A stretch of DNA of 64,000 bases from Nitrososphaeraceae archaeon (GTDB lineage: Archaea > Thermoproteota > Nitrososphaeria > Nitrososphaerales > Nitrososphaeraceae). This document shows, piece by piece, positions 1 to 64,000 of this stretch. The stretch covers positions 26,361-90,360 of the forward strand of contig JBIOZG010000054.1 in NCBI GenBank assembly GCA_044870765.1. Direction: 5' to 3'. The translations under genes and the position numbers were made by a program. The notes beneath the pieces were generated by a model. The model searched no databases. It had not been told where the DNA came from and worked only from the letters and a program-made list of their open reading frames with translations. Position 1 is the first letter of the stretch, and every line of letters starts with the position of its first letter.

Positions 1-12
1 GTGGAATATTGG

Positions 13-375
13 TTATTGATTTTTTGCGTAGGTCGTCATTCCTGTAAAGTCAATTGCCACGCATTTCTCATCTCCAACTACCCATGCATTGTGACCCGGG
101 GGGATGATTCCAACATCACCAGGACCAAATTCTTCCTCTGTGCCATCGTCCATAACAACTTTCATTCTTCCAGAGACCACATATTGTGTGTGTGGTGCTT
201 CACAACTATTTGTTTTCGCTATCGGCTTTACACATTTCTCCCAACTCCATCCAGGCTCGAACTCGGCTCTTCCTATCGTAACTTCACTAAAAGTTGCAAT
301 CTCCACTTTGCCCTTTTCAAATGTTCTTGTTTCATCTGCTGCAGTGTTAAGGTTTTTCTTAATTATCTTTGCCAT
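13..375 (-). CDS. Cupin domain protein
   Basis: FEPGWSW...CEAPHTQYVVSG and PGDVGIIPPGHNAWVVG match the cupin motifs 1 and 2. Confidence 0.9.
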   Translation of the reverse strand: MAKIIKKNLNTAADETRTFEKGKVEIATFSEVTIGRAEFEPGWSWEKCVKPIAKTNSCEAPHTQYVVSGRMKVVMDDGTEEEFGPGDVGIIPPGHNAWVVGDEKCVAIDFTGMTTYAKNQ

Positions 376-558
376 TGAAATTCAAATCACAGATGATTTG
401 ATAATTATTAAACATTTATCAAATCCATAATAAGCAAAGGAGAATAACTGCAAATATTCAATAGCTAAGAACAAGTCTCTTACGTCTAGTATCATCTTGT
501 AAAAATCCGTATTATTGTGAAAAAAACTATATTGAGTGACAATATTAGATGAAATGAA

Positions 559-1572
559 ATGTCAAAGTACGAAAAAACATTGGATATAATATTTGGACGG
601 TGGAGGAGCCAGGTACTTTATGTAGGTGTAAAGCTAGGTGTCTTTGATTGTGCAACATCGAATCCCAAAAATGCTTCTGACATTGCAAAGGAATTGAATC
701 TTGATAATAAATTAGCTTACCGGCTCTTAAGGGCTCTTGGTTCTCTTGGGCTATTGAAGGAGGGTGTAAACCATGATTTTTCAATTACAGGAGAAGGAGA
801 ATTTCTTAAAAAAGACAATCCACAGTCATTGAGAGGAATAACTTTGTTGGAAGAAGGTCATGAGCACTATGCACTTTGGAAGCATTTACATAATATGATT
901 AAAGATGGGAAACAAAACGCTTTTCCACGTGAGTATGGGAAAAAACTATTTGAATTTACCGACAGTAATCCTCCATATAGAAAAGTTTTCGACGAGGCTA
1001 TGAGTAGCTATTCAAGCATTCAAACTACATGGGTATCAGAAGCACTTGATCGCTATGATTTTTCAAATGTAAATTGTGTGTGTGATGTTGGCGGGGGACA
1101 AGGACATTTACTTTGTAGTTTACTTGTGAAATATCCTCACCTTAATGGCATTGTATTGGAGCTAGAGTCAGCTATAAAGAACAAGGAATTATTATGGGCA
1201 GGAAAAATGGGTTTAGAAGATAGATGCAAGTACACAGCTGGAAATATGTTTAATGAGGTTCCAGCTGCGGATGCCTATATAATGAAAATGATTCTACATG
1301 ATTGGTCCGATGACGAATGTGTTAAAATACTCTCCAATATATACAATGCGTCACCTAAGAAAGGAACAGTCCTCATTGCTGAACACTTGGTTCCGAGACC
1401 AGATATACCGCATTTTTCAAAGATTTTTGATATTCACATGATGTGTGTGGCAACGGGAAGGGAACGAACAATTGACGAATACGCTCAATTGCTAAAAAGC
1501 GCCGGTTGGAAACATACCAATACATTTCATTCTCGCTCTGGATTAATGGGAGTAGTGGTGGGTAACAAGTGA
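559..1572 (+). CDS. SAM-dependent O-methyltransferase (Methyltransf_2 with N-terminal dimerisation domain)
   Basis: VCDVGGGQG SAM motif, GNMF, ILHDWSDDEC and GRERT motifs. Confidence 0.93.
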   Translation: MSKYEKTLDIIFGRWRSQVLYVGVKLGVFDCATSNPKNASDIAKELNLDNKLAYRLLRALGSLGLLKEGVNHDFSITGEGEFLKKDNPQSLRGITLLEEGHEHYALWKHLHNMIKDGKQNAFPREYGKKLFEFTDSNPPYRKVFDEAMSSYSSIQTTWVSEALDRYDFSNVNCVCDVGGGQGHLLCSLLVKYPHLNGIVLELESAIKNKELLWAGKMGLEDRCKYTAGNMFNEVPAADAYIMKMILHDWSDDECVKILSNIYNASPKKGTVLIAEHLVPRPDIPHFSKIFDIHMMCVATGRERTIDEYAQLLKSAGWKHTNTFHSRSGLMGVVVGNK

Positions 1573-1716
1573 ATAATAATAATAATAGATCATCCAAAAA
1601 CTTGACCTTTTAAATACTCACTGCAGCTAATCTAAGAATTATCTTCTAAATTTGGGAGTGTGTTTGCCCGGATATCAACTTCTTGTAATGGATATATAAA
1701 ACAGAGTAAATTTTTC

Positions 1717-2205
1717 CTACAATAGAGAAGCTTCGTGTAGGTCATCCAATAATGGAGTTAACGCAACAAGGATTTGCTTTTCTCCAAGTGTTATGTTTGA
1801 GTCGATTTCAAGAGCAATTGAAAGCATTTCCCTGTCCTCTCTTGAAGTAAATACCGCATTTCCAATTATCGCGAATTTTCTACTATTTCTCAGCAACCAT
1901 TCCTTCCATAATTTGGTTCGTCCAAGATTTTGTTCCAGGGTGACAATGGTATAACGTAGGTCTATTCCTTCCTCTTTGTCAAGCAGATTCAATTTTATCA
2001 TCGGAAAGAGAATATTCCCGCCTCTAACATTTTGATGTGTTTGGTTAAGTTTTTCAATAATTTCATCTTCGCTCTCATAAGTTTCTACTAACTCATAGTT
2101 TGGATAGAAGTAAGCAGCCAGATTTCTATTCCAATCATAAATCTTGTAAATCGTATCTTCATATTCTAGCTTCCATCTAGATTTCTTGTTATTACTCCCA
2201 AACAT
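1717..2205 (-). CDS. Hypothetical protein
   Basis: Long protein-like ORF; ATG at 2205 (MFGSNN) preferred over the upstream TTG. Confidence 0.7.
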   Translation of the reverse strand: MFGSNNKKSRWKLEYEDTIYKIYDWNRNLAAYFYPNYELVETYESEDEIIEKLNQTHQNVRGGNILFPMIKLNLLDKEEGIDLRYTIVTLEQNLGRTKLWKEWLLRNSRKFAIIGNAVFTSREDREMLSIALEIDSNITLGEKQILVALTPLLDDLHEASLL

Positions 2206-2276
2206 CGAACTAATAGTAAGTTGAAAGAATATATCTAAATTGGTTATCCTAATCAAAACTATAATATCAATTAGGA

Positions 2277-3242
2277 CTAGTCATTTCTGATACTAATTAT
2301 CATCTTCTCACAATGTTCATCTGTCCAAACTCCGACACCTTGTAATTTGCCTGTCCATTTTCCATCAGTTCTATCCACGCAGACATCTGTCATCGCATTG
2401 AAATAGGCCTCCGTAACTGCAGCACTATTACTTTTATCAGCATTCTTGGTTGCTTCTGTAAAATTTACATTACTTATAGCATAGCCAGCGTTATTTTTCA
2501 GATCATCGACATATACTTTTTCTAACTGTACGTCTTCTCTAGTTCCAATGCCATGCCCCGACACGTACGTGTCAAAATCATAGCTTAGTGCCTTATCATA
2601 GGACTGAATGTAAGAAGGTACATGAGGTGTAGTTGCAAGGTGTTTCCAGGGTGTTCCTCCAGGAGAAAATTGATCTACCAACATCAATATCTTATGTTGG
2701 GGAGCATAAATGAAAATATTTCCGTTTTGATGGTATGGCCCACCATAAGCTAATTGCACAGTAGTGTTGCCAAGAGTTATTGTTGTTTCATTATCAAATA
2801 TTTTTGTTGGTAACGGCCTGTCCGTATGATTACCCATTTTCAAGAAATTAGATGTATCTTTGTGTGCAATTACTTCTATTCCGGAAGGAAGCTCATGAGC
2901 GCCTCCGATGTGATCTCTATGGGAATGGCTGTAGATCAGATATTTTATTGGCTCATTAGTAACTTCAGCAATTGCATCAACAATCTTGTGGCCTATATCC
3001 GGAGGAGAGTCAACCACAATGATACCATCTCCCGTTACTAAAAACATGCTATTGTAACCACTTGAGGTGACCACAAATGCGCCTCCCCCTACATCTATTA
3101 ACTCATAACCTTTTTCGTTTGCAGATTGTGCATGAATGATATTCTGATTTGTCAAATCAATTAAAGAAACAAAAATTAAAAAAATACTGCCTGCAAATAA
3201 TCCATTTTTACACACATTGATTATTTTTGACCTAGACTTCAT
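2277..3242 (-). CDS. Secreted MBL-fold metallo-hydrolase
   Basis: N-terminal hydrophobic segment; YSHSHRDHIGG (HxHxDH) and SGHG motifs. Confidence 0.9.
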   Translation of the reverse strand: MKSRSKIINVCKNGLFAGSIFLIFVSLIDLTNQNIIHAQSANEKGYELIDVGGGAFVVTSSGYNSMFLVTGDGIIVVDSPPDIGHKIVDAIAEVTNEPIKYLIYSHSHRDHIGGAHELPSGIEVIAHKDTSNFLKMGNHTDRPLPTKIFDNETTITLGNTTVQLAYGGPYHQNGNIFIYAPQHKILMLVDQFSPGGTPWKHLATTPHVPSYIQSYDKALSYDFDTYVSGHGIGTREDVQLEKVYVDDLKNNAGYAISNVNFTEATKNADKSNSAAVTEAYFNAMTDVCVDRTDGKWTGKLQGVGVWTDEHCEKMIISIRND

Positions 3243-3479
3243 ATTATTCTGTTTGAGTTTAAAGGATAATAAGGTTTGTGAGAAAAAGACGATTTTAATT
3301 AGAACAAGCTCTTAATAGAAGATTACGATAAATTAAAGATAATTAAATGTAGTTGCACACTCTCTTTCTCTGAAATTGCCCAAGTAAAACTTGCTAATTG
3401 ACATCATATTTTGCGTTTGGTGGACGTAATTTGGACATAAATTGGATAAATCTTTTTAAAAGAAATTTTTGTAGTTTAA

Positions 3480-4073
3480 GTGAAAATAATCATGAAGAGA
3501 AATACTAGAACTATACTTCGCCTTATAGTTATTGTGGCCTTGTTGCCTTCACTACTGATGGTAACGAGATCGCAGACAACTTTTGCTGCACCACCTGATC
3601 CTCAAGCATTTGTGAATATGACAGAGGAACAAAGGGCTCAGGCTGCTAAGAATATGACTCCAAACGAAAAGGAGATGATAATGAATGAGTTTTCGAAACA
3701 GAACGCCACAGTTAATGAAAGCATGAATGAGACTAAAATGACAAACGATACGATGACTCTAATGGGCAATTTCGTTGAGGCAGGAGATGGATTTCACAAA
3801 GCCGAAGGTATCGTCAAGGTAATCAACCTTGCAGATGGTAGAACTTTCCTAAGGCTGGAAAATCTAAAGACTACTAACGGACCAGATCTCTATGTTTATC
3901 TGTCTGTAGGTAAGGATCCATCGGATATTGTCAATCTTGGAAGGTTAAAAGGGAACATCGGAAATCAGAATTACGAAATTCCTGCAGGAACAGATCTATC
4001 AAAATACGATACAGTCCTTATATGGTGCAAAGCCTTTTCGACCCTGTTTGGTAGCGCAAAACTATCAAGTTAA
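3480..4073 (+). CDS. DM13 domain protein (secreted)
   Basis: Signal peptide; NGPDLYVYLS, LKGNIGNQNY and VLIWCKAFSTLFGSA are DM13 signatures. Confidence 0.9.
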   Translation: MKIIMKRNTRTILRLIVIVALLPSLLMVTRSQTTFAAPPDPQAFVNMTEEQRAQAAKNMTPNEKEMIMNEFSKQNATVNESMNETKMTNDTMTLMGNFVEAGDGFHKAEGIVKVINLADGRTFLRLENLKTTNGPDLYVYLSVGKDPSDIVNLGRLKGNIGNQNYEIPAGTDLSKYDTVLIWCKAFSTLFGSAKLSS

Positions 4074-4097
4074 TAGTCATAAGTGGTACTAGCATTT

Positions 4098-4289
4098 ATG
4101 AAAAAAAGGACAGTTATTATTTTAGTCATAATATCTATAGTCGCAATTTCTATTGCATTATATACAATTCTTCCGCTATTTACTAACACAGTGGTAGATG
4201 AACCATTGCCTACAGCATCAGGCATAACTTTAGCTGGATTTGAGATTGAGAATTTAGTCAACAGAGAGGTCAATCAGATTCAGGTTTAG
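4098..4289 (+). pseudogene. Probable truncated N-terminus of a second DM13-type membrane-anchored protein
   Basis: TM helix followed by PLFTNTVVDEPLP, a linker recalled from DM13 proteins; no domain follows. Confidence 0.5.
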
Positions 4290-4363
4290 ATTCAAAGACA
4301 ATCAAAATTCATATATTTCTTTTCTGGTAACACATAAGTTTAAAGAGGTAGGACAACAAAAAC

Positions 4364-5095
4364 ATGAACGAAAACATTCTAATATTTGATAAAATCAAAG
4401 AACTACGGAAAGTTTGCAAAATAGTTTCAATACTAAAATCACAACTAATAAAAGAGTTACCACACTATGGACACAATGCACTTTTTTTGAATGATGATCA
4501 AATAACTACTGGTGTGTTAAACAATACAACAGAAATTACAATACACTTGATTACTGGACAACTTCTTTACTTCTATAACGAACAGTTGTCATTTGTAGAC
4601 TTGACTGAACATAATCTAGTAGAAAAATTGGAGCGGATTGTTACCAAATATGAACTTGAAATGCCACAAACGGAAGCTCTGACAAGCTTGCGTGGTGAGG
4701 ATTTATCTTACTATCTCTCATTTGCAAAAAAGGCTAACAAAAGTCTCAAACTGTTTCGAATGAAATTAAGGGGGCATTTGACCCATGTGCATTTGTGGCC
4801 AGATGGATTTGATTTCTCATTAGAGTGGTTTACTGATAAAAGGAATCAACAGATTGGTATTGGGATCTCTCCAGGAGAGAATCAATACGAAACACCTTAT
4901 CTTTACGTAAATCCTTATCCGTTTGATGAAAAAATGCTAGAACAACAATTGTTCATAGGACAATGGCACATGTCTGGTTGGAATGGAATTAAAGTAGAAT
5001 GGAAAGAGCTTCAAAATAAGACTGTACGAGAAATCTCTGACGATATTTATGACTTGTTTCTAATTGCTCAACTCAATTTCAGTAAGGAAAAATGA
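4364..5095 (+). CDS. DUF5996-like protein
   Basis: HLWPDGFDFS and GISPGE..YETPYLYVNPYP motifs. Confidence 0.7.
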   Translation: MNENILIFDKIKELRKVCKIVSILKSQLIKELPHYGHNALFLNDDQITTGVLNNTTEITIHLITGQLLYFYNEQLSFVDLTEHNLVEKLERIVTKYELEMPQTEALTSLRGEDLSYYLSFAKKANKSLKLFRMKLRGHLTHVHLWPDGFDFSLEWFTDKRNQQIGIGISPGENQYETPYLYVNPYPFDEKMLEQQLFIGQWHMSGWNGIKVEWKELQNKTVREISDDIYDLFLIAQLNFSKEK

Positions 5096-5389
5096 ACTAG
5101 TTTATTTACAACTTAGTCATATTTTAGAACAAAATCTAGTATTTATTTCAAACCACAGAACAAAAAGTTCTCTTCATAAAGAAACTAGAATTCATGATTT
5201 TATTAAATAAAAATCAAAGTCAAGCTGTTCTTTCGAAGAATAGGGATTGGATCCTGGTAACTTTTTATATTAAATTTGGAATTTAACATGAACAAGACAA
5301 TATTGTAGCAATAAACTCATACATTATTCCATCTTTTTTACTAATTAACTTAAATCTCCAGAAACATGATATAGCGTAATTGAATTGAA

Positions 5390-6634
5390 TTGAACGGTGC
5401 TGGTGAAATAAAGATACAAGAGTTAAAAGCACGTGTTCACCAGGATGCTGGGAGAACAGATGAAAACTATCGGATAGGTGTAGAGATTGAAGGATGTTTA
5501 CTTGACAACAAGGCTATCCCAGTCAATGCAGAGCCATTAATAAAAGAACTCGAGGGTAGTATTTATGAGATAGACTACGAGTATGGTCGCTGTCAATTTG
5601 AATACAAGACGTTTCCAGTAGGAATGGACAACTTGGACTATCTTAATATCGTATTCGAAAATTTTATGGAAAATCTGGATAAATCCATAAAAAAAGTGTA
5701 CAAAGAGAAAGAAGTCATTCCAGTATTTCTTGGCGCAAATCCCTCACCTGAAATAATGAAAGAAGGGATGATAACTGATAAACCACGTTATTACAAGATG
5801 GCATCGTGGCAGAACAATCTTCCAAATGTTGAAATTGACGGTAACAAATTTAACGCTGCTCATGTAGCCACTGCAATTCAGGGATATCATCTTCATCTAC
5901 AAGGAAAAAATCCAAAAAATACTGCAATTATGTTCAATCATATTTTAAACATATTACCGTCCGCAATCGTACTAGGTGCGAACAGTAGACTGTTTGCCGG
6001 CAGGGTATACTCCCTTCATGAACCAAGAATTTACCTATATGATCAATCAGAACAACAGAATTCAGGATTCCCTGCAGTTCCTAGATACTTGGACGGCGTT
6101 GAAAACTACATCGACTATATTGCATCACGTGAACAAAATACCACAAAAGATTATTTCACACTTGAGAAAGAAAGACATGACGATGCGCGAATCCGTATCG
6201 GTACTGATTCGTATCGAGTAGAAACCAGAATCATGTCTGTTCAGCCCACTCCAAAAAGCTTACTGGCAATGGTTGAGTTTTTTATTGGTTATTTGAGTAG
6301 GGCCATTCATGAAGAAAGGGAATTAAGACCGCTTCCTACATTGAGGGAAGAGAGGATGGCAACTGTTAGATATGGATTTAATGCCAAAACTCATTTCAAC
6401 ATCATAGATATTGTAAGAAATCAGCTTAATTTTGCGCGAAAAGGTTTGTCTGACTTGGGTATCAATGTGGGGTTCCTTGACATACTCGATAAAAGGTTAG
6501 AAAATAGAGTTTCCCCGGGAGAGTACGTAGTTAGAATATGGAGTGAAAAATTCAACGGGTCAGTTAACCAAACTGTATATGAAATCATATCGGATATCTG
6601 GCAAAGGACTAAGGAAAATCAACCCATCACCTGA
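5390..6634 (+). CDS. Glutamate-cysteine ligase family 2 (GCS2)-like carboxylate-amine ligase
   Basis: IGVEIEG, QFEYKT, GYHLHLQ, ANS and RVETR motifs. Confidence 0.85.
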   Translation: MNGAGEIKIQELKARVHQDAGRTDENYRIGVEIEGCLLDNKAIPVNAEPLIKELEGSIYEIDYEYGRCQFEYKTFPVGMDNLDYLNIVFENFMENLDKSIKKVYKEKEVIPVFLGANPSPEIMKEGMITDKPRYYKMASWQNNLPNVEIDGNKFNAAHVATAIQGYHLHLQGKNPKNTAIMFNHILNILPSAIVLGANSRLFAGRVYSLHEPRIYLYDQSEQQNSGFPAVPRYLDGVENYIDYIASREQNTTKDYFTLEKERHDDARIRIGTDSYRVETRIMSVQPTPKSLLAMVEFFIGYLSRAIHEERELRPLPTLREERMATVRYGFNAKTHFNIIDIVRNQLNFARKGLSDLGINVGFLDILDKRLENRVSPGEYVVRIWSEKFNGSVNQTVYEIISDIWQRTKENQPIT

Positions 6635-6774
6635 CATAATCAAAAATACCATTTATTGATAAATTTATGGCTGATAAATCTGTGGTTCATGTATAGTAGA
6701 CAGGAAAAATTAACACGTATACCAATTTGTGCTGATTCCTCACGTTAAGAGTATGAAGGATAATTGTTCACAAA

Positions 6775-7194
6775 ATGAGATCAAGACATAGTGAACAAAG
6801 CCAGTCATGTGAAGGAGGCGTCCCTTTAGATCCTAATAAATTTGGTGGATATGGGTTTGCCATCAATACTAAAGGATGGGATACAAAAAGAGAACCAACG
6901 CACAACTGTCATGATCAACACAAGTCAGGTTTAATTCCAACGAATCTAGAAAATGATAAAGCTGCAAGATTACGACAAACGTTTAAAGATGAGTCTGGAA
7001 AGGTGCATCAGATAGGGGATATTGACTTTATGGATGGAAATGGATTTCATAAGGTAATGGACATATTTGATAGTTCACCGAATCCATGGATGGTCGATAG
7101 GAACCTTTACGAGACAAAGTCATATTTTTGGATTAGAAATAATGGCTCTGGTTATATTACAGTCAGGGATGTGAGCTTGGAAATTCTTTCATAG
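6775..7194 (+). CDS. Hypothetical beta-rich protein, probably an N-terminally truncated remnant
   Basis: Protein-like ORF that begins abruptly at MRSRH; upstream frames contain stops. Confidence 0.5.
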   Translation: MRSRHSEQSQSCEGGVPLDPNKFGGYGFAINTKGWDTKREPTHNCHDQHKSGLIPTNLENDKAARLRQTFKDESGKVHQIGDIDFMDGNGFHKVMDIFDSSPNPWMVDRNLYETKSYFWIRNNGSGYITVRDVSLEILS

Positions 7195-7207
7195 AATCAA
7201 TTTTTTA

Positions 7208-7771
7208 CTAGTCCGATATCTGTACGGGATTGATAAATAGCCATTTTGCTTCATCAAAAGAAATTTCAACTACAAGTTTATAGCTTTGAGGTGCTATGTC
7301 TTTTGGTACAGTAAAACTGAAATTTGCACAATCTTGAGTAGTGAAATTCGCACAGTCATTACTTTTTATCTCAAGCGCTGTGACGTTATTATTCGCAATT
7401 ACATCCTCTGTCTCAGAATCGCTAACCAAATAGATCTTGGATAACATTGGAGCCAGATTCGTACCGCAATTATCGTTACTATCACATTCCAGTTGTAGAG
7501 ATGAACCATTTATTTTCTTGTTTAATATCATGTCCTCAATGGATATTGCATGAAGATTTTTTTCAATTACAGTTTCATCCCCATAATCAATCGAAAAGCT
7601 AGGATCTAATTTGTATTCACCTCCATCAGTAATGATTTTAGCGATAGGTATGTTATCGAATGGAACAGCGGCAAATTGAATGGCGTAAACACGACCAAAA
7701 TTCGTCGCTAGCGTATTTGTCGTAAAAATGAAAATGATTCCAAATAATAAAATATACAGGCTTGTTGTCAT
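7208..7771 (-). CDS. Secreted hypothetical protein
   Basis: Signal peptide and paired cysteines. Confidence 0.75.
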   Translation of the reverse strand: MTTSLYILLFGIIFIFTTNTLATNFGRVYAIQFAAVPFDNIPIAKIITDGGEYKLDPSFSIDYGDETVIEKNLHAISIEDMILNKKINGSSLQLECDSNDNCGTNLAPMLSKIYLVSDSETEDVIANNNVTALEIKSNDCANFTTQDCANFSFTVPKDIAPQSYKLVVEISFDEAKWLFINPVQISD

Positions 7772-8193
7772 CCATGTAACATAAGGGAGTACTTAAATAA
7801 ACCTTATGAGGGTTGCAACCTACCTACAAACTAAGGGAATTAAAGAATTTTTATACAAAATATGACTAGAACCGATGTTGAATTTTAGGTGCCTCTCTAC
7901 AATAAATCGTAAATCACCGTTGCTGTAATGCACTTAATAAATAAATTAACTGCCATCTTAAAACTGGTGATAAGGTCACATAGGGGAGCGTGGATTACCA
8001 ATAAACCGAAAGGATGGCATGAAATTCATACTGCTTGGAAGGTGGTTACAAATAGATTTCCTATCTCCATTTGTTTTTTATTTCAAATGATTATTTGGAT
8101 CGGAGGTTCCTTTAAGCCCTGATCCATAAGTTAAATAATATTACAAAATTTTCTCGTGTAAAAATGTATATCCAATAGATTTAGAAATTCTTA

Positions 8194-8778
8194 TTACAAT
8201 CGATTTGTTAAAGACAGGTTAGCATTATTTTCACTTTTCCAGATTAAAGAACCATTTACCTGATATTCTTTCCCCAAGGCGTCATCCCCTATGTAAAACT
8301 GAATTGTGCCATCTAGTGCTTCTTGTGATGCCTCATGTTTCTCTTCATTAGGAATGATGCTACTAAAATAACCATAAATATGAAACATTTTCGATTCACC
8401 TTCGTCTGTGACCTTCAAAAGACCATGTAACATCCGGCCACTTGAATTGTCCAGGCGAAATCCTTCTTTATTCTCACTTGTGAAGAAATAGTTACAGTTA
8501 CCTGTCGGACACAGATCGCTGCGGTTTGATATTCCGATATCAAAATTTTGAATATCATAATAGATGAGATTTGGATCGGAGGTTCCTTCGTGGTCTTCAA
8601 TAATCGAAGCATTTATTGAAATACGGTCAGCGGAAACATCGGCTAAATCCAATTGGCCATTTAACTCAAGTGACAGATTAGATAAGAAGATGACTAAGAA
8701 CGAAAATAAACAGGATATGATAAGAGCAGGGAACTTCTTATGCTGTGTGGTGCGGTTTGATATCAACCAATCTCTCAT
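8194..8778 (-). CDS. Membrane-anchored or secreted hypothetical protein
   Basis: N-terminal TM segment; LCPTGNC motif. Confidence 0.7.
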   Translation of the reverse strand: MRDWLISNRTTQHKKFPALIISCLFSFLVIFLSNLSLELNGQLDLADVSADRISINASIIEDHEGTSDPNLIYYDIQNFDIGISNRSDLCPTGNCNYFFTSENKEGFRLDNSSGRMLHGLLKVTDEGESKMFHIYGYFSSIIPNEEKHEASQEALDGTIQFYIGDDALGKEYQVNGSLIWKSENNANLSLTNRL

Positions 8779-8846
8779 ATGAACAAGATACTATTATCTA
8801 TTGCTTCAGTTTTTTCTAAATCTTAAGTATAAGACAGTTCTAGTTC

Positions 8847-8874
8847 AACATAATTTTAGTAACATAATTTTAGT
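8847..8874. repeat. Perfect 14-bp tandem duplication (AACATAATTTTAGT x2)
   Basis: Read directly from the sequence; intergenic. Confidence 0.9.
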
Positions 8875-9080
8875 AGCACGCCTTTGAAAAACCCTTGCTC
8901 TTACCGCAAAAACATTCATTTTCCTTTACGTCCTGCTGTGAAGAGAGATTTCGTGTTGGCAAGATTATTCTAATTGAAGATGATAATAATCGACAGTATC
9001 ATAATCAATAGAATGCCAAATCCAATCATAGCCATAATCTTTAAACTTTCAAAGGTTAGTCTCACTACCAATGTAGTGCA

Positions 9081-9320
9081 TTAAAGGTAATAATTATTTG
9101 TGACGGTTGTAAGCCTAATTTTCTGAAGTTTTGGTGCAGCGGAATCATAAAGGATGTATACAGCTATTATTTTTATTCTTACTTTAAACACATTGCAAGT
9201 ACATTTTAGACAATAAGCATATCCTTCTTTGTCATAGTCATGAAATTTTCTGATGATGACATTGAAGACATCTGTCAGAATTTTTGTCCGCCGAACTCTT
9301 GTTTCCACTCTCGCTTAAAA
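9081..9320 (-). pseudogene. Frameshifted Cys/His Zn-binding microprotein, paralog of 28442-28567
   Basis: One frame gives SSADKNSDRCLQCHHQK and another continues FHDYDKEGYAYCLKCTCNVF. Confidence 0.5.
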
Positions 9321-9592
9321 CCTTTTAAATTCAAGTCAAATTCCAATCCCTATATTCTTTGTTGGCAACAATTGGATATTGTGATGCTTTATATTATAAA
9401 ATAGTAACAAATTGATTTAGATAATAGGAAAATACAGGATCATAAGATTCGAAGGCTAATAATTTCCAAACCAAATATTTATAAAAACTTAAGTTGGATT
9501 TGCAGTTTTGATCTTATCAAGATTGAAGTAAAAAGACAAAATCAGTTGTATTATTCATTCATATTACGGAAAGAATAGATCTAATCTTAACT

Positions 9593-9835
9593 ATGAGTTA
9601 CAGTGGAAACGACGATAGCGGTCGTGAAGGCAAAAGGAGTTTTGGCGCAGGCCCAAAGCCAGTCGAAATGGGAAAGGAATACGAAGTTGAAATATCAGAA
9701 ATGAGTAAAAGAGGCGATGGAATTGCTAGAGTCCAAGGATTTGTAATTTTCGTCGCAGGTGCAAAGGCCGGACAGAAGACAAAGATAAGAATTACCAGTG
9801 TTGGAGACCGATTTGCAAAAGGAGAAGTCATTTAA
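9593..9835 (+). CDS. Single-TRAM-domain RNA chaperone (archaeal cold-shock-like)
   Basis: PKPVEMGKEYEVEI...RGDGIARVQGFVIFVAG. Confidence 0.93.
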   Translation: MSYSGNDDSGREGKRSFGAGPKPVEMGKEYEVEISEMSKRGDGIARVQGFVIFVAGAKAGQKTKIRITSVGDRFAKGEVI

Positions 9836-10262
9836 ATAGAAAAGATTGCCTCCAAAAAATACATAGTCGATGCTTATCTTTAACCGATCCTAATGTTAGG
9901 ACTATTTTGTTAAATTACGCTTTACGTCATTGTTGTCATATTTTGAGTATAATCCAAGTAACGCTTTTAGAAATAGTTCGTCTTCGGAATAGAAGAAATC
10001 AAGTCATAAAGGATAACGATTGGGCTTACTCGTTCAGATAAAAGAAAAATGTGATTCTGAGTAAATAACATAAAAAGCACAAGCGTCAACTACATCAATT
10101 AAACTTTGTTGTGTATTTTGATCCAATGAGTGAAAAGGTAGATAATAACAGGAACTATAAAAGACGTTAGGATTTATATTAAAATATGTGGTGCTCAAAT
10201 GTGAAGATTCTAGTTCTATCTCCAAGTAGGCTAGGTAGAGATACTCGCGAGGTGAGGTCACC

Positions 10263-10511
10263 TTGAGAAAACCTAAACCCACGATAAGTGCAATAGTATA
10301 TCCGGAAGAGAAATTAAGGTTCATCGGCAAAAAATTAGCGAATCCTAGATTGTCCGAATATCGAAAAAAGGAGTATATTAGACGTTTTGTCGGTGAGCAT
10401 TGTGCCATATGTCATGAAGTACCTACAAAGATTGCACATTATGATATGGGGGGAATCTCATTGGTTGAGAAATACTGTGACAAGTGTATAGAAAAGATAA
10501 AGGTTACTTGA
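10263..10511 (+). CDS. Small Zn-finger protein
   Basis: CAIC...YCDKC. Confidence 0.7.
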   Translation: MRKPKPTISAIVYPEEKLRFIGKKLANPRLSEYRKKEYIRRFVGEHCAICHEVPTKIAHYDMGGISLVEKYCDKCIEKIKVT

Positions 10512-10884
10512 CAGTACCATTGAGTTAATGGGTGGTCCTCTTCAACAAAACATAAAATAAAACAGTTACTATCGAAGTAATAAATATGATATTGTAGATA
10601 GGATAGAACAGAATGGAAGCAGATGTAATTGACAGGATCAAGAGATTTTTATACGAAAATGCATATTTTACAGGGAAAGGCGATATTGATTGGATATTAG
10701 ACCAAAATGTGTGAAGACCTGATTGAAAAGTACGAATCTTATCTGCATACATGGATTTTAATGAACAAGAACAAATTACGATATAAATGCGATACCACAA
10801 ACAAGTACTATATGAAAAGATAGTTAACCGTCACAAATCGATACACTGTCTTTTTACCTTTTTCATAATTAGGATTCGCACATT

Positions 10885-11175
10885 TTAATTAGGGACAGAG
10901 GTACCAGATTTAGTATACCTCCATTTTAGACATAAGAGGAAAAGGTTCAACGATACACCAATTGCATTTGCTACGACAATTATTATATCTCCCTTTAGTA
11001 TTCCGTAAAATATCCACAGTGAAAGTCCACCAATAAGGGAAATTATGAGCCATTTAGATACGTCATCAGTTTTTTTCGTCTTAAGAGATTTCCTGATCTG
11101 GGGAACTGTACTCCATAAACTGAAAAACATGGCAAGGATTCCCACCAAAAAAATTAAATATTCATTTGTTACCAT
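10885..11175 (-). CDS. SemiSWEET / PQ-loop transporter
   Basis: VPQIRKSLKTKKTDDVS PQ-loop, LWIFYG, AN; three TM helices. Confidence 0.9.
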   Translation of the reverse strand: MVTNEYLIFLVGILAMFFSLWSTVPQIRKSLKTKKTDDVSKWLIISLIGGLSLWIFYGILKGDIIIVVANAIGVSLNLFLLCLKWRYTKSGTSVPN

Positions 11176-11271
11176 GGAAAGACTTGGATCTTGAACTTAA
11201 TACCTTAATTTAAGTATACCAAATATTTTTAATTTACCTAATTTATTTGGGTCAGATTCGGTACAACCACA

Positions 11272-12066
11272 CTATAAATAATCTGTGACCTTTAGATTTT
11301 TGCTAAGATTTACAATGCTTTTTGCCTCATTTATGCATGACATCCTTGATTTGATTTTCGAAAATTCCCGCAAGAATTCAATCTCCCATTTTAGAAATCC
11401 TATTCTGGAACCGTACAGCTGATTAAAAACAATTTTTTGATTTATTCGTTCTAATTTCGTCAGCCTGTGATAAAGTCTGTCAGCATCTTCCAATATCCCA
11501 TTGTCATGCAGAATATTTACAAAACTTCTCTTTGGTAAATTTAGCATTCCATCATTTACAAATCTGTCAAACACTGATAGGACTCTAAAATAATTTTCTC
11601 GTCCCGTGTAGCCTACAATAGTTGCAGGAAGCAAACGCAGAAACCTGAGAGATTTTTTGTTAACATGTTTTTCATCTAGAACTACGATGGACCTTCCAAA
11701 AGTCAGAATTGCATTAATTATCTGGTTTGGTAGACGTGCGTCCAATGTATCAGAGTTTGATTTAAGCTCAATCGGGTAGAACGATATAGAATCAATACTA
11801 CACTTTTCGCTTTTAGCAAACTCCGTCAATTGGCCTGTCCGCATGAGTACATTGTTGTAAAAATCGTTTGCTCCACCAAACTCAGATTGCTTTTTGGTTC
11901 GAGAGAATACTGCTATTACCAGATCAAACTGACCAAAGTAAGCTTCATTCTTTATTCTTATTTCGTCTTCTGGATTGGCAAAGGATATTGAATCGCCATT
12001 ATTATTTAAAATACGACCCGACTCCAGGGAGCTAACGAACAAATCCTTTAGCTTGGTTTCGTTCAA
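11272..12066 (-). CDS. PD-(D/E)XK nuclease-fold protein, sce7726-like
   Basis: FDLVI...PIELKSNSDTLDARLPNQI...SIVVLDEKH. Confidence 0.55.
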   Translation of the reverse strand: MNETKLKDLFVSSLESGRILNNNGDSISFANPEDEIRIKNEAYFGQFDLVIAVFSRTKKQSEFGGANDFYNNVLMRTGQLTEFAKSEKCSIDSISFYPIELKSNSDTLDARLPNQIINAILTFGRSIVVLDEKHVNKKSLRFLRLLPATIVGYTGRENYFRVLSVFDRFVNDGMLNLPKRSFVNILHDNGILEDADRLYHRLTKLERINQKIVFNQLYGSRIGFLKWEIEFLREFSKIKSRMSCINEAKSIVNLSKNLKVTDYL

Positions 12067-12281
12067 TGACTTACCGCCTTGCTAAGATAGTACGAAGTAA
12101 AATATGTACATGCATGGACAATATTATTTGCCTTTTGAGTTGTAGATACTTGAGCAACATCGAATTAAAATGCTGGTTGTATGCAGAGCCATAATTGGTG
12201 ATGCTGGTTTGTATTTAGTTTCCTTTTTGTTAATTAGAATATTCGGAGAATTCCTTTTTAAATACGACCAGTAATGTAAAA

Positions 12282-12755
12282 TTGGAATTAAAAATGAATG
12301 TAGAAGTCAAAAGGAAAACATTTTCCAAAATTCTTGTTGCCATACACGAATCTAGTAAATCGGCAGATAAAGCGGTGGATTATGCAACAAGAATTGCTCA
12401 AGACTATAACGCAATATTGGTCGTCCTTTATGTAGTTCGTACACAGTCCAATTTGGACACCGTAAACCTTCCAAGCCATGTAATTCATTTCAAGAAGCAA
12501 GCAGAAACATATCTTGGCAAGATTTCTGAAAAAATATACAAACACAGTGATACAGAAGATATTGTAAAAATTAAAACCGAAATTATTGCCTCAATCAAAA
12601 TTTCTGACGCAATTGTAAGTTACGCCAAGGATAAACACATAGATTTAATTGTAGTAGTTCCAAGAGGGAGATCCAAACTTAGGAGCTTTGTGCTCGGCAG
12701 TGTTACCTCCGATGTAGTAAGGCTTGCTCATTGTCCGGTTCTAACTGTGCGATAG
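12282..12755 (+). CDS. Universal stress protein
   Basis: FSKILVAI, DLIVV.PRGRS, LGSVTSDVVRLAHCPVLTVR. Confidence 0.93.
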   Translation: MELKMNVEVKRKTFSKILVAIHESSKSADKAVDYATRIAQDYNAILVVLYVVRTQSNLDTVNLPSHVIHFKKQAETYLGKISEKIYKHSDTEDIVKIKTEIIASIKISDAIVSYAKDKHIDLIVVVPRGRSKLRSFVLGSVTSDVVRLAHCPVLTVR

Positions 12756-12865
12756 ATAGAATATAAAACACATCCTAAATTAATCTATAGAAAATAAGGC
12801 AGAATTATTAGTTCAATACTTGGTAATGTCATCTTTTTGAAATTAACTTACTCAGGCCCACAGAT

Positions 12866-13487
12866 TTAGGGACCATACTTGAACTTAGAATAGAACCCAT
12901 TTTTACCAGACGAGTCCCATTCAAAACCAAGATCCCTATAGGTATTTTTGCTTGAACGAGCTATGATTGGATCATATCCGGGTGCTACGGTAAATGAAGG
13001 ATTTGTTACCAAACTATCACTATCAGTATTGTTACCCTTTATCGCTTCAATCTCTAATTCCATGAATTCTGAGATGCGTAACCTGCGACGTCTTCCTTTC
13101 ATTTCAAAGGTTATAGGAGCAGTCTTTATCCCAAGGACCTCACCTATGAGATTAGCTGCTGCAGCGAAGAACCCGCCTGAATGGCCTGAAAATATTTTGG
13201 ATAAAGCATTAACCTGCTCCTCACTAGAACGTTTGTCAATGTAGAAAGCTGCCTTCATTTTGGGTCCCGTGAACGTATTGCCAGGAGCCACGAATACTGC
13301 GACTACATTTAATCCTTCAAGTTGGATACTATCATAGTGACCTTTTTCTATATGCCAGCCAACAACTACATTGCAGTGCCCCTTATCAGGATCTTGTAGA
13401 AATATGCAATGGACAAATTGAGTCACAATTGCAGCCTTCAAAGTAGTCGCCCTCAAGTCTCCAATTTTGGGTGTTGCCCATAGTCAT
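12866..13487 (-). pseudogene. DUF1326 family protein with a one-base insertion
   Basis: N-terminal WRLEGDYFEGCNCDSICP is in a different frame from CIFLQDPDKGHC...; one extra base at about 13408. Confidence 0.85.
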
Positions 13488-13677
13488 TTAATATCTATCA
13501 TCAACAAGGAGTTTTTAGATATAAGGCTTGTCTTCGTTCCTTTTTTTCCAAATTACAGCCGAGACAAACTTCTATTCCTTTAAGGACAAGAATTTGACTC
13601 AAGTTTCTGAATATTTCCTGGCGCTTAGAATTGGCGAAGCATAAAGACTTAAGTGCCAAACTTGATTTTATCTTCGA

Positions 13678-13887
13678 ATGCCCCACAATAATAGTAAAAT
13701 CAATGAACTTGAAGATAGGATTAGGAATCTTCTCTTGGGTAATCCAGATCTCGCCCAACAGCTTATTGATAACATCTTAGATCGTGGATTGTTTGCTGTA
13801 AATAAACAGAAATCTGATTTAATAACTGCTACTGAATGTTTGCTAGTTACCAAAGCACTAAAAGACTTGAGTAATAATGCCCAATAG
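13678..13887 (+). CDS. Small hypothetical helical protein
   Basis: ATG-started protein-like 69-aa ORF. Confidence 0.5.
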   Translation: MPHNNSKINELEDRIRNLLLGNPDLAQQLIDNILDRGLFAVNKQKSDLITATECLLVTKALKDLSNNAQ

Positions 13888-13997
13888 TCATCTTTCCAAA
13901 CAATGTAAATTTCAGATTAACTGCTCTCCGAAAATAATGAATTTATTTTACCATAAAATTTTTTTCTTATAGGCTGATTTATTTTCAGATTAATCGG

Positions 13998-14432
13998 TTA
14001 CCATCCTGCTATATCCTTTTGACCAATAACTCTGATCGGCTTGATTTTTATCAATAGTTCTCCTCCTGCACTATTTCTCCTACCATAAATTTCTGACTTT
14101 TCTTGACCAACGTACCTTGCGGCAATTAGCTTGGCCCATTTAAAAACTTCGTTTGGGTCATCACTAATTATTTCTGCTATACCATCAATAGTAACAAACG
14201 AAAAAAGTGGAACTTGATCATCAACACATAAACGTACGCGATTGTCACGGGCAATATTTTTTGCCTTTACTGATTTGTCTCCGGTATTAAAAATAACATT
14301 TTCCTCTTCATCTAGGGTATACCATATTGGCACAACATGCGATGTCCCGTTCTTGTTAATCGTTCCTAATTTACCAGTAAAAGTTCCTTGCAAGAGAAAA
14401 TTTTTGATTTCATCCTTAGTCATTTCAGGCAT
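13998..14432 (-). CDS. PPOX-class F420-dependent oxidoreductase
   Basis: GKLGTINKNGTSHVVPIWY and KAKNIARDNRVRLCV. Confidence 0.9.
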   Translation of the reverse strand: MPEMTKDEIKNFLLQGTFTGKLGTINKNGTSHVVPIWYTLDEEENVIFNTGDKSVKAKNIARDNRVRLCVDDQVPLFSFVTIDGIAEIISDDPNEVFKWAKLIAARYVGQEKSEIYGRRNSAGGELLIKIKPIRVIGQKDIAGW

Positions 14433-14578
14433 TATTATTACAAGATAAATTTAAGTAATTTATTCCATACTATAACCAAGACTGATACCAAAATAATTCC
14501 TTGCTAATATCACCCTTGATCAATAGAGACTGCAACTTTGAAGTAATTTTATTATAATTTGTTCTTAATAATCACTTC

Positions 14579-14683
14579 ATGGCTGAGAAATCAGAAAATG
14601 AAGTAAAAGAAGGCGAAATGGAAGAAATCAAAGACAAAGTCCACGAATTACAAGATGCCGAACAAGATGAGGAAGAATCATGA
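14579..14683 (+). CDS. Acidic 34-aa microprotein (not in ORF track)
   Basis: MAEKSENEVKEGEMEEIKDKVHELQDAEQDEEES; AT-rich TATA-like sequence about 25 nt upstream. Confidence 0.5.
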   Translation: MAEKSENEVKEGEMEEIKDKVHELQDAEQDEEES

Positions 14684-15145
14684 TGGATGAACTAGGAGTC
14701 GCCTTAGTTTGTAGTTTCAATTTCTGAGAGAAACAAAAGATTAATGATCTGTTCTTAATTTTAAATCCTATTTTTTAACCGTTAACATGATATGGATAGA
14801 CAGTACAGTTTTTAGGCATACTAAATTACTCAAAAAAATAATTTCAGTAGAAAATGTGGTAGTTGAAATTTGGATTCCAGCTATCAGTGCTGTATTTGGT
14901 ATCGGATCGGTTATTTTGCAATGTTTATGTGTCAAATATTTAATGCTAGAAAATTTGCGAAATGATTTTAACGAAACCATTCCGACATATATTACGCAAA
15001 GGAACCTTGGGTGGGATATGCTCTAATTTTTACGATAGGCATGATTCTGAAATTTATCTAAACCCTTGGAATGGGAGTCAATCAAATTTCATGTTACCTA
15101 AAACTATTTATCATAGCATTCGTACACTCGTGATAGCAAAAGAAG

Positions 15146-15613
15146 ATGGAAAAAAACCGCCCTTCTGGTGTTACCATAGTGGCCGTACTAGCTATAGTTA
15201 GCGGAATTATCCTTATAGTTGGAGCTGTTTTTACTATATATCTTGTTCCAGACATAATAACTTCACAACTCACTATCGAAATGTCTAATCTTACAAGTAC
15301 AAATCAGTTAAGTCCTGAATTCGGTCCCACCCTAACTAGAGCAATAATAAATATAGTCTATATCGTTTCATCTGCCGCAATCGCGCTAGGAATTGCGTGG
15401 TTTGGGTTAGCTTGGAGCTTGTTTACTGGTAAAGGTTGGGCTTGGTTGATCACTGTAATTCTTGCTATAATATCTATAGTATTTAGTATTGTGGCAATAA
15501 TGGGTGCTTATATAACAAGCATTCCTACATTAATTATTAGTGGAATAATCCTTTACTACATGTACAGACCGCAAGTAAAGTCATACTTTGGGAGAGTTAA
15601 AATATCCAAATAG
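15146..15613 (+). CDS. Four-TM hypothetical membrane protein
   Basis: RPSGVTIVAVL...GKGWAW...YMYRPQVKSYF. Confidence 0.8.
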   Translation: MEKNRPSGVTIVAVLAIVSGIILIVGAVFTIYLVPDIITSQLTIEMSNLTSTNQLSPEFGPTLTRAIINIVYIVSSAAIALGIAWFGLAWSLFTGKGWAWLITVILAIISIVFSIVAIMGAYITSIPTLIISGIILYYMYRPQVKSYFGRVKISK

Positions 15614-15723
15614 GTTCTTGCTACGACGAATTCTGATATTTCTATTGAAATTAAAACCCTACAACATCCATAATTTCAGCAAGTATGGGAATTTAATTTA
15701 TATTGGTAATTTCTTGATACTAT

Positions 15724-16323
15724 TCAGGATTCTGACTCGTCTCTTGAATGTCGCCTTTGTATTAGATACTTAATTGTAGATTTATGATTGCCAGGCATCT
15801 GATTATACTCCATCATGTCGCCTTTCTTTGTCATCCGATTCTTCTCTAAAACTCGTATCGAAGCTTTGTTTTCAGAATACACATATGCCCACACTTCTTC
15901 TAATCCTAGAACAGAGAGCGCAAAATTGATGACTAAGGCGACAGACTCAGTTCCTATACCTTTGCTCCAGTATCGTTCTCCAATCCAGTACCCTAAATTT
16001 CCTTTCTTGGCAATATCTAAATCCTTTAGACCTATTATCCCAACTAAACGAATAGGATCATTAGTATTATTCTTGTACTCTATCGCAAAATTTAGACCCT
16101 TGAGTGACGTAAAATCTTTATGACTTGAATCGATAAAATTTAGAGCATCTTCTAAAGTGTAGGGAAAGGGGACTTTCCATAAAGATTTGGATATATTATG
16201 AGTAACTAACTGGCTAATATCCTTGGCGTCGTCAATTGAGAGTTTTCTCAATTTTACTAATAGACCGTTTAATTCAGGAAAGTAGCTGTAGGTTGATCCA
16301 GTCATAGTTTCTTGAAAACTCAA
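15724..16323 (-). CDS. GNAT N-acetyltransferase (RimJ/RimL family)
   Basis: LGYWIGERYWSKGIGTE and ENKASIRVLEK. Confidence 0.9.
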   Translation of the reverse strand: MSFQETMTGSTYSYFPELNGLLVKLRKLSIDDAKDISQLVTHNISKSLWKVPFPYTLEDALNFIDSSHKDFTSLKGLNFAIEYKNNTNDPIRLVGIIGLKDLDIAKKGNLGYWIGERYWSKGIGTESVALVINFALSVLGLEEVWAYVYSENKASIRVLEKNRMTKKGDMMEYNQMPGNHKSTIKYLIQRRHSRDESES

Positions 16324-16445
16324 AAAGTAATCTTAACTATAAAATATTGTTATGCAACGTACAAAAATAATCTCATTTCGTTTGATTCAATTCGTTAGCA
16401 AAATTACTTGTTGATCTTGGTAGGGAATTGTCAACTTCAGGGCCA

Positions 16446-17414
16446 TTACTTATCAAATCCAATTGCACATGCGTCGGATAATAAATAATCTATTATTTCT
16501 TGCAAATCAATCGTGGCAAGACAGCAAACCTTATCTGCAGCACCGTAATAGACGAATAACCTGTTGTCCAAAACACAGGCTCCGCTAGGAAATACGACAT
16601 TGTTGACATCACCTTTTAACTCATAATCTTCTTTTGGAGCAAGTAGTGGGCTTTTTGTTCTTCCCAGAATTTTATTTGGATCTTTTATATCTAGTAAAAA
16701 GGCCCCAGCACTGTAAACATGCTCTGAACTAACTCCATGATAAATTACAAGCCATCCCTTTTTTGTCCTAATGGGCGGGACACCAGTTCCTACCTTTAAC
16801 GCCTCCCAACTTTGTTCTGGTTTAATGAGCAACGAGTGTTTCACAAAATTGGTGACCGAATCACCTTCTGCGATCCATATGCTGGGTCTATCTGTATTGT
16901 ATTCTGGACCTATCCAACTGCTTGGCCTGTGAAGTATCATGTATTTTCCGAGTTCAAAATCGCCATCAGATTTTGGAAAAAGAACAACATCTTTATCTTG
17001 TGATCCCTCGACGGTTATTATGCCAAGTTTTTCATAGTTAAAAAAATCATTTGTCCTTGCAAGTGCTGATGATACTGAGGGATTATTTCTGACGTAATTT
17101 GAGAGTACAACATACGTTACATAGTTTTCACCATCAATAATCGTTAAACGGGGATCTTCAATACCAAAACTTTCGTATTCCATCTCTGGATACATCGATG
17201 GTTCCTTACGTCTTATGAAAGACAGGCCATCATTACTTGAGGCATAACCAATCCGGGATACATAATCCTCGTATTCTCCAATTGCTCTATAGAGCATGTG
17301 TATATTTTTACCATCATTGAGAACCGAGCAATTAAACACTGCCTTTGATTCCCACCAATTTGATGGATCAGGAACCATAATCGGATTAATTTTGGATCTT
17401 TTTAATTGAAGCAT
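16446..17414 (-). CDS. GH130 glycoside hydrolase/phosphorylase
   Basis: AVFN, MLYRA, GIEDPR, DKDVVLFP, LHRP, VIYHG, NVVFPSG and YYGAAD motifs. Confidence 0.9.
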   Translation of the reverse strand: MLQLKRSKINPIMVPDPSNWWESKAVFNCSVLNDGKNIHMLYRAIGEYEDYVSRIGYASSNDGLSFIRRKEPSMYPEMEYESFGIEDPRLTIIDGENYVTYVVLSNYVRNNPSVSSALARTNDFFNYEKLGIITVEGSQDKDVVLFPKSDGDFELGKYMILHRPSSWIGPEYNTDRPSIWIAEGDSVTNFVKHSLLIKPEQSWEALKVGTGVPPIRTKKGWLVIYHGVSSEHVYSAGAFLLDIKDPNKILGRTKSPLLAPKEDYELKGDVNNVVFPSGACVLDNRLFVYYGAADKVCCLATIDLQEIIDYLLSDACAIGFDK

Positions 17415-17696
17415 TTGATTCTTAAATCCTAACTACCTAGTAGCTTTTCGCTATAAATATTATATGTATCTAATTTGAAAATTCCATAACATCCTGAGAA
17501 TTGGTTATAAGATTATCTAATTCTGATAATTAGTATCGATTGTTATCTTCTCAACTAATTGGGTGTCTAAGGGTATACAGATGACCATTCAATCCTGTTA
17601 TGGTTTACGTGTCACGAAGCAGGAAGACCTTACCTGAGGAGCAAAACACGGTAATAAATGTTAAATATTGTCCCGTTGATAATGTTATGATGTAAA

Positions 17697-17972
17697 GTGA
17701 ATAACAAGGTTGCTGATTCATGTGAGCATATGGATAAAGTTAATCAAGATTCAAAGGGAAATACTAAAGGATGTGAAGAATGCGAAAAAATCGGATCTGA
17801 TTGGGTTCACTTACGCCTATGTCTGACGTGTGGCCATGTAGGTTGCTGTGATTCTTCTTTAAATAAACATGGAACAAAGCATTTTAAATCTACAGGTCAT
17901 CCAATCATAAGATCCTTTGAACCCGGTGAAAAGTGGAAGTGGTGTTATGTTGATGAACTTTTTATCAGATAG
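17697..17972 (+). CDS. UBP-type zinc finger protein
   Basis: CEEC...LRLCLTCGHVGCCDSS..KHGTKHF...WCYVD. Confidence 0.93.
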   Translation: MNNKVADSCEHMDKVNQDSKGNTKGCEECEKIGSDWVHLRLCLTCGHVGCCDSSLNKHGTKHFKSTGHPIIRSFEPGEKWKWCYVDELFIR

Positions 17973-18042
17973 CAAACTTATTACTCAGAGTAACCAATTC
18001 AGGACACTCAGGTGTTGAAACCGACAATTATGGGGTGCGAAT

Positions 18043-18720
18043 GTGAAACCAATTATTAAACCGCTACCCAACGGCCCGTATTATCTGATAAACGATCTCC
18101 AACCAAAAATAGTCAATAACCTTTTAAATTCTAAAGGAGAGCCTCTAGGTACAATTGCAGGAGTGGCATTATGTCGCTGTGGGGGATCAAAGAACAAGCC
18201 ATTTTGCGATGGCACACACAGTATAATAGGATTTTCAAGTAAGAATAACACTGCAGACAAGAACGATAACCCCAATAGGATCGTTATTAAGAATATTAGA
18301 CGTGACTATCCTGGAAAAGAGATTACAATTCATGATAATAGAAAAATTTGTTCACATGCAGTAGAGTGTGTTAATAATCTTTCTTCTGTGTTTAAATTAG
18401 GATCCAGTCCTTGGATCGACCCTGACGGTGCCAAAATGGACGATATAATAAACACCGTGAGAAAATGTCCGTCTGGCGCATTAAGTTACTCCATTGATGG
18501 CGTTGAATACAGAGATCCGAAGGAACAAAGAAATCCCAATGTTACGGTGTTAAAAAACGGACCTTACCATATTACTGGAGGAATTGAACTATTTGGTGAA
18601 GATATTCAATTTGGGCAAGGAGCGTCGAAAGAACATTATACTCTATGTCGTTGTGGAGCTTCTGAGAATAAGCCATTCTGTGATGGCGCTCATAGAAAGG
18701 TGAAGTTTGAAGATAGATGA
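18043..18720 (+). CDS. CDGSH 2Fe-2S / divergent ferredoxin (Fer4_19) / CDGSH protein
   Basis: Two LCRCG.S.NKPFCDG.H motifs flank CSHAVEC...CPSGAL. Confidence 0.92.
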   Translation: MKPIIKPLPNGPYYLINDLQPKIVNNLLNSKGEPLGTIAGVALCRCGGSKNKPFCDGTHSIIGFSSKNNTADKNDNPNRIVIKNIRRDYPGKEITIHDNRKICSHAVECVNNLSSVFKLGSSPWIDPDGAKMDDIINTVRKCPSGALSYSIDGVEYRDPKEQRNPNVTVLKNGPYHITGGIELFGEDIQFGQGASKEHYTLCRCGASENKPFCDGAHRKVKFEDR

Positions 18721-19035
18721 GAAAAATAAAAACAGATTTTTATTGTTTTTAATTTCGTTTTTATAGATTTTGAATTTTTACCAGATATGCATCATGAATA
18801 TGGGAATCCATCGTAGAATACCGCCCAGGTCCCATGCCTTGTTTGGAACAAATCTGAGTAATCCTAGATCTGCCCTAATGTACATATTTAGTCTCTATTA
18901 TGGTAATGTCTATTATGCTAATATAGTAGAAATCTGTCCGTATTGTTAGTTCAATGTTTGTTGTCAATAATTTTTATTCAGAATTTTAAGATATTTATAA
19001 TCATGTACGTAAAGGATATTGAAAGATGGTGTAGG

Positions 19036-20238
19036 ATGGTTATTGAAATTGGTCCAATTTTGCAGGATTTTACTGTTATCATGATTGTTGCATCTGTAAT
19101 GGCAATGGTTTCTTACAAACTTAAGCAACCGATGGTAATAGGTTATATCATTGCCGGTATGATAATAGGACCGTTTACCCCACCGTTCAGTTTAATCAGC
19201 AATTTTGATGTTCTAAATCTGTTTGCGGAAATAGGAGTTATCTTGCTACTGTTTGTGGTGGGTATGGAATTTCCTATAGAAAAACTAAGAAGGATTGGTA
19301 AGAAAGCATTGGTCATAGCCTTTAGTGAGGCATTAGGCACATTTGCTCTAGGTTTTATTGTATGTCAGGTATTGAAATACTCTATGGCCGATAGCCTCTT
19401 CTTAGCTTTGGCCATTTCTGTAACTAGTACGGTAATTGTAATGCGTATTTTAGATGAGCTTGGTATGATAAAAGATGAAGCTTCTACAATAGTTCTCGGT
19501 GTTGCAGTAATCGAAGATATCATAATCATATCTATGTTAGCTATCTTACAATCTGTCACATCTGCCGGTGGCCTATCCGGAATGGAATTAGTCGTGTCTA
19601 TCGGTACTGTTCTTGCATTTATCGGAGGTGCTCTGTTTATAGGTTCAAAAACAGTACCCAGATTTGTAAATCTAATTGGCAAAACCAATCAACACGATGT
19701 CCTAGTTGTTGCAATTCTTGGAGTAGCTTTTGGTCTCTCATTCATGGCGTTTGAGATTGGCATATCTGTGGCTACAGGGGCTTTCTTTGCTGGGGTTTTG
19801 ATTGCAGAATCAAAGGTTCATTCAGTTACCCGAGTGTTAACCACTCCTCTTAAAGACATGTTTGGTGCAATCTTTTTTGTTTCCATTGGTGCCCTGATGG
19901 ACATTACAATGATACCAAGTTTCATAGTGCCAGCACTTATGCTTATAGCAATATCCATAGGGGCCAAATTCCTAACTGTTTATATCTCTTCTAGATCACA
20001 AGGTTACCCTGCCAAAGCGTCACTGAAAGCCGCCTTTGGACTTTCATCATCTGGAGGAGAACTGGCACTAGTAGTAGCCAAAGGAGGAGCCGACGTGGGA
20101 ACTACGAGTTCGTTTGTGCTGCCAATGGTAGGAGCTATGACCATAATTACAACCTTCCTTACACCGTATTTGATAAAGATAGGATGGAAAGTTGTAGAGA
20201 ATAGGGGAAGTGGGGATAAAGCACTTGAATCTGATTAA
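19036..20238 (+). CDS. CPA2 cation:proton antiporter
   Basis: GYIIAG, AEIGVILLLFVVGME, SVTST, VIEDI and GAFFAG motifs; about 12 TM helices. Confidence 0.92.
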   Translation: MVIEIGPILQDFTVIMIVASVMAMVSYKLKQPMVIGYIIAGMIIGPFTPPFSLISNFDVLNLFAEIGVILLLFVVGMEFPIEKLRRIGKKALVIAFSEALGTFALGFIVCQVLKYSMADSLFLALAISVTSTVIVMRILDELGMIKDEASTIVLGVAVIEDIIIISMLAILQSVTSAGGLSGMELVVSIGTVLAFIGGALFIGSKTVPRFVNLIGKTNQHDVLVVAILGVAFGLSFMAFEIGISVATGAFFAGVLIAESKVHSVTRVLTTPLKDMFGAIFFVSIGALMDITMIPSFIVPALMLIAISIGAKFLTVYISSRSQGYPAKASLKAAFGLSSSGGELALVVAKGGADVGTTSSFVLPMVGAMTIITTFLTPYLIKIGWKVVENRGSGDKALESD

Positions 20239-20285
20239 AAAGAAATAAATTGTATACTCAAGGTTGCATTTGAATTCTTTATAGT

Positions 20286-20672
20286 TTAGCTATCAACAAT
20301 CTCTTCTATTGTTTCTTCCCTACCATCACGTCTATGCCTGCCTAGTTGTTCAACACAGATAGTAAAACCGACATGTGCGCAATCATCAGATCTACAATAG
20401 TTACAAAATGGTATACCAGATGATAACTTTACCTCAACTTCCTTTGCTAAGGATGTGTCATAAAGCACAGTGTGCTCATCATTAACAAATTTAATTAATA
20501 CAAGCGCGTTATCTGAATTAAGGGATTTCTTATTAGACGACCCCATCCACTGCATGAATGCCTCTGTCCCATCTTCTATTGTTTCACACCTGTGTAACTG
20601 CTTATTGTCGTCAGGAGGTTCATTAGGGTCGGTATTTTGATCTTCACTTGAACTATGAGGATTTTTTTTCAA
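20286..20672 (-). CDS. Hypothetical protein with SWIM-like Zn motif
   Basis: FCNYCRSDDCAHV. Confidence 0.65.
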   Translation of the reverse strand: MKKNPHSSSEDQNTDPNEPPDDNKQLHRCETIEDGTEAFMQWMGSSNKKSLNSDNALVLIKFVNDEHTVLYDTSLAKEVEVKLSSGIPFCNYCRSDDCAHVGFTICVEQLGRHRRDGREETIEEIVDS

Positions 20673-20884
20673 ATGTATTGCCTTTTTTCTGTGCTATTAT
20701 GAGACTTACATTATATTTTAATATATTGTCCATATGACCATGAGATTTAAGCTCAGGACATCATAATGAAATTGGAACTTTCGGGTATTCAGGGAGAATG
20801 ATTGCATGCCTGAGTTGATTTTCACAATTAAGAGAATAAATTGGTGAGATTATTATTTGTCCGTAATAAATTAAAGGCAACTTT

Positions 20885-21190
20885 ATGAAGGTAAGAGTCT
20901 ATTTCTGCAGGGAACCTGATGTTCAAGCCAGAATACTAAGAGACAATAGACTGAGCCGACAGGCACTTGATACCATATACGATCTAGTCTGGGAATGCGA
21001 ATTCAAGAACATTCTGAATGTTGGGAGGATTTGGCTTAAATTTAATGCAGAGATACAAAAACCATTTGGAATAGCCCTGAGAAAAAAGCGGAGTCATAGC
21101 AAGATTGCTCCGGGAGATATCATACAGATGGCTGAAGATTTTTTCCTAGTTCATGACATTGGTGCTAAAAAAATAAAGATAAGCGATTAA
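20885..21190 (+). CDS. Hypothetical protein, possible YodL-like domain
   Basis: YDLVWE..IWLKFN..HSKIAPGDIIQM..FFLVHDIG resembles the YodL pattern as recalled. Confidence 0.5.
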   Translation: MKVRVYFCREPDVQARILRDNRLSRQALDTIYDLVWECEFKNILNVGRIWLKFNAEIQKPFGIALRKKRSHSKIAPGDIIQMAEDFFLVHDIGAKKIKISD

Positions 21191-21567
21191 TTTATTTCTA
21201 AAAATTCAAAAAAATTGTTTGCAAGTTGAGTTTATCCCAGCTGATTCAAGAGTGAGAGTCTGGGATTGTATTTGCATCCGCCAGCCATATAGCACTTGTT
21301 CTGCGGTATTGAAAGAAGTACCCATAGTTCCAGTACCCCTCCGCTTTGATCACATTATAATATAAACATTCAATTCGGCAGTAGAGATAAAAACCATTAA
21401 TTTTGTAACTCGTAATAATAATTTAGTAAAATAGGACAGACAAATTGAAGGGATGATTAGAAAGTATTACGAAAGAAACTCAATTTCTTAATTAATTTCT
21501 GAGCCAACCTATCATACATGTGAGGAAATACCATTTTACAACTGTTCTTTGAGAGCATTAATATGGC

Positions 21568-21918
21568 TTGTCCATAATATATGAAATAGTGATAAAAGCC
21601 AAATGCGGTCACGTGGTGGAAAAAAAATACATAGATGTACACGACGGACTGTGTAGAAAATGTCATTCTAACTTTTCGTTTATACTGGATATAGTTTCAA
21701 AAGGAGGCGACGATGCGTTGGTCCAGTACTGGTATGGTATGATACTAACCAATTTATCTGGAGTAAACAAACAGGAATCTACTTGTCTTATTGAGCACCT
21801 CATTGAATATTATAGAAGCCAGTTAGTCATGGTTCCATCAAAGGAGAGGTATATAAAAAAGATGTTGTATATGTTAAATTCTTTGCGGGAACCAACAGAT
21901 ATTGAAAAATTAAGATAA
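21568..21918 (+). CDS. Hypothetical protein with N-terminal Zn-binding motif
   Basis: KCGH...GLCRKCH. Confidence 0.65.
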   Translation: MSIIYEIVIKAKCGHVVEKKYIDVHDGLCRKCHSNFSFILDIVSKGGDDALVQYWYGMILTNLSGVNKQESTCLIEHLIEYYRSQLVMVPSKERYIKKMLYMLNSLREPTDIEKLR

Positions 21919-22269
21919 GCGTCTGGCAGATTCCACAGTAGGCATTTGAATTTTGTTGCATTTTGCTTACTATAGACGCTTTGGTACGTGGACCAATTAC
22001 AGGTAACTGCAAATTCAATTCATGTCATGTTTCCAAACATATTGATCTGTCTTATTCTAATTGTAATATAATGCTGAAAGTTTAAAACGGTACTAATAAA
22101 CTGTTTCTATACCTTTTTCAGTAACTTTACGACACTTGCATGCTATCACCTTGTAGTTTGCATAGATGCAAGATTTTGATTATAATCGACCATCTAAATT
22201 GAGTATTTGCTATTGTAGCTACTGAGGTTCTTGGTATGATGCTTTCACGGATTTTAGATTTGTTCTAGT

Positions 22270-23082
22270 TTACATGACCATATTATCTTCTGACTGAGTA
22301 TTCATAGGAATCATACCATCATATAATATTATTAACCCCAGACTGCTCAATATTCCTAAGATAATGAGAACGATTCCAACACATCTTGCGATCCAAATGC
22401 CCCTGGGCCAAATTTTTTCTCCAAAAATTATTGTGGCAAATACACCCATCCATGTGATATTCATCCATCCCAGCGATACCATGATTAGAAAATAAGGCCA
22501 ACAGCACCCTAGGCAATAAAGTCCATGGTATATTCCCATTTTGATTGCACCTGTTATTCCGTTGTTCCATCTCCGCATGAAAAAAGACAATGGAGATTCA
22601 CAATATCCAATACATGTGTTCTTTAAAGATGTGAACTGATATATTCCCGACACAATTAGAATACTGCCAAATATGATACCAAGGCTTTTAGCGTCTTGAA
22701 ACATAACGATACTATTCATAGGAATGGACCAAGCCAAAAGTAATACCAATCCCGTTATGGACCAGATCGCCAGATATATCCCAATAAAAAGCCCGACTTT
22801 AAATGTAGTTAGTCTTGGTTGAAGAGTTTCTGTTGACGAATCTGAATCTGACTGTCTATTTGTAAGGAGCTTACTATAAAGTAAAACGATTGGTACTATT
22901 GCGGGAAACATCATTGCTGCCATTCCAAAAGTCCAACTTACAATAAATAGGACTATCAATAGTGGATTGTAGCTTTTCATGATGTTCATCATTTCTGGTT
23001 GATTTATGGATAGGAACCAAGAAACTCCAGAAATAGTGATAAGTGAAACTAAGATGATTTTTTGCAGGTTATTCATTATCAA
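22270..23082 (-). CDS. DUF2182 predicted metal-binding integral membrane protein
   Basis: GMAAMMFP, GIYQFTSLKNTCIGYCESP, GLYCLGCCW, GWMN and EK motifs. Confidence 0.92.
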   Translation of the reverse strand: MIMNNLQKIILVSLITISGVSWFLSINQPEMMNIMKSYNPLLIVLFIVSWTFGMAAMMFPAIVPIVLLYSKLLTNRQSDSDSSTETLQPRLTTFKVGLFIGIYLAIWSITGLVLLLAWSIPMNSIVMFQDAKSLGIIFGSILIVSGIYQFTSLKNTCIGYCESPLSFFMRRWNNGITGAIKMGIYHGLYCLGCCWPYFLIMVSLGWMNITWMGVFATIIFGEKIWPRGIWIARCVGIVLIILGILSSLGLIILYDGMIPMNTQSEDNMVM

Positions 23083-23330
23083 TGTACACTAGACAAAGAT
23101 TAGAATAAATTTACTCCTTTCAAAGTGTACTACAAGTACTATCCAGAATCCTTATTTTTCTAACGACGTTTAGTAGCTTTTTGAACTCTAACACATGAAA
23201 TATAGCGCTATATTTCAGGAGTGAAACAAAACTACCTTGTTGCGAAACAAAGGTCATAATGTGGGTTTATATGGCGTTTAATACCAATTAATACCAAGAT
23301 ATATATAGTATTTTGTGCAGATCATATTAC

Positions 23331-23861
23331 ATGTCTACAGGCAAGGAAAAAAGTAGAGAAATCTTCAACATCACTTTGGACGAAACAAGATCTACTGTTA
23401 AAAGAACAACGGATGAGGCGATAAAGGAAATTCCAAGATTTACAAAAGCGGTTAACGAATATCAAGAAGAGACAATTCAAGCGACAAAAGATATTGCAGA
23501 TAATTTTCTAGATTCTCAAAAGGAAATTATTCATTCACTGCAATCCTTATGGATTCCATACGTGGAAAATGTGCAAAATTCATACTGGTCATATTGGACA
23601 TCTCCAAAGAGAGTCACAGAGAATTATGCAAGAGCAGTAAGCAATGTTACCGAAAGTACTATAGCCTCAACCAGACTAGCAAATAACGCACTATTTGCAA
23701 CTATGGATGTTTGGAAAACTTCAATGCAGCACACAAGAGACAATGCAAAAGAATTTTCACGATTAAATTCTAATGTCGCAAAGTCATTTGAAAATGTTGC
23801 AAGAGACAGCTTAAGAGATTTTTCAGCCAGAGAAGAAGTACAAGGACACACACGACAATAG
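23331..23861 (+). CDS. Amphipathic helical protein, possibly phasin-like
   Basis: All-helical, Gln/Asn/Thr-rich repeats; TATA-like ATATATAG about 25 nt upstream of the ATG. Confidence 0.6.
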   Translation: MSTGKEKSREIFNITLDETRSTVKRTTDEAIKEIPRFTKAVNEYQEETIQATKDIADNFLDSQKEIIHSLQSLWIPYVENVQNSYWSYWTSPKRVTENYARAVSNVTESTIASTRLANNALFATMDVWKTSMQHTRDNAKEFSRLNSNVAKSFENVARDSLRDFSAREEVQGHTRQ

Positions 23862-24040
23862 GTTAATACCTGATAGATTCGAAATTAATCTATCATTTTT
23901 TATTTCATACTCTATCAGAATGATATCTGATTTTTCATCTTGTGGAATAGGTATCTGAACTGAACTAATAAGCTATTTTGAATAGGAATAAGCTTGACTC
24001 TTTACGATGAACTATAGGCTAGAAATTCAAAGTATTACTC

Positions 24041-25228
24041 ATGAAGATAATTGACGGGATACATGAGAGTAAGGGATATGTCACTAGGATGTCTCCACTG
24101 CGTCATTGTGTTATAGGAAAGGGAGACTATCATTCAAAGAACCCTGAACTTGATTTGAAGCCAAATGAAGTGGTTTTTTCAAACAGGTCAGAATGCTATT
24201 GTATTTCAATTATAGACATAGTTGGTTCTACACAAATTACTTCAAAGCTATATTACTCTGGCAAAATTAAGAAATTCTATACAGTATTTATAAACGAAAT
24301 TGCAGATATTGTCAAACATTATGGCGGAAGAATATTAAAGACTGTAGGAGATGGTGTAATATTTTTCTTTCCTCAAACATCAACAGTTGAGAATATTGAA
24401 CCATTCAAGCAGGCATTAGAGTGCTTACTTAAAATGGTATCATCTCGTCAGATCATAAACGCTAATCTTCATAAAGAATTACTTCCCGAAATTTCATATA
24501 GAATCAGTGCAGATTATGGCAAATTAGAAGTAGCAATGTCTGGTGAAATAAGTAACTCTTATGATCTGTTTGGACCTACCATAAACTTTTGCGCCAAAAT
24601 GAATAGAAGGGCACCACCAAATGGTATAGCCATAGGAGCTGACTTGTGGCGGATCATAAATTCTTTTCCAACACTTGCAAGGCGCTACCACTTTCAAGAA
24701 ATAAAAGAACTATCTTGGAAAGAGAACAGATATTCATATCCAGTATACCTGCTCAAACCACCTACCGAAATATCCATCGATAGAAAGTTAGGACTGTCAG
24801 CAAGAACTGATTCTCTAGTTGAAGCAAGTTCTGGGCCCAAGGTCTTAAGAATAATGCTAATAGATGATGATCCATCCATCTCATTCCTGTTTACACAATA
24901 TCTGAAATCGGCAGGAATGGTTGTTGAACCATTTACTGATCCAGAAAAAGCTCTGGCCCACTTTATAGAATCAGATTATCGTCACTATGATTTGGTCATT
25001 ACCGATATTAGGATGTCTAGTTTGAATGGATTTGAGCTATACCAACAATTAAAGTCCCTTGACCCAAACCTTCGAGTAATATTTGTAACCGCTCTCGACA
25101 TTGCTGAGGAAATAACTACGTTACTGCCTGAAGTAAAGCTGAGCCAATTCATTATCAAGCCGGTAAACCCAAGTGTGCTAATTAATAGCGTTAAACAACA
25201 GGCAAATAGACACATTGATGGAGTATAG
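24041..25228 (+). CDS. Class III nucleotide cyclase fused to a C-terminal receiver (REC) domain
   Basis: IDIVGST, LKTVGDG, YDLFGPTINF; REC motifs IDDD, TDIRM, TA and KP. Confidence 0.9.
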   Translation: MKIIDGIHESKGYVTRMSPLRHCVIGKGDYHSKNPELDLKPNEVVFSNRSECYCISIIDIVGSTQITSKLYYSGKIKKFYTVFINEIADIVKHYGGRILKTVGDGVIFFFPQTSTVENIEPFKQALECLLKMVSSRQIINANLHKELLPEISYRISADYGKLEVAMSGEISNSYDLFGPTINFCAKMNRRAPPNGIAIGADLWRIINSFPTLARRYHFQEIKELSWKENRYSYPVYLLKPPTEISIDRKLGLSARTDSLVEASSGPKVLRIMLIDDDPSISFLFTQYLKSAGMVVEPFTDPEKALAHFIESDYRHYDLVITDIRMSSLNGFELYQQLKSLDPNLRVIFVTALDIAEEITTLLPEVKLSQFIIKPVNPSVLINSVKQQANRHIDGV

Positions 25229-25265
25229 TCGAAGCTATCGAAATTAAGGTAAGTGAAAATAAAAG

Positions 25266-27380
25266 TTGGCCCCTACAACACGAATTATCTTTGGAAAAGG
25301 CAAAGCGATAAATACTGAAGTTGGTATTTTCCATAACGCAGCTACTAGTATTGACACTTGTATGACTTATACTAGACCCTCATTGGCCGTTTCCTTAAAA
25401 CCAATCAAGGATGCATTTTTAGCTGCCAAGAGAGGAGGTATAAAGCTTAGGTATATCACTGAGATCAATCATCATAATTTTGAAGACTGTAAGGAGCTAT
25501 TAGGTATCGTTCATGAATTGAGACATTTAGATGGGGTCAAAACCAATTTCATGATAAGCGAGAAAGAATATCTTGCTCCTTTGATTCAAGAGAAAAGTGA
25601 AGCTATAGCATCAGAACACATCTACAGCAACACGGATCAAATTGTAGAACACGGACAATGTATATTTGATACTCTATGGAGTAAATCCATTCCAGCCGAA
25701 GAAAGAATTAAGCAATTAATGGATGGTGAGGTTGCCCCAGAGACTAAGATAGTGGACAGCGAGGATGAGATTATGAAACATTTCATTCATCTGTCTGAGG
25801 TTTCTTCCGGTCTGTCAGTTGTATCAAACCATGGAGGGATGCAATTAACCTACAACAGCTTTTTGGAATTATGTAAGAAAGTATTAGAAAAACAGAAGAG
25901 AGGAAAAGGGGATGGAATTAGATGGATTATGAGAATTGAAAAAGATAGCATTAATCTAGTCAAAAAGTTTCTAAAACTTGGAGTTAAAATAAGACATGTT
26001 AAAAATTTAGCTCCCATTAATTTTGCGGTTAGTAAACATGGACTAATTGCTACGGTAGAAGAGATCGCTGGTGGAGGAATGATGCAGAATCTATTGACTA
26101 GTAATGAAGTATCCTATATAAAACACTTTACTTCGATGTTTGAGCAATTATGGAAAGAAGGTGTTGATGCACGATACCGAATTAAGGATATCGAAGAAAA
26201 GGTTGGAATTGCAGAGATAGAAATAATTCGGAATCCGATAGATTCCATAGCCCGTGGCTGGGATATGGTAAAATCAGCGCGAAAAGAGATAAATGTATTA
26301 TTTTCCTCCTCGAATGCACTTAAACGACAAATTGCAATGGGAGCATTACCACTCTTGAGAAATGCTTCTGAGAAACAAAAAGTAAAAATAAGAATGCTAC
26401 TTCCATCCTCTGACAGGTCGGATCAGCTTATAGAAGAAACAAAGTCTAATGTTCCTAACATAGATATTAGAACTATAAGTAGCAGCTTAGAGACCAAGAT
26501 CTCCATACTCATAGTAGACAATAAGCAATGTTTGATATTAGAATTAAAGGACGACAAGCAAAATACATCTCACGACGCGGTTGGCTTAGCCACATACTCA
26601 ATTAGCCCTACTATAATATCATCTTATTTGGCAATCTTTGAGAGCTTTTGGAGACAGGCAGAACTTTTTGAAAAGATGAAAGAGGTAGAAATATTAGAAA
26701 AAGACTTTATTAATTTTGCTGCCCATGAATTACGAAATCCCGTTCAACCAATAATCGGTTTTTCAGAATTACTTTATTCAAAGATTGAAAATCAGGAACA
26801 TAGACGTCTGCTTGACGAAGTAATATTGAACGCAAGAAGGCTTGAGAGGCTCGCTCGAGTCATGTTGGATGTAACTCGCATAGAGAACAATTCGTTAATT
26901 CTAACAAAAGAAACCGTTGATACTGCTAAAGTCGTAAAGGATATAGTTGATAGTTATAACCAAAACCTGAGAGAAAAAAATGTAGTTAACAAAAGCAAGA
27001 ATTTGGAGGAATTAATGATAATTCAAAATGGAGTAAAAGACCTGGAGGTTACTTTAGACAAAGTCAGGATAACGCAGGTGATCTGCAATATCCTTGATAA
27101 TGCCTTGAGTTTTAGTCACGAAGGGAAAATAAAAGTTGTACTCAAAAAAGAGAAACGAAACAGACAAAACTTTCTTCTCGTAAGAGTGAAAGATACGGGA
27201 CCAGGTATAGATCCGGAAATCTTGTCTAAATTATTTACAAAATTTGCCTCCAAGTCTGACATGGGAACAGGACTGGGTTTATTCATTTCAAAGGGAATTG
27301 TTGAAGCACACGGAGGAAAGATATGGGCAGAAAATAATCCAAACAGAGGTGCAACATTTAGCTTTATCCTTCCGATCTAG
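25266..27380 (+). CDS. Cytoplasmic sensor histidine kinase
   Basis: H box AAHELRNP, N box NILDNA, DTGPGI, LFTKF and GTGLGL; no TM segment; repeated N-terminal domains. Confidence 0.93.
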   Translation: MAPTTRIIFGKGKAINTEVGIFHNAATSIDTCMTYTRPSLAVSLKPIKDAFLAAKRGGIKLRYITEINHHNFEDCKELLGIVHELRHLDGVKTNFMISEKEYLAPLIQEKSEAIASEHIYSNTDQIVEHGQCIFDTLWSKSIPAEERIKQLMDGEVAPETKIVDSEDEIMKHFIHLSEVSSGLSVVSNHGGMQLTYNSFLELCKKVLEKQKRGKGDGIRWIMRIEKDSINLVKKFLKLGVKIRHVKNLAPINFAVSKHGLIATVEEIAGGGMMQNLLTSNEVSYIKHFTSMFEQLWKEGVDARYRIKDIEEKVGIAEIEIIRNPIDSIARGWDMVKSARKEINVLFSSSNALKRQIAMGALPLLRNASEKQKVKIRMLLPSSDRSDQLIEETKSNVPNIDIRTISSSLETKISILIVDNKQCLILELKDDKQNTSHDAVGLATYSISPTIISSYLAIFESFWRQAELFEKMKEVEILEKDFINFAAHELRNPVQPIIGFSELLYSKIENQEHRRLLDEVILNARRLERLARVMLDVTRIENNSLILTKETVDTAKVVKDIVDSYNQNLREKNVVNKSKNLEELMIIQNGVKDLEVTLDKVRITQVICNILDNALSFSHEGKIKVVLKKEKRNRQNFLLVRVKDTGPGIDPEILSKLFTKFASKSDMGTGLGLFISKGIVEAHGGKIWAENNPNRGATFSFILPI

Positions 27381-27687
27381 CCTTCTAGTAAACAACCTAG
27401 GTCTTGTTTCATGATGATTAATCAAGGTTAGCGATATGGCCAGCGAATTTATCTATTTATAAATAGTGTAGACCATATCGCTTATTCTATATAATCTCAA
27501 TATGACTACCACTATACCTCCTTTGGCTTCATATTGCTTTTAGCCTATGTTTTAATGCCAGTAGAAAAATAACCGAAAGCTCTAAATTGAGTAACACAGT
27601 TTAGCATTCTAACTTTTGATTGGAATACTCAAATAAGTAAGATTGATTATTACCCAACAAAAAGTTACCAATAATGAATCTAACTGA

Positions 27688-27936
27688 ATGATTATGAGCA
27701 ACTCCCAAAACCCAAAGAGTAATGAAAGGATATTTCTATTATGTGACAAGTGCTTCTGGACCGTAACGTGTCTTAACAAGGTTTATCTGAAGAAAATTTT
27801 GGCAAAAAATAATCGATGTCCTAATTGCAGTCAGGACCAGCTGTCCAGTTTTCCGGTAATGCCTAATGATTCGTTTACTTATAGCTACTCTAAAAAACGA
27901 GGCATTGAGCTAAATTTTGGTCTAAGAAGGATATAA
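27688..27936 (+). CDS. Zn-ribbon small protein
   Basis: LCDKCFW...CPNC. Confidence 0.7.
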   Translation: MIMSNSQNPKSNERIFLLCDKCFWTVTCLNKVYLKKILAKNNRCPNCSQDQLSSFPVMPNDSFTYSYSKKRGIELNFGLRRI

Positions 27937-28175
27937 CTATACCCACTGAAATCGAGTTAGACGATAGACTTCATTGCATATAGTAATGCTGTCGAAGTCC
28001 GAATTTCAATGTTGAGATAAGCTAATTTCTACAATCTGAAGATTTAGGTAAAATGAAACAGGTGGAGGAATATTGTTTTTTGTTTGATCTTATGCAGATA
28101 AACCCTCACACCTCTACATGTTACAATTCTTTTATCTTTTGTTGTGCAAATTGATTATAGGTAAAGCACCAAGAG

Positions 28176-28243
28176 AACACCGTTTCATGACTGGTGGGTC
28201 TTACATTTATACCACCTATTGAATAGACCCACCAGTTTACTTA
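28176..28243. repeat. Dispersed hairpin element, copy 1
   Basis: 12-bp perfect stem ACTGGTGGGTCT (28190-28201) / AGACCCACCAGT (28225-28236); flanks similar to 61029-61092. Confidence 0.75.
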
Positions 28244-28441
28244 TCGACGTAAATCGTTGATATGAGCATTGTTGTCTACCTACAATGCTTGGTATTTTAT
28301 TCAGGCACATCAAATCGATATGATTCTTTAATATCCTGTAACCTGCCTTGAGGATTCATATTGGAAACAGCACGGGATTCGGAGTAGGATTGTGGCTTTA
28401 AGTCATTAAGTGATATAACCTATTATGAACAAAGAGCAGTA

Positions 28442-28567
28442 ATGAGCAGTGCAGACGATCTGTGTGCATTTTGTCATCACCAACGGATTGGTCACAGGAA
28501 TGACCTTGGAGAGCAGAACTCAACTTGTTCTTGGCCTAATTGTGGCTGCAAGGAATTTATCGAATGA
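28442..28567 (+). CDS. 41-aa Cys/His Zn-binding microprotein (not in ORF track)
   Basis: MSSADDLCAFCHHQRIGH...CSWPNCGCKEFIE. Confidence 0.7.
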   Translation: MSSADDLCAFCHHQRIGHRNDLGEQNSTCSWPNCGCKEFIE

Positions 28568-28769
28568 ATTTAGTCGATCATATTAAGAACAGTACCGTTA
28601 CCAATAACCTAACATAGCATATGGGGCGATAATGGGTGATTTGACTGACCGCAACATGTATACCTTAAATTAGTTAGTATTATCTACCAAAGATTGAAAC
28701 GTTTGATGACACAAATTCCAATAGGTCATGAGATACTCTTATTACGTGGATGGTCCCTGAAAAGAAATA

Positions 28770-29573
28770 TTGAAAAGGACCAGCGACTTGTTGATTCATC
28801 CCGGAGAGGATTTGAATCTTTCTGACTTTGATCCTGATAATACATTTGGCAAGAGTCAGGAGGATATTAATGGCGAGCTGCCGAAGCTAAGATCATTAAT
28901 GGCAGAAATGCAATACAAACTTTATATCGAAAATGAAAAATCACTTTTAGTTATTCTTCAAGGCATGGACACTTCAGGTAAGGACGGAGTAATAAGGCAT
29001 GTGATAACTGCTTTTAATCCAGTTTCCTGCACTGTCAAGTCTTTCAAGGTGCCCACGCCAGAAGAATTAGCACACGACTTTTTATGGCGAGTCCATGAAG
29101 TCGTACCTAGGAATGGCTTTGTAGGAGTGTTCAATCGTTCTCATTATGAGGATGTAGTAGCGGTTCGCGTCCATCACTTGATATCTGAATCTACGTGTTT
29201 CAAAAGATTTAATCAAATTAAGCATTTTGAAATAATGCTTACAGAGAATAAGGTAAGAATATTAAAGTTCTTCTTACACATAAGTAAACAAGAGCAAAAG
29301 AAAAGACTTGCTGACAGGTTGTCAGACCCCGAAAAACGATGGAAATTCAACAAAGAAGATATTAAAAAGCGAAAAAAATGGGGAGAGTATATGCGCGCAT
29401 ATGCTGACGCAATTAGCAACTGTAGCGTGGAACAAGCTCCCTGGCATGTAATTCCAGCTAATAAAAAATGGTTTAGAAATTGGGCAGTAGCAAAGATTAT
29501 AACAGATACGTTGACACAAATGAAAATAAAATATCCCAAAACTGGTTCTGATTATAAAAACATCAAAATTTGA
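28770..29573 (+). CDS. ppk2: Polyphosphate kinase 2 (class III-like)
   Basis: QGMDTSGKDG Walker A, SFKVPT.EELAHDFLWR, FNRSHYE, KFFLHIS. Confidence 0.93.
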   Translation: MKRTSDLLIHPGEDLNLSDFDPDNTFGKSQEDINGELPKLRSLMAEMQYKLYIENEKSLLVILQGMDTSGKDGVIRHVITAFNPVSCTVKSFKVPTPEELAHDFLWRVHEVVPRNGFVGVFNRSHYEDVVAVRVHHLISESTCFKRFNQIKHFEIMLTENKVRILKFFLHISKQEQKKRLADRLSDPEKRWKFNKEDIKKRKKWGEYMRAYADAISNCSVEQAPWHVIPANKKWFRNWAVAKIITDTLTQMKIKYPKTGSDYKNIKI

Positions 29574-29802
29574 ATATTATTTCTGGAATATTACGAATTT
29601 ATTGTTCGCAAAATTGATATGCAGAGTTATAAGCATGTATCAGAAGGCCGTTATAAGGAACAATTTGTCATAAGCTATCGCACATATGTACTTTTCTCAA
29701 AGACTTTGTAACACTAATAAATATAACCATTACCATTATCATGATACTACGATACATTAAAAAGAAGTATAAATCCAAGATATAAGACGACTTGATTTTG
29801 AA

Positions 29803-31341
29803 ATGACGCACCCTCAAAATGGTAACAATAAATCAAATCCATCGCCTGCCTTTAATCAAAAAGTGACTAAAAAAGCGTGGATGTCACTAGCGATATTGGG
29901 TTCGGCGCTTTTGATAGCAATGTATGGAGAAACAATGTTACTACCTGCGATACCTGATATAATTAAGGAATTTAATATCAGTTATAGTACCTCATCATGG
30001 ATTCTCTCGGCATATCTAATAGCTGGTGCCGTGTCCACTCCAGTCGCAGGTAAGCTTTCTGATATCTATGGCAGAAAAAAAATGGTAATGATTATTATGA
30101 TCATTTATATCGTTGGTATTAGTTTGGGTGGACTTTCAACCAATATTACATTTCTGATAGTTGCCAGGGTAATCCAAGGAATTGGCATCTCTATGTTCCC
30201 AATTGCTTTTGGTATTATACGAGATCAGTTTCCAAAAGAGAAGCTAGCAATAGGCGTCGGTGTATTCAGCTCTATGTTCGCAGCTGGTTCTGTGATTGGA
30301 TTGGCCCTGGGAGCAAATATAATTGAGCATTTTGGCTGGCGAACTACATTCTTTTCAATCGTATTTGTTGCAATTGGCTTATGGTTTGTTATTAGGAGAT
30401 ATATTCATGACAGTACAGATTCCACAGATATGATTGAATCACTGGAGTCGAAAATTCCTGTTCCCTCAAAAGATAAGAAAATAAAAATTGCTCAGGAGGC
30501 AAACATAATTACTAACTCTAAAAATATAGATATAAAAGGAACAATAACCCTAGCAGTCACGATAATTTCGTTTTTAATGATTCTATCATATTCACAGACT
30601 AATGGCATTGAAAATCCTCATTTGTATGTGTTCATGGTGGTCGGCGTTGCATCGTTGGTACTTTTCGTGTTTATAGAAAAGCGATCAAATTCACCCTTGG
30701 TTAATTTCCAATTGATGACGAATAAAGTGATTCTTTCGGCTAACATCATTCTTGTTATTGCCTTTCTGTCTATGTTTACAGTTTTTCAAACTATACCTGT
30801 GTTAGTAAGGAGTCCTCAGCCATTGGGATTTGGAGAAAGCGTCATAACGACTGCAAGTATTCAACTTCCATTCATGATTGTATTTTTATTATTCGCTCCT
30901 TCTTCGGGATTTATAGTTTCCAAATTAGGTAATGTGAAACCAACTATTATTGGAAGTACAGTGAGTACTATAGGATTTTTTAGCCTTTTCCTTTTTCACT
31001 CAAATGGGATTGTCGTTTCTACAAACCTGGCTATAATCGCGGGAGGTTTGTCATTAATGCAAGTCGGTGGTTTTGATATCATACTACAATCTACACCCCG
31101 AAGGTTCAGTGGAATATCTCTTGGAATGACTGTTCTCTTTACTCTTATTGGAGCTTCGGTCGGACCGGCTGTTGCAGGACTCTTCATGCAGACAAATCAA
31201 GTATTCATAAAAGATTTAGCTGGTTGGTTTCCCTCACCAGATTCATACAATCTAATATTTCTAACTATAGCTTTAATGTCATTGGTTCCAGTAGTATTGG
31301 CAATTTTCATAAAGAGATTGCCCTTGCAAAGTTCTGATTGA
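29803..31341 (+). CDS. MFS transporter (14-TM drug/H+ antiporter-like)
   Basis: GKLSDIYGRKK motif A and ARVIQGIG. Confidence 0.92.
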   Translation: MTHPQNGNNKSNPSPAFNQKVTKKAWMSLAILGSALLIAMYGETMLLPAIPDIIKEFNISYSTSSWILSAYLIAGAVSTPVAGKLSDIYGRKKMVMIIMIIYIVGISLGGLSTNITFLIVARVIQGIGISMFPIAFGIIRDQFPKEKLAIGVGVFSSMFAAGSVIGLALGANIIEHFGWRTTFFSIVFVAIGLWFVIRRYIHDSTDSTDMIESLESKIPVPSKDKKIKIAQEANIITNSKNIDIKGTITLAVTIISFLMILSYSQTNGIENPHLYVFMVVGVASLVLFVFIEKRSNSPLVNFQLMTNKVILSANIILVIAFLSMFTVFQTIPVLVRSPQPLGFGESVITTASIQLPFMIVFLLFAPSSGFIVSKLGNVKPTIIGSTVSTIGFFSLFLFHSNGIVVSTNLAIIAGGLSLMQVGGFDIILQSTPRRFSGISLGMTVLFTLIGASVGPAVAGLFMQTNQVFIKDLAGWFPSPDSYNLIFLTIALMSLVPVVLAIFIKRLPLQSSD

Positions 31342-31453
31342 ACCATGACAAAATCGAATAGAAATTAAAATAAAGGAATATGTAATGACAACATTAGTTA
31401 CTGGATGCGCAGTAACAACGAATATTGTAATAATATTGTTATTTTTATTACAA

Positions 31454-31702
31454 TTATTCCATTAGATCAAGCATTAATTTCAGATCTGATATTTCTTTTT
31501 TGAGAACGTTAATGTCAAAAATATCAGTAGTATATTTATAAAGTAGCTCGCATGCGCGAATCTGTGCCAATAATATATCCTTCTTGTTTATATAAAGTGA
31601 GTGACAAAACTCAATAGTAGAATATGCTATCTTTCTCTTGTGGACTGAGCCACAAAGCTTGGCATCGATTTGGATCAAGTATTCATGATCTGTTAGATTC
31701 AT
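31454..31702 (-). CDS. Hypothetical protein
   Basis: ATG-started helical protein-like ORF. Confidence 0.55.
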   Translation of the reverse strand: MNLTDHEYLIQIDAKLCGSVHKRKIAYSTIEFCHSLYINKKDILLAQIRACELLYKYTTDIFDINVLKKEISDLKLMLDLME

Positions 31703-32146
31703 CTATTTATGATCAACTCAAATCGATTTGAATCTTCCAATCCTAACTCTAGCCTTCTGCTCATTCATATTGTGCAATAATAATTAGAATGTATCACCTC
31801 ATCCATTTTATTACAATTTTTACACGTCCATGAAACAGATTCTTTACAAAATTTGCAAATGGCGGATGGTATCAAACTAGAACCGCACATTTTGCATGAA
31901 TTTCTATTGAACATATTAAGAAATATAAGTATTATTCTTATTAGGATTATGGATATTGATCTTATTGATCCTATTGACCTATATTGAATATATGCTTATA
32001 TCGAGTTTTCGAGCTTTTGTTTTTTCATTTAAATATTTGTACCACAAGCTTTTAACTACTAAAAATTTAAAGATTAGATTAGATATGACTGAGGCTCCGT
32101 ACTTGTGTTACGATTTCACTATTAAAATTCAAAGATTGAAGTAGAT

Positions 32147-33016
32147 ATGAGCAGAATTCAGTATATACTATTCTCATCGTCAATATTGATTTTAGCCACC
32201 ATATTTGTTTCTTTTGCTTCATCACAAAATGTTACTAATCAAAGTAATTCTAATTCATCCATTATAGCTGATAAGATAAATAAAACAATAGATATAACAG
32301 TGATTGATACTGTAGGCGATATAGATTGTTCAAATAATTTAGATGAGCAAATCAAAAAAGATAATCCTGATCTCTTTATTGCGCTAGGAGATTTATGCTA
32401 TAAATCTGACCTTAGCAATTTTACTGGTACTTACGGTGATTTGAAAAAAGAGGGCATATTTGCTTGTATAATAGGCAACCATGACTCAGAAGAAGATGGT
32501 AATATAAAAATTCTAAATCAAACACGTGAATATTGTGGAGATCATTGGTATCGCAAAATTGCAAATAATACCACTCTGTTGATTGGACTAAATACAAATG
32601 GAGACACTAAACTGCAGACAAAATGGGGACAATCAGTGGTAACAAATTCAACATTGATGAAAGGGGTCAAAAATGTTATGTTAATATCTCATAAACCTGC
32701 ACACACACCACCCGAATCACATCACCCAGTAAGAAATTCAACTATCAGGATGATATCTGGTATTGAGAGCAATATAACAAAGAGTATTCAAGTATATGAA
32801 ATTGCTGCGCATAATCATTTCATGGCCGAATCAAGTAATGGACGTTGGTTCATTTCTGGAGCAGGAGGAAAGAGTCATTACGAAGGAGATACTAGTGAAG
32901 TGTGGCCATTTGTGAACACCAAGCAATACGGATACCTGCAAATCAGAATAAATAATACGAACGGAACGGTGAATAGTAGTAATTTCTACGGACTGGATGG
33001 CAAACTCATTCGTTAA
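32147..33016 (+). CDS. Secreted calcineurin-like metallophosphoesterase
   Basis: GDID, LGDLCY, GNHD, SHKP and AHNH motifs; signal peptide. Confidence 0.9.
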   Translation: MSRIQYILFSSSILILATIFVSFASSQNVTNQSNSNSSIIADKINKTIDITVIDTVGDIDCSNNLDEQIKKDNPDLFIALGDLCYKSDLSNFTGTYGDLKKEGIFACIIGNHDSEEDGNIKILNQTREYCGDHWYRKIANNTTLLIGLNTNGDTKLQTKWGQSVVTNSTLMKGVKNVMLISHKPAHTPPESHHPVRNSTIRMISGIESNITKSIQVYEIAAHNHFMAESSNGRWFISGAGGKSHYEGDTSEVWPFVNTKQYGYLQIRINNTNGTVNSSNFYGLDGKLIR

Positions 33017-33167
33017 GAGGTTATTAAAGAGAAATGTCGTAACATTTTGTTGTAGAGTTAGCTCATCCCAATACAGAGCATTACAATCCTTGGTGATCAT
33101 CTAAATGAAAAGGTCCATCTGATGAAAAAAGATTTCTAGTATTTTTACATAGTACTTCTTGTTACTT

Positions 33168-33587
33168 TTACTCGCCCATAATCTGCACATTGACATTTCG
33201 GTTCCTCGGTCTTGTATCCATTTCCAGTATGACTATTTGCTGCCACGTTCCCAATGTCAATTTGCCCTGCAGTATTGGAATAGTTAGACTTGGCCCTATT
33301 AGTGACGCTCGGACATGTGAGTGACCATTGCCATCATGCCATGTGTTGTCATGTTTATATTCTATATTTTTTGGTACAATCCTAGACAACATCGCAGGAA
33401 AATCATGTATAAGTCCTGGTTCATATTCAATAGTAGTTATTCCGGCCGTGGATCCTGAAACAAAAATAATGACAATCCCCTTTTCAATATTGCTCTCTTT
33501 TACTATATTTGATAACTGTTGCGTAATATCAATTACATCATTTTCACCTTCAGAATGTATCTGAATTGTTCTGGTTACAACTTCCAT
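33168..33587 (-). CDS. yjbQ: YjbQ / UPF0047 family protein
   Basis: GSTAGIT.IEYE, HDGNGHSHVRASL and LGTWQQI. Confidence 0.92.
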   Translation of the reverse strand: MEVVTRTIQIHSEGENDVIDITQQLSNIVKESNIEKGIVIIFVSGSTAGITTIEYEPGLIHDFPAMLSRIVPKNIEYKHDNTWHDGNGHSHVRASLIGPSLTIPILQGKLTLGTWQQIVILEMDTRPRNRNVNVQIMGE

Positions 33588-33796
33588 ATGACAATTTGTA
33601 CCCTACTCTACTATCTGCTTTTCTAAGTTTACTTGAATCATGTTAACTAGTGGGCTTTAATTTCTTTTATCATTAACTTCAAATGACATCCACATGGAAT
33701 TACTATTCGAAAGCAAACTCACCTATATTTCATATCATATCATTTGCATCTTTATTTTTCAAGTAATAATAAATAGGATGAACGATAAAATAACTT

Positions 33797-34270
33797 ATGA
33801 GTCAAATAAAAAAAATTCCAGAAGGATATCATTCAATAACTCCTGTTTTGATCGTGAAAGATGGGAATGCAGCAATTGAATTCTATAAGAAGGGATTTGA
33901 TGTAGAAGAGCGACATCGGTTGAAGAGTCCCGACGGCAAGGTCGCGCACGCTGAATTAAAGTGAGGTGATTCTATCTTTATGTTGTCAGATGAATATCCG
34001 GAGATGAAATGTCATTCACCCAATTCAATTGGTGGAAGTCCAGTTTCCATGTATGTCTATGTTGAAGATGTTGATGAACTTTTCAATAAAGCTGTCTCTG
34101 CAGGCGCTAAAGTTCTGGATCCTGTGAAGGATCAATTCTGGGGCGATCGCCATGGTCGACTAGAAGATCCATTTGGACATCTTTGGTCAATAGCGACTCA
34201 CAAAAAAGACCTCTCAGAAGAGGAAATGAAAAGAGCAGCAGAAACAGCTTTTTCTCAAATGTCAAAGTAA
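33797..34270 (+). pseudogene. VOC/glyoxalase (PhnB-like) gene with in-frame TGA
   Basis: MSQIKKIPEGYHSITP...HAELK*GDSIFMLSDE...DQFWGDR..DPFGH; TGA at 33962-33964. Confidence 0.88.
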
Positions 34271-34458
34271 ATTTTCATCTTAATCATTTTCCCTCATTGT
34301 TTCAATATTAGGATTCATTAGGAAAGTACAATATAGACAAATAATACCCTTGTGTTCACAATATTCCAATCATTTTGTACTTGCTATTTGGTAACAAAAA
34401 CGTAGACTTTATACTATATATTGATCATGAATCAATCTGATATAGCTAATGTAAATAA

Positions 34459-34830
34459 GTGGTAAATGTGGTTAATATTCTAATTAATTTTGCAGGTGAC
34501 GTATTTCTAGCTGAAGCCGTTAAAGATTACTTATCGTCTAAGGGATTTATCTTAGACATACATATGACGCCCAACAAAGACGAAATAAGCATATCAATAC
34601 AAGAAAATAATATACGAAAAGGAAATAACCTGATTAAAGAAATTCTGCGAAATTATTTAGACGAACATAATCTGACAAAGTATAATGTCTCCGAATTTGA
34701 GAATATCCTCACTGTGGGAATTCCAAAGAAGATCGAAGAAATCTCAAATCTCCTGATGTGTGAGATATGTGGGTGGAGATTAAACACAGAAGAGGAATTA
34801 CTCATCCATAGAAGGACACATTGGTTTTAA
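34459..34830 (+). CDS. Hypothetical protein with C-terminal C2H2 zinc finger
   Basis: CEICGW...LLIHRRTH. Confidence 0.75.
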   Translation: MVNVVNILINFAGDVFLAEAVKDYLSSKGFILDIHMTPNKDEISISIQENNIRKGNNLIKEILRNYLDEHNLTKYNVSEFENILTVGIPKKIEEISNLLMCEICGWRLNTEEELLIHRRTHWF

Positions 34831-34874
34831 AAATATAATGAGCCTTAAATCAACAATAACATTTACTTAATATC

Positions 34875-36119
34875 ATGGCAATTCGTGTCTTTTTTTTAAT
34901 GAAAGTAGCGATGCTTGTGATTTTTCTTTGTATCGGAATATTTTATTCTTTATTGATTGCCTTCGCACTGTATTCAAATGTGCTTTTCGTTTTGTCTCAA
35001 GTTGTATATGATCCTATCCACTTGTTGTCTAAAAACATAGATCACCAAGGAATAATACAGGAAATAAATGCTCAAAACGGTATTAAAAATGGTAATAATA
35101 GTTTGACAACTTCAAGACAATTAAACACAGAAGATATAACTGTTGGTCTATGGACGCCTATGAACAATAGTTTTGCTCTTCAGCATCTAGAAGGCGAGAA
35201 GCAGAAAAAGGCAATAGATACACTTCTCAATAAAGGTTATCAGGAGTATTATTACGTCATGAATAACTTTGAAGATCCCAAATCTCTGAAATTGACAGAA
35301 TCGTTACTAAAGACAGCTAATAAAACGAATCTAAAAATAATAATCATACTCCTTCCTCCGTCTGAAGGTGGATCGGATACAAGTTACGATTGGGACGGAT
35401 GGATGACATACTTTAATTCTCTTGAAAAGAAATATCCATCATCATTTGAGGGTTTTACAATAGATGATTTTAACTGGATAAGTACGAAAACTACCACTAA
35501 ATTCAAGAACAATATAGATTTTATGGAATATACCATGCTCTCCAAATCTCTTGAGCACAAAAGTAAGAACGTAAAGTTTTATCCAACAATTTATTTTGAA
35601 GGGAAAAAAACTGGAATAATTGTAAAGAAATACAATAATTTTATTGATGGTTTAGTGGTGGCCAGTGGATGTTACTATAATGTATCAATTTTAGAAAGGC
35701 AACTAGATATATTCTCAGAAATTTTCAAAAAGCCGATGAGGTATATCGTATATCCTACTATAACTTATAATTATTCGAGACTTGATTATAGTCCTCCCAC
35801 GGACCGGCTAATAATGGCGACCTTATCAATAGCATCAAAAACTTCTGATGGTTTGATAGTTTGGCGTGATCTAGATAATCCTGTAATACAGGAACATATG
35901 AGATACAGACATGATAAACAATATCTCTTGGATATCTCAAATTCTAAACAAGCACAAATTAAAGAAGAGATGATGGACACAAATGGCAAGTCAAAGATAA
36001 GCAATTTGCATACTGGCTGTAGTAATTGGGCTAAGAAGTATAATGAAGCATATGATAAATGGAAAAATTCACCAAAAGGGGAAGTAGATGATAAATGGAA
36101 AAAAACGATTCTACACTAA
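34875..36119 (+). CDS. Membrane-anchored hypothetical protein, possible TIM-barrel glycoside hydrolase fold
   Basis: N-terminal TM; GFTIDDF, FYPTIY and DGLIVW beta/alpha pattern. Confidence 0.6.
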   Translation: MAIRVFFLMKVAMLVIFLCIGIFYSLLIAFALYSNVLFVLSQVVYDPIHLLSKNIDHQGIIQEINAQNGIKNGNNSLTTSRQLNTEDITVGLWTPMNNSFALQHLEGEKQKKAIDTLLNKGYQEYYYVMNNFEDPKSLKLTESLLKTANKTNLKIIIILLPPSEGGSDTSYDWDGWMTYFNSLEKKYPSSFEGFTIDDFNWISTKTTTKFKNNIDFMEYTMLSKSLEHKSKNVKFYPTIYFEGKKTGIIVKKYNNFIDGLVVASGCYYNVSILERQLDIFSEIFKKPMRYIVYPTITYNYSRLDYSPPTDRLIMATLSIASKTSDGLIVWRDLDNPVIQEHMRYRHDKQYLLDISNSKQAQIKEEMMDTNGKSKISNLHTGCSNWAKKYNEAYDKWKNSPKGEVDDKWKKTILH

Positions 36120-36221
36120 TTCGATCAAAACTAATTAATTTATATTTACCAAATCAAGGAATGTTTGAACTAAACGACATTAGATAAGACCATTATGCAA
36201 ATTGAATTTGAAAATTGCTAG

Positions 36222-37403
36222 TCAGTCCAAATATTCTACCGCTTTTTTCTCGCCTTGTCTAATTAGTTCCTTTATTGTCTCTACAGAAAAATCAGCGTTT
36301 TGTAGGGGGTAAGGACTTTCTGGAATAATTCTAGTAATTCTTTTTAGTTTCAGAATCTTAGCTCCGTGCTTTTCAACCAGTATATAGTGTTCCTTATTAA
36401 TGTAGTCGATCTTTTCTTTCTCTATTTTCTTTTGATCAGAAGCCTGGACTATATCATATAGCTCTTCAATTAAATTTACATGCCTTGTTATAAGTCTAGA
36501 CATTTTTTCGAGGCTTTCTGTCTTGTCGCTAAACATTATATCTTTGGCCCTTGACATAACTTCACTCATATTTGCAGGCAGTTTTTCTATTTTTCTGGGA
36601 TAGTTTTCCACGACAAAGATGTTTTTATTCTTACTCGGAGATGAGACCATTACCTCGCGAATCGGCGTATTGCTTAATAAAGAACCATCCCAAGCAAATT
36701 TGCCATCGCTTACTTTCACCCATGGAAATCCATATTGTGGGTATCCGATAGTGGCAAGAAGGTGTTTCATCTCAATAGTCCTCTTGTAACTATCAAAGAT
36801 AAGCGGTTCTGCACTAAGAACATCAACTGCAGTAATTATAAGTCTAGTATTGCCGTTACTATTACTTTCATTAGTATTATTCTGTTGGCTTCTTGGGGAA
36901 AGTTTCTTAAAATCGATGTACTTTTCTAAGGTCTTACTTAAGACAGAATTGTCATAAATATAAGTCCATTTCCATGGAGGTTGATAATATTGTTCTATTT
37001 GTGAACTATCTGGATTAGAAATATTAAAGTTAAGCCACCTTGGTATAAAGAAATCCGGAACCCCATAAAATGCTGCATTTAGTGATGCTGCAGGAGATCT
37101 TTTCAGTTTCGTTTGATATTTTTGATAGTCAAAGTCAAAGGTGAAAATATCAGGGATTATATTGTAACTGCTTTCTGCCAAATCCAACCAAAAATTCTCC
37201 AAGTCGACTTCAGGTCTATCATTATTGCTGCCAGCAGCTATTGCGCCATTGATACCACCTATTGATGTTCCTGCTATTATGTCAAATTTCTTATTTTTTT
37301 TCGCAAATGCTTTAAAAACTCCACACGCAAAAGCTCCTAAGGAGCCGCCGCCTTGTAGTATCAATACATTTTCTACACCTTTCTCATGCTTGTGATTGGC
37401 CAA
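36222..37403 (-). CDS. Patatin-like phospholipase/esterase
   Basis: LQGGGSLG, GTSIG nucleophile motif, WDGSLLSNTP, C-terminal DFS. Confidence 0.92.
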   Translation of the reverse strand: MANHKHEKGVENVLILQGGGSLGAFACGVFKAFAKKNKKFDIIAGTSIGGINGAIAAGSNNDRPEVDLENFWLDLAESSYNIIPDIFTFDFDYQKYQTKLKRSPAASLNAAFYGVPDFFIPRWLNFNISNPDSSQIEQYYQPPWKWTYIYDNSVLSKTLEKYIDFKKLSPRSQQNNTNESNSNGNTRLIITAVDVLSAEPLIFDSYKRTIEMKHLLATIGYPQYGFPWVKVSDGKFAWDGSLLSNTPIREVMVSSPSKNKNIFVVENYPRKIEKLPANMSEVMSRAKDIMFSDKTESLEKMSRLITRHVNLIEELYDIVQASDQKKIEKEKIDYINKEHYILVEKHGAKILKLKRITRIIPESPYPLQNADFSVETIKELIRQGEKKAVEYLD

Positions 37404-37615
37404 TACATCTTATTGTATTACAAATAATCTTAACGTTTCTTTTTCAAAAATTTCGCAATATGGAAATTGATATACAAATCTCACATGACGATAAAAAAAT
37501 TCGTTACGCAATAAATAATGTACAGCTATGGTAAATTATGGTAACTTTACTTTCCGATTATTTTGACCATGAAATGAGATCTATCAACTATTAAAACAAT
37601 GTTGCCCATGTTGTT

Positions 37616-37960
37616 ATGATGAAAAAAGAACTAATTATCGGAACTATGACCTTCGTATTAGCGATTGCATTAATTTATATGCCAACAGGATACGCACAAA
37701 ATCTAACAACAAATGCCTCAAATGCCGCAGGTAATATGTCAGCTTCAGCCAACCAGACTGCTTCAGAACTCGGACAAAACGCTTCATCAGCACTTAACAA
37801 AACAGGTGAATCTTTAGCAAAAATAGGAAAAAATGCTACTGAAATTGGTGGAGATATACTTAATAAAACTGGTGAAGGAGTTAAAGGATTTCTAGGCGGA
37901 GCCGCAGATGTCGTCAGTAATATAAGCGAGGAAGTAAAAGAAGGCGTAGGGAAGAAATAG
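37616..37960 (+). CDS. Secreted low-complexity protein with multiple N-x-S/T sequons
   Basis: Signal peptide; NLT, NAS, NMS, NQT and NKT repeats. Confidence 0.75.
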   Translation: MMKKELIIGTMTFVLAIALIYMPTGYAQNLTTNASNAAGNMSASANQTASELGQNASSALNKTGESLAKIGKNATEIGGDILNKTGEGVKGFLGGAADVVSNISEEVKEGVGKK

Positions 37961-38170
37961 ACAGAATTTTATGATTTTTTGGGCTGGCTTGCTGATATCT
38001 GAAATTCGTATTTAGATATCAGTATTAAATCAGCAACATTCTGTTATAGATCCTAAACTTAGAATTAAAACCAAAGTAATGTATCAAATTGTTTCAACCG
38101 TCTCCCTCTAGGATACTATAAAAAATATATAGCTCAATATTGGATATCATTTATTTTCTGGTAGATACAG

Positions 38171-39250
38171 ATGTCAAAAAATCCTAACAAGAATTCCTCG
38201 AAGGATGTTATCGTACGTAATATGAATACAATAAACTCTAATGAAATGATTCTAGTATTAAATCCAAATTCTCAAGGAGGTAACACGGGAAAAAATTGGA
38301 TTGAAACCTATAATAACGTTAAGGGTTTTCTACCCAAAGATCACAAAATTATTTTTACTAAAAAAACGAATGACGGTATATTTGTAACCCGTAAGTTACT
38401 TAGAGAAGGATATAGAAATATTGTTGCTATCGGCGGAGATGGCACCATTAATGAGGTTGCAAATGGCTTTTTTGATCTTAAATTACAAGACAAACATTCC
38501 AAAGATTTTGGGAAAATAAATTTTGACTCTAAATTAAAACAAATAAACCCAAATGGAATTATGTACATTGTTCCGTCAGGCAGTCGAAATGTGATGGCAA
38601 GATCTCTTGAGATAAAACATCAGGGTCCCGAATCCTTGATACGGATTAAACAGATGAAGAAACGTAAAATGGATGTTATAGCAGCTATTATAACTGATAA
38701 GGATGACCCGTCTATATTTCATAACAGGATTATAATGAATGCAGCAGAGATTGGTGTCGGAGCTGAAATCATAGACAGATCCAAGAAAGTGAGAGGAAAG
38801 ATAAAGAATCGTTTTGTATCTACCGTGGCAAGCATAATTGCTACTCTTCCAGCATATAGTAGTAATGAGTGTGACATAATCATTGACAAGCATAAGAAAA
38901 TCTCTACAAAAATGACAATGGGTATAGTTGCCAATGGTCGATTCCTAGGTGGGGGTTTCAAAGCGGCTCCTCGTGCGAGATTCTCCGATGGTCTACTGGA
39001 TTTTATTATATTAAAAAACTCGGGCAGTTTCAAAATGATTGATAAACTGATCGAATTAAAGGGAACAAGTAGTTATAAATATGAAGAGGATATTCTGTAT
39101 TATCAAGCTTCAGAAGTGAAGATTTTACCAAAAGAGAGTGAGGTTACTGTTACTATCGATGGGGAACCAATTGGAAGGCTCCCAGCATTTTTCAAAAGTT
39201 ATCCTAACGCCTTGACCATAAAGAGTGAGGCATCTTCAGTACGAATCTAG
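38171..39250 (+). CDS. Diacylglycerol/lipid kinase family (YegS/BmrU-like)
   Basis: LNPNS, GGDGTINEVANG, PSGSRN, NGRFLGGG and IDGE motifs. Confidence 0.92.
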   Translation: MSKNPNKNSSKDVIVRNMNTINSNEMILVLNPNSQGGNTGKNWIETYNNVKGFLPKDHKIIFTKKTNDGIFVTRKLLREGYRNIVAIGGDGTINEVANGFFDLKLQDKHSKDFGKINFDSKLKQINPNGIMYIVPSGSRNVMARSLEIKHQGPESLIRIKQMKKRKMDVIAAIITDKDDPSIFHNRIIMNAAEIGVGAEIIDRSKKVRGKIKNRFVSTVASIIATLPAYSSNECDIIIDKHKKISTKMTMGIVANGRFLGGGFKAAPRARFSDGLLDFIILKNSGSFKMIDKLIELKGTSSYKYEEDILYYQASEVKILPKESEVTVTIDGEPIGRLPAFFKSYPNALTIKSEASSVRI

Positions 39251-39666
39251 ATATTTTTGTTGGGTAAGGGAGCACGCAAATATTGTAAAATTAAAGATTA
39301 ACGCATTGTTACTGATATGTGCATTAGATTATTGCTTGATATTTTTTGACAATTTTCGTGCAGTCTTTTTTCGTTCGTCTTCATCTTTCTGAATTTCGGA
39401 ATGACCTTCTGGAATATCAGAGGTTCTCCAAATTGTCCACTAGTTGCGTCGTTAAGTGCCTGATCCCGTTTAAATGGGTTCTTCTTTTCGGTACTCAATG
39501 TTATTATTTATTCAATATGCTTATTATGAATTACAATAAATACTGATTTTACGAATTTAACTCTACCAATTTTTGATACTACGTTTTCCTACTCTAAAAT
39601 AGTTGTAAATTCAAAATAGAGGTAGTCGGAATCGCATTGTTAGTGGGATTAGGAATTGAAGAGGTA

Positions 39667-40338
39667 CTATATCGCAACATTAATACTCACTTCAAGAGCG
39701 TCTTTAATTTCTTTATTGAACTCGAGGGTGGTCTTTGTAGTACGACTGATATAGTTACCTGAATTCCTGACATAATCCAGATAATCCCCCATTTCATCCT
39801 CATACATTATCACATTGTCTGCTACTACTACTGCTCTTTTATTCAGCAGACCATATTGTTCAATAAGTTGGAGATATTTTAGATATTCGCTCTTAGTAGC
39901 GTCCAGGAAAACCATGTCGAATTTGTATTTAGACTTGAGTTTTGGGATCTCTTTCAAACCATCACCATAGATTAGATGTATTTTATCAGATAGTCCAGAA
40001 TTTTCTATGTTGCTTCTTGCAATCTGTGCCATCTTCCCATCTTTCTCCAAAGTAAAAAGAATGGGTTCGCTTGAATTATTTTCAAAATCAATATTCATTT
40101 TCTTTTTTCCTGCTTTCTGAATTAAAATATTAATTGTTATTAAAATCGCCGAATATCCGTGCAACGTTCCGATTTCAAGCGCTTTTTCAGGCTTATGTTC
40201 TTTGATGATATCTTTCATAATTTTTCCTTTAATAGGACCTATTGAAGGAAGAAATTCCTTTTTCGCCGTTTTTTCGATATCTTGCAGCACCTTCGCCACG
40301 GTATTTTCTAGATTGTTGGGTCTGCTTTTACTTTTCAA
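39667..40338 (-). CDS. Class I SAM O-methyltransferase (Methyltransf_3)
   Basis: LEIGTLHGYSA, FDMVFLDA and VADNV. Confidence 0.9.
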   Translation of the reverse strand: MKSKSRPNNLENTVAKVLQDIEKTAKKEFLPSIGPIKGKIMKDIIKEHKPEKALEIGTLHGYSAILITINILIQKAGKKKMNIDFENNSSEPILFTLEKDGKMAQIARSNIENSGLSDKIHLIYGDGLKEIPKLKSKYKFDMVFLDATKSEYLKYLQLIEQYGLLNKRAVVVADNVIMYEDEMGDYLDYVRNSGNYISRTTKTTLEFNKEIKDALEVSINVAI

Positions 40339-40485
40339 GTTTTGTTATTACTTTTTCATTACCTTGGTATAAGAAAATTTCTACAAAATACAATAATCGT
40401 AGTCTGCTAATAAAAATTCAATTTCTATTCAATGCAGCATATTTTCCTAGAAAAGAGTTATTAAAAATAGTGCCAATATTCGATT

Positions 40486-40902
40486 ATGAGTAAACAATCA
40501 AACCTGGATTTAAGTGACCCTCGGATTAGAAGTCTTTTTGAAGGTAAGAATCTTGCCTTTTTATCTTCATTAATGAAAGATGGCTCTCCACATGTAACTC
40601 CAGTTTGGGTTGATATTGAAGATGGTAATATACTTGTAAACACTGCATTAGGTAGAGTAAAACAGAGGAATATTTCTAGAGATCCAAGAGTAGCCTTGTC
40701 TATAATTGATCAACATAATCAGTATGAAATGGTTACTCTTAGAGGTAAGGTAACTGAGCAAATAACGGGAGACAGGGCTGAAAAACATATTGATAAGCTT
40801 GCTAAAAAATATATTGACAAGGATAAATATCCATGGAGATCAAAAGCAGAAAAAAGGGTTATTTTAAAGATAAAACCAGGGAAAGTATTTCATATGAATT
40901 AG
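40486..40902 (+). CDS. PPOX-class F420-dependent oxidoreductase
   Basis: DGSPHVTPVWVD, KQRNISRDPRVALS and IDKLAKKY. Confidence 0.92.
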   Translation: MSKQSNLDLSDPRIRSLFEGKNLAFLSSLMKDGSPHVTPVWVDIEDGNILVNTALGRVKQRNISRDPRVALSIIDQHNQYEMVTLRGKVTEQITGDRAEKHIDKLAKKYIDKDKYPWRSKAEKRVILKIKPGKVFHMN

Positions 40903-40972
40903 CACTCAATTTATATAGCTCCCAAGGCTTCGAAATTGAAATCGTTATATTCTATAATGGATTATGTATACC

Positions 40973-41071
40973 ATGTCATCAGAAAATCAGGAAAAGTGCG
41001 CAGCATGCGGAATGACATTCAATAATCAGGACGAATTGAAGGAACATATGTTAGAATTACATCGGGAATAA
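40973..41071 (+). CDS. 32-aa single C2H2 zinc-finger microprotein (not in ORF track)
   Basis: MSSENQEKCAACGMTFNNQDELKEHMLELHRE. Confidence 0.8.
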   Translation: MSSENQEKCAACGMTFNNQDELKEHMLELHRE

Positions 41072-41126
41072 TAACTCCGAGTAATTCAATCAGATGTAAT
41101 TTTGGAACACATGCGGTGGAATTGAT

Positions 41127-41345
41127 CTAAGCAAGCTCATAGATTGGTGGAGATATTTTTTCTTCCATAGCACTCAGAATCTGGTCGATGCAGTCGTGAC
41201 TAATAATTGATGGAATTGACACCCTAAGTTCTGTTGGGACCAAATAATTAATGTATTTTAATACCTGCCATCTTCTTCCGATGTCTTTCTCTTCCCGGCA
41301 AATATTTATCAGATTGATAAGTTGTTTACTGTTTTTTAGCATCAC
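41127..41345 (-). CDS. Hypothetical protein
   Basis: 72-aa protein-like ORF. Confidence 0.5.
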   Translation of the reverse strand: MMLKNSKQLINLINICREEKDIGRRWQVLKYINYLVPTELRVSIPSIISHDCIDQILSAMEEKISPPIYELA

Positions 41346-41593
41346 AAATACTATGAGCTTACAGATTTATGAGCTTTAACTACCAATTTCTTCTACAATT
41401 GTTCTGTATCATAAATATTAAAAATTCCTAGGTACATTTTTAGCACGACTATTTGCCTTGCTTTTTATTTGAGAAATTAATCCTCTGTTCTGTAAATGCT
41501 ATAGACATTTTGAAACCAGTTCATAGTTCGTTTTTAAGTAATATGGTCTCAATTCTAGATCAGACATATATGCAATAATGACAATTACTGATT

Positions 41594-41725
41594 ATGGACT
41601 GCGATTTTTGTAGAAAAGAGAGTGAAAAGTATAAATCATTCTACTCTCCTTCTGGTGCGGATCCACGTGAATATCATATATGCATAGATTGCATTAAGAG
41701 TTGGCTAAGTGAAGTAGAACAGTGA
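41594..41725 (+). CDS. 43-aa C4 Zn-finger microprotein, ClpX-ZBD-like (not in ORF track)
   Basis: MDCDFCRK...YHICIDCIKSWL. Confidence 0.7.
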   Translation: MDCDFCRKESEKYKSFYSPSGADPREYHICIDCIKSWLSEVEQ

Positions 41726-41777
41726 AAGCATTGTTGGTAATAACCACCAACTAAAAGTTGAGTCAGCTTAACGCAAA

Positions 41778-42185
41778 CTAATTGCGGGTATAATCTTGGC
41801 TATGAGGATAATTCAATATTCTATTGCGACCAACTATTCGAAACTTGTATTGATCGCCGTACAGGTTAGAATAAAAGTGAGCATAACTTTTGGCAGCAGT
41901 AAATGTAGTGAAATTGGTTCTTAGCCCATCTACGGCTGTTTTATTACCATATACGTCCTCTATCTCGATAATGTAGTATTTAGGTAACTTCTTAAATTGC
42001 TTGATTGTCATGTACATTATAATTAGGAAGAATGCTACCACGGTAAGAACCATAAGTAAATGTTCAAAACCCTTTACAAATTCTAAAATGTTATTTATTA
42101 CGTTCTGCTCAAACCATTTTGAAGATAATGATAATAATCTAATAGCTACTACTACTAAATAGTCAATCACTTCATCCGCCCCCAA
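41778..42185 (-). CDS. Hypothetical membrane protein
   Basis: One clear TM helix plus a small C-terminal domain. Confidence 0.6.
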   Translation of the reverse strand: MGADEVIDYLVVVAIRLLSLSSKWFEQNVINNILEFVKGFEHLLMVLTVVAFFLIIMYMTIKQFKKLPKYYIIEIEDVYGNKTAVDGLRTNFTTFTAAKSYAHFYSNLYGDQYKFRIVGRNRILNYPHSQDYTRN

Positions 42186-42427
42186 TTGGCATTAACAGTC
42201 ACAAGATATTATCTACTTAGCTCTTTAAAAAACTATCTATGGATATTAAAGGACAATTCTGATTCTATTTACTAATTTTTAAATTCGTGTTACGCTATCG
42301 TTAATATTTAAGTTCTATTTACAGTATCAATTCAAAATTCAAATCGAACCACCGTGTTGTCAAAACCAGAGTGGATATCTATATAAAAAGAAAAAGTTTG
42401 AGGATATAGACTTTGAGTTTGGATCTT

Positions 42428-42862
42428 TTAATTATCGCCCTTTAACAGATTTATTGCTTCAACTAGTTTGGCATCGGTAGCATTAATGTGAATATCCAAT
42501 TCTGATTGTTGCGCCTTATCTTTTATCAAATCCCGCAATTCTTCTCGCATCTTATGTTCAATATCTTCCATGAAAGCGTGAGAGCTTTTTTTCTCAAGTT
42601 CTTCTTCGACATGTTCGAAATTGTCTAGATAAGCTGCGATTGCTAATTCCTCTGCACCTGTGTAATTACTATTCTTATACTCAAATGATGATTGATTCAA
42701 CAAACTTATGGCGTTCTCCAAGTAGTCGACAAATTTATTTGATTTACCGTCAGTCCCAATGGCTTCTTTTTCCTGTGCAAACCCCATTTGCATTTCGGAT
42801 ACAGACAGAGGCATGATGATAGCAGCTATCAAGATGCTCCATTTTGGATTGATTTTTTCCAT
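42428..42862 (-). CDS. Secreted helical protein resembling FTR1-associated extracellular domains
   Basis: Signal peptide; AEELAIAAYLDNFEHVE motif. Confidence 0.65.
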   Translation of the reverse strand: MEKINPKWSILIAAIIMPLSVSEMQMGFAQEKEAIGTDGKSNKFVDYLENAISLLNQSSFEYKNSNYTGAEELAIAAYLDNFEHVEEELEKKSSHAFMEDIEHKMREELRDLIKDKAQQSELDIHINATDAKLVEAINLLKGDN

Positions 42863-43013
42863 TGTTAGGTCGCCCTAAGTAAAATTCACGAATTATTTAA
42901 ACGATTTTGGGAGGGACAAAAATGGGTTGATTCTATGACATTGTGCCGCTCAGGGAATCAACAATTCTAATACTTTTTATGTCTAAGACATGAAAAAATA
43001 ATCTTAATAAAAA

Positions 43014-43529
43014 ATGAAAATGGCATATTCCATCGCTTCAATTACAAGAACAGCCTTTTCAAATCCATTATATGTGGCTATTGCCTCAGTAGCGGGCCTT
43101 ATTTTTTGGATAGTTACAAACACATTTGATAATATCCTCTTTTTTTCACCTTTTTTGACATTCTATGTTCCTAATGATATGATTGAAGCGTTTATCTTAA
43201 CTTGTATTAATTCAGTTCTAATAGCAATCTTGGTAAACTTTAATCTGTATATAATAAGGAATCTGAAATTAAAGTTAAGTAAATCTGCGCTATCGGGTAC
43301 TACGATAAGTGTTATTTCTAGTACATGTGCAAGTTGTTCCACTTTTGGATTCACACTAGCTTCAACGTTTGGTGGACTAGGCTTTTTAGCGTCTAATTTT
43401 CTGTCAAGCAATCAGATAACATTGAGAGCAATATCCACAATTGTTTTGCTGTTCGCAGTTTGTACTTGTTATATTAAGACTAGGAATAGCTGTAAGTTAT
43501 CAAGTCAAAGTCAAATTCAAGGTGATTAA
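43014..43529 (+). CDS. Four-TM membrane protein with CxxC motif
   Basis: SSTCASCS within the membrane region. Confidence 0.75.
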   Translation: MKMAYSIASITRTAFSNPLYVAIASVAGLIFWIVTNTFDNILFFSPFLTFYVPNDMIEAFILTCINSVLIAILVNFNLYIIRNLKLKLSKSALSGTTISVISSTCASCSTFGFTLASTFGGLGFLASNFLSSNQITLRAISTIVLLFAVCTCYIKTRNSCKLSSQSQIQGD

Positions 43530-43738
43530 GGAAAATTGTCCTCAAAGTAGTTGTATATATTTATTATTTCTAGTCCTCTAGCCCGTAATCTATCTGCATT
43601 AATGATCAGCATTAATCAAATCTTCGATCGGCAAAATTGACAATTGTTCGTATCAACCTTAATTTTATTGATTAAGATATCAGAAAAAGAAAAAGGGATT
43701 TTGAGTTATTTTATGCATACGTTACTTTATATGGTGAC

Positions 43739-43930
43739 TTATCCAGTCATGTTACTGGTCATATTACCGGCCATTCCAGTCATGTTACTGGTCATATTAC
43801 CGGCCTGTCCGGTCATATTACCGGCCATCCCAGTCATGTTTTCAGCAAACACACCAGTACCAATCATAGGTACTAGTAACATGCTTAAAGCTAACGTGAT
43901 TGCTAATGACAAAATAAAAATTCTAGCCAT
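43739..43930 (-). CDS. Secreted Met-rich repeat peptide (NMT repeats)
   Basis: Signal peptide followed by ENMTGMAGNMTGQAGNMTSNMTGMAGNMTSNMTG; TATTTAAATA about 25 nt upstream. Confidence 0.75.
   Translation of the reverse strand: MARIFILSLAITLALSMLLVPMIGTGVFAENMTGMAGNMTGQAGNMTSNMTGMAGNMTSNMTG
43743..43840. repeat. Intragenic tandem repeat with a 33-bp period
   Basis: CCAGTCATGTTACTGGTCATATTACCGGCC at 43743 and 43776, plus partial copies. Confidence 0.85.
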
Positions 43931-44267
43931 TTTTATGAGAAACCATGTTACTTTATTTAAATATTTCTTAAGCTTTCATGATAAAAACAGTAAGATAATT
44001 TACCGATAAAATTAATAAAAAACTAATGAATTACACCATTTTTTTCAAATTATGAAATTAATCGTAAATAACGGAAATTTTTTCTCTTTAGCCTATACTA
44101 AGATAATACCATATTTAGATGATAAGACTATTTGATATTTTTACCTTCAAATGAAATTAATACGAAAAAGTTGTCACATAATGGGAATATGATTCAAATT
44201 CCTTAACTGAAAATTTTGATCACCATTAATTATTTAAATTTGACCAAATATTATGACATATTGAATC

Positions 44268-44696
44268 ATGAACACCACATTTTCCTATGGTTTGTTGTCT
44301 ATCAGGATTATGACCGGTATCATATTTATTGCACATGGAATACCGAAATTTTACGGTGTATCTGGAGGATATGGTTTTTTTCAATCTATTAATTTACCTC
44401 CTGAATTATTCTTACCCATAGCACTCCTAGAGGTAATAGGAGGTTTGGCTATATTATTGGGTGTATTAACAAGAATCGCTTCATTATTATTCATTATTGA
44501 AATGACAGGCGCAGTAGTATTCGCCAAACTTTCTAAGGGTTTTGTCGGTGGATATGAATTTGAACTACTCTTGATATCAATATGCATTACTCTAGTTCTT
44601 GTTGGTCCAGGAAGGATATCTATTGAAAATTATATCCTAAAAAGGGAAATATTCCCTAGAGGGAAACAATTACATCAAGAATTGTTCCGCAGCTGA
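44268..44696 (+). CDS. DoxX family membrane protein
   Basis: IRIMTGIIFIAHG.PK, LEVIGG, GVLTR, GYEF and GPGRISIE. Confidence 0.92.
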   Translation: MNTTFSYGLLSIRIMTGIIFIAHGIPKFYGVSGGYGFFQSINLPPELFLPIALLEVIGGLAILLGVLTRIASLLFIIEMTGAVVFAKLSKGFVGGYEFELLLISICITLVLVGPGRISIENYILKREIFPRGKQLHQELFRS

Positions 44697-44827
44697 AAGA
44701 AGATAATTAAAATTAATTTTATTTCTGTTTTGAATTAATCTAATAATAAAAATAAATTATCGAGACTTTTAAAGATACCTTGGATAGGAATGATATACTA
44801 CACAATACAATACGTGCTACCTTATCC

Positions 44828-45631
44828 TCATGAGGATGATAACCCCCATTTTTCTCGCACCTTTTCTTCAACTTTTGAAAATACAAATCTGTCAAATAGT
44901 AAACCAACTCCGAATATAACAATCATAGTTGCTATTATCTGACTCATGTTAGAGAACTCTCTTCCGATAGCCAAAATATACCCTAATCCCAGCCCGGTAG
45001 TAATCAACATTTCTGCACCGATTAAAGCATGCCAAGCGAAAGACCAAGTTTGTCTCAAGCCCATTATTAGAGAAGGGGCCGATGCAGGGATCATTACATA
45101 CCTGAATAGCAAAATTCCACTAGCTCCCATATTCCTGGCTGCGTGCAGGTATATGGGCGGGATATTTCTGATTCCACTATAGGTAGAATTCATTACTGAG
45201 AATACTGAATTCATCACAACAACGAAAAGTATTCCAAAATCATTGAAGCCAATAAGTAGAATAGCAAAGGGTACCCAAGCTATACTTGGAAATGATTGAA
45301 GCCCTAAAGCAAACGAACTCATAGTTTTGCCAAATTGTTTGAATCTAACCATAACAAGTCCAACGCATCCGCCAATCAACACTGAGATTACGAATCCAAT
45401 AAATAATCGCCAAAGAGTGATGGCGAGCCCATCTATCAAAAAATTTTCGGAGACCAGGTCAACAAACGATTGAGCAACCATCGCTGGGGAGGGTAGAGAT
45501 ACAGGTGGCCAAATTTCTAGTGAAAATACAATTTGCCAGATAATCAGAAAAGTGGCTATAAATAAGAATACACTTAAAACGTCCTTCACGTTATAGTTCA
45601 TCTCTTTTTTTGAATTTACGTGATTATCCAT
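44828..45631 (-). CDS. ABC transporter permease (SsuC/TauC/NrtB family)
   Basis: LPSP, QSFPSIAWVP, EAA-like HAARNMGA loop, IGAEM. Confidence 0.92.
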   Translation of the reverse strand: MDNHVNSKKEMNYNVKDVLSVFLFIATFLIIWQIVFSLEIWPPVSLPSPAMVAQSFVDLVSENFLIDGLAITLWRLFIGFVISVLIGGCVGLVMVRFKQFGKTMSSFALGLQSFPSIAWVPFAILLIGFNDFGILFVVVMNSVFSVMNSTYSGIRNIPPIYLHAARNMGASGILLFRYVMIPASAPSLIMGLRQTWSFAWHALIGAEMLITTGLGLGYILAIGREFSNMSQIIATMIVIFGVGLLFDRFVFSKVEEKVREKWGLSSS

Positions 45632-45933
45632 TTCAGAAAACCCTTCTATTAATCGCTCTTCTGAGATTAAGTCTATTCGTTATAAAATTCAATCGTGATT
45701 GGATTGTAGTTGCCACAATTTTAATTCTTTTAATAATTATGAAAATATATTGGTTTCAATACTAAGCTCCTACCCATCTATTACTTTTGATCCTAAAAAT
45801 GAGTAATCTTGTGTTCAATAATAATGGGAAACTGAATATACTCGAAAATGTGAGGGTAACCTCAGCAAGCAGGAATGAAGGTTTCTCTAAATCCAATTTT
45901 CGGAACTTGTAATCCCTAGTATTTCAATGATAC

Positions 45934-46680
45934 TCAAGTAGGAACCTGCGTTAGGACTTGATTTATCGCACTCTCAAATACAGAATAAGGCTGAGCACCT
46001 TCTATTTTTAGAGGCATTTTTCCCTCAGCAATTAATATGAAAGTAGGAGTGCTTGTTAAACCGATACTTCTTGCCAAATTGTCATTTATAACAACTAAAT
46101 TTTCATATTTTTTGGAATCAAGGCACGCTGAAAACTTGTTTACATCCTTAACACCTGCGTAAACTGCAAACTGGGTTAAACTATTCTTAGAAACCCAATC
46201 TGTGTTTTCACCCTTTGAATTTCTGTATACTTCATCATAATATGGCCAATATTTCCCTTGTTCTGCAGCACAATAAGATCCAATGGCAGCTAGTGTGGAT
46301 AACTTGTCTGACGGTCTATCATTTATTACAAAATCTTTAAACATGAAATTAATCATGCCTGTTTTGACATAATTGTTAACAATTAGATCTTTGGTTTCTT
46401 TATGAAATCTTGCGCAATACTGACATTGATAATCTCCGAATTCTATCAGAGTCACGTTCGTTTTACTCGTTCCTAATGCTGATGCATTATGAACTATTGG
46501 CTGGAGAAGCGTGTTTAAAAGCTGATCAGTATTTTCTGGATTCTTGGGTGCGTTATTATGTCCCATCGTCAGAAATGCAGTTGCAGAGCCCCCAACTAAT
46601 ACTACACCAAATATAATAGCCCACATTAGGGATTTCATTTTAAACTTCTTGGGAGCTGATTTCCTGACCTTTCGTTTCAA
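45934..46680 (-). CDS. Membrane-anchored DsbA family thiol-disulfide oxidoreductase
   Basis: IEFGDYQCQYC, STPTF and IEGAQPY. Confidence 0.92.
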   Translation of the reverse strand: MKRKVRKSAPKKFKMKSLMWAIIFGVVLVGGSATAFLTMGHNNAPKNPENTDQLLNTLLQPIVHNASALGTSKTNVTLIEFGDYQCQYCARFHKETKDLIVNNYVKTGMINFMFKDFVINDRPSDKLSTLAAIGSYCAAEQGKYWPYYDEVYRNSKGENTDWVSKNSLTQFAVYAGVKDVNKFSACLDSKKYENLVVINDNLARSIGLTSTPTFILIAEGKMPLKIEGAQPYSVFESAINQVLTQVPT

Positions 46681-46763
46681 TGTAGAATCCTGTGTTTTAG
46701 TCGCATAAAAACCATGATAAAGTTTGTTTATTTAACCAGTCATATTGAGAAAAAAAATTGCGA

Positions 46764-47204
46764 TCACCTGTTTTGGGAGACGTTCATCATATCCCAGCAC
46801 TTTCTACATAATTGTCCATCAATTTGCCATTCTGGCTTTGGGTTATACCTGAAGAAACCTATTTTTTTGCCGCAGTTTATACAAAAATTAATTTTCGTTT
46901 GATAATCCAATTCTTTTTTATCATAGCATTTTTTGCATAAAGAAATATCATTTTCCAAACCCCATTGCCATCTTGGATTCTTTTTTTGATCTCCGTCTAT
47001 GATTGCATTACAGATGAAACATTGGTTTTGCCTTTGTTTAATTTTTGCTTCTTCTTCTTTCTGTTTAATGACAAACTCCTCTGTTGTTTTCATATGACAG
47101 TCACTGCAAAGAAACCCAGCAATGTTCCAGGATTTATCCGGTTTGTACTTGAATTTAAGATTCTTGTTGCATAGTGTACAGAATTGAGGTTTCCTAACTT
47201 GCAA
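46764..47204 (-). CDS. Protein with three repeated C4 Zn-finger modules
   Basis: Three CxxC...W...LCxxC units. Confidence 0.8.
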   Translation of the reverse strand: MQVRKPQFCTLCNKNLKFKYKPDKSWNIAGFLCSDCHMKTTEEFVIKQKEEEAKIKQRQNQCFICNAIIDGDQKKNPRWQWGLENDISLCKKCYDKKELDYQTKINFCINCGKKIGFFRYNPKPEWQIDGQLCRKCWDMMNVSQNR

Positions 47205-47370
47205 ACCATTATTTTTTCGAGTATCTCGTAAAAAAATGTATCTTTGTTTTCATAAAGCCTACTAATATGCTCAGATATTTCAAAGGTTATTTTGCGTCTG
47301 ATTTGACATTTTTGAGATATATAAAAACAAGAAAAATAATAATCAATATTTATAACTTGTAGGTAATAGT

Positions 47371-47772
47371 ATGCAAATGATTACCAAACAATGTGATAAT
47401 TGTGCTCCAAAAGGTAAGAATTTTTACTGTAATGCCTGTGACAAAACAGCTGAATTGTTTTATATTTATAGTTATTATATAAACCGATTTTCGGAAAATA
47501 CTTTGATGGGTAGAATGAAGGCCTTTACCTGGCATGACGTATTGGAGTTTGTAAGAAATAATTTTTTTCATAATCCTGGTGAACTTGACATAAACTGTGA
47601 GAAAAACTTTGCATACATTGAAGAAAAATTATCACACAAATTGTCATCTAACCGAAGCACTAACAGATCAGATCGTAATCATCCAATGGGATACAAAATT
47701 TATTTGAACAAAGATAATGAATCAATTGATGATACTCTGAAAGGAGATTTTTGGGACTTAACTTCAACTTAG
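47371..47772 (+). CDS. Hypothetical protein with N-terminal Zn ribbon
   Basis: CDNC...CNAC. Confidence 0.55.
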   Translation: MQMITKQCDNCAPKGKNFYCNACDKTAELFYIYSYYINRFSENTLMGRMKAFTWHDVLEFVRNNFFHNPGELDINCEKNFAYIEEKLSHKLSSNRSTNRSDRNHPMGYKIYLNKDNESIDDTLKGDFWDLTST

Positions 47773-47938
47773 CTTTAATCTCGGTTACCAGTATAGTGTT
47801 ACTTTTTACCGAATAGTTTCAGAGTAACAGACGGCAACTGATTTATAGTGATATCGGCGAACTTTCATTTCAAATCCTCGTATAAAAAAGTTTGAAGAGA
47901 GGCATGATTCAAATTCCTTTATCGGTAAATTAATAGGA

Positions 47939-48346
47939 TCATTCATCATGAAAGGATATAGTTTCTTTATTACCATATTTTGTAAATAATTCATCATACC
48001 TTTCGTACTTTTTAGATATTAAATTGCCATTGCCGTCATACATCTTTACAAAATTAGCGCGCATTATGATATTTCCCTGAGAATCGAAGAACCTTATACT
48101 ATAACCGTTCATTCCACTCTGTCTTTCTTCTATTACGAACTTTGCCTTTGTTGCATCCTCAAGATTCAAATGAATATGCCAGGGTTTATCATCATTTCCG
48201 ATTGTCAACCATTTGTCTTTTACACGAACAGGTAAACCTCTTTCACTTTTAACTTCACAGATCCCACTTCCACTATTTACTGAGAACATAATATTATCTA
48301 TGTCGAGAATATCTGAAACTAATTCTTTTATGAGGTCATTAGACAT
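47939..48346 (-). CDS. ChuX/HutX-like heme utilization carrier protein
   Basis: MFSVNSGSGICEV, HIHLN and YSIRFFDSQG motifs. Confidence 0.7.
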   Translation of the reverse strand: MSNDLIKELVSDILDIDNIMFSVNSGSGICEVKSERGLPVRVKDKWLTIGNDDKPWHIHLNLEDATKAKFVIEERQSGMNGYSIRFFDSQGNIIMRANFVKMYDGNGNLISKKYERYDELFTKYGNKETISFHDE

Positions 48347-48409
48347 ATGTAAATCTTATAAAGTTGGTTTAATAAGAATATCAGCCTAAAACTGGAATTG
48401 AAGATATCT

Positions 48410-49057
48410 CTAATTGAGATTGAAATCTCTAACAAAATTAAAATGATTTTTTGAGTTAAGATCTGCAATTTTCAGGGGTTGGGGTAATCTTTCTCCGTCT
48501 TTGGTCAACTTTTCAACGATCTGTATAGATTTTTTTAAACTAGTTTTGTGCCCAGCGCTTATATAAGTTGGTCTTTTTCCTCTCTTTTTAAACTCATATC
48601 CAAGAATTGTTTCATCATATTCTACAAAGTGATCCCTCTTTACAGAACCACATAATAGACCTTTAGCTACACCTATAGTTGGTTTATCAATGCTATACCC
48701 AATGTAACTCGCCAGACCGCATTTTCTTGGATGCAATACACCGTGCCCATCAATAAGAAGTACGTCAAAATCACTCTCATCTTTTAGTAAAGCCAAAGTT
48801 TTTAGTAGTGGTCCGGATTCTCTTAGGAAAAATAATCCAGGAATATATGGATATTCTACTTTGCTTTTGATGTTGATGGTTGCCACAATGTCAAATGCAG
48901 TATTAGTTATAACACCTGAGCAATATGCCGTTTCATTCCTATACGAAATATCCATCCCACAAATCTTTTCAATTTTATCAAATCTATCATCAGTTATTAT
49001 CTTTGTTGAAATTTCTTTTTGAATATCAAGCGCCCAAGAAAATTCCTTTTGCATCAT
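48410..49057 (-). CDS. nfi: Endonuclease V
   Basis: GMDISY, YPYIPGLFFLRE, IDGHGVLHPR.CGLAS, IGVAK and YISAGH. Confidence 0.95.
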   Translation of the reverse strand: MMQKEFSWALDIQKEISTKIITDDRFDKIEKICGMDISYRNETAYCSGVITNTAFDIVATINIKSKVEYPYIPGLFFLRESGPLLKTLALLKDESDFDVLLIDGHGVLHPRKCGLASYIGYSIDKPTIGVAKGLLCGSVKRDHFVEYDETILGYEFKKRGKRPTYISAGHKTSLKKSIQIVEKLTKDGERLPQPLKIADLNSKNHFNFVRDFNLN

Positions 49058-49406
49058 ACCATTCCGAGATCATGTCTCTTAACTTTGACTATTTCCGATT
49101 GATTATTCCGCTAAAATTAGAGATTTATTTTATTAATGAATCAGTAGTATGCTAGCTATTCGAATAAGTTTAAGGCAAAGGAATGAATGAATCAATGCGT
49201 GAAGTGCACAAGCTAGATCCAAAATAATTGTCAAAGGGACGAAAACATGCGACTGGATTGTAATACGGGTAAAGGGAATAACCAAAGCGAATACTCTAAT
49301 GCATTGTATTTCGCAGTCATCGATCCTTTCACATGGGCCAGAATTATGAGCGTGTTTTTTATATGATGTTTTTATATGTTGCCTGGATTTATAATTCTGA
49401 TACATA

Positions 49407-50402
49407 ATGCCGGGACCATCAGAAATGAAGCACCAAGAATATGAGTGGCAGATTAGTGGCAAAGTCAAGGAAACGCATGACACATATACGTACACTTTAT
49501 TGCCAGTTTCTGAATCACAAAGATTTGATTTTGAAATAGGCCAATTTGTAACTTTGAGTGCATTTCTAATAAGACCTACTACATCAGGAGGAAGTGAAGA
49601 GAATCTGGTTAATCGTGCTTATTCAATCGCATCGTCACCATCAAGGAATTTTATTGAACTTACAATAAAGGAAGAAAAACCATATGGCTACATTAATCCT
49701 ACTACAGGAAAATCAGATTCCTTTGCAGCTTATTTTAATGAACAGGTCAAGTTAGGAGATAGATTCAAGTTGAAACTGAATCCAAATAAAGAACATTTCT
49801 TATGGAAAGTGGCTGCTGGAATTGAAAAAAACGTAGCTTATTGGTCAGGTGCAAATGGAGCAGAATCTGCTAGAGGTTTGATCCAGTATATGGAGGATAA
49901 GAACGATCCGGAATTTAATCTTGTACTTTTCTATAGTAATACAAAGCTATCAGTTGATAATGCAAAAAAAGACTTCAATAGTACTGAACATCATCCTGTA
50001 GATACCTTGAACGTTATTTACTATAATTGGTTGATTGATATTACAAAAAAGCTTGAGAACCTCAAGGTGATTTTTACGTTTACAAGGGAACAAGAAGTAC
50101 CTATAACTTCTCCTCAAGATGCAAGGATTATTTATAGAAAGGGAAGATTCTTCTTGAATCTTGACGGCTCTCCCGAAAGAACATTATTGAAATATGGGGG
50201 AAATGTAGAGGCACTGTTCAATCCAATATGTGGTAGTAGCTCGTTCATAAACGGGACAGTAATGTTACCAAATGGCAAGATAAATAAAGGAAAAGGAATA
50301 TTACAAAATCTAGTGGAGCTTGAAGGAATAAAACCTGAAAAAATCGATAAAGAACAGTTCTATTTACAACAAGTCGGAGCGAATCAACAAGAAGAAAAAT
50401 AA
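49407..50402 (+). CDS. FAD-binding FNR-like oxidoreductase (divergent)
   Basis: FEIGQFV, RAYSIASSP, LFYSN, ICGS and terminal EQFY. Confidence 0.8.
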   Translation: MPGPSEMKHQEYEWQISGKVKETHDTYTYTLLPVSESQRFDFEIGQFVTLSAFLIRPTTSGGSEENLVNRAYSIASSPSRNFIELTIKEEKPYGYINPTTGKSDSFAAYFNEQVKLGDRFKLKLNPNKEHFLWKVAAGIEKNVAYWSGANGAESARGLIQYMEDKNDPEFNLVLFYSNTKLSVDNAKKDFNSTEHHPVDTLNVIYYNWLIDITKKLENLKVIFTFTREQEVPITSPQDARIIYRKGRFFLNLDGSPERTLLKYGGNVEALFNPICGSSSFINGTVMLPNGKINKGKGILQNLVELEGIKPEKIDKEQFYLQQVGANQQEEK

Positions 50403-50675
50403 TATGAATTGAGCTAATTTAGCTGAATTGAATTACCAATGGTTTAACCTTCTCCTGCTTTTCATTATCTAGTTAGGTATTTTTTCCAATCCAAATATTG
50501 AAGTGTGTATTTGTAAAGATAGTTTTTTTCGTAAATTGAGATATCAGGCAATTGAAACTGAATCCAGATTTTTCAATCGTTTTGATAAATGATTATTGAA
50601 TAATTGATGTGAAGATTTAGCTATAAAATATAGAGCCAACAGTTATTTGCGTTGTACTTTAGAAGATAGCGACAT

Positions 50676-51050
50676 ATGAACACGAACAAGAAAATGTCAA
50701 TTGCTGTCATATTTCTCGCAGCAGCTATCATCTTTGTATCGTCAACTCCTATGGCAAAGAATGCCTTTGCACAAACAATTGGTGAAGAAGAAGATGAAGT
50801 CAGCAACACGGGTACTCAAAACTATGAAAATTTCCTGACTTGTCTGTCTGACGCCGGTGGGCAGAATAGTAATCCTGCAGGTAATCAAATAGTAAACTGC
50901 TTAGTAGATAGTGGTTACGTACAGGGAAGTTCCAGTGCAAGTACCAGTAACACTGAAGACTCTAAAGATCAAAACGAAAATGCACAAACAAGTGTAGTTG
51001 ATGACCAAAGCGATGACCAAAGCGATGACCAAAGCGATGATGAAGAATAG
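50676..51050 (+). CDS. Secreted acidic hypothetical protein
   Basis: Signal peptide ending AFA, two Cys, (DDQS)3 tail. Confidence 0.75.
   Translation: MNTNKKMSIAVIFLAAAIIFVSSTPMAKNAFAQTIGEEEDEVSNTGTQNYENFLTCLSDAGGQNSNPAGNQIVNCLVDSGYVQGSSSASTSNTEDSKDQNENAQTSVVDDQSDDQSDDQSDDEE
51000..51040. repeat. 12-bp tandem repeat GATGACCAAAGC x3 (coding)
   Basis: Read directly from the sequence. Confidence 0.9.
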
Positions 51051-51211
51051 ATTAGCTGCACAACCAACGATTGAAAGCTCCCCATTCTTTCTTTTTTAGT
51101 ATCGAATTTTAGTAATCTGGTAAATACTACTTAATCTTAGTTCAACCAGAATAGATGTATTTGATTTGACTCAACAGTTATAATGTTCTATACTCGTTAA
51201 AATATAGTATA

Positions 51212-51544
51212 GTGGATCCTTTTCAACAAAATCATTTTGACAGATTACTGTCTGAAGGAAGGAGAATTCTGGTAATGTTCTATGCGGATTGGTGTCCTTT
51301 CTGTCAGAAATTCAAACTAACTTTTGATTCGTTTGCTAATACTACTGATAAAAAGATCAAATTTTATGCTCATATGATAAATGATGATGATGATCCTTTG
51401 TGGGATAGATTTTCAATTAATACTGTTCCCACACTTATCGCATTTGATGGGAACGAGATCATTTCTAGAAGAGATTCAAAAATGGGTGTTGGATTGAACA
51501 AGACAGACATTGATTCAATTCTAATAGAAATAGCAGGAAGGTAA
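51212..51544 (+). CDS. Thioredoxin family protein
   Basis: MFYADWCPFC and VPTL. Confidence 0.9.
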   Translation: MDPFQQNHFDRLLSEGRRILVMFYADWCPFCQKFKLTFDSFANTTDKKIKFYAHMINDDDDPLWDRFSINTVPTLIAFDGNEIISRRDSKMGVGLNKTDIDSILIEIAGR

Positions 51545-51605
51545 TTTCTCATTGTTCTTGATTTCCATAATTATAATTTAAATAGTGATAAAGATCAGTA
51601 AGTAG

Positions 51606-52493
51606 CTAACCTAGATTCGTCATTACCATTATTACCCATGTTTTTGAGAGTATACTTACTGGAGCATACGATACTAAAAATCTTGTACCATTAATCGTTT
51701 CTGAACCATTTCCAGCTTTTCCAGATTTTCCATTTTTAAAGCTATCCAATTCTACAAATGATTCAGATTTGTTTGACAAAAGAGAATTTGAATCACCGAT
51801 TTTTTGTCCGTTACCATCAGCATATACTACTCTTACATCGTCGGGGAGATTCAAAGATTGAAGCTTGTGATAAAATTTACTAAGATTCAATACCCCACTC
51901 CATATCCCTAACAAGGATTGGTTTTTTGGCGAATAAATTGGAACTGAAATAAGTGCTACTTTCTCTCCGGTAGACGATGATACTATTGCATCGCCCAGAA
52001 ATGCTTGCTTCGTCTCGATAGCTCCTTGATAATAGTCTCTGAACGCAAAGTTATTTCTACTGAGATCTAATTGACGATTGTAGGGCTCCTCCATATACAT
52101 ATCACCATTAGGCATCAGGAATGTAATTGCCTCTAAAGTATCACTATGCTGCAAAATGTTATCTGCAACTTGTCTTTTCTTAACATCATCACTATCAGCT
52201 ATTCCATGTAAACTACTATTAATTTTATTTGCGAATTGTGCATTGCTAACATCTGGTATCATACTTGTTATTTTTATTATTGAAGCTGATTCATTAAGAT
52301 AATTCACTAAATTATTAGATAAAATATTTGCTAAAGTACCTTTACTTGCCAAATCATAGAGAGAGGAATTGATATTTTTATTGCTAACTTGTGCGTATAC
52401 AGCACTCGAAGATTGAGGTGAAATTGTATGGATGACACTCACGACGGCAATAGTAATTGAGATTAACAAAATAACAGTAATCATTTTACGCAT
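51606..52493 (-). CDS. Stand-alone secreted dCache domain protein
   Basis: Signal peptide; NFAFRDYYQGA, ALISVPIY, YADGNG and SYAPV..WVI; no output domain. Confidence 0.85.
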   Translation of the reverse strand: MRKMITVILLISITIAVVSVIHTISPQSSSAVYAQVSNKNINSSLYDLASKGTLANILSNNLVNYLNESASIIKITSMIPDVSNAQFANKINSSLHGIADSDDVKKRQVADNILQHSDTLEAITFLMPNGDMYMEEPYNRQLDLSRNNFAFRDYYQGAIETKQAFLGDAIVSSSTGEKVALISVPIYSPKNQSLLGIWSGVLNLSKFYHKLQSLNLPDDVRVVYADGNGQKIGDSNSLLSNKSESFVELDSFKNGKSGKAGNGSETINGTRFLVSYAPVSILSKTWVIMVMTNLG

Positions 52494-52653
52494 ACTTTAC
52501 AGAGTCCATAATAACATCTATATAATTTTTAAGGTGTGAATGGTAGGTTCTTAATAGATGATGACTACAATCAAGTACGTTGTCTTTTAAATTAGCAACG
52601 GTGCAAGAATTCTATTTATACTTCATTACGGCTAAAAAAACAATTTAACCATC

Positions 52654-53517
52654 TCAAATACCTCGTACCCTTTCTTTACAAACTTCCAGATAGCTCTTGT
52701 CTATATCAAAACCAACGAATGAAACCCCTAATCTTAGTGATGCTAATGCAGTTGAACCTATCCCAACAAATGGATCCATCACCACTCTGCACTTACTGAT
52801 GCCATGCAATCTGATACACATTTCAGGAAGTTTAGTTGGAAAAGTAGAGGGATGTGGTCTTTGTTCTTTATCCCAAATAGTTTCATAAGGAATGAACCAA
52901 GTGTTACCACGGTCTCGTAGATCACGTGTAGCCCTATTCCAGCGACCGATATTTGTTTTGTCTTGATAAGGTACGCCAATAGCTAGTTTGTCCAATTTAA
53001 CATTGCCATTCTTAGTAAAATGAAAGATGAATTCAGAGCAATCATTTAGAAATCTATCACTAACAATTGGCTTGAAATGTCCAACGGCAATATCTGATAT
53101 TATGGATGGGTAGCTTCCTACATCAGATTTTGGTATGGCAATAGATTTTACCCAAACGATGACATTTTGTAATGTAAAATACTTCCTGAACACGTTCGCG
53201 ACATCAAAAGGAATCCAAGGATCTGAAGGTTTGCTTCCAATGTTTATAAAAAACGAACCGTCATCAGAAATTACTCTATTGATTTCAGCCCCAACACTGC
53301 TCAGGAATTTCAGGTATTCTTGTCTGGGTAAGTCATCTTTATAGCGATTATACTTTATGCCAATGTTATACGGCGGAGAAGTAACAATTATATCAATTGT
53401 CTTATCAAGCAGATGATTTTTAATTCCACTGACACAGTCGCCTAGATATAACCTTACGGATACATCTTTGCTAATAATTTCAGCGAATTTTAGTGGTATC
53501 TCTTGCTTAATTTCAAT
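52654..53517 (-). CDS. Orphan beta-class N4/N6 DNA methyltransferase; start codon non-canonical (ATT) or lost
   Basis: Frame open from 53517: [20 protein letters not shown] and [11 protein letters not shown] motifs. Confidence 0.88.
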
Positions 53518-53625
53518 TCAACTTCTTTTTCAGATATTCTAGGCGTATGTCGAATCTGAGAATGCATTGAATAGCGAACAGTAGAGGATTAACAAGAATT
53601 CTGTCAATTACATTGTAGGTACTTT

Positions 53626-53997
53626 TCAGATCAACACAAGATCATCCACGGATGTTATCATGACTACTGCTTTATTTCCCCCTAGATTTTTTTTCATTCT
53701 GCCTACCACTTCGTCTACGTCGGAAGAATTTACGACAGTAGCAATTACTTTCCTAGAATTGTACGAAAGTTCAACAGTTCCACTTCCCCTTCCGGAAGCG
53801 ACTCTTTCCTTATCTTTGGTTACTCCTTTTACATCATAAATTGTAGCTTCGAGATTCAATTCCTTCAATGACGAAATAATATCGCTAACATTTTCGGCTT
53901 TAACCAGTACAGCAAGTCTCTTCATGGTTCGCGATTCTTTTCCAGGCATTTCTGCGTATGTTACCTCAAATGGCAAGCTCGTATTGTCTTTACCCAT
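53626..53997 (-). CDS. P-II family nitrogen regulatory protein (divergent)
   Basis: MKRLAVLVK, TIYDVKG and a T-loop containing SGRG; alternative start at 53925. Confidence 0.8.
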   Translation of the reverse strand: MGKDNTSLPFEVTYAEMPGKESRTMKRLAVLVKAENVSDIISSLKELNLEATIYDVKGVTKDKERVASGRGSGTVELSYNSRKVIATVVNSSDVDEVVGRMKKNLGGNKAVVMITSVDDLVLI

Positions 53998-54163
53998 TTC
54001 CTTAGTTTAGAGGCGTCAACTATAAAAAGATGATGTAAATATGATGTTGAAATTATACGTCTGGCAAAAAAATGATACTATTTTTGATACATTTTTTCTT
54101 TGGACATTAATGCAAGGAAATACAGTTAAAAATATTTATGAATGTTGTTGATATAGTTCTCTT

Positions 54164-54616
54164 ATGGACAAAAAGTATTTTATGAAGTCAATGATTGTTA
54201 TGGGTTTCATATTCGCAATCGTTTTGGTAAATAGCAATTTTTTGCCCAAAACGAGAGCAGAAACAGGAGTTGGAAAGGATGTATTTAAGGTGATTGTCAC
54301 CTTATACGGCATCACAAATTCGACAAAAGACATCGCGACGATTGTTAATGTAAAGGATCAAACGAAGATAAAGCTCTTTAATCCCGAAAATCCCGAAAGC
54401 CAGTTAGAAGACAAGGTAAGTTACACATTGACATTTCCCAATTTGATGGTAAACGATGGCGATCCGTACACTGTATGTACAGCAAGTGTAAAGGATTTTA
54501 AGATTCATTGCATTGATGGAAAAAACTCTCCATTAAATAGACCTGAATTCGTAGATATTAACGTAGGTGGAGGATCTAATAAAGCAAATGAAAATGAAGA
54601 TTCTAGTGAAGATTGA
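54164..54616 (+). CDS. Secreted hypothetical protein
   Basis: Signal peptide; two Cys; NSPLNRPEFVD. Confidence 0.75.
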   Translation: MDKKYFMKSMIVMGFIFAIVLVNSNFLPKTRAETGVGKDVFKVIVTLYGITNSTKDIATIVNVKDQTKIKLFNPENPESQLEDKVSYTLTFPNLMVNDGDPYTVCTASVKDFKIHCIDGKNSPLNRPEFVDINVGGGSNKANENEDSSED

Positions 54617-54713
54617 ATTTCTTCACTTTAACCTTCATTTTTAATCTTCCAGTATTTAGAATAGTCGGCACCGACCCATCCGTAGTATACATATGTAGTA
54701 ATGATCAGGTTTC

Positions 54714-55097
54714 ATGATATTTATGAACATGAGAAATAATGTTTTGGTTTATGCTGCTGCCGCATCAACTTTTGTTGCAGGTATATTACACATTGCTCTC
54801 GTTCCAATGTTTTTCAAGTCAATGACTCTTGATGTAATGATATTTTTTATTGTCTCTGGGCTAGCACAGATCTATTGGATTATACCCACGATTAAAAGAT
54901 GGATAATGCCGTGGTATTATATTGGTATAGCTGGCACAATAATCTTAATTATATTATGGATTATTGCTATACCTGGAAGTGGCTACCCGATTGGTGAGAC
55001 AGATGTGGCAATCGAAGTATTCCAGATTGTTTACATCATCTTAAGCGTAATCATCATAGTAAATACAAATAGAGAAAAAAATAAAATACAAGTTTAG
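54714..55097 (+). CDS. Four-TM hypothetical membrane protein
   Basis: AGILH, FFIVSGLAQ and EVFQ. Confidence 0.75.
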   Translation: MIFMNMRNNVLVYAAAASTFVAGILHIALVPMFFKSMTLDVMIFFIVSGLAQIYWIIPTIKRWIMPWYYIGIAGTIILIILWIIAIPGSGYPIGETDVAIEVFQIVYIILSVIIIVNTNREKNKIQV

Positions 55098-55114
55098 GAC
55101 TCTGGTCTTAAACT

Positions 55115-55495
55115 TTATTTTGTCTGAAGTACGGATAAAAAATTTCCAGCAGAATCTTTAAACCATGCTATTTTTGGTTTACCATGGAAGATACCTTTGT
55201 CGTCTGTTTTCAATTCTCCTTCGTTATAGATCTGAAAATGTACTCCAGCTTTAGTAAGTTGATCTACTGTTGATTCCACATCATCAACTACAAAATTAAG
55301 TACTGTAAAAGTTGCCGGACTGTGATCTGTTTTTGGGTAAATGAATATCTCGTTACCACCCTGAAGATGTAAATTTAACCCTTCTTCTGAATCTGATACT
55401 TCAAGTCCCAGAACTTGATTGTAAAACCTTTTGGCTTTTTCTAAATCGTTGACTGAAAAACTAGAAAAAGCTTTTGTGTTTTTGAAATCTACCAC
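55115..55495 (-). CDS. VOC/glyoxalase family protein
   Basis: [16 protein letters not shown] and AWFKDSAGN. Confidence 0.9.
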
Positions 55496-55672
55496 AACGA
55501 AATTAGAGAAAAATAACTATTAAGAGTTATACTAATTTGGCTCCTGCATGTCTACTATCATTTGTTATGACTTGTTATTGTTGTTCTGTGGATCTGTTCT
55601 ATGTCAAGATGGACTCAAATACGCATATCAAGATAAATGTTTGCAGATGCAGGAATTCATATTCCTACATAG

Positions 55673-55816
55673 TCAGTCTTGAAGGTTGCTCACTAAAATT
55701 GTTTGGGGATTAGATCTCTGTAAATCGTAACATTTTGGACAGATCATAGTTCCGAACCAGTACTTTATCGAGCTCGTTTTCTTTTCACATAATTCACACT
55801 GTGCAAAGTTAAACAT
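55673..55816 (-). CDS. 47-aa C4 Zn-finger microprotein (not in ORF track)
   Basis: MFNFAQCELCEKK...MICPKCYD; TTTTATATAA about 25-30 nt upstream. Confidence 0.65.
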   Translation of the reverse strand: MFNFAQCELCEKKTSSIKYWFGTMICPKCYDLQRSNPQTILVSNLQD

Positions 55817-55969
55817 TTTCTTTATTATATTAGATATGATCTTATATAAAACTTTTCTAGTAGATTTAGATTGATTGAGATTGATTTAACAGCCCTACCG
55901 TATGCCTGATGACGTATCTAGGTAATAATTGGTTTTTAGTGCCTCATAATACCTTTATAACCACAGATT

Positions 55970-56971
55970 TTAGGCCTCAAAGTAAAAGGTGGAACCCACA
56001 CTGGACTGAATAAATTTTTCTGGCATAATGTCAATAATTTTGTTGGTTGCTTTCCAGCCGGTACAATGACATGGGACAATATATTGAGGATCTATTTTTG
56101 TGAGTTCAGCCATTGTCAATGGAATTGAATCTTCATAATCCTGTCCTGATAAATGAAATCCCCCTATAACGCAGTATATCTTTTCGATACCTGTAGCTTT
56201 TTTCGCAAATTTAATGGTGTTTATTATTCCAGCATGTCCACAGCCTGTCAGAATTATTAGTCCCTTGTTTCTTACATTCATGATCAGTGCCTGGTCGTCA
56301 CTTACCAAAGGATCAGGTACAAGGTCAATTTCATTGTCCTGTTCTTTATATTGTAGTGGAAATCCTTTCTCGAATTTAGTAACTCGTGGTATTTCTCCCG
56401 TAATCATTACTCTATTATTTGTGTGATTTGTTTTCTCTTTCCTGTGCATATTTGCATTCCTCGGAAGGAAACTTATTTTGTCTACTCTTATTATTATTCC
56501 GCCGGCCTGATTTATTTCCTCTTCATTTAAGAAATCCATTCTTGCTTTGTTACCATTTGGGTATACTAGCCAGCGTCGCAAAAAGGCTTCAGGATGTGCT
56601 ATGATTTCTATTGATTTTTTTAACCTTCGGAGAGTACTAATTAGTCCGGATATGTGGTCAAAATGTCCATGACTTAAAATGATTGTCTCGATATCTTTTA
56701 AATTAATACCCAAAGCATCAGAATTGTTAACTATTCCATCTTTACTTACTCCAGTATCAAATAGAAATTTGTTAGTATTAGTCGTGGTTTCGTGTTTATA
56801 GGATATTTCTAATAAAGCCGAAAACCCATGTTCGGCAATCGGAGATTTGCTTATTCTCTGATTACTAATCATAGGGGGTCTTTTTACTATGAAGGAGCTA
56901 GGAAGCAACCTATCAGTAATATTGTCAACGAGAATGGTTATTTTTGCACTCTCAATTTCTTGCAGGTTCAT
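55970..56971 (-). CDS. MBL-fold metallo-hydrolase (MJ0301-like family)
   Basis: ITILVDN, AEHGFS, LFDTG, LSHGHFDH, TGCGHAG, GGFHL and PCHCTG. Confidence 0.9.
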   Translation of the reverse strand: MNLQEIESAKITILVDNITDRLLPSSFIVKRPPMISNQRISKSPIAEHGFSALLEISYKHETTTNTNKFLFDTGVSKDGIVNNSDALGINLKDIETIILSHGHFDHISGLISTLRRLKKSIEIIAHPEAFLRRWLVYPNGNKARMDFLNEEEINQAGGIIIRVDKISFLPRNANMHRKEKTNHTNNRVMITGEIPRVTKFEKGFPLQYKEQDNEIDLVPDPLVSDDQALIMNVRNKGLIILTGCGHAGIINTIKFAKKATGIEKIYCVIGGFHLSGQDYEDSIPLTMAELTKIDPQYIVPCHCTGWKATNKIIDIMPEKFIQSSVGSTFYFEA

Positions 56972-57055
56972 TTATTATTTGCAATAAAGTAAATCGTGGT
57001 ATTAAAGTAATTAATTGTTCGGCTTCATCTCAAAAGAATTCCATTTTTTGATCTA

Positions 57056-57547
57056 TCAGGATTGTTGATAGGCTTTAGTCAAAGCATTAATGTCGAGTTT
57101 TTGCATTTGTAGCATTACCCTCATAACGTTCTCAGTTTTTTTAGAATCCTTGTCCTGTAGCATTTTTACCAAAACAGTGGGCACAACTTGCCATGAAACT
57201 CCAAATTTGTCTTTGAGCCAACCACACACCTGTGCATTTTTATCGCCCCCTTCAGTAAGTTTATCCCAATAGTAATCAACTTCATCTTGAGTTTCGCAAT
57301 AGATTTGAAACGAAATTGCTTCGTTAAATCTAAAGATCGGTCCTCCATTCAAAGCCAAAAATTTTTGACCCTCAATTTCAAAGTCAATTGTCATTACAGT
57401 CCCCTCTTTCTTTTTATGAATCTCATAGCCTTCCTTCCCATAGTGAGTAACGTTACCGATATTGGAATTTTTAAAGATTGAGACATAGAATTGCACTGCT
57501 TCTTCAGCGTTGTTGTCAAACCACAAGCATGGACTGATTTTTTGCAT
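57056..57547 (-). CDS. PhnB / 3-demethylubiquinone-9 3-methyltransferase-like VOC protein
   Basis: MQKISPCLWFD, ALNGGP.F.FNEAIS and CGWLKDKFGVSWQ. Confidence 0.92.
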   Translation of the reverse strand: MQKISPCLWFDNNAEEAVQFYVSIFKNSNIGNVTHYGKEGYEIHKKKEGTVMTIDFEIEGQKFLALNGGPIFRFNEAISFQIYCETQDEVDYYWDKLTEGGDKNAQVCGWLKDKFGVSWQVVPTVLVKMLQDKDSKKTENVMRVMLQMQKLDINALTKAYQQS

Positions 57548-57570
57548 CTGATTGTACTATTCCTGTATAC

Positions 57571-57579
57571 TTTAAATAC
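57571..57579 (-). promoter_or_regulatory. Putative archaeal TATA box of a leaderless transcript
   Basis: TATTTAAA on the minus strand about 25 nt upstream of the ATG at 57547. Confidence 0.5.
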
Positions 57580-57720
57580 ATTCTAACGTCGAATCTTTAT
57601 TGAAATATCTACAAAGGTCATAATGCCTCATGACGTAAGTATGAATGTCTTTCTAGGAGAACAAATTGAAATTTTTATTGCCCAACCACTATTTTTTATA
57701 GCCTTTTATAAAGTCATATC

Positions 57721-59523
57721 TCATGCCCTCGTATCCAGAGCATTTTCCTTCATGAATACAACAGGACTAAACGCATTGAAGAAAAATGGAGAACCCGAAA
57801 ATGACAAAGGCGAAACTGGTCCTTGAGTCATGAATGAATATTTTTTGGTCTTTGTATTGAAAGAACTTGCCGGATCAGTAAATGTCCTATACAGATCAAT
57901 AGCTTTTTCATCCGAGACTAATTCTCTTAGTGTAACTAAATCGTTACCCAATGAAAGTCCAAATCCAAAGAACATGATTCTTAACTGTTGTAATATATCC
58001 CTATGTATACTAGATAGTGATGTGCTGATAAAAAGCCATCCTAAACCATATTTTCTAGTGGTCCTCACTGCATCAAGCAAAGTTAGCCTCAATTGCTCAA
58101 GATTTGAATCTGAGAATTCGTCTTTCCTGGCGAATCTGTGGGCTTCGTCAAGAACCACGAGCGTGTTTAATGACGTATTCTTTTGCCAGGTCTTTTCACC
58201 AAGGTTGACTAACCCAGTTAGCAATCGCTTCAGTATGAGTGATTGGATAGTTTCATTCCAGTATCTTAGTTGCATTTTGTGGGCTGTTTGTTCTGAAAGA
58301 TCTATTACGATGAGTGGTTTTAATTTCCAGGAAAACTTTTCTAAAAGATCATCAATAGTTATTGCATCTTGCCTATCTTCAAACAAACTACAAATCGGAA
58401 TCCAGAATTGAGAATACAGGGTCTCTAGATTTTTTGGATCCAAGTTAGAAACAAGATTATTAAGTCTTTTTCTTGGTTCTGGAGTCGAAAATATAAGGAT
58501 CTGAACTTCTTCTTTGCGAAGTTCATTTATGAACAGGTCAAATGATTCTCTTTTTATCAGCTTATTCAGTGAGGTTTTATTTCTAAGTTTAGGTATCAGT
58601 GCATCTACAGCATATCTCTTATTTAGGCCCTTTATTGTTAATTGATGAAAGATTTGCGATTCCAATAAAATTTCTTCAAATAAAGACCATCTATCTAAAA
58701 CTAGATTTCTAACATTAATTGAAAGAATTTCTTTATTCAGAGAATTCATTATTTTTTTCATATCAAAACTAGAACCATAATTATGATTTCCGTTTGAGAT
58801 ATTGCCATAATCATTTGCATTATCAATTGCAAAACTTTTTGAAAACTCTCCTACGGGATCCAGTACCAATAATCCCATCTGTTGAAATTTAGAATATGCT
58901 GTAAGAATCATTTTTGCCAATGTCGATTTTCCAGATCCAGTTATTCCAAATATCCCCAAGTGGTAGGCTTCTCCGGCCCCGTTTTCCCCATAATCAAAAT
59001 GCTTGAACCACATCGGTAATTTAGTCTTGGATCCATAACTATTCCCCAAATAAAACAAACTGTTCTTTTGCTTTTCTAATATTGTACTCAATATATCATC
59101 GCTTACTTGATATACATACGTTCCTGTTGGTGGTACTGTTCCTAGGATGCTTGGTTCAACAAGATTGTCTGAACTGGTGAAGATAGCACTACAAAGTAAC
59201 TTTCCTATATGAACATCTTGTATACCACTAATAGGATTTACCGATCCTCTTTTTCTTGCTACAGATTTTATTGTTGGGTCTTCCAATAAAAAGTTCTTTA
59301 GTGCAATCTCTATTATTTGACCAATTGCATAATGATTCTTAGAATCTTGTAAATATTTGAAAATAGCCAATTCTCCCACAAGTTGTCTTGTGACGGAGGA
59401 TTCCATAATATCTAGGGCAAGCTCAATCGTAGAAGAGGGGGATCCAATCGTTCCTAATATAGAACTATTTTTTAATAAATTATTAATCTTTTTATCTACA
59501 GTATTCTCCAAACTTATTTCCAA
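57721..59523 (-). CDS. herA: HerA/FtsK-family ATPase (HAS barrel plus DUF87-type motor)
   Basis: N-terminal LGTIGSP HAS-barrel; HLGIFGITGSGKS Walker A, VLDPVGEF, VVLDEAHRF Walker B, RKYGLG. Confidence 0.9.
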   Translation of the reverse strand: MEISLENTVDKKINNLLKNSSILGTIGSPSSTIELALDIMESSVTRQLVGELAIFKYLQDSKNHYAIGQIIEIALKNFLLEDPTIKSVARKRGSVNPISGIQDVHIGKLLCSAIFTSSDNLVEPSILGTVPPTGTYVYQVSDDILSTILEKQKNSLFYLGNSYGSKTKLPMWFKHFDYGENGAGEAYHLGIFGITGSGKSTLAKMILTAYSKFQQMGLLVLDPVGEFSKSFAIDNANDYGNISNGNHNYGSSFDMKKIMNSLNKEILSINVRNLVLDRWSLFEEILLESQIFHQLTIKGLNKRYAVDALIPKLRNKTSLNKLIKRESFDLFINELRKEEVQILIFSTPEPRKRLNNLVSNLDPKNLETLYSQFWIPICSLFEDRQDAITIDDLLEKFSWKLKPLIVIDLSEQTAHKMQLRYWNETIQSLILKRLLTGLVNLGEKTWQKNTSLNTLVVLDEAHRFARKDEFSDSNLEQLRLTLLDAVRTTRKYGLGWLFISTSLSSIHRDILQQLRIMFFGFGLSLGNDLVTLRELVSDEKAIDLYRTFTDPASSFNTKTKKYSFMTQGPVSPLSFSGSPFFFNAFSPVVFMKENALDTRA

Positions 59524-59525
59524 AC

Positions 59526-60656
59526 TTATGAACCACCATCAGTTCTGTATGAATGCATTAGAAAAAATATATCTTTTTCATTATTATCACTTATCTGGGT
59601 CATTTGTTTCATGATGATTTGTTTATAGGCTGGAATGGCCGGAGCCATGTGTTTAGCTATTCTATCAGCCATATATAGCGGAAATGGTTCCATTATCGAC
59701 GGCGTCTGGCATTGACTCTTTACATTGTATAAAATTGTATTTAGTTTAGTTTCATCTCGGGCAATAGCTGCTGGCATTTCAATCCTTAGGGCAGGGCACC
59801 AAGCATGAGGTTTGTAATAAACTACACACAAATTTTTTATACCTGAAACTACTTGTTGCATAAGCGTATCAAGTTCTTCGTCCTCATAAGGTAATCTTAC
59901 ATGCCATCCTTCTTCGCTTGTAAATAATTTTGGACGCGTAAATTCACCAGGATCCAAGATTAAAGTCAAGATTGCTCTATCGTCGTAATTTTCAGGCCAG
60001 TGGAGGTTCTTACCGATATCATTCCTTGATGTATATTTTGGTATACCGAGATAAAATTTTTCAGGGTCCTCAACATCCAATATTTTCTTGTACGAAACTA
60101 AAAATTCTTTGAAATCTTCCTTGATTCTATCGGAAGATTTTGTATTAAGATTTTCTATAAAATTAACAGCCTTATACATATGGATTAATGCTGTTGTAAG
60201 CGAACCGTCGAGATACAATATGTCATATTGTGCATTGGCTGCTAATTTGATTTCCATCTCTAACATAATAGCTCTTGCTGCAATCATATTTTCCGGATTA
60301 TGTTTTTCAGGGTTAACATACACATCATGGTTGGCTGGTATCATTTTTCCGTTTTCTAATTCATTTATGCCCTCTACTCCAACAGCAGCTGCGAATAGCA
60401 AATCAGTGCCCAAGAGACGATCTACAGCATAAGCGCCATCTACTCCACCAGAAATTAAACGCTTAATATTTCTGAAGTTAATATCATTATCCAGTAGCCC
60501 AACTTGTTCTAGCTGTAAACGAAATTTTTCTTTTTTACAATTTATATCATGAATCGAGTTTTGAAGTATATCTCCTATTTCGTTAGTTTTCATTAACATC
60601 TGTTCTACCAAGGACGCTGGAATCTCCAGAAAAGACGGTGAATCAACTTCATACAT
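59526..60656 (-). CDS. nurA: NurA-family nuclease
   Basis: GGVDGA, LYLDGSL, GIPK, DDRAIL, LRIE and EPFPLYMADRIAK; ends 2 nt before the herA start. Confidence 0.88.
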   Translation of the reverse strand: MYEVDSPSFLEIPASLVEQMLMKTNEIGDILQNSIHDINCKKEKFRLQLEQVGLLDNDINFRNIKRLISGGVDGAYAVDRLLGTDLLFAAAVGVEGINELENGKMIPANHDVYVNPEKHNPENMIAARAIMLEMEIKLAANAQYDILYLDGSLTTALIHMYKAVNFIENLNTKSSDRIKEDFKEFLVSYKKILDVEDPEKFYLGIPKYTSRNDIGKNLHWPENYDDRAILTLILDPGEFTRPKLFTSEEGWHVRLPYEDEELDTLMQQVVSGIKNLCVVYYKPHAWCPALRIEMPAAIARDETKLNTILYNVKSQCQTPSIMEPFPLYMADRIAKHMAPAIPAYKQIIMKQMTQISDNNEKDIFFLMHSYRTDGGS

Positions 60657-60928
60657 TGCTATTTATCACATTTCTACTCAAATTTACTGAAAATTTGTAA
60701 ATGTGAATCAAATCTTCCAAAGGTTCTGAAATTAGTTTTGCTCCTACTCTCATTGTCATTTTACAATATAGTCAGTAGATACTTAGCTTTATGCCTTTCT
60801 GATAGGATCATTTTTACAATGTTCTGAATTAAATTCCAAATGGGCAAAAATCACTATAGATTACGGATTTATTGTAGTATAATCTTTTTATCTTTGCCAT
60901 AAAATCATATAATTTGTATCTTTATTCT

Positions 60929-60985
60929 CCGGTGGGACCTCAATTGTAATCTCGCTTATGCTTGAGCCTCCTCCCAACAGGTTTT
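60929..60985. repeat. Degenerate copy of the GGTGGG hairpin element
   Basis: CCGGTGGGAC-CTCAA...TTGAG...TCCCAACAGGTTTT. Confidence 0.5.
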
Positions 60986-61028
60986 AACTTTTTTATAAAA
61001 TGTTGGCTTTAGATAATCATAAATCCGT

Positions 61029-61092
61029 AACAACGATTCATTCCTGGTGGGCCGGCCTCCAAATGCCAATCATGGGCCCACCAGTTTTCTTA
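61029..61092. repeat. Dispersed hairpin element, copy 2
   Basis: 10-bp perfect stem CTGGTGGGCC (61044-61053) / GGCCCACCAG (61075-61084). Confidence 0.75.
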
Positions 61093-61202
61093 ACTAACTA
61101 TCTCTAAATATTTCTCCTATTATGACTGAATAATAAAATACTTTTACTCCCTCTCGGTAAGGCGTATTCCAAATTAAATCCCGACAGAGCTACTGATCTT
61201 GT

Positions 61203-61508
61203 ATGACTATAGAACAAGTTTTAGAAAAAGAGATTGAAGAATCTAAAAGATGGGTCGACTTAGAAAAGGAGAATTCAACTTATAAACGAGACTTGATAAT
61301 GAGAATCGAACTAATATATTGGGTTTTAGAAAATCTGAAGAATCCTGATACTAAAATATGTAACCTTATAGAGTCAAAAATGAACGAAGTCATATTAACA
61401 ATAAATCGCACATATTCAATAACTGAAGCCGACAAACTGCACACTGAATTAAGAATATGGGATTGGATATTTTATCAAGTTTGTAGTAACATAATAAAAA
61501 GTCAATAA
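61203..61508 (+). CDS. Hypothetical helical protein
   Basis: ATG-started 101-aa protein-like ORF. Confidence 0.7.
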   Translation: MTIEQVLEKEIEESKRWVDLEKENSTYKRDLIMRIELIYWVLENLKNPDTKICNLIESKMNEVILTINRTYSITEADKLHTELRIWDWIFYQVCSNIIKSQ

Positions 61509-61626
61509 CTTTGTAAAAAGACAATGGTTTGATAAATTTTGATAAAAATAATTAGTCTAGTCTTAATTCCAATTGACGTAAAAAGTAAAGTATAGGATTT
61601 TAAATATCAATTGATTAAAATATCGT

Positions 61627-62037
61627 ATGATTTCAATAGGACGTAAATTATTTAAAGAGGTTGATATGCCATTAGAAAGTAAAATCGTTTCTGAAGACCC
61701 AATCAACAAGATAGCAGAAAGAGAAAGTACCTGGACGGCTGAGATCGATGGAATAAATCCATTCCCAAGTGGAAAAGCTTCAGGCAATGGATCTTCCCTA
61801 ATACACAGTAACGGTATTTCAATTTCTAGTTGGCAAGGTAAATTTACTACACATAGTCGAGAAGTAATAACATTCAAGGGAAGAGATGTCAACAAGAACG
61901 GAAAATTCATAGTATTGAGAACATATTTCACTGACTCACTCGAGCTGTCATGGATAAATGGCCTAGTTTGTTTGGTAAACGGAGAATTCGATTCTCAAGA
62001 CAATGTGTTTAGATGTGAAGGGTATGAATTGATGTAA
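61627..62037 (+). CDS. Hypothetical beta-barrel-like protein
   Basis: Protein-like ORF with alternating beta-strand pattern. Confidence 0.7.
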   Translation: MISIGRKLFKEVDMPLESKIVSEDPINKIAERESTWTAEIDGINPFPSGKASGNGSSLIHSNGISISSWQGKFTTHSREVITFKGRDVNKNGKFIVLRTYFTDSLELSWINGLVCLVNGEFDSQDNVFRCEGYELM

Positions 62038-62394
62038 TAATTTAATTCAATTTTGTTTTCCAATAACCCAACCAATATCAATTGATGTCTATATATTACT
62101 TTACGACGATAGCTCTTAACAATTCGGACCGGCCATGGAAGCAATGACTGAAGATTGAGGGTGCTATCTTGCTTAAATTAAAATAAGTATTATACAAAAT
62201 TGAGAATCATCCAGATAGAAATTGCATTGCCTTTTTGCTTTTTGCATTGCTTCTCAATACAAGGAATCAGGCACGTGATAACTTCTAAATTTTATTACCA
62301 TTAAGCACAAGAAGTGACAAGTCAAGCCAAGACAAGAGATGATTAAATTGGTAAATTATATAGACCGCATGCATTTACATGGTAGCGATAGACT

Positions 62395-63153
62395 TTGAAT
62401 AAACTTTCTTTTGTAATGGCCGTATTGCTAGTTGTGGCCTTTGCAAATACATTTTCTAACAGTTCGTTCTCTCAAAATGCAGTTTTAGGGAATGTAGCGA
62501 AAGATATTTTTGACAACAAAACATTGACTCTTCCCAGTGATGTAAAGAACTTTGTAATTTTGATTCCAAATGAGGCACATGAGTCTCCCCTCTTACCGAA
62601 GGAACAGAGACTTATTAATCAACCATATATTCCACAAAACCTAGTATCTGGTGCTAATACTCAAATTATTTGGTTCTCAGGCGACGTGGGTCATACCCGT
62701 AAGATAACTTTAACTGATGAGAACTCAAAAGAAGTCTATAATTCTAGATTAAAATTTAACACTGCAACTGAGCCACTTCTTTTAAATCACAGTGGCAAAT
62801 TTACTTACTTTGAAAAAAATGCAAACATTCAAGATCCAAAATTTGTCATGGAAGGAAGTATTACAACAACCAATAATGATGTACCTCTAAATTCTAATGA
62901 TAATATGACAGTATCAGAATCACCATTTGATACTATGCTGGTACTTATGGTTCCAACAAACGATATCAAAAAACATATCATGACACTCGTTGACAATAAT
63001 GTAAAAATCATCGATATTTATTCCTTCAAAGACCTTAGAGAAACCGGCGGAGGAGGAGCAAACCAAACTTTGCTTGTGTTAGGAACCAATAATCCACTTG
63101 ATGAGTCAGTCTCTGTGGTTAAGAAAATCACTTCATCATTACCTTATTCTTAG
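62395..63153 (+). CDS. Secreted protein with possible cupredoxin-like fold
   Basis: Signal peptide; YIPQNL..GANTQIIWFSGDVGHTRKI...GKFTYF...MEGSITT resembles a plastocyanin-type strand order. Confidence 0.6.
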   Translation: MNKLSFVMAVLLVVAFANTFSNSSFSQNAVLGNVAKDIFDNKTLTLPSDVKNFVILIPNEAHESPLLPKEQRLINQPYIPQNLVSGANTQIIWFSGDVGHTRKITLTDENSKEVYNSRLKFNTATEPLLLNHSGKFTYFEKNANIQDPKFVMEGSITTTNNDVPLNSNDNMTVSESPFDTMLVLMVPTNDIKKHIMTLVDNNVKIIDIYSFKDLRETGGGGANQTLLVLGTNNPLDESVSVVKKITSSLPYS

Positions 63154-63320
63154 CGCGACTTGTAATCTACTGTGCTTCTCGAGAATACAAGATTAACCAA
63201 TCGATTATCCAGCGAATAAATTCAAGATAGGCAAATCAATCTACCATTTATACAAATCATATAAAGGGCAGTAAAACATACACGTAGAAAACCATATTTA
63301 GATACAAATATCATCAACAC

Positions 63321-63723
63321 ATGTTGCAACAGATAAGGATAGATATGATTGATTTACGGATTATGAAGTTACTATCCAGAGATTCTAGAACTCCTTATAG
63401 GAATATAGCCTCTGCTGTTGGGATAATGCCAAGTGCTGCAAAGGAAAGATTAACAAAATGGTGTAATGCTATTTGTAAATCCTGCAATATTCGGATATGA
63501 AAAGGAGTGTATCTTAATACTTAGAAAAGTAGTGGAGACCCAGGTAATAACTAATTTTTACGTTATGCAGAATACTAGATCAATACCATTAAGCGATATC
63601 GATGACATAGTCATAATGAATCAACATAGAGAATCACAATATCAGGGTAACAGATACCATTTTCGCGGGTCTGGAATGTCATACGGCAATGTACCGCCTT
63701 TATTAAATTCTCTCAGTTACTAG
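63321..63723 (+). pseudogene. Degraded Lrp/AsnC regulator joined to an unrelated fragment
   Basis: IDMIDLRIMKLLSRDSRTPYRNIASAVGI..AAKER HTH, then frameshift, FVNPAIFGY, then unrelated sequence. Confidence 0.7.
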
Positions 63724-63857
63724 TCTAACTAATGACTAATTATCATAACGATTAATTATAAAGAACGTTAAAATGCTGAGAGAATGGAAATTGGTGGGAC
63801 CGTGCGCAATTGCTGGTCTTCAATCGTTAAATCAAATGTTGGCTATACCAATTTTAT

Positions 63858-64000
63858 ATGAATGAAATAATAGACTGGGAAAAGGTCATAAAAAAAGAAG
63901 CAAGGGGACTGGACGACTACGATTTGGGTGAGGTTCAAGAAGTAAATGAAGATATTGTTATAACAAAGAAAGGAGTTGTTGATAAAGATAAGTTTTATCT
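63858..64000 (+). CDS. PRC-barrel-like hypothetical protein (partial, runs off window)
   Basis: IDWEKVIKKEARGLDDYDLGEVQEV...TKKGVVDKDKFY. Confidence 0.7.
   Translation, partial: MNEIIDWEKVIKKEARGLDDYDLGEVQEVNEDIVITKKGVVDKDKFY

Follow-up and report, generated by a model that had tools for sequence, protein, structure and literature searches.

HerA-NurA is regarded as the archaeal counterpart of RecBCD; the binding of NurA to HerA is a textbook pairing, and in archaea the two genes are encoded with mre11 and rad50. HerA with other effectors serves in phage defence, as in Sir2-HerA, DUF4297-HerA and TdpAB, the last a HerA-plus-effector defence system. Deinococcus radiodurans and Thermus thermophilus have a two-gene nurA-herA unit, and bacteria of many phyla carry cassettes in which nurA and herA are joined by druA, a candidate DruA-NurA-HerA defence system of which our literature search found no published description. 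DruA also belongs to Type I Druantia (DruABCDE), which to our knowledge contains neither NurA nor HerA. Here we describe a nurA-herA pair in a window of 64,000 nucleotides from a Nitrososphaeraceae archaeon, a soil ammonia oxidiser, on contig C54 of a genome (G000) that is 96.65% complete.

The nurA-herA locus and its proteins

The pair and the features discussed below lie in the window as follows.

59526..60656, minus strand: nurA, 376 aa, type-C NurA nuclease (ORF list and Pfam NurA)
57721..59523, minus strand: herA, 600 aa, TTG start, type-C HerA/FtsK-type hexameric translocase ATPase (ORF list and Pfam DUF87)
60657..61202, no strand assigned: non-coding stretch 5' of nurA, 546 bp, without an ORF of 60 aa or more
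60438-60440, minus strand: codon of nurA Asp73 (GVDGA; motif in the translation)
60207-60209, minus strand: codon of nurA Asp150 (LDGS; motif in the translation)
59664-59666, minus strand: codon of nurA Asp331 (ADRIAK), where other NurAs have the motif III His
58924-58947, minus strand: herA Walker A, GITGSGKS, residues 193-200 (translation and motif alignment)
58138-58152, minus strand: herA Walker B, LDEAH, residues 458-462 (translation and motif alignment)
58021-58023, minus strand: herA Thr501 (FISTS), replacing the sensor Gln (translation and motif alignment)
61044-61053 and 61075-61084, within the 546-bp stretch: perfect 10-nt inverted repeat, G+C-rich and single-copy
55115-55495: Glyoxalase-family gene, beyond the PF06983 gene (Pfam match)

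A preliminary description of this DNA had reported nurA and herA 2 nt apart, and the ORFs and the quoted motifs, RKYG and FPLYMADRIAK among them, were all confirmed; the nurA stop lies at 59526. It was also right about the surroundings. The downstream neighbour of herA encodes a 163-aa PF06983 protein, which we take to be a member of the glyoxalase/VOC fold, the non-coding DNA put at about 550 bp measures 546 bp, and a Pfam search of the neighbours found neither mre11 nor rad50 flanking the pair. PADLOC returned no system match for the pair, and neither Pfam nor PADLOC revealed defence or mobile-element genes beside it. Against PADLOC-DB v2, NurA had no match and HerA had weak partial matches (best 2.9e-14, 50 bits; mad8 1.3e-10).

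NurA matches the Pfam NurA family (PF09376) over residues 88-305 with 31.8 bits (cut-off 21; E 1.3e-7) and none of the NCBIfam NurA models. A search of the PDB with the single sequence gave no match, and a 72-sequence profile retrieved only 3tai (1.1e-3). The ten best PDB fold matches of its AF2 model (pLDDT 94) are all NurA chains, headed by S. solfataricus NurA 2ygk (E 4.4e-12, TMt 0.70) and including 9x1m and 3tal, and from this model the nuclease is predicted to have the RNase H-like NurA fold. A 2026 review describes motifs I and II of NurA as 'DG' aspartates and motif III as LxxAHxxxA with a His (PMC13748450). Both DG aspartates are present in the window protein (GVD73G and LD150G), and D73, G74, D150 and E135 are invariant across 17 relatives. 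The motif III His is missing, with Asp in its place (LYMAD331RIAK); A330 and D331 are nearly invariant in the 17-sequence alignment, and the Asp characterises type C in general and is no defect of the window copy.

HerA scores 52.1 bits against Pfam DUF87/HerA (PF01935; cut-off 23.2) and does not match the Pfam HAS-barrel model; in its AF2 model (pLDDT 83.8), residues 22-139 are rich in beta structure, and the protein is predicted to have the HerA fold, with an N-terminal barrel, a RecA-like core and a helical insert. The sequence is conserved from residue 23 on, and so the TTG start, or one nearby, is right. By sequence, HerA finds weak matches only in the PDB (best 2.6e-4). By fold, every listed PDB match is a HerA-type chain (E down to 4e-20), with D. 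radiodurans HerA 7wrx among them. Fold comparison was rejected as a means of telling defence from repair HerAs, both of which match at a TM of about 0.5-0.66.

The replacement of the HerA sensor Gln by Thr in FISTS, noted in the preliminary description, was borne out by an alignment of 43 HerA rows: 14 from the Nitrososphaeraceae clade, 23 other type-C rows (22 from other organisms plus a divergent copy in G053) and six outgroup rows. All 14 clade rows read [FL][IL]STS, and all 23 type-C rows outside the clade read FISQ[TS]. Among the six outgroup rows, drawn from the same family, three carry VSQRP, as does the solitary DUF87 ATPase of the window's genome, and the two HerB rows carry ITNQP. 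The change from Gln to Thr marks the entire Nitrososphaeraceae type-C clade, and it could alter ATPase coupling. Walker A is G[ITS]TGSGKS in this clade, as against GKTGSGKS in the HerAs of the bacterial cassettes.

How the pair compares with the described systems differs from case to case. With the resection complex of S. solfataricus, T. kodakarensis and P. furiosus it shares the folds, adjacent and co-oriented genes, the motif I/II DG aspartates and Walker A and B, and its sister-genus orthologues likewise stand with mre11-rad50. However, the window proteins are only 13-16% identical to the solved chains, the pair is unlinked to mre11-rad50 in its own genome, Asp and Thr replace the motif III His and the sensor Gln, the pair belongs to a lineage other than the family's type A, and its HerA falls far under the NCBIfam equivalog cut-offs (helicase_HerA, 29.3 bits vs. 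970; HerA_Thermprot, 18.9 bits vs. 800). The bacterial DruA-NurA-HerA cassettes are much closer, with HerAs 42-51% and NurAs 35-48% identical to the window proteins and the same nurA-herA order, spacing and protein lengths; the window pair differs in having Thr for Gln and neither DruA nor inserted defence genes, and the sister-genus type C differs in its linkage to mre11-rad50. Type I Druantia has only DruA (DUF4338) in common, by way of these bacterial relatives (PADLOC DruA, 1e-86), and the window has neither DruA nor DruB-E.

Sir2-HerA, DUF4297-HerA and TdpAB also place a HerA-type hexameric ATPase beside a single effector gene, and their HerA chains match the window model as well as the repair HerAs do (TM about 0.5-0.6). 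The NurA-like chain of TdpAB, 8wfd_G, matches the window NurA model weakly (TMq 0.41). In contrast to Sir2-HerA and DUF4297-HerA, the window effector is a true NurA and not Sir2 or DUF4297, and its HerA reaches 30.9 bits against the NCBIfam HerA_antiphage cut-off of 800. The NurA-HerA of D. radiodurans and T. thermophilus resembles the window pair as a two-gene unit without mre11-rad50, but neither was detected as a sequence match in the PDB search, and the clade linked to DruA forms a lineage of its own.

Relatives, distribution and gene context

A related-locus search queried with the 17-sequence NurA alignment identified DruA-NurA-HerA cassettes, found across many phyla of bacteria and in three archaeal records, as the nearest relatives outside Nitrososphaeraceae. 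Archaea account for 3 of these 30 loci (Ferroglobus, Nanopusillaceae and a Thermoproteota MAG). Among the 25 outside loci whose upstream gene can be read, 24 have DruA, and defence genes (TmtA-like, LmuB-like, STK/CARF-like, GmrSD) are often inserted in the cassettes. DruA (PF14236) was not found in the window's genome or in any of 50 family loci, and in 61 genomes of the family nothing passed its Pfam cut-off. Sixteen further families of the order yielded no type C in a protein search.

Both trees join the family's clade of this lineage, which we call type C, to the cassettes and exclude all other NurA and HerA types of the family. In the outgroup-rooted HerA tree, Verrucomicrobiota, Chloroflexota and Cyanobacteriota rows are basal and the family clade falls within a 29-row group (SH-aLRT 97); in the NurA tree its position is a polytomy. 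The roots of these trees rest on outgroup branches of more than 2.3 changes per site, and the stem branch of the family clade is long (0.81 and 0.66). The canonical, Thermoproteota-type genes of sister genera, type A (HerA_Thermprot at 389 bits; NurA_Sulf), form a lineage distinct from type C. On these trees, type C appears to be sister to, or nested in, a horizontally mobile bacterial DruA-NurA-HerA cassette. Thus, of the proposed horizontally acquired, bacterial-type module, the bacterial affinity and the distinctness from canonical resection genes hold, and the direction of transfer is one that we infer.

The pair had been put forward as a second nuclease-translocase system, a view that the genome itself contradicts. 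It contains a single match to NurA and two to DUF87, the second of these being a 514-aa ATPase that stands alone, without an adjoining NurA, and tblastn queries with the NurA and HerA types known elsewhere in the family found nothing; the pair thus comprises the sole NurA and the sole NurA-linked HerA found there. An mre11-rad50 operon lies apart from the pair on contig C15 (Mre11, NCBIfam Mre11_Pyroc, 2.7e-36; Rad50, 4.3e-43), without a second nurA-herA. What the preliminary description named as refuting its reading is thus half borne out: the pair is the only one found in the genome, and it does not group with the canonical resection proteins. Upstream of the C15 type of Mre11-Rad50, other genera have a type-D nurA-herA (eight loci: L214, L215, L218-L221, L229 and, in part, L226) and genus g1 has aspartate kinase.

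We counted the types across one set of 60 family genomes, each of them 90% complete or better. HerA of type C is present in 7/7 genomes of g1, 6/7 of g20 and 2/2 of g61; beyond these genera it is intact in G081 and G053 and broken by stop codons in G121 and G196. HerB occurs in 43 of the 60 genomes and in every genus except g1 (0/7), g20 (0/7) and g61 (0/2), and type C is fixed, or nearly so, in exactly those genera where the otherwise near-universal NurB-HerB was not found. Three genomes that carry both (G081, G053, G006) are exceptions to this complementarity, which may represent only one or two evolutionary events because related genomes are not independent. Canonical type A is found in 17/60 genomes, none of them in g1, g20 or g61, and type D in 8/60. 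At least one NurA-HerA type was found in all 60, and type C was the sole type found in 15. Genome searches with Pfam NurA, one order-wide and one of five genomes, missed known type-C orthologues, those of G000 and G010 included, and statements on the absence of type C are drawn from other searches. A supposed HerA remnant in G024 was rejected, as it reflects a contig end and not a deletion.

In G063, the genes that directly follow an orthologous pair (54%/63% identity) belong to Metallophos and SMC_N/AAA_23, and the NCBIfam names that fit them best are SbcD/Mre11 and Rad50. The order nurA-herA-mre11-rad50 recurs in each of the 21 g20/g61-type loci whose downstream DNA can be read, and two more loci end at herA. 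The same type of Mre11-Rad50 is also found without the pair in g60, g62 and g67, and G063, G207 and G176 lack an orthologue of the Rad50 of the window's genome; on both grounds, it is resident repair machinery of those genera. A shared 165-aa gene was rejected as a marker of the insertion point between g20 and g60, as the two genes are unrelated (an RTX repeat protein and a carbonic anhydrase).

Within the window's genus, the herA-side flank is syntenic, with a 3-dmu-9_3-mt gene 3' of herA in 18 of the 19 loci that have at least 1 kb downstream; the nurA-side flank differs among species. In each of the 21 genus loci where nurA and herA are both present, neither frame is broken. Compared with three relatives, HerA has a dN/dS of 0.042-0.086 and NurA one of 0.043-0.076, as low as or lower than the 0.0-0.31 of seven neighbour genes, and selection on the pair is strongly purifying.

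Function and origin of the pair

We favour, with a probability of roughly 0.55, the explanation that the pair is a xenologous NurA-HerA which has become the resident machine for end resection. The NurA dimer nuclease and the HerA hexameric dsDNA translocase would form a complex, probably the only HerA-NurA end-processing machine of this genome. HerA would thread a DNA end into NurA, which would degrade the strands to leave recombinogenic 3' tails, and the pair would work in trans with the Mre11-Rad50 encoded on the other contig. In Nitrososphaeraceae, type C would have lost DruA and exchanged the HerA sensor Gln for Thr; in some genera it would have become the first half of a nurA-herA-mre11-rad50 operon, and in the window's lineage it would have replaced the native NurA-HerA pairs, a case of xenologous displacement. 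A fuller history can be sketched only tentatively, in which an ancestor of several soil genera captured the NurA-HerA of a mobile DruA-type anti-virus cassette, stripped it of DruA, changed Gln to Thr, wired it to the resident Mre11-Rad50 and displaced the native pairs. If so, an immune nuclease-motor would have been domesticated as an essential double-strand-break resection machine, and the captured pair may still fill both roles, repair and immunity.

The preliminary description had instead supposed that the pair acts on foreign DNA. As a minimal, DruA-less defence module, HerA-NurA would load on free ends of invading viral or plasmid DNA and degrade that DNA, and its linkage to mre11-rad50 would be secondary. 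The company that type-C NurA and HerA keep in the trees, with DruA-linked cassettes into which defence-type genes have been inserted, speaks for such a module, as do the variable upstream flank and the HerA-plus-single-effector layout (Sir2-HerA, DUF4297-HerA and TdpAB titles appear among the PDB fold matches). The patchy distribution in the family, with two decayed copies, also fits an accessory, defence-like gene, and in bacteria, according to a 2026 review, NurA-HerA breaks down viral DNA (PMC13748450). However, the context argues against it: with DruA and adjoining defence or mobile genes absent from the searches above, PADLOC silent on NurA and weak on HerA, synteny on the herA side stable throughout the genus, dN/dS very low, no other NurA-HerA in the genome and an operon with resident mre11-rad50 in 21/21 readable sister loci, we consider a defence module unlikely.

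The origin of the pair might also be reversed, with type C an old, vertically inherited archaeal repair paralogue that the bacterial DruA cassettes borrowed from archaea. The polytomy in the NurA tree, the long outgroup branches on which both roots lie, the archaeal NurAs nearest in fold (2ygk, 9x1m, 3tal) and the three archaeal records among the 30 outside loci are in keeping with this. It is nevertheless improbable, given that the archaeal members amount to part of one family and three scattered records, against many bacterial phyla on short branches, and that a protein search of the 16 other families yielded none. Moreover, bacterial rows are basal in the HerA tree with the family clade nested inside, and the Thr is derived in that clade, Gln being found in all outside type-C rows and in 4/6 outgroup rows. 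Finally, the missing DruA, the lost sensor Gln and the broken copies in G121 and G196 could be taken as signs of a cassette that was acquired and of which only a remnant, decaying or without function, is left, but intact frames in every genus locus with both genes, dN/dS of 0.04-0.09 and the retention of all catalytic residues make this disfavoured reading barely credible.

One well-supported clade occurs in both a defence-like and a repair-like setting: in bacteria behind a Druantia-type DruA with inserted defence genes, and in one archaeal family before mre11-rad50 or as the sole NurA-HerA of the genome. Homologues this close (HerA, 42-51% identity) make it possible to test the targeting of self breaks versus foreign DNA and the roles of DruA and the sensor Gln. 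In soil ammonia oxidisers the resection genes form a mosaic that draws on at least four NurA-HerA lineages, and annotation by name only, as in recent comparative work on soil ammonia-oxidising archaea, masks real differences.

The upstream stretch and coverage in soil runs

Four soil runs from three studies, labelled RNA but with libraries that may hold DNA, yielded contigs that cover the pair at 93-100% likeness, and in each run one contig bridges the nurA/herA junction. Two of the runs (X1, X2) give full cover; in the others (X3, X4), where DNA is likewise possible, the 3-dmu gene and the far upstream spacer are uncovered, gaps to which no meaning attaches. The 546-bp stretch is presumably the promoter region of nurA, a role suggested by its position. 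Rfam gave no hit in it (best E 0.66), nor was a tRNA found, and its RNA fold z-score is only -1.72. The inverted repeat at 61044-61053/61075-61084 is unique within the genome and is kept in the closest relatives only.

Identity of the nurA-herA pair

Two co-oriented genes, with 2 bases between the nurA stop and the herA start, make up the pair in the window:

60656..59526, minus strand: nurA, 376 aa (ORF call and Pfam NurA)
59523..57721, minus strand: herA, 600 aa, TTG start (ORF call and Pfam DUF87/HerA)

All of the NurA and HerA motifs quoted in the preliminary description were found in the translations, and its observation that the two genes are adjacent was confirmed by the ORFs, Pfam, these motifs and structural models. 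NurA scored 31.8 bits with Pfam NurA (cut-off 21) and HerA 52.1 bits with Pfam DUF87/HerA (cut-off 23.2); on the NCBIfam equivalog models for repair and for anti-phage HerA, the window HerA reached 19-31 bits against cut-offs of 800-970. In PADLOC, NurA matched nothing and HerA matched weakly and in part only. The AlphaFold models support both assignments: the best ten PDB matches of the NurA model (pLDDT 94) are NurA chains, headed by S. solfataricus 2ygk (TMt 0.70), and the HerA model (pLDDT 83.8) fits repair and defence HerAs about equally. The pair is a variant lineage within the known NurA-HerA kind.

Between the window and three relatives of its genus, dN/dS was 0.042-0.086 for HerA and 0.043-0.076 for NurA, and seven neighbouring genes ranged from 0.0 to 0.31. 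Contigs from four RNA-labelled soil runs (three studies), libraries of a type that can hold DNA, cover the pair, and in each run a single contig, which cannot show a transcript, bridges the nurA/herA junction.

NurA-HerA lineages of the Nitrososphaeraceae

By gene context, the NurA-HerA pairs of the family fall into four lineages. Type A is one operon encoding a short NurA (279-284 aa), HerA (504-526 aa), Mre11 and a Rad50 of ~700 aa; its HerA matches the Thermoproteota repair equivalog from end to end at 389 bits, its NurA matches NurA_Sulf, and it is the canonical kind. Type B is a stand-alone pair (NurB ~350 aa, HerB ~490-507 aa). Type C is the lineage of the window's pair. In type D, for example in records titled Nitrosopolaris, nurA (371-388 aa) and herA (523-553 aa) lie immediately 5' of Mre11-Rad50 genes of the type found in the window's own genome.

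Table. Distribution of the four types in the same 60 family genomes, each at least 90% complete, used in the searches for all types (g-numbers are genera; g1 is the window's genus).
Type C (HerA): g1 7/7 (two truncated at the end of a contig), g20 6/7, g61 2/2, and genome G081
Type C (HerA), irregular copies: G053, divergent; G121 and G196, stop-riddled fragments
Type B (HerB): 43/60; all genera but g1 (0/7), g20 (0/7) and g61 (0/2)
Type A (HerA): 17/60; none in g1, g20 and g61 bar weak matches to a lone ATPase (contig C1)
Type D (HerA): 8/60

All 60 genomes carry at least one type, and type C is the sole type in 15. Exceptions to the complementary pattern of B and C are G081, G053 and G006 (the last from outside the 60-genome sample), which have both, and three larger genomes placed in g1 (G018, G001 and G003), which have B and lack C. 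The genomes are not independent of each other, so few events may account for the pattern. A NurA orthologue occurs in 16 of 24 genomes of the window's genus; counts include unpublished genomes, namely G020 among these 16 and G192 among the 7/7 of g62 with HerB. The commonest NurA of the order is a short protein of ~280-307 aa (order-wide loci L027-L046; Pfam E down to 1e-27), which in G041 (L061 7572-8492) and G090 occurs without herA and adjoins an acetyl-CoA synthetase gene.

The window's genome (96.65% complete, 59 contigs) contains one NurA match and two DUF87 matches, the window herA and a lone 514-aa HerA-like ATPase on contig C1 (locus L014 6535-8079, plus strand) that has no adjoining nuclease; tblastn of this genome with the family's other NurA and HerA types gave no match. 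The pair had been proposed as a second system beside a canonical one, and this does not hold, since the genome has no other NurA-HerA. Contig C15 carries an operon of mre11 (429 aa) and rad50 (880 aa), preceded by an aspartate kinase gene. These overlapping genes were named by NCBIfam as Mre11 (2.7e-36) and Rad50 (4.3e-43), both under the curated cut-offs. In two genus relatives mre11 and rad50 are ~2.3-2.7 kb apart with small ORFs between them (L197 7291-9978, L205 7291-9551), and in one Nitrososphaeraceae record (L232 5992-9958) mre11 and rad50 of the window genome's type are each in two ORFs, which may reflect broken genes or assembly errors. A broken copy of the C1 ATPase lies in pieces, 75-82% identical, on contig C27 (1257-1653).

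In sister genera type C is joined to mre11-rad50. In G063, nurA (400 aa) and herA (626 aa) are followed by a Metallophos gene (409 aa) and then an SMC_N/AAA_23 gene (862 aa), for which NCBIfam gives SbcD/Mre11 and Rad50 as the best names; the four genes run in the same direction, 8-72 bases apart. Among 23 public g20/g61-type loci, nurA-herA-mre11-rad50 was the order in all 21 with readable downstream DNA, the remaining two ending at herA. The same Mre11-Rad50 type is present without nurA-herA in genera g60, g62 and g67, and G063, G207 and G176 have no orthologue of the window genome's Rad50; therefore, the sister-genus mre11-rad50 genes are resident repair genes and not island cargo.

DruA-linked relatives and the role of the pair

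An exhaustive profile-free search returned representatives of 390 clusters (E up to 1e-3), mostly full-length (370-400 aa). Scanning a single genome from each species with one peptide pattern, and so sampling the type-C clade only, found 341 relatives. Among the best 80 of these 341, 50 were Nitrososphaeraceae-type records (at least 51% identity) and 30 were outside records (35-48%), mostly from bacteria of many phyla (Bacillota, Acidobacteriota, Nitrospirota, Chloroflexota, Cyanobacteriota, Verrucomicrobiota, Bacteroidota, Spirochaetota and others), with three from archaea (Ferroglobus, Nanopusillaceae and one Thermoproteota MAG). A type-C HerA, 42-51% identical to that of the window, follows NurA in 22 of the 30 outside loci; of the other eight, six break off too early, one breaks off after a GmrSD-like gene, and L150 has other genes. 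In 24 of the 30, a ~380-aa gene 5' of NurA encodes DruA, a DUF4338 protein (PF14236 E 1e-62 to 1e-109 on 23 DruA-like proteins among 30 neighbour ORFs submitted; PADLOC DruA match 1e-86), and a purpose-built HMM recovered all 24. Five of the six loci lacking DruA have less than 520 bases upstream or a cut NurA, and L147 has a different gene there. No DruA scored above the cut-off in the 50 family loci, the window's genome or 61 family genomes.

Five outside loci have one or two genes between DruA and NurA: TmtA-like (3.7e-98), LmuB-like (8.8e-48), STK/ORC-CDC6-like with CARF-like, or a pentapeptide protein. In L133 NurA and HerA are separated by GmrSD, and in L141 the gene after NurA is GmrSD-like. 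The GmrSD, TmtA-like, LmuB-like and STK/CARF-like inserts suggest an insertion slot or accessory sensors. Defence-type genes inside bacterial cassettes lie at L133 9135-10907, L141 1435-3201, L134 4854-7985, L135 5352-7475 and L129 1946-5616. Our literature searches found no description of a DruA-NurA-HerA system. DUF4338 is called a GNAT-like acetyltransferase domain in one paper (PMC10853773). According to a 2026 review (PMC13748450), bacterial NurA-HerA has a defence function and nurA in bacteria is without stable synteny; the tight DruA-nurA-herA synteny does not fit the latter statement.

Quick IQ-TREE trees (LG+C20; 43 HerA and 48 NurA rows) included 11 of the 50 family loci, three further loci and every outside row with a full-length protein. 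Both trees bring all type-C rows together (SH-aLRT 99 for HerA and 98 for NurA), far from types A and B and the lone NurA; the branches to the outgroups are longer than 2.3 changes per site. The family rows other than the long-branched G053 copy, which stands apart, form one clade (support 100 in both trees) with a long stem (0.81 for HerA, 0.66 for NurA). Rooting the HerA tree on the outgroup places this clade within a 29-row group (SH-aLRT 97) that also holds bacterial and Ferroglobus rows, with rows of Verrucomicrobiota, Chloroflexota and Cyanobacteriota nearer the base; the position of the clade in the NurA tree is a polytomy. The reported Gln-to-Thr change in HerA is real, and the alignment marks it as derived and common to the whole family clade: all 14 clade rows have [FL][IL]STS and G[ITS]TGSGKS, whereas all 23 other type-C rows have FISQ[TS] and GKTGSGKS, and SQRP is retained in type-A outgroup rows and the lone C1 ATPase. 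Because the HerA tree nests the family clade and Thr is derived in that clade only, capture from the bacterial radiation is the more economical reading of the sequences, with an insecure root.

We slightly favor, at a probability of roughly 0.55, the view that the pair works with the unlinked Mre11-Rad50 as this organism's resident end-resection machine of the HerA-NurA kind and is a xenologue that displaced native pairs. Gene identity, fold, lineage, contexts, distribution and constraint are observed directly; beyond these, HerA and NurA would form a complex active in end resection, presumably in partnership with Mre11-Rad50 encoded elsewhere in the genome, after a putative transfer into the family. 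A NurA-HerA-Mre11 order has recently been reported from Nitrososphaera-related MAGs and taken as repair potential (PMC13707971). A retained defence role seems unlikely; speaking for it are the cassette ancestry of type C, its patchy distribution, the two decayed copies (G121 and G196) and the variable flank upstream of nurA. The preliminary interpretation stands in part: the trees and cassettes bear out kinship with bacterial modules, and the second-system element falls away. The interest of the pair is that one clade links a candidate immune cassette with a housekeeping repair operon.

Flanks of the locus

Downstream of herA lie a gene for a 163-aa PF06983 protein and then a metallo-beta-lactamase-fold gene and a Glyoxalase-family gene (Pfam); 5' of nurA, 546 bases contain no ORF of at least 60 aa. 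Within the window's genus, both genes are intact in all 21 loci holding both, and of the 19 that extend 1 kb or more beyond herA, 18 have the PF06983 gene next; mre11 follows herA in none of the genus loci. The herA-side flank is collinear across eight genus loci, and the nurA-side flank is common only to relatives at ~96% identity or more. The spacer 5' of nurA holds a perfect G+C-rich 10-nt inverted repeat with a 21-nt loop in AT-rich surroundings (61044-61084), which is present once in the genome, is conserved only among the closest relatives, and has no Rfam match and a fold z-score of -1.72. At 52654-53193 (minus strand), a 179-aa ORF matches only positions 71-220 of the 221-position N6_N4 DNA methylase profile (the C-terminal two thirds); because genus relatives keep it at 82-98% identity and its dN/dS is low, it is probably a short yet functional form rather than a fresh fragment.
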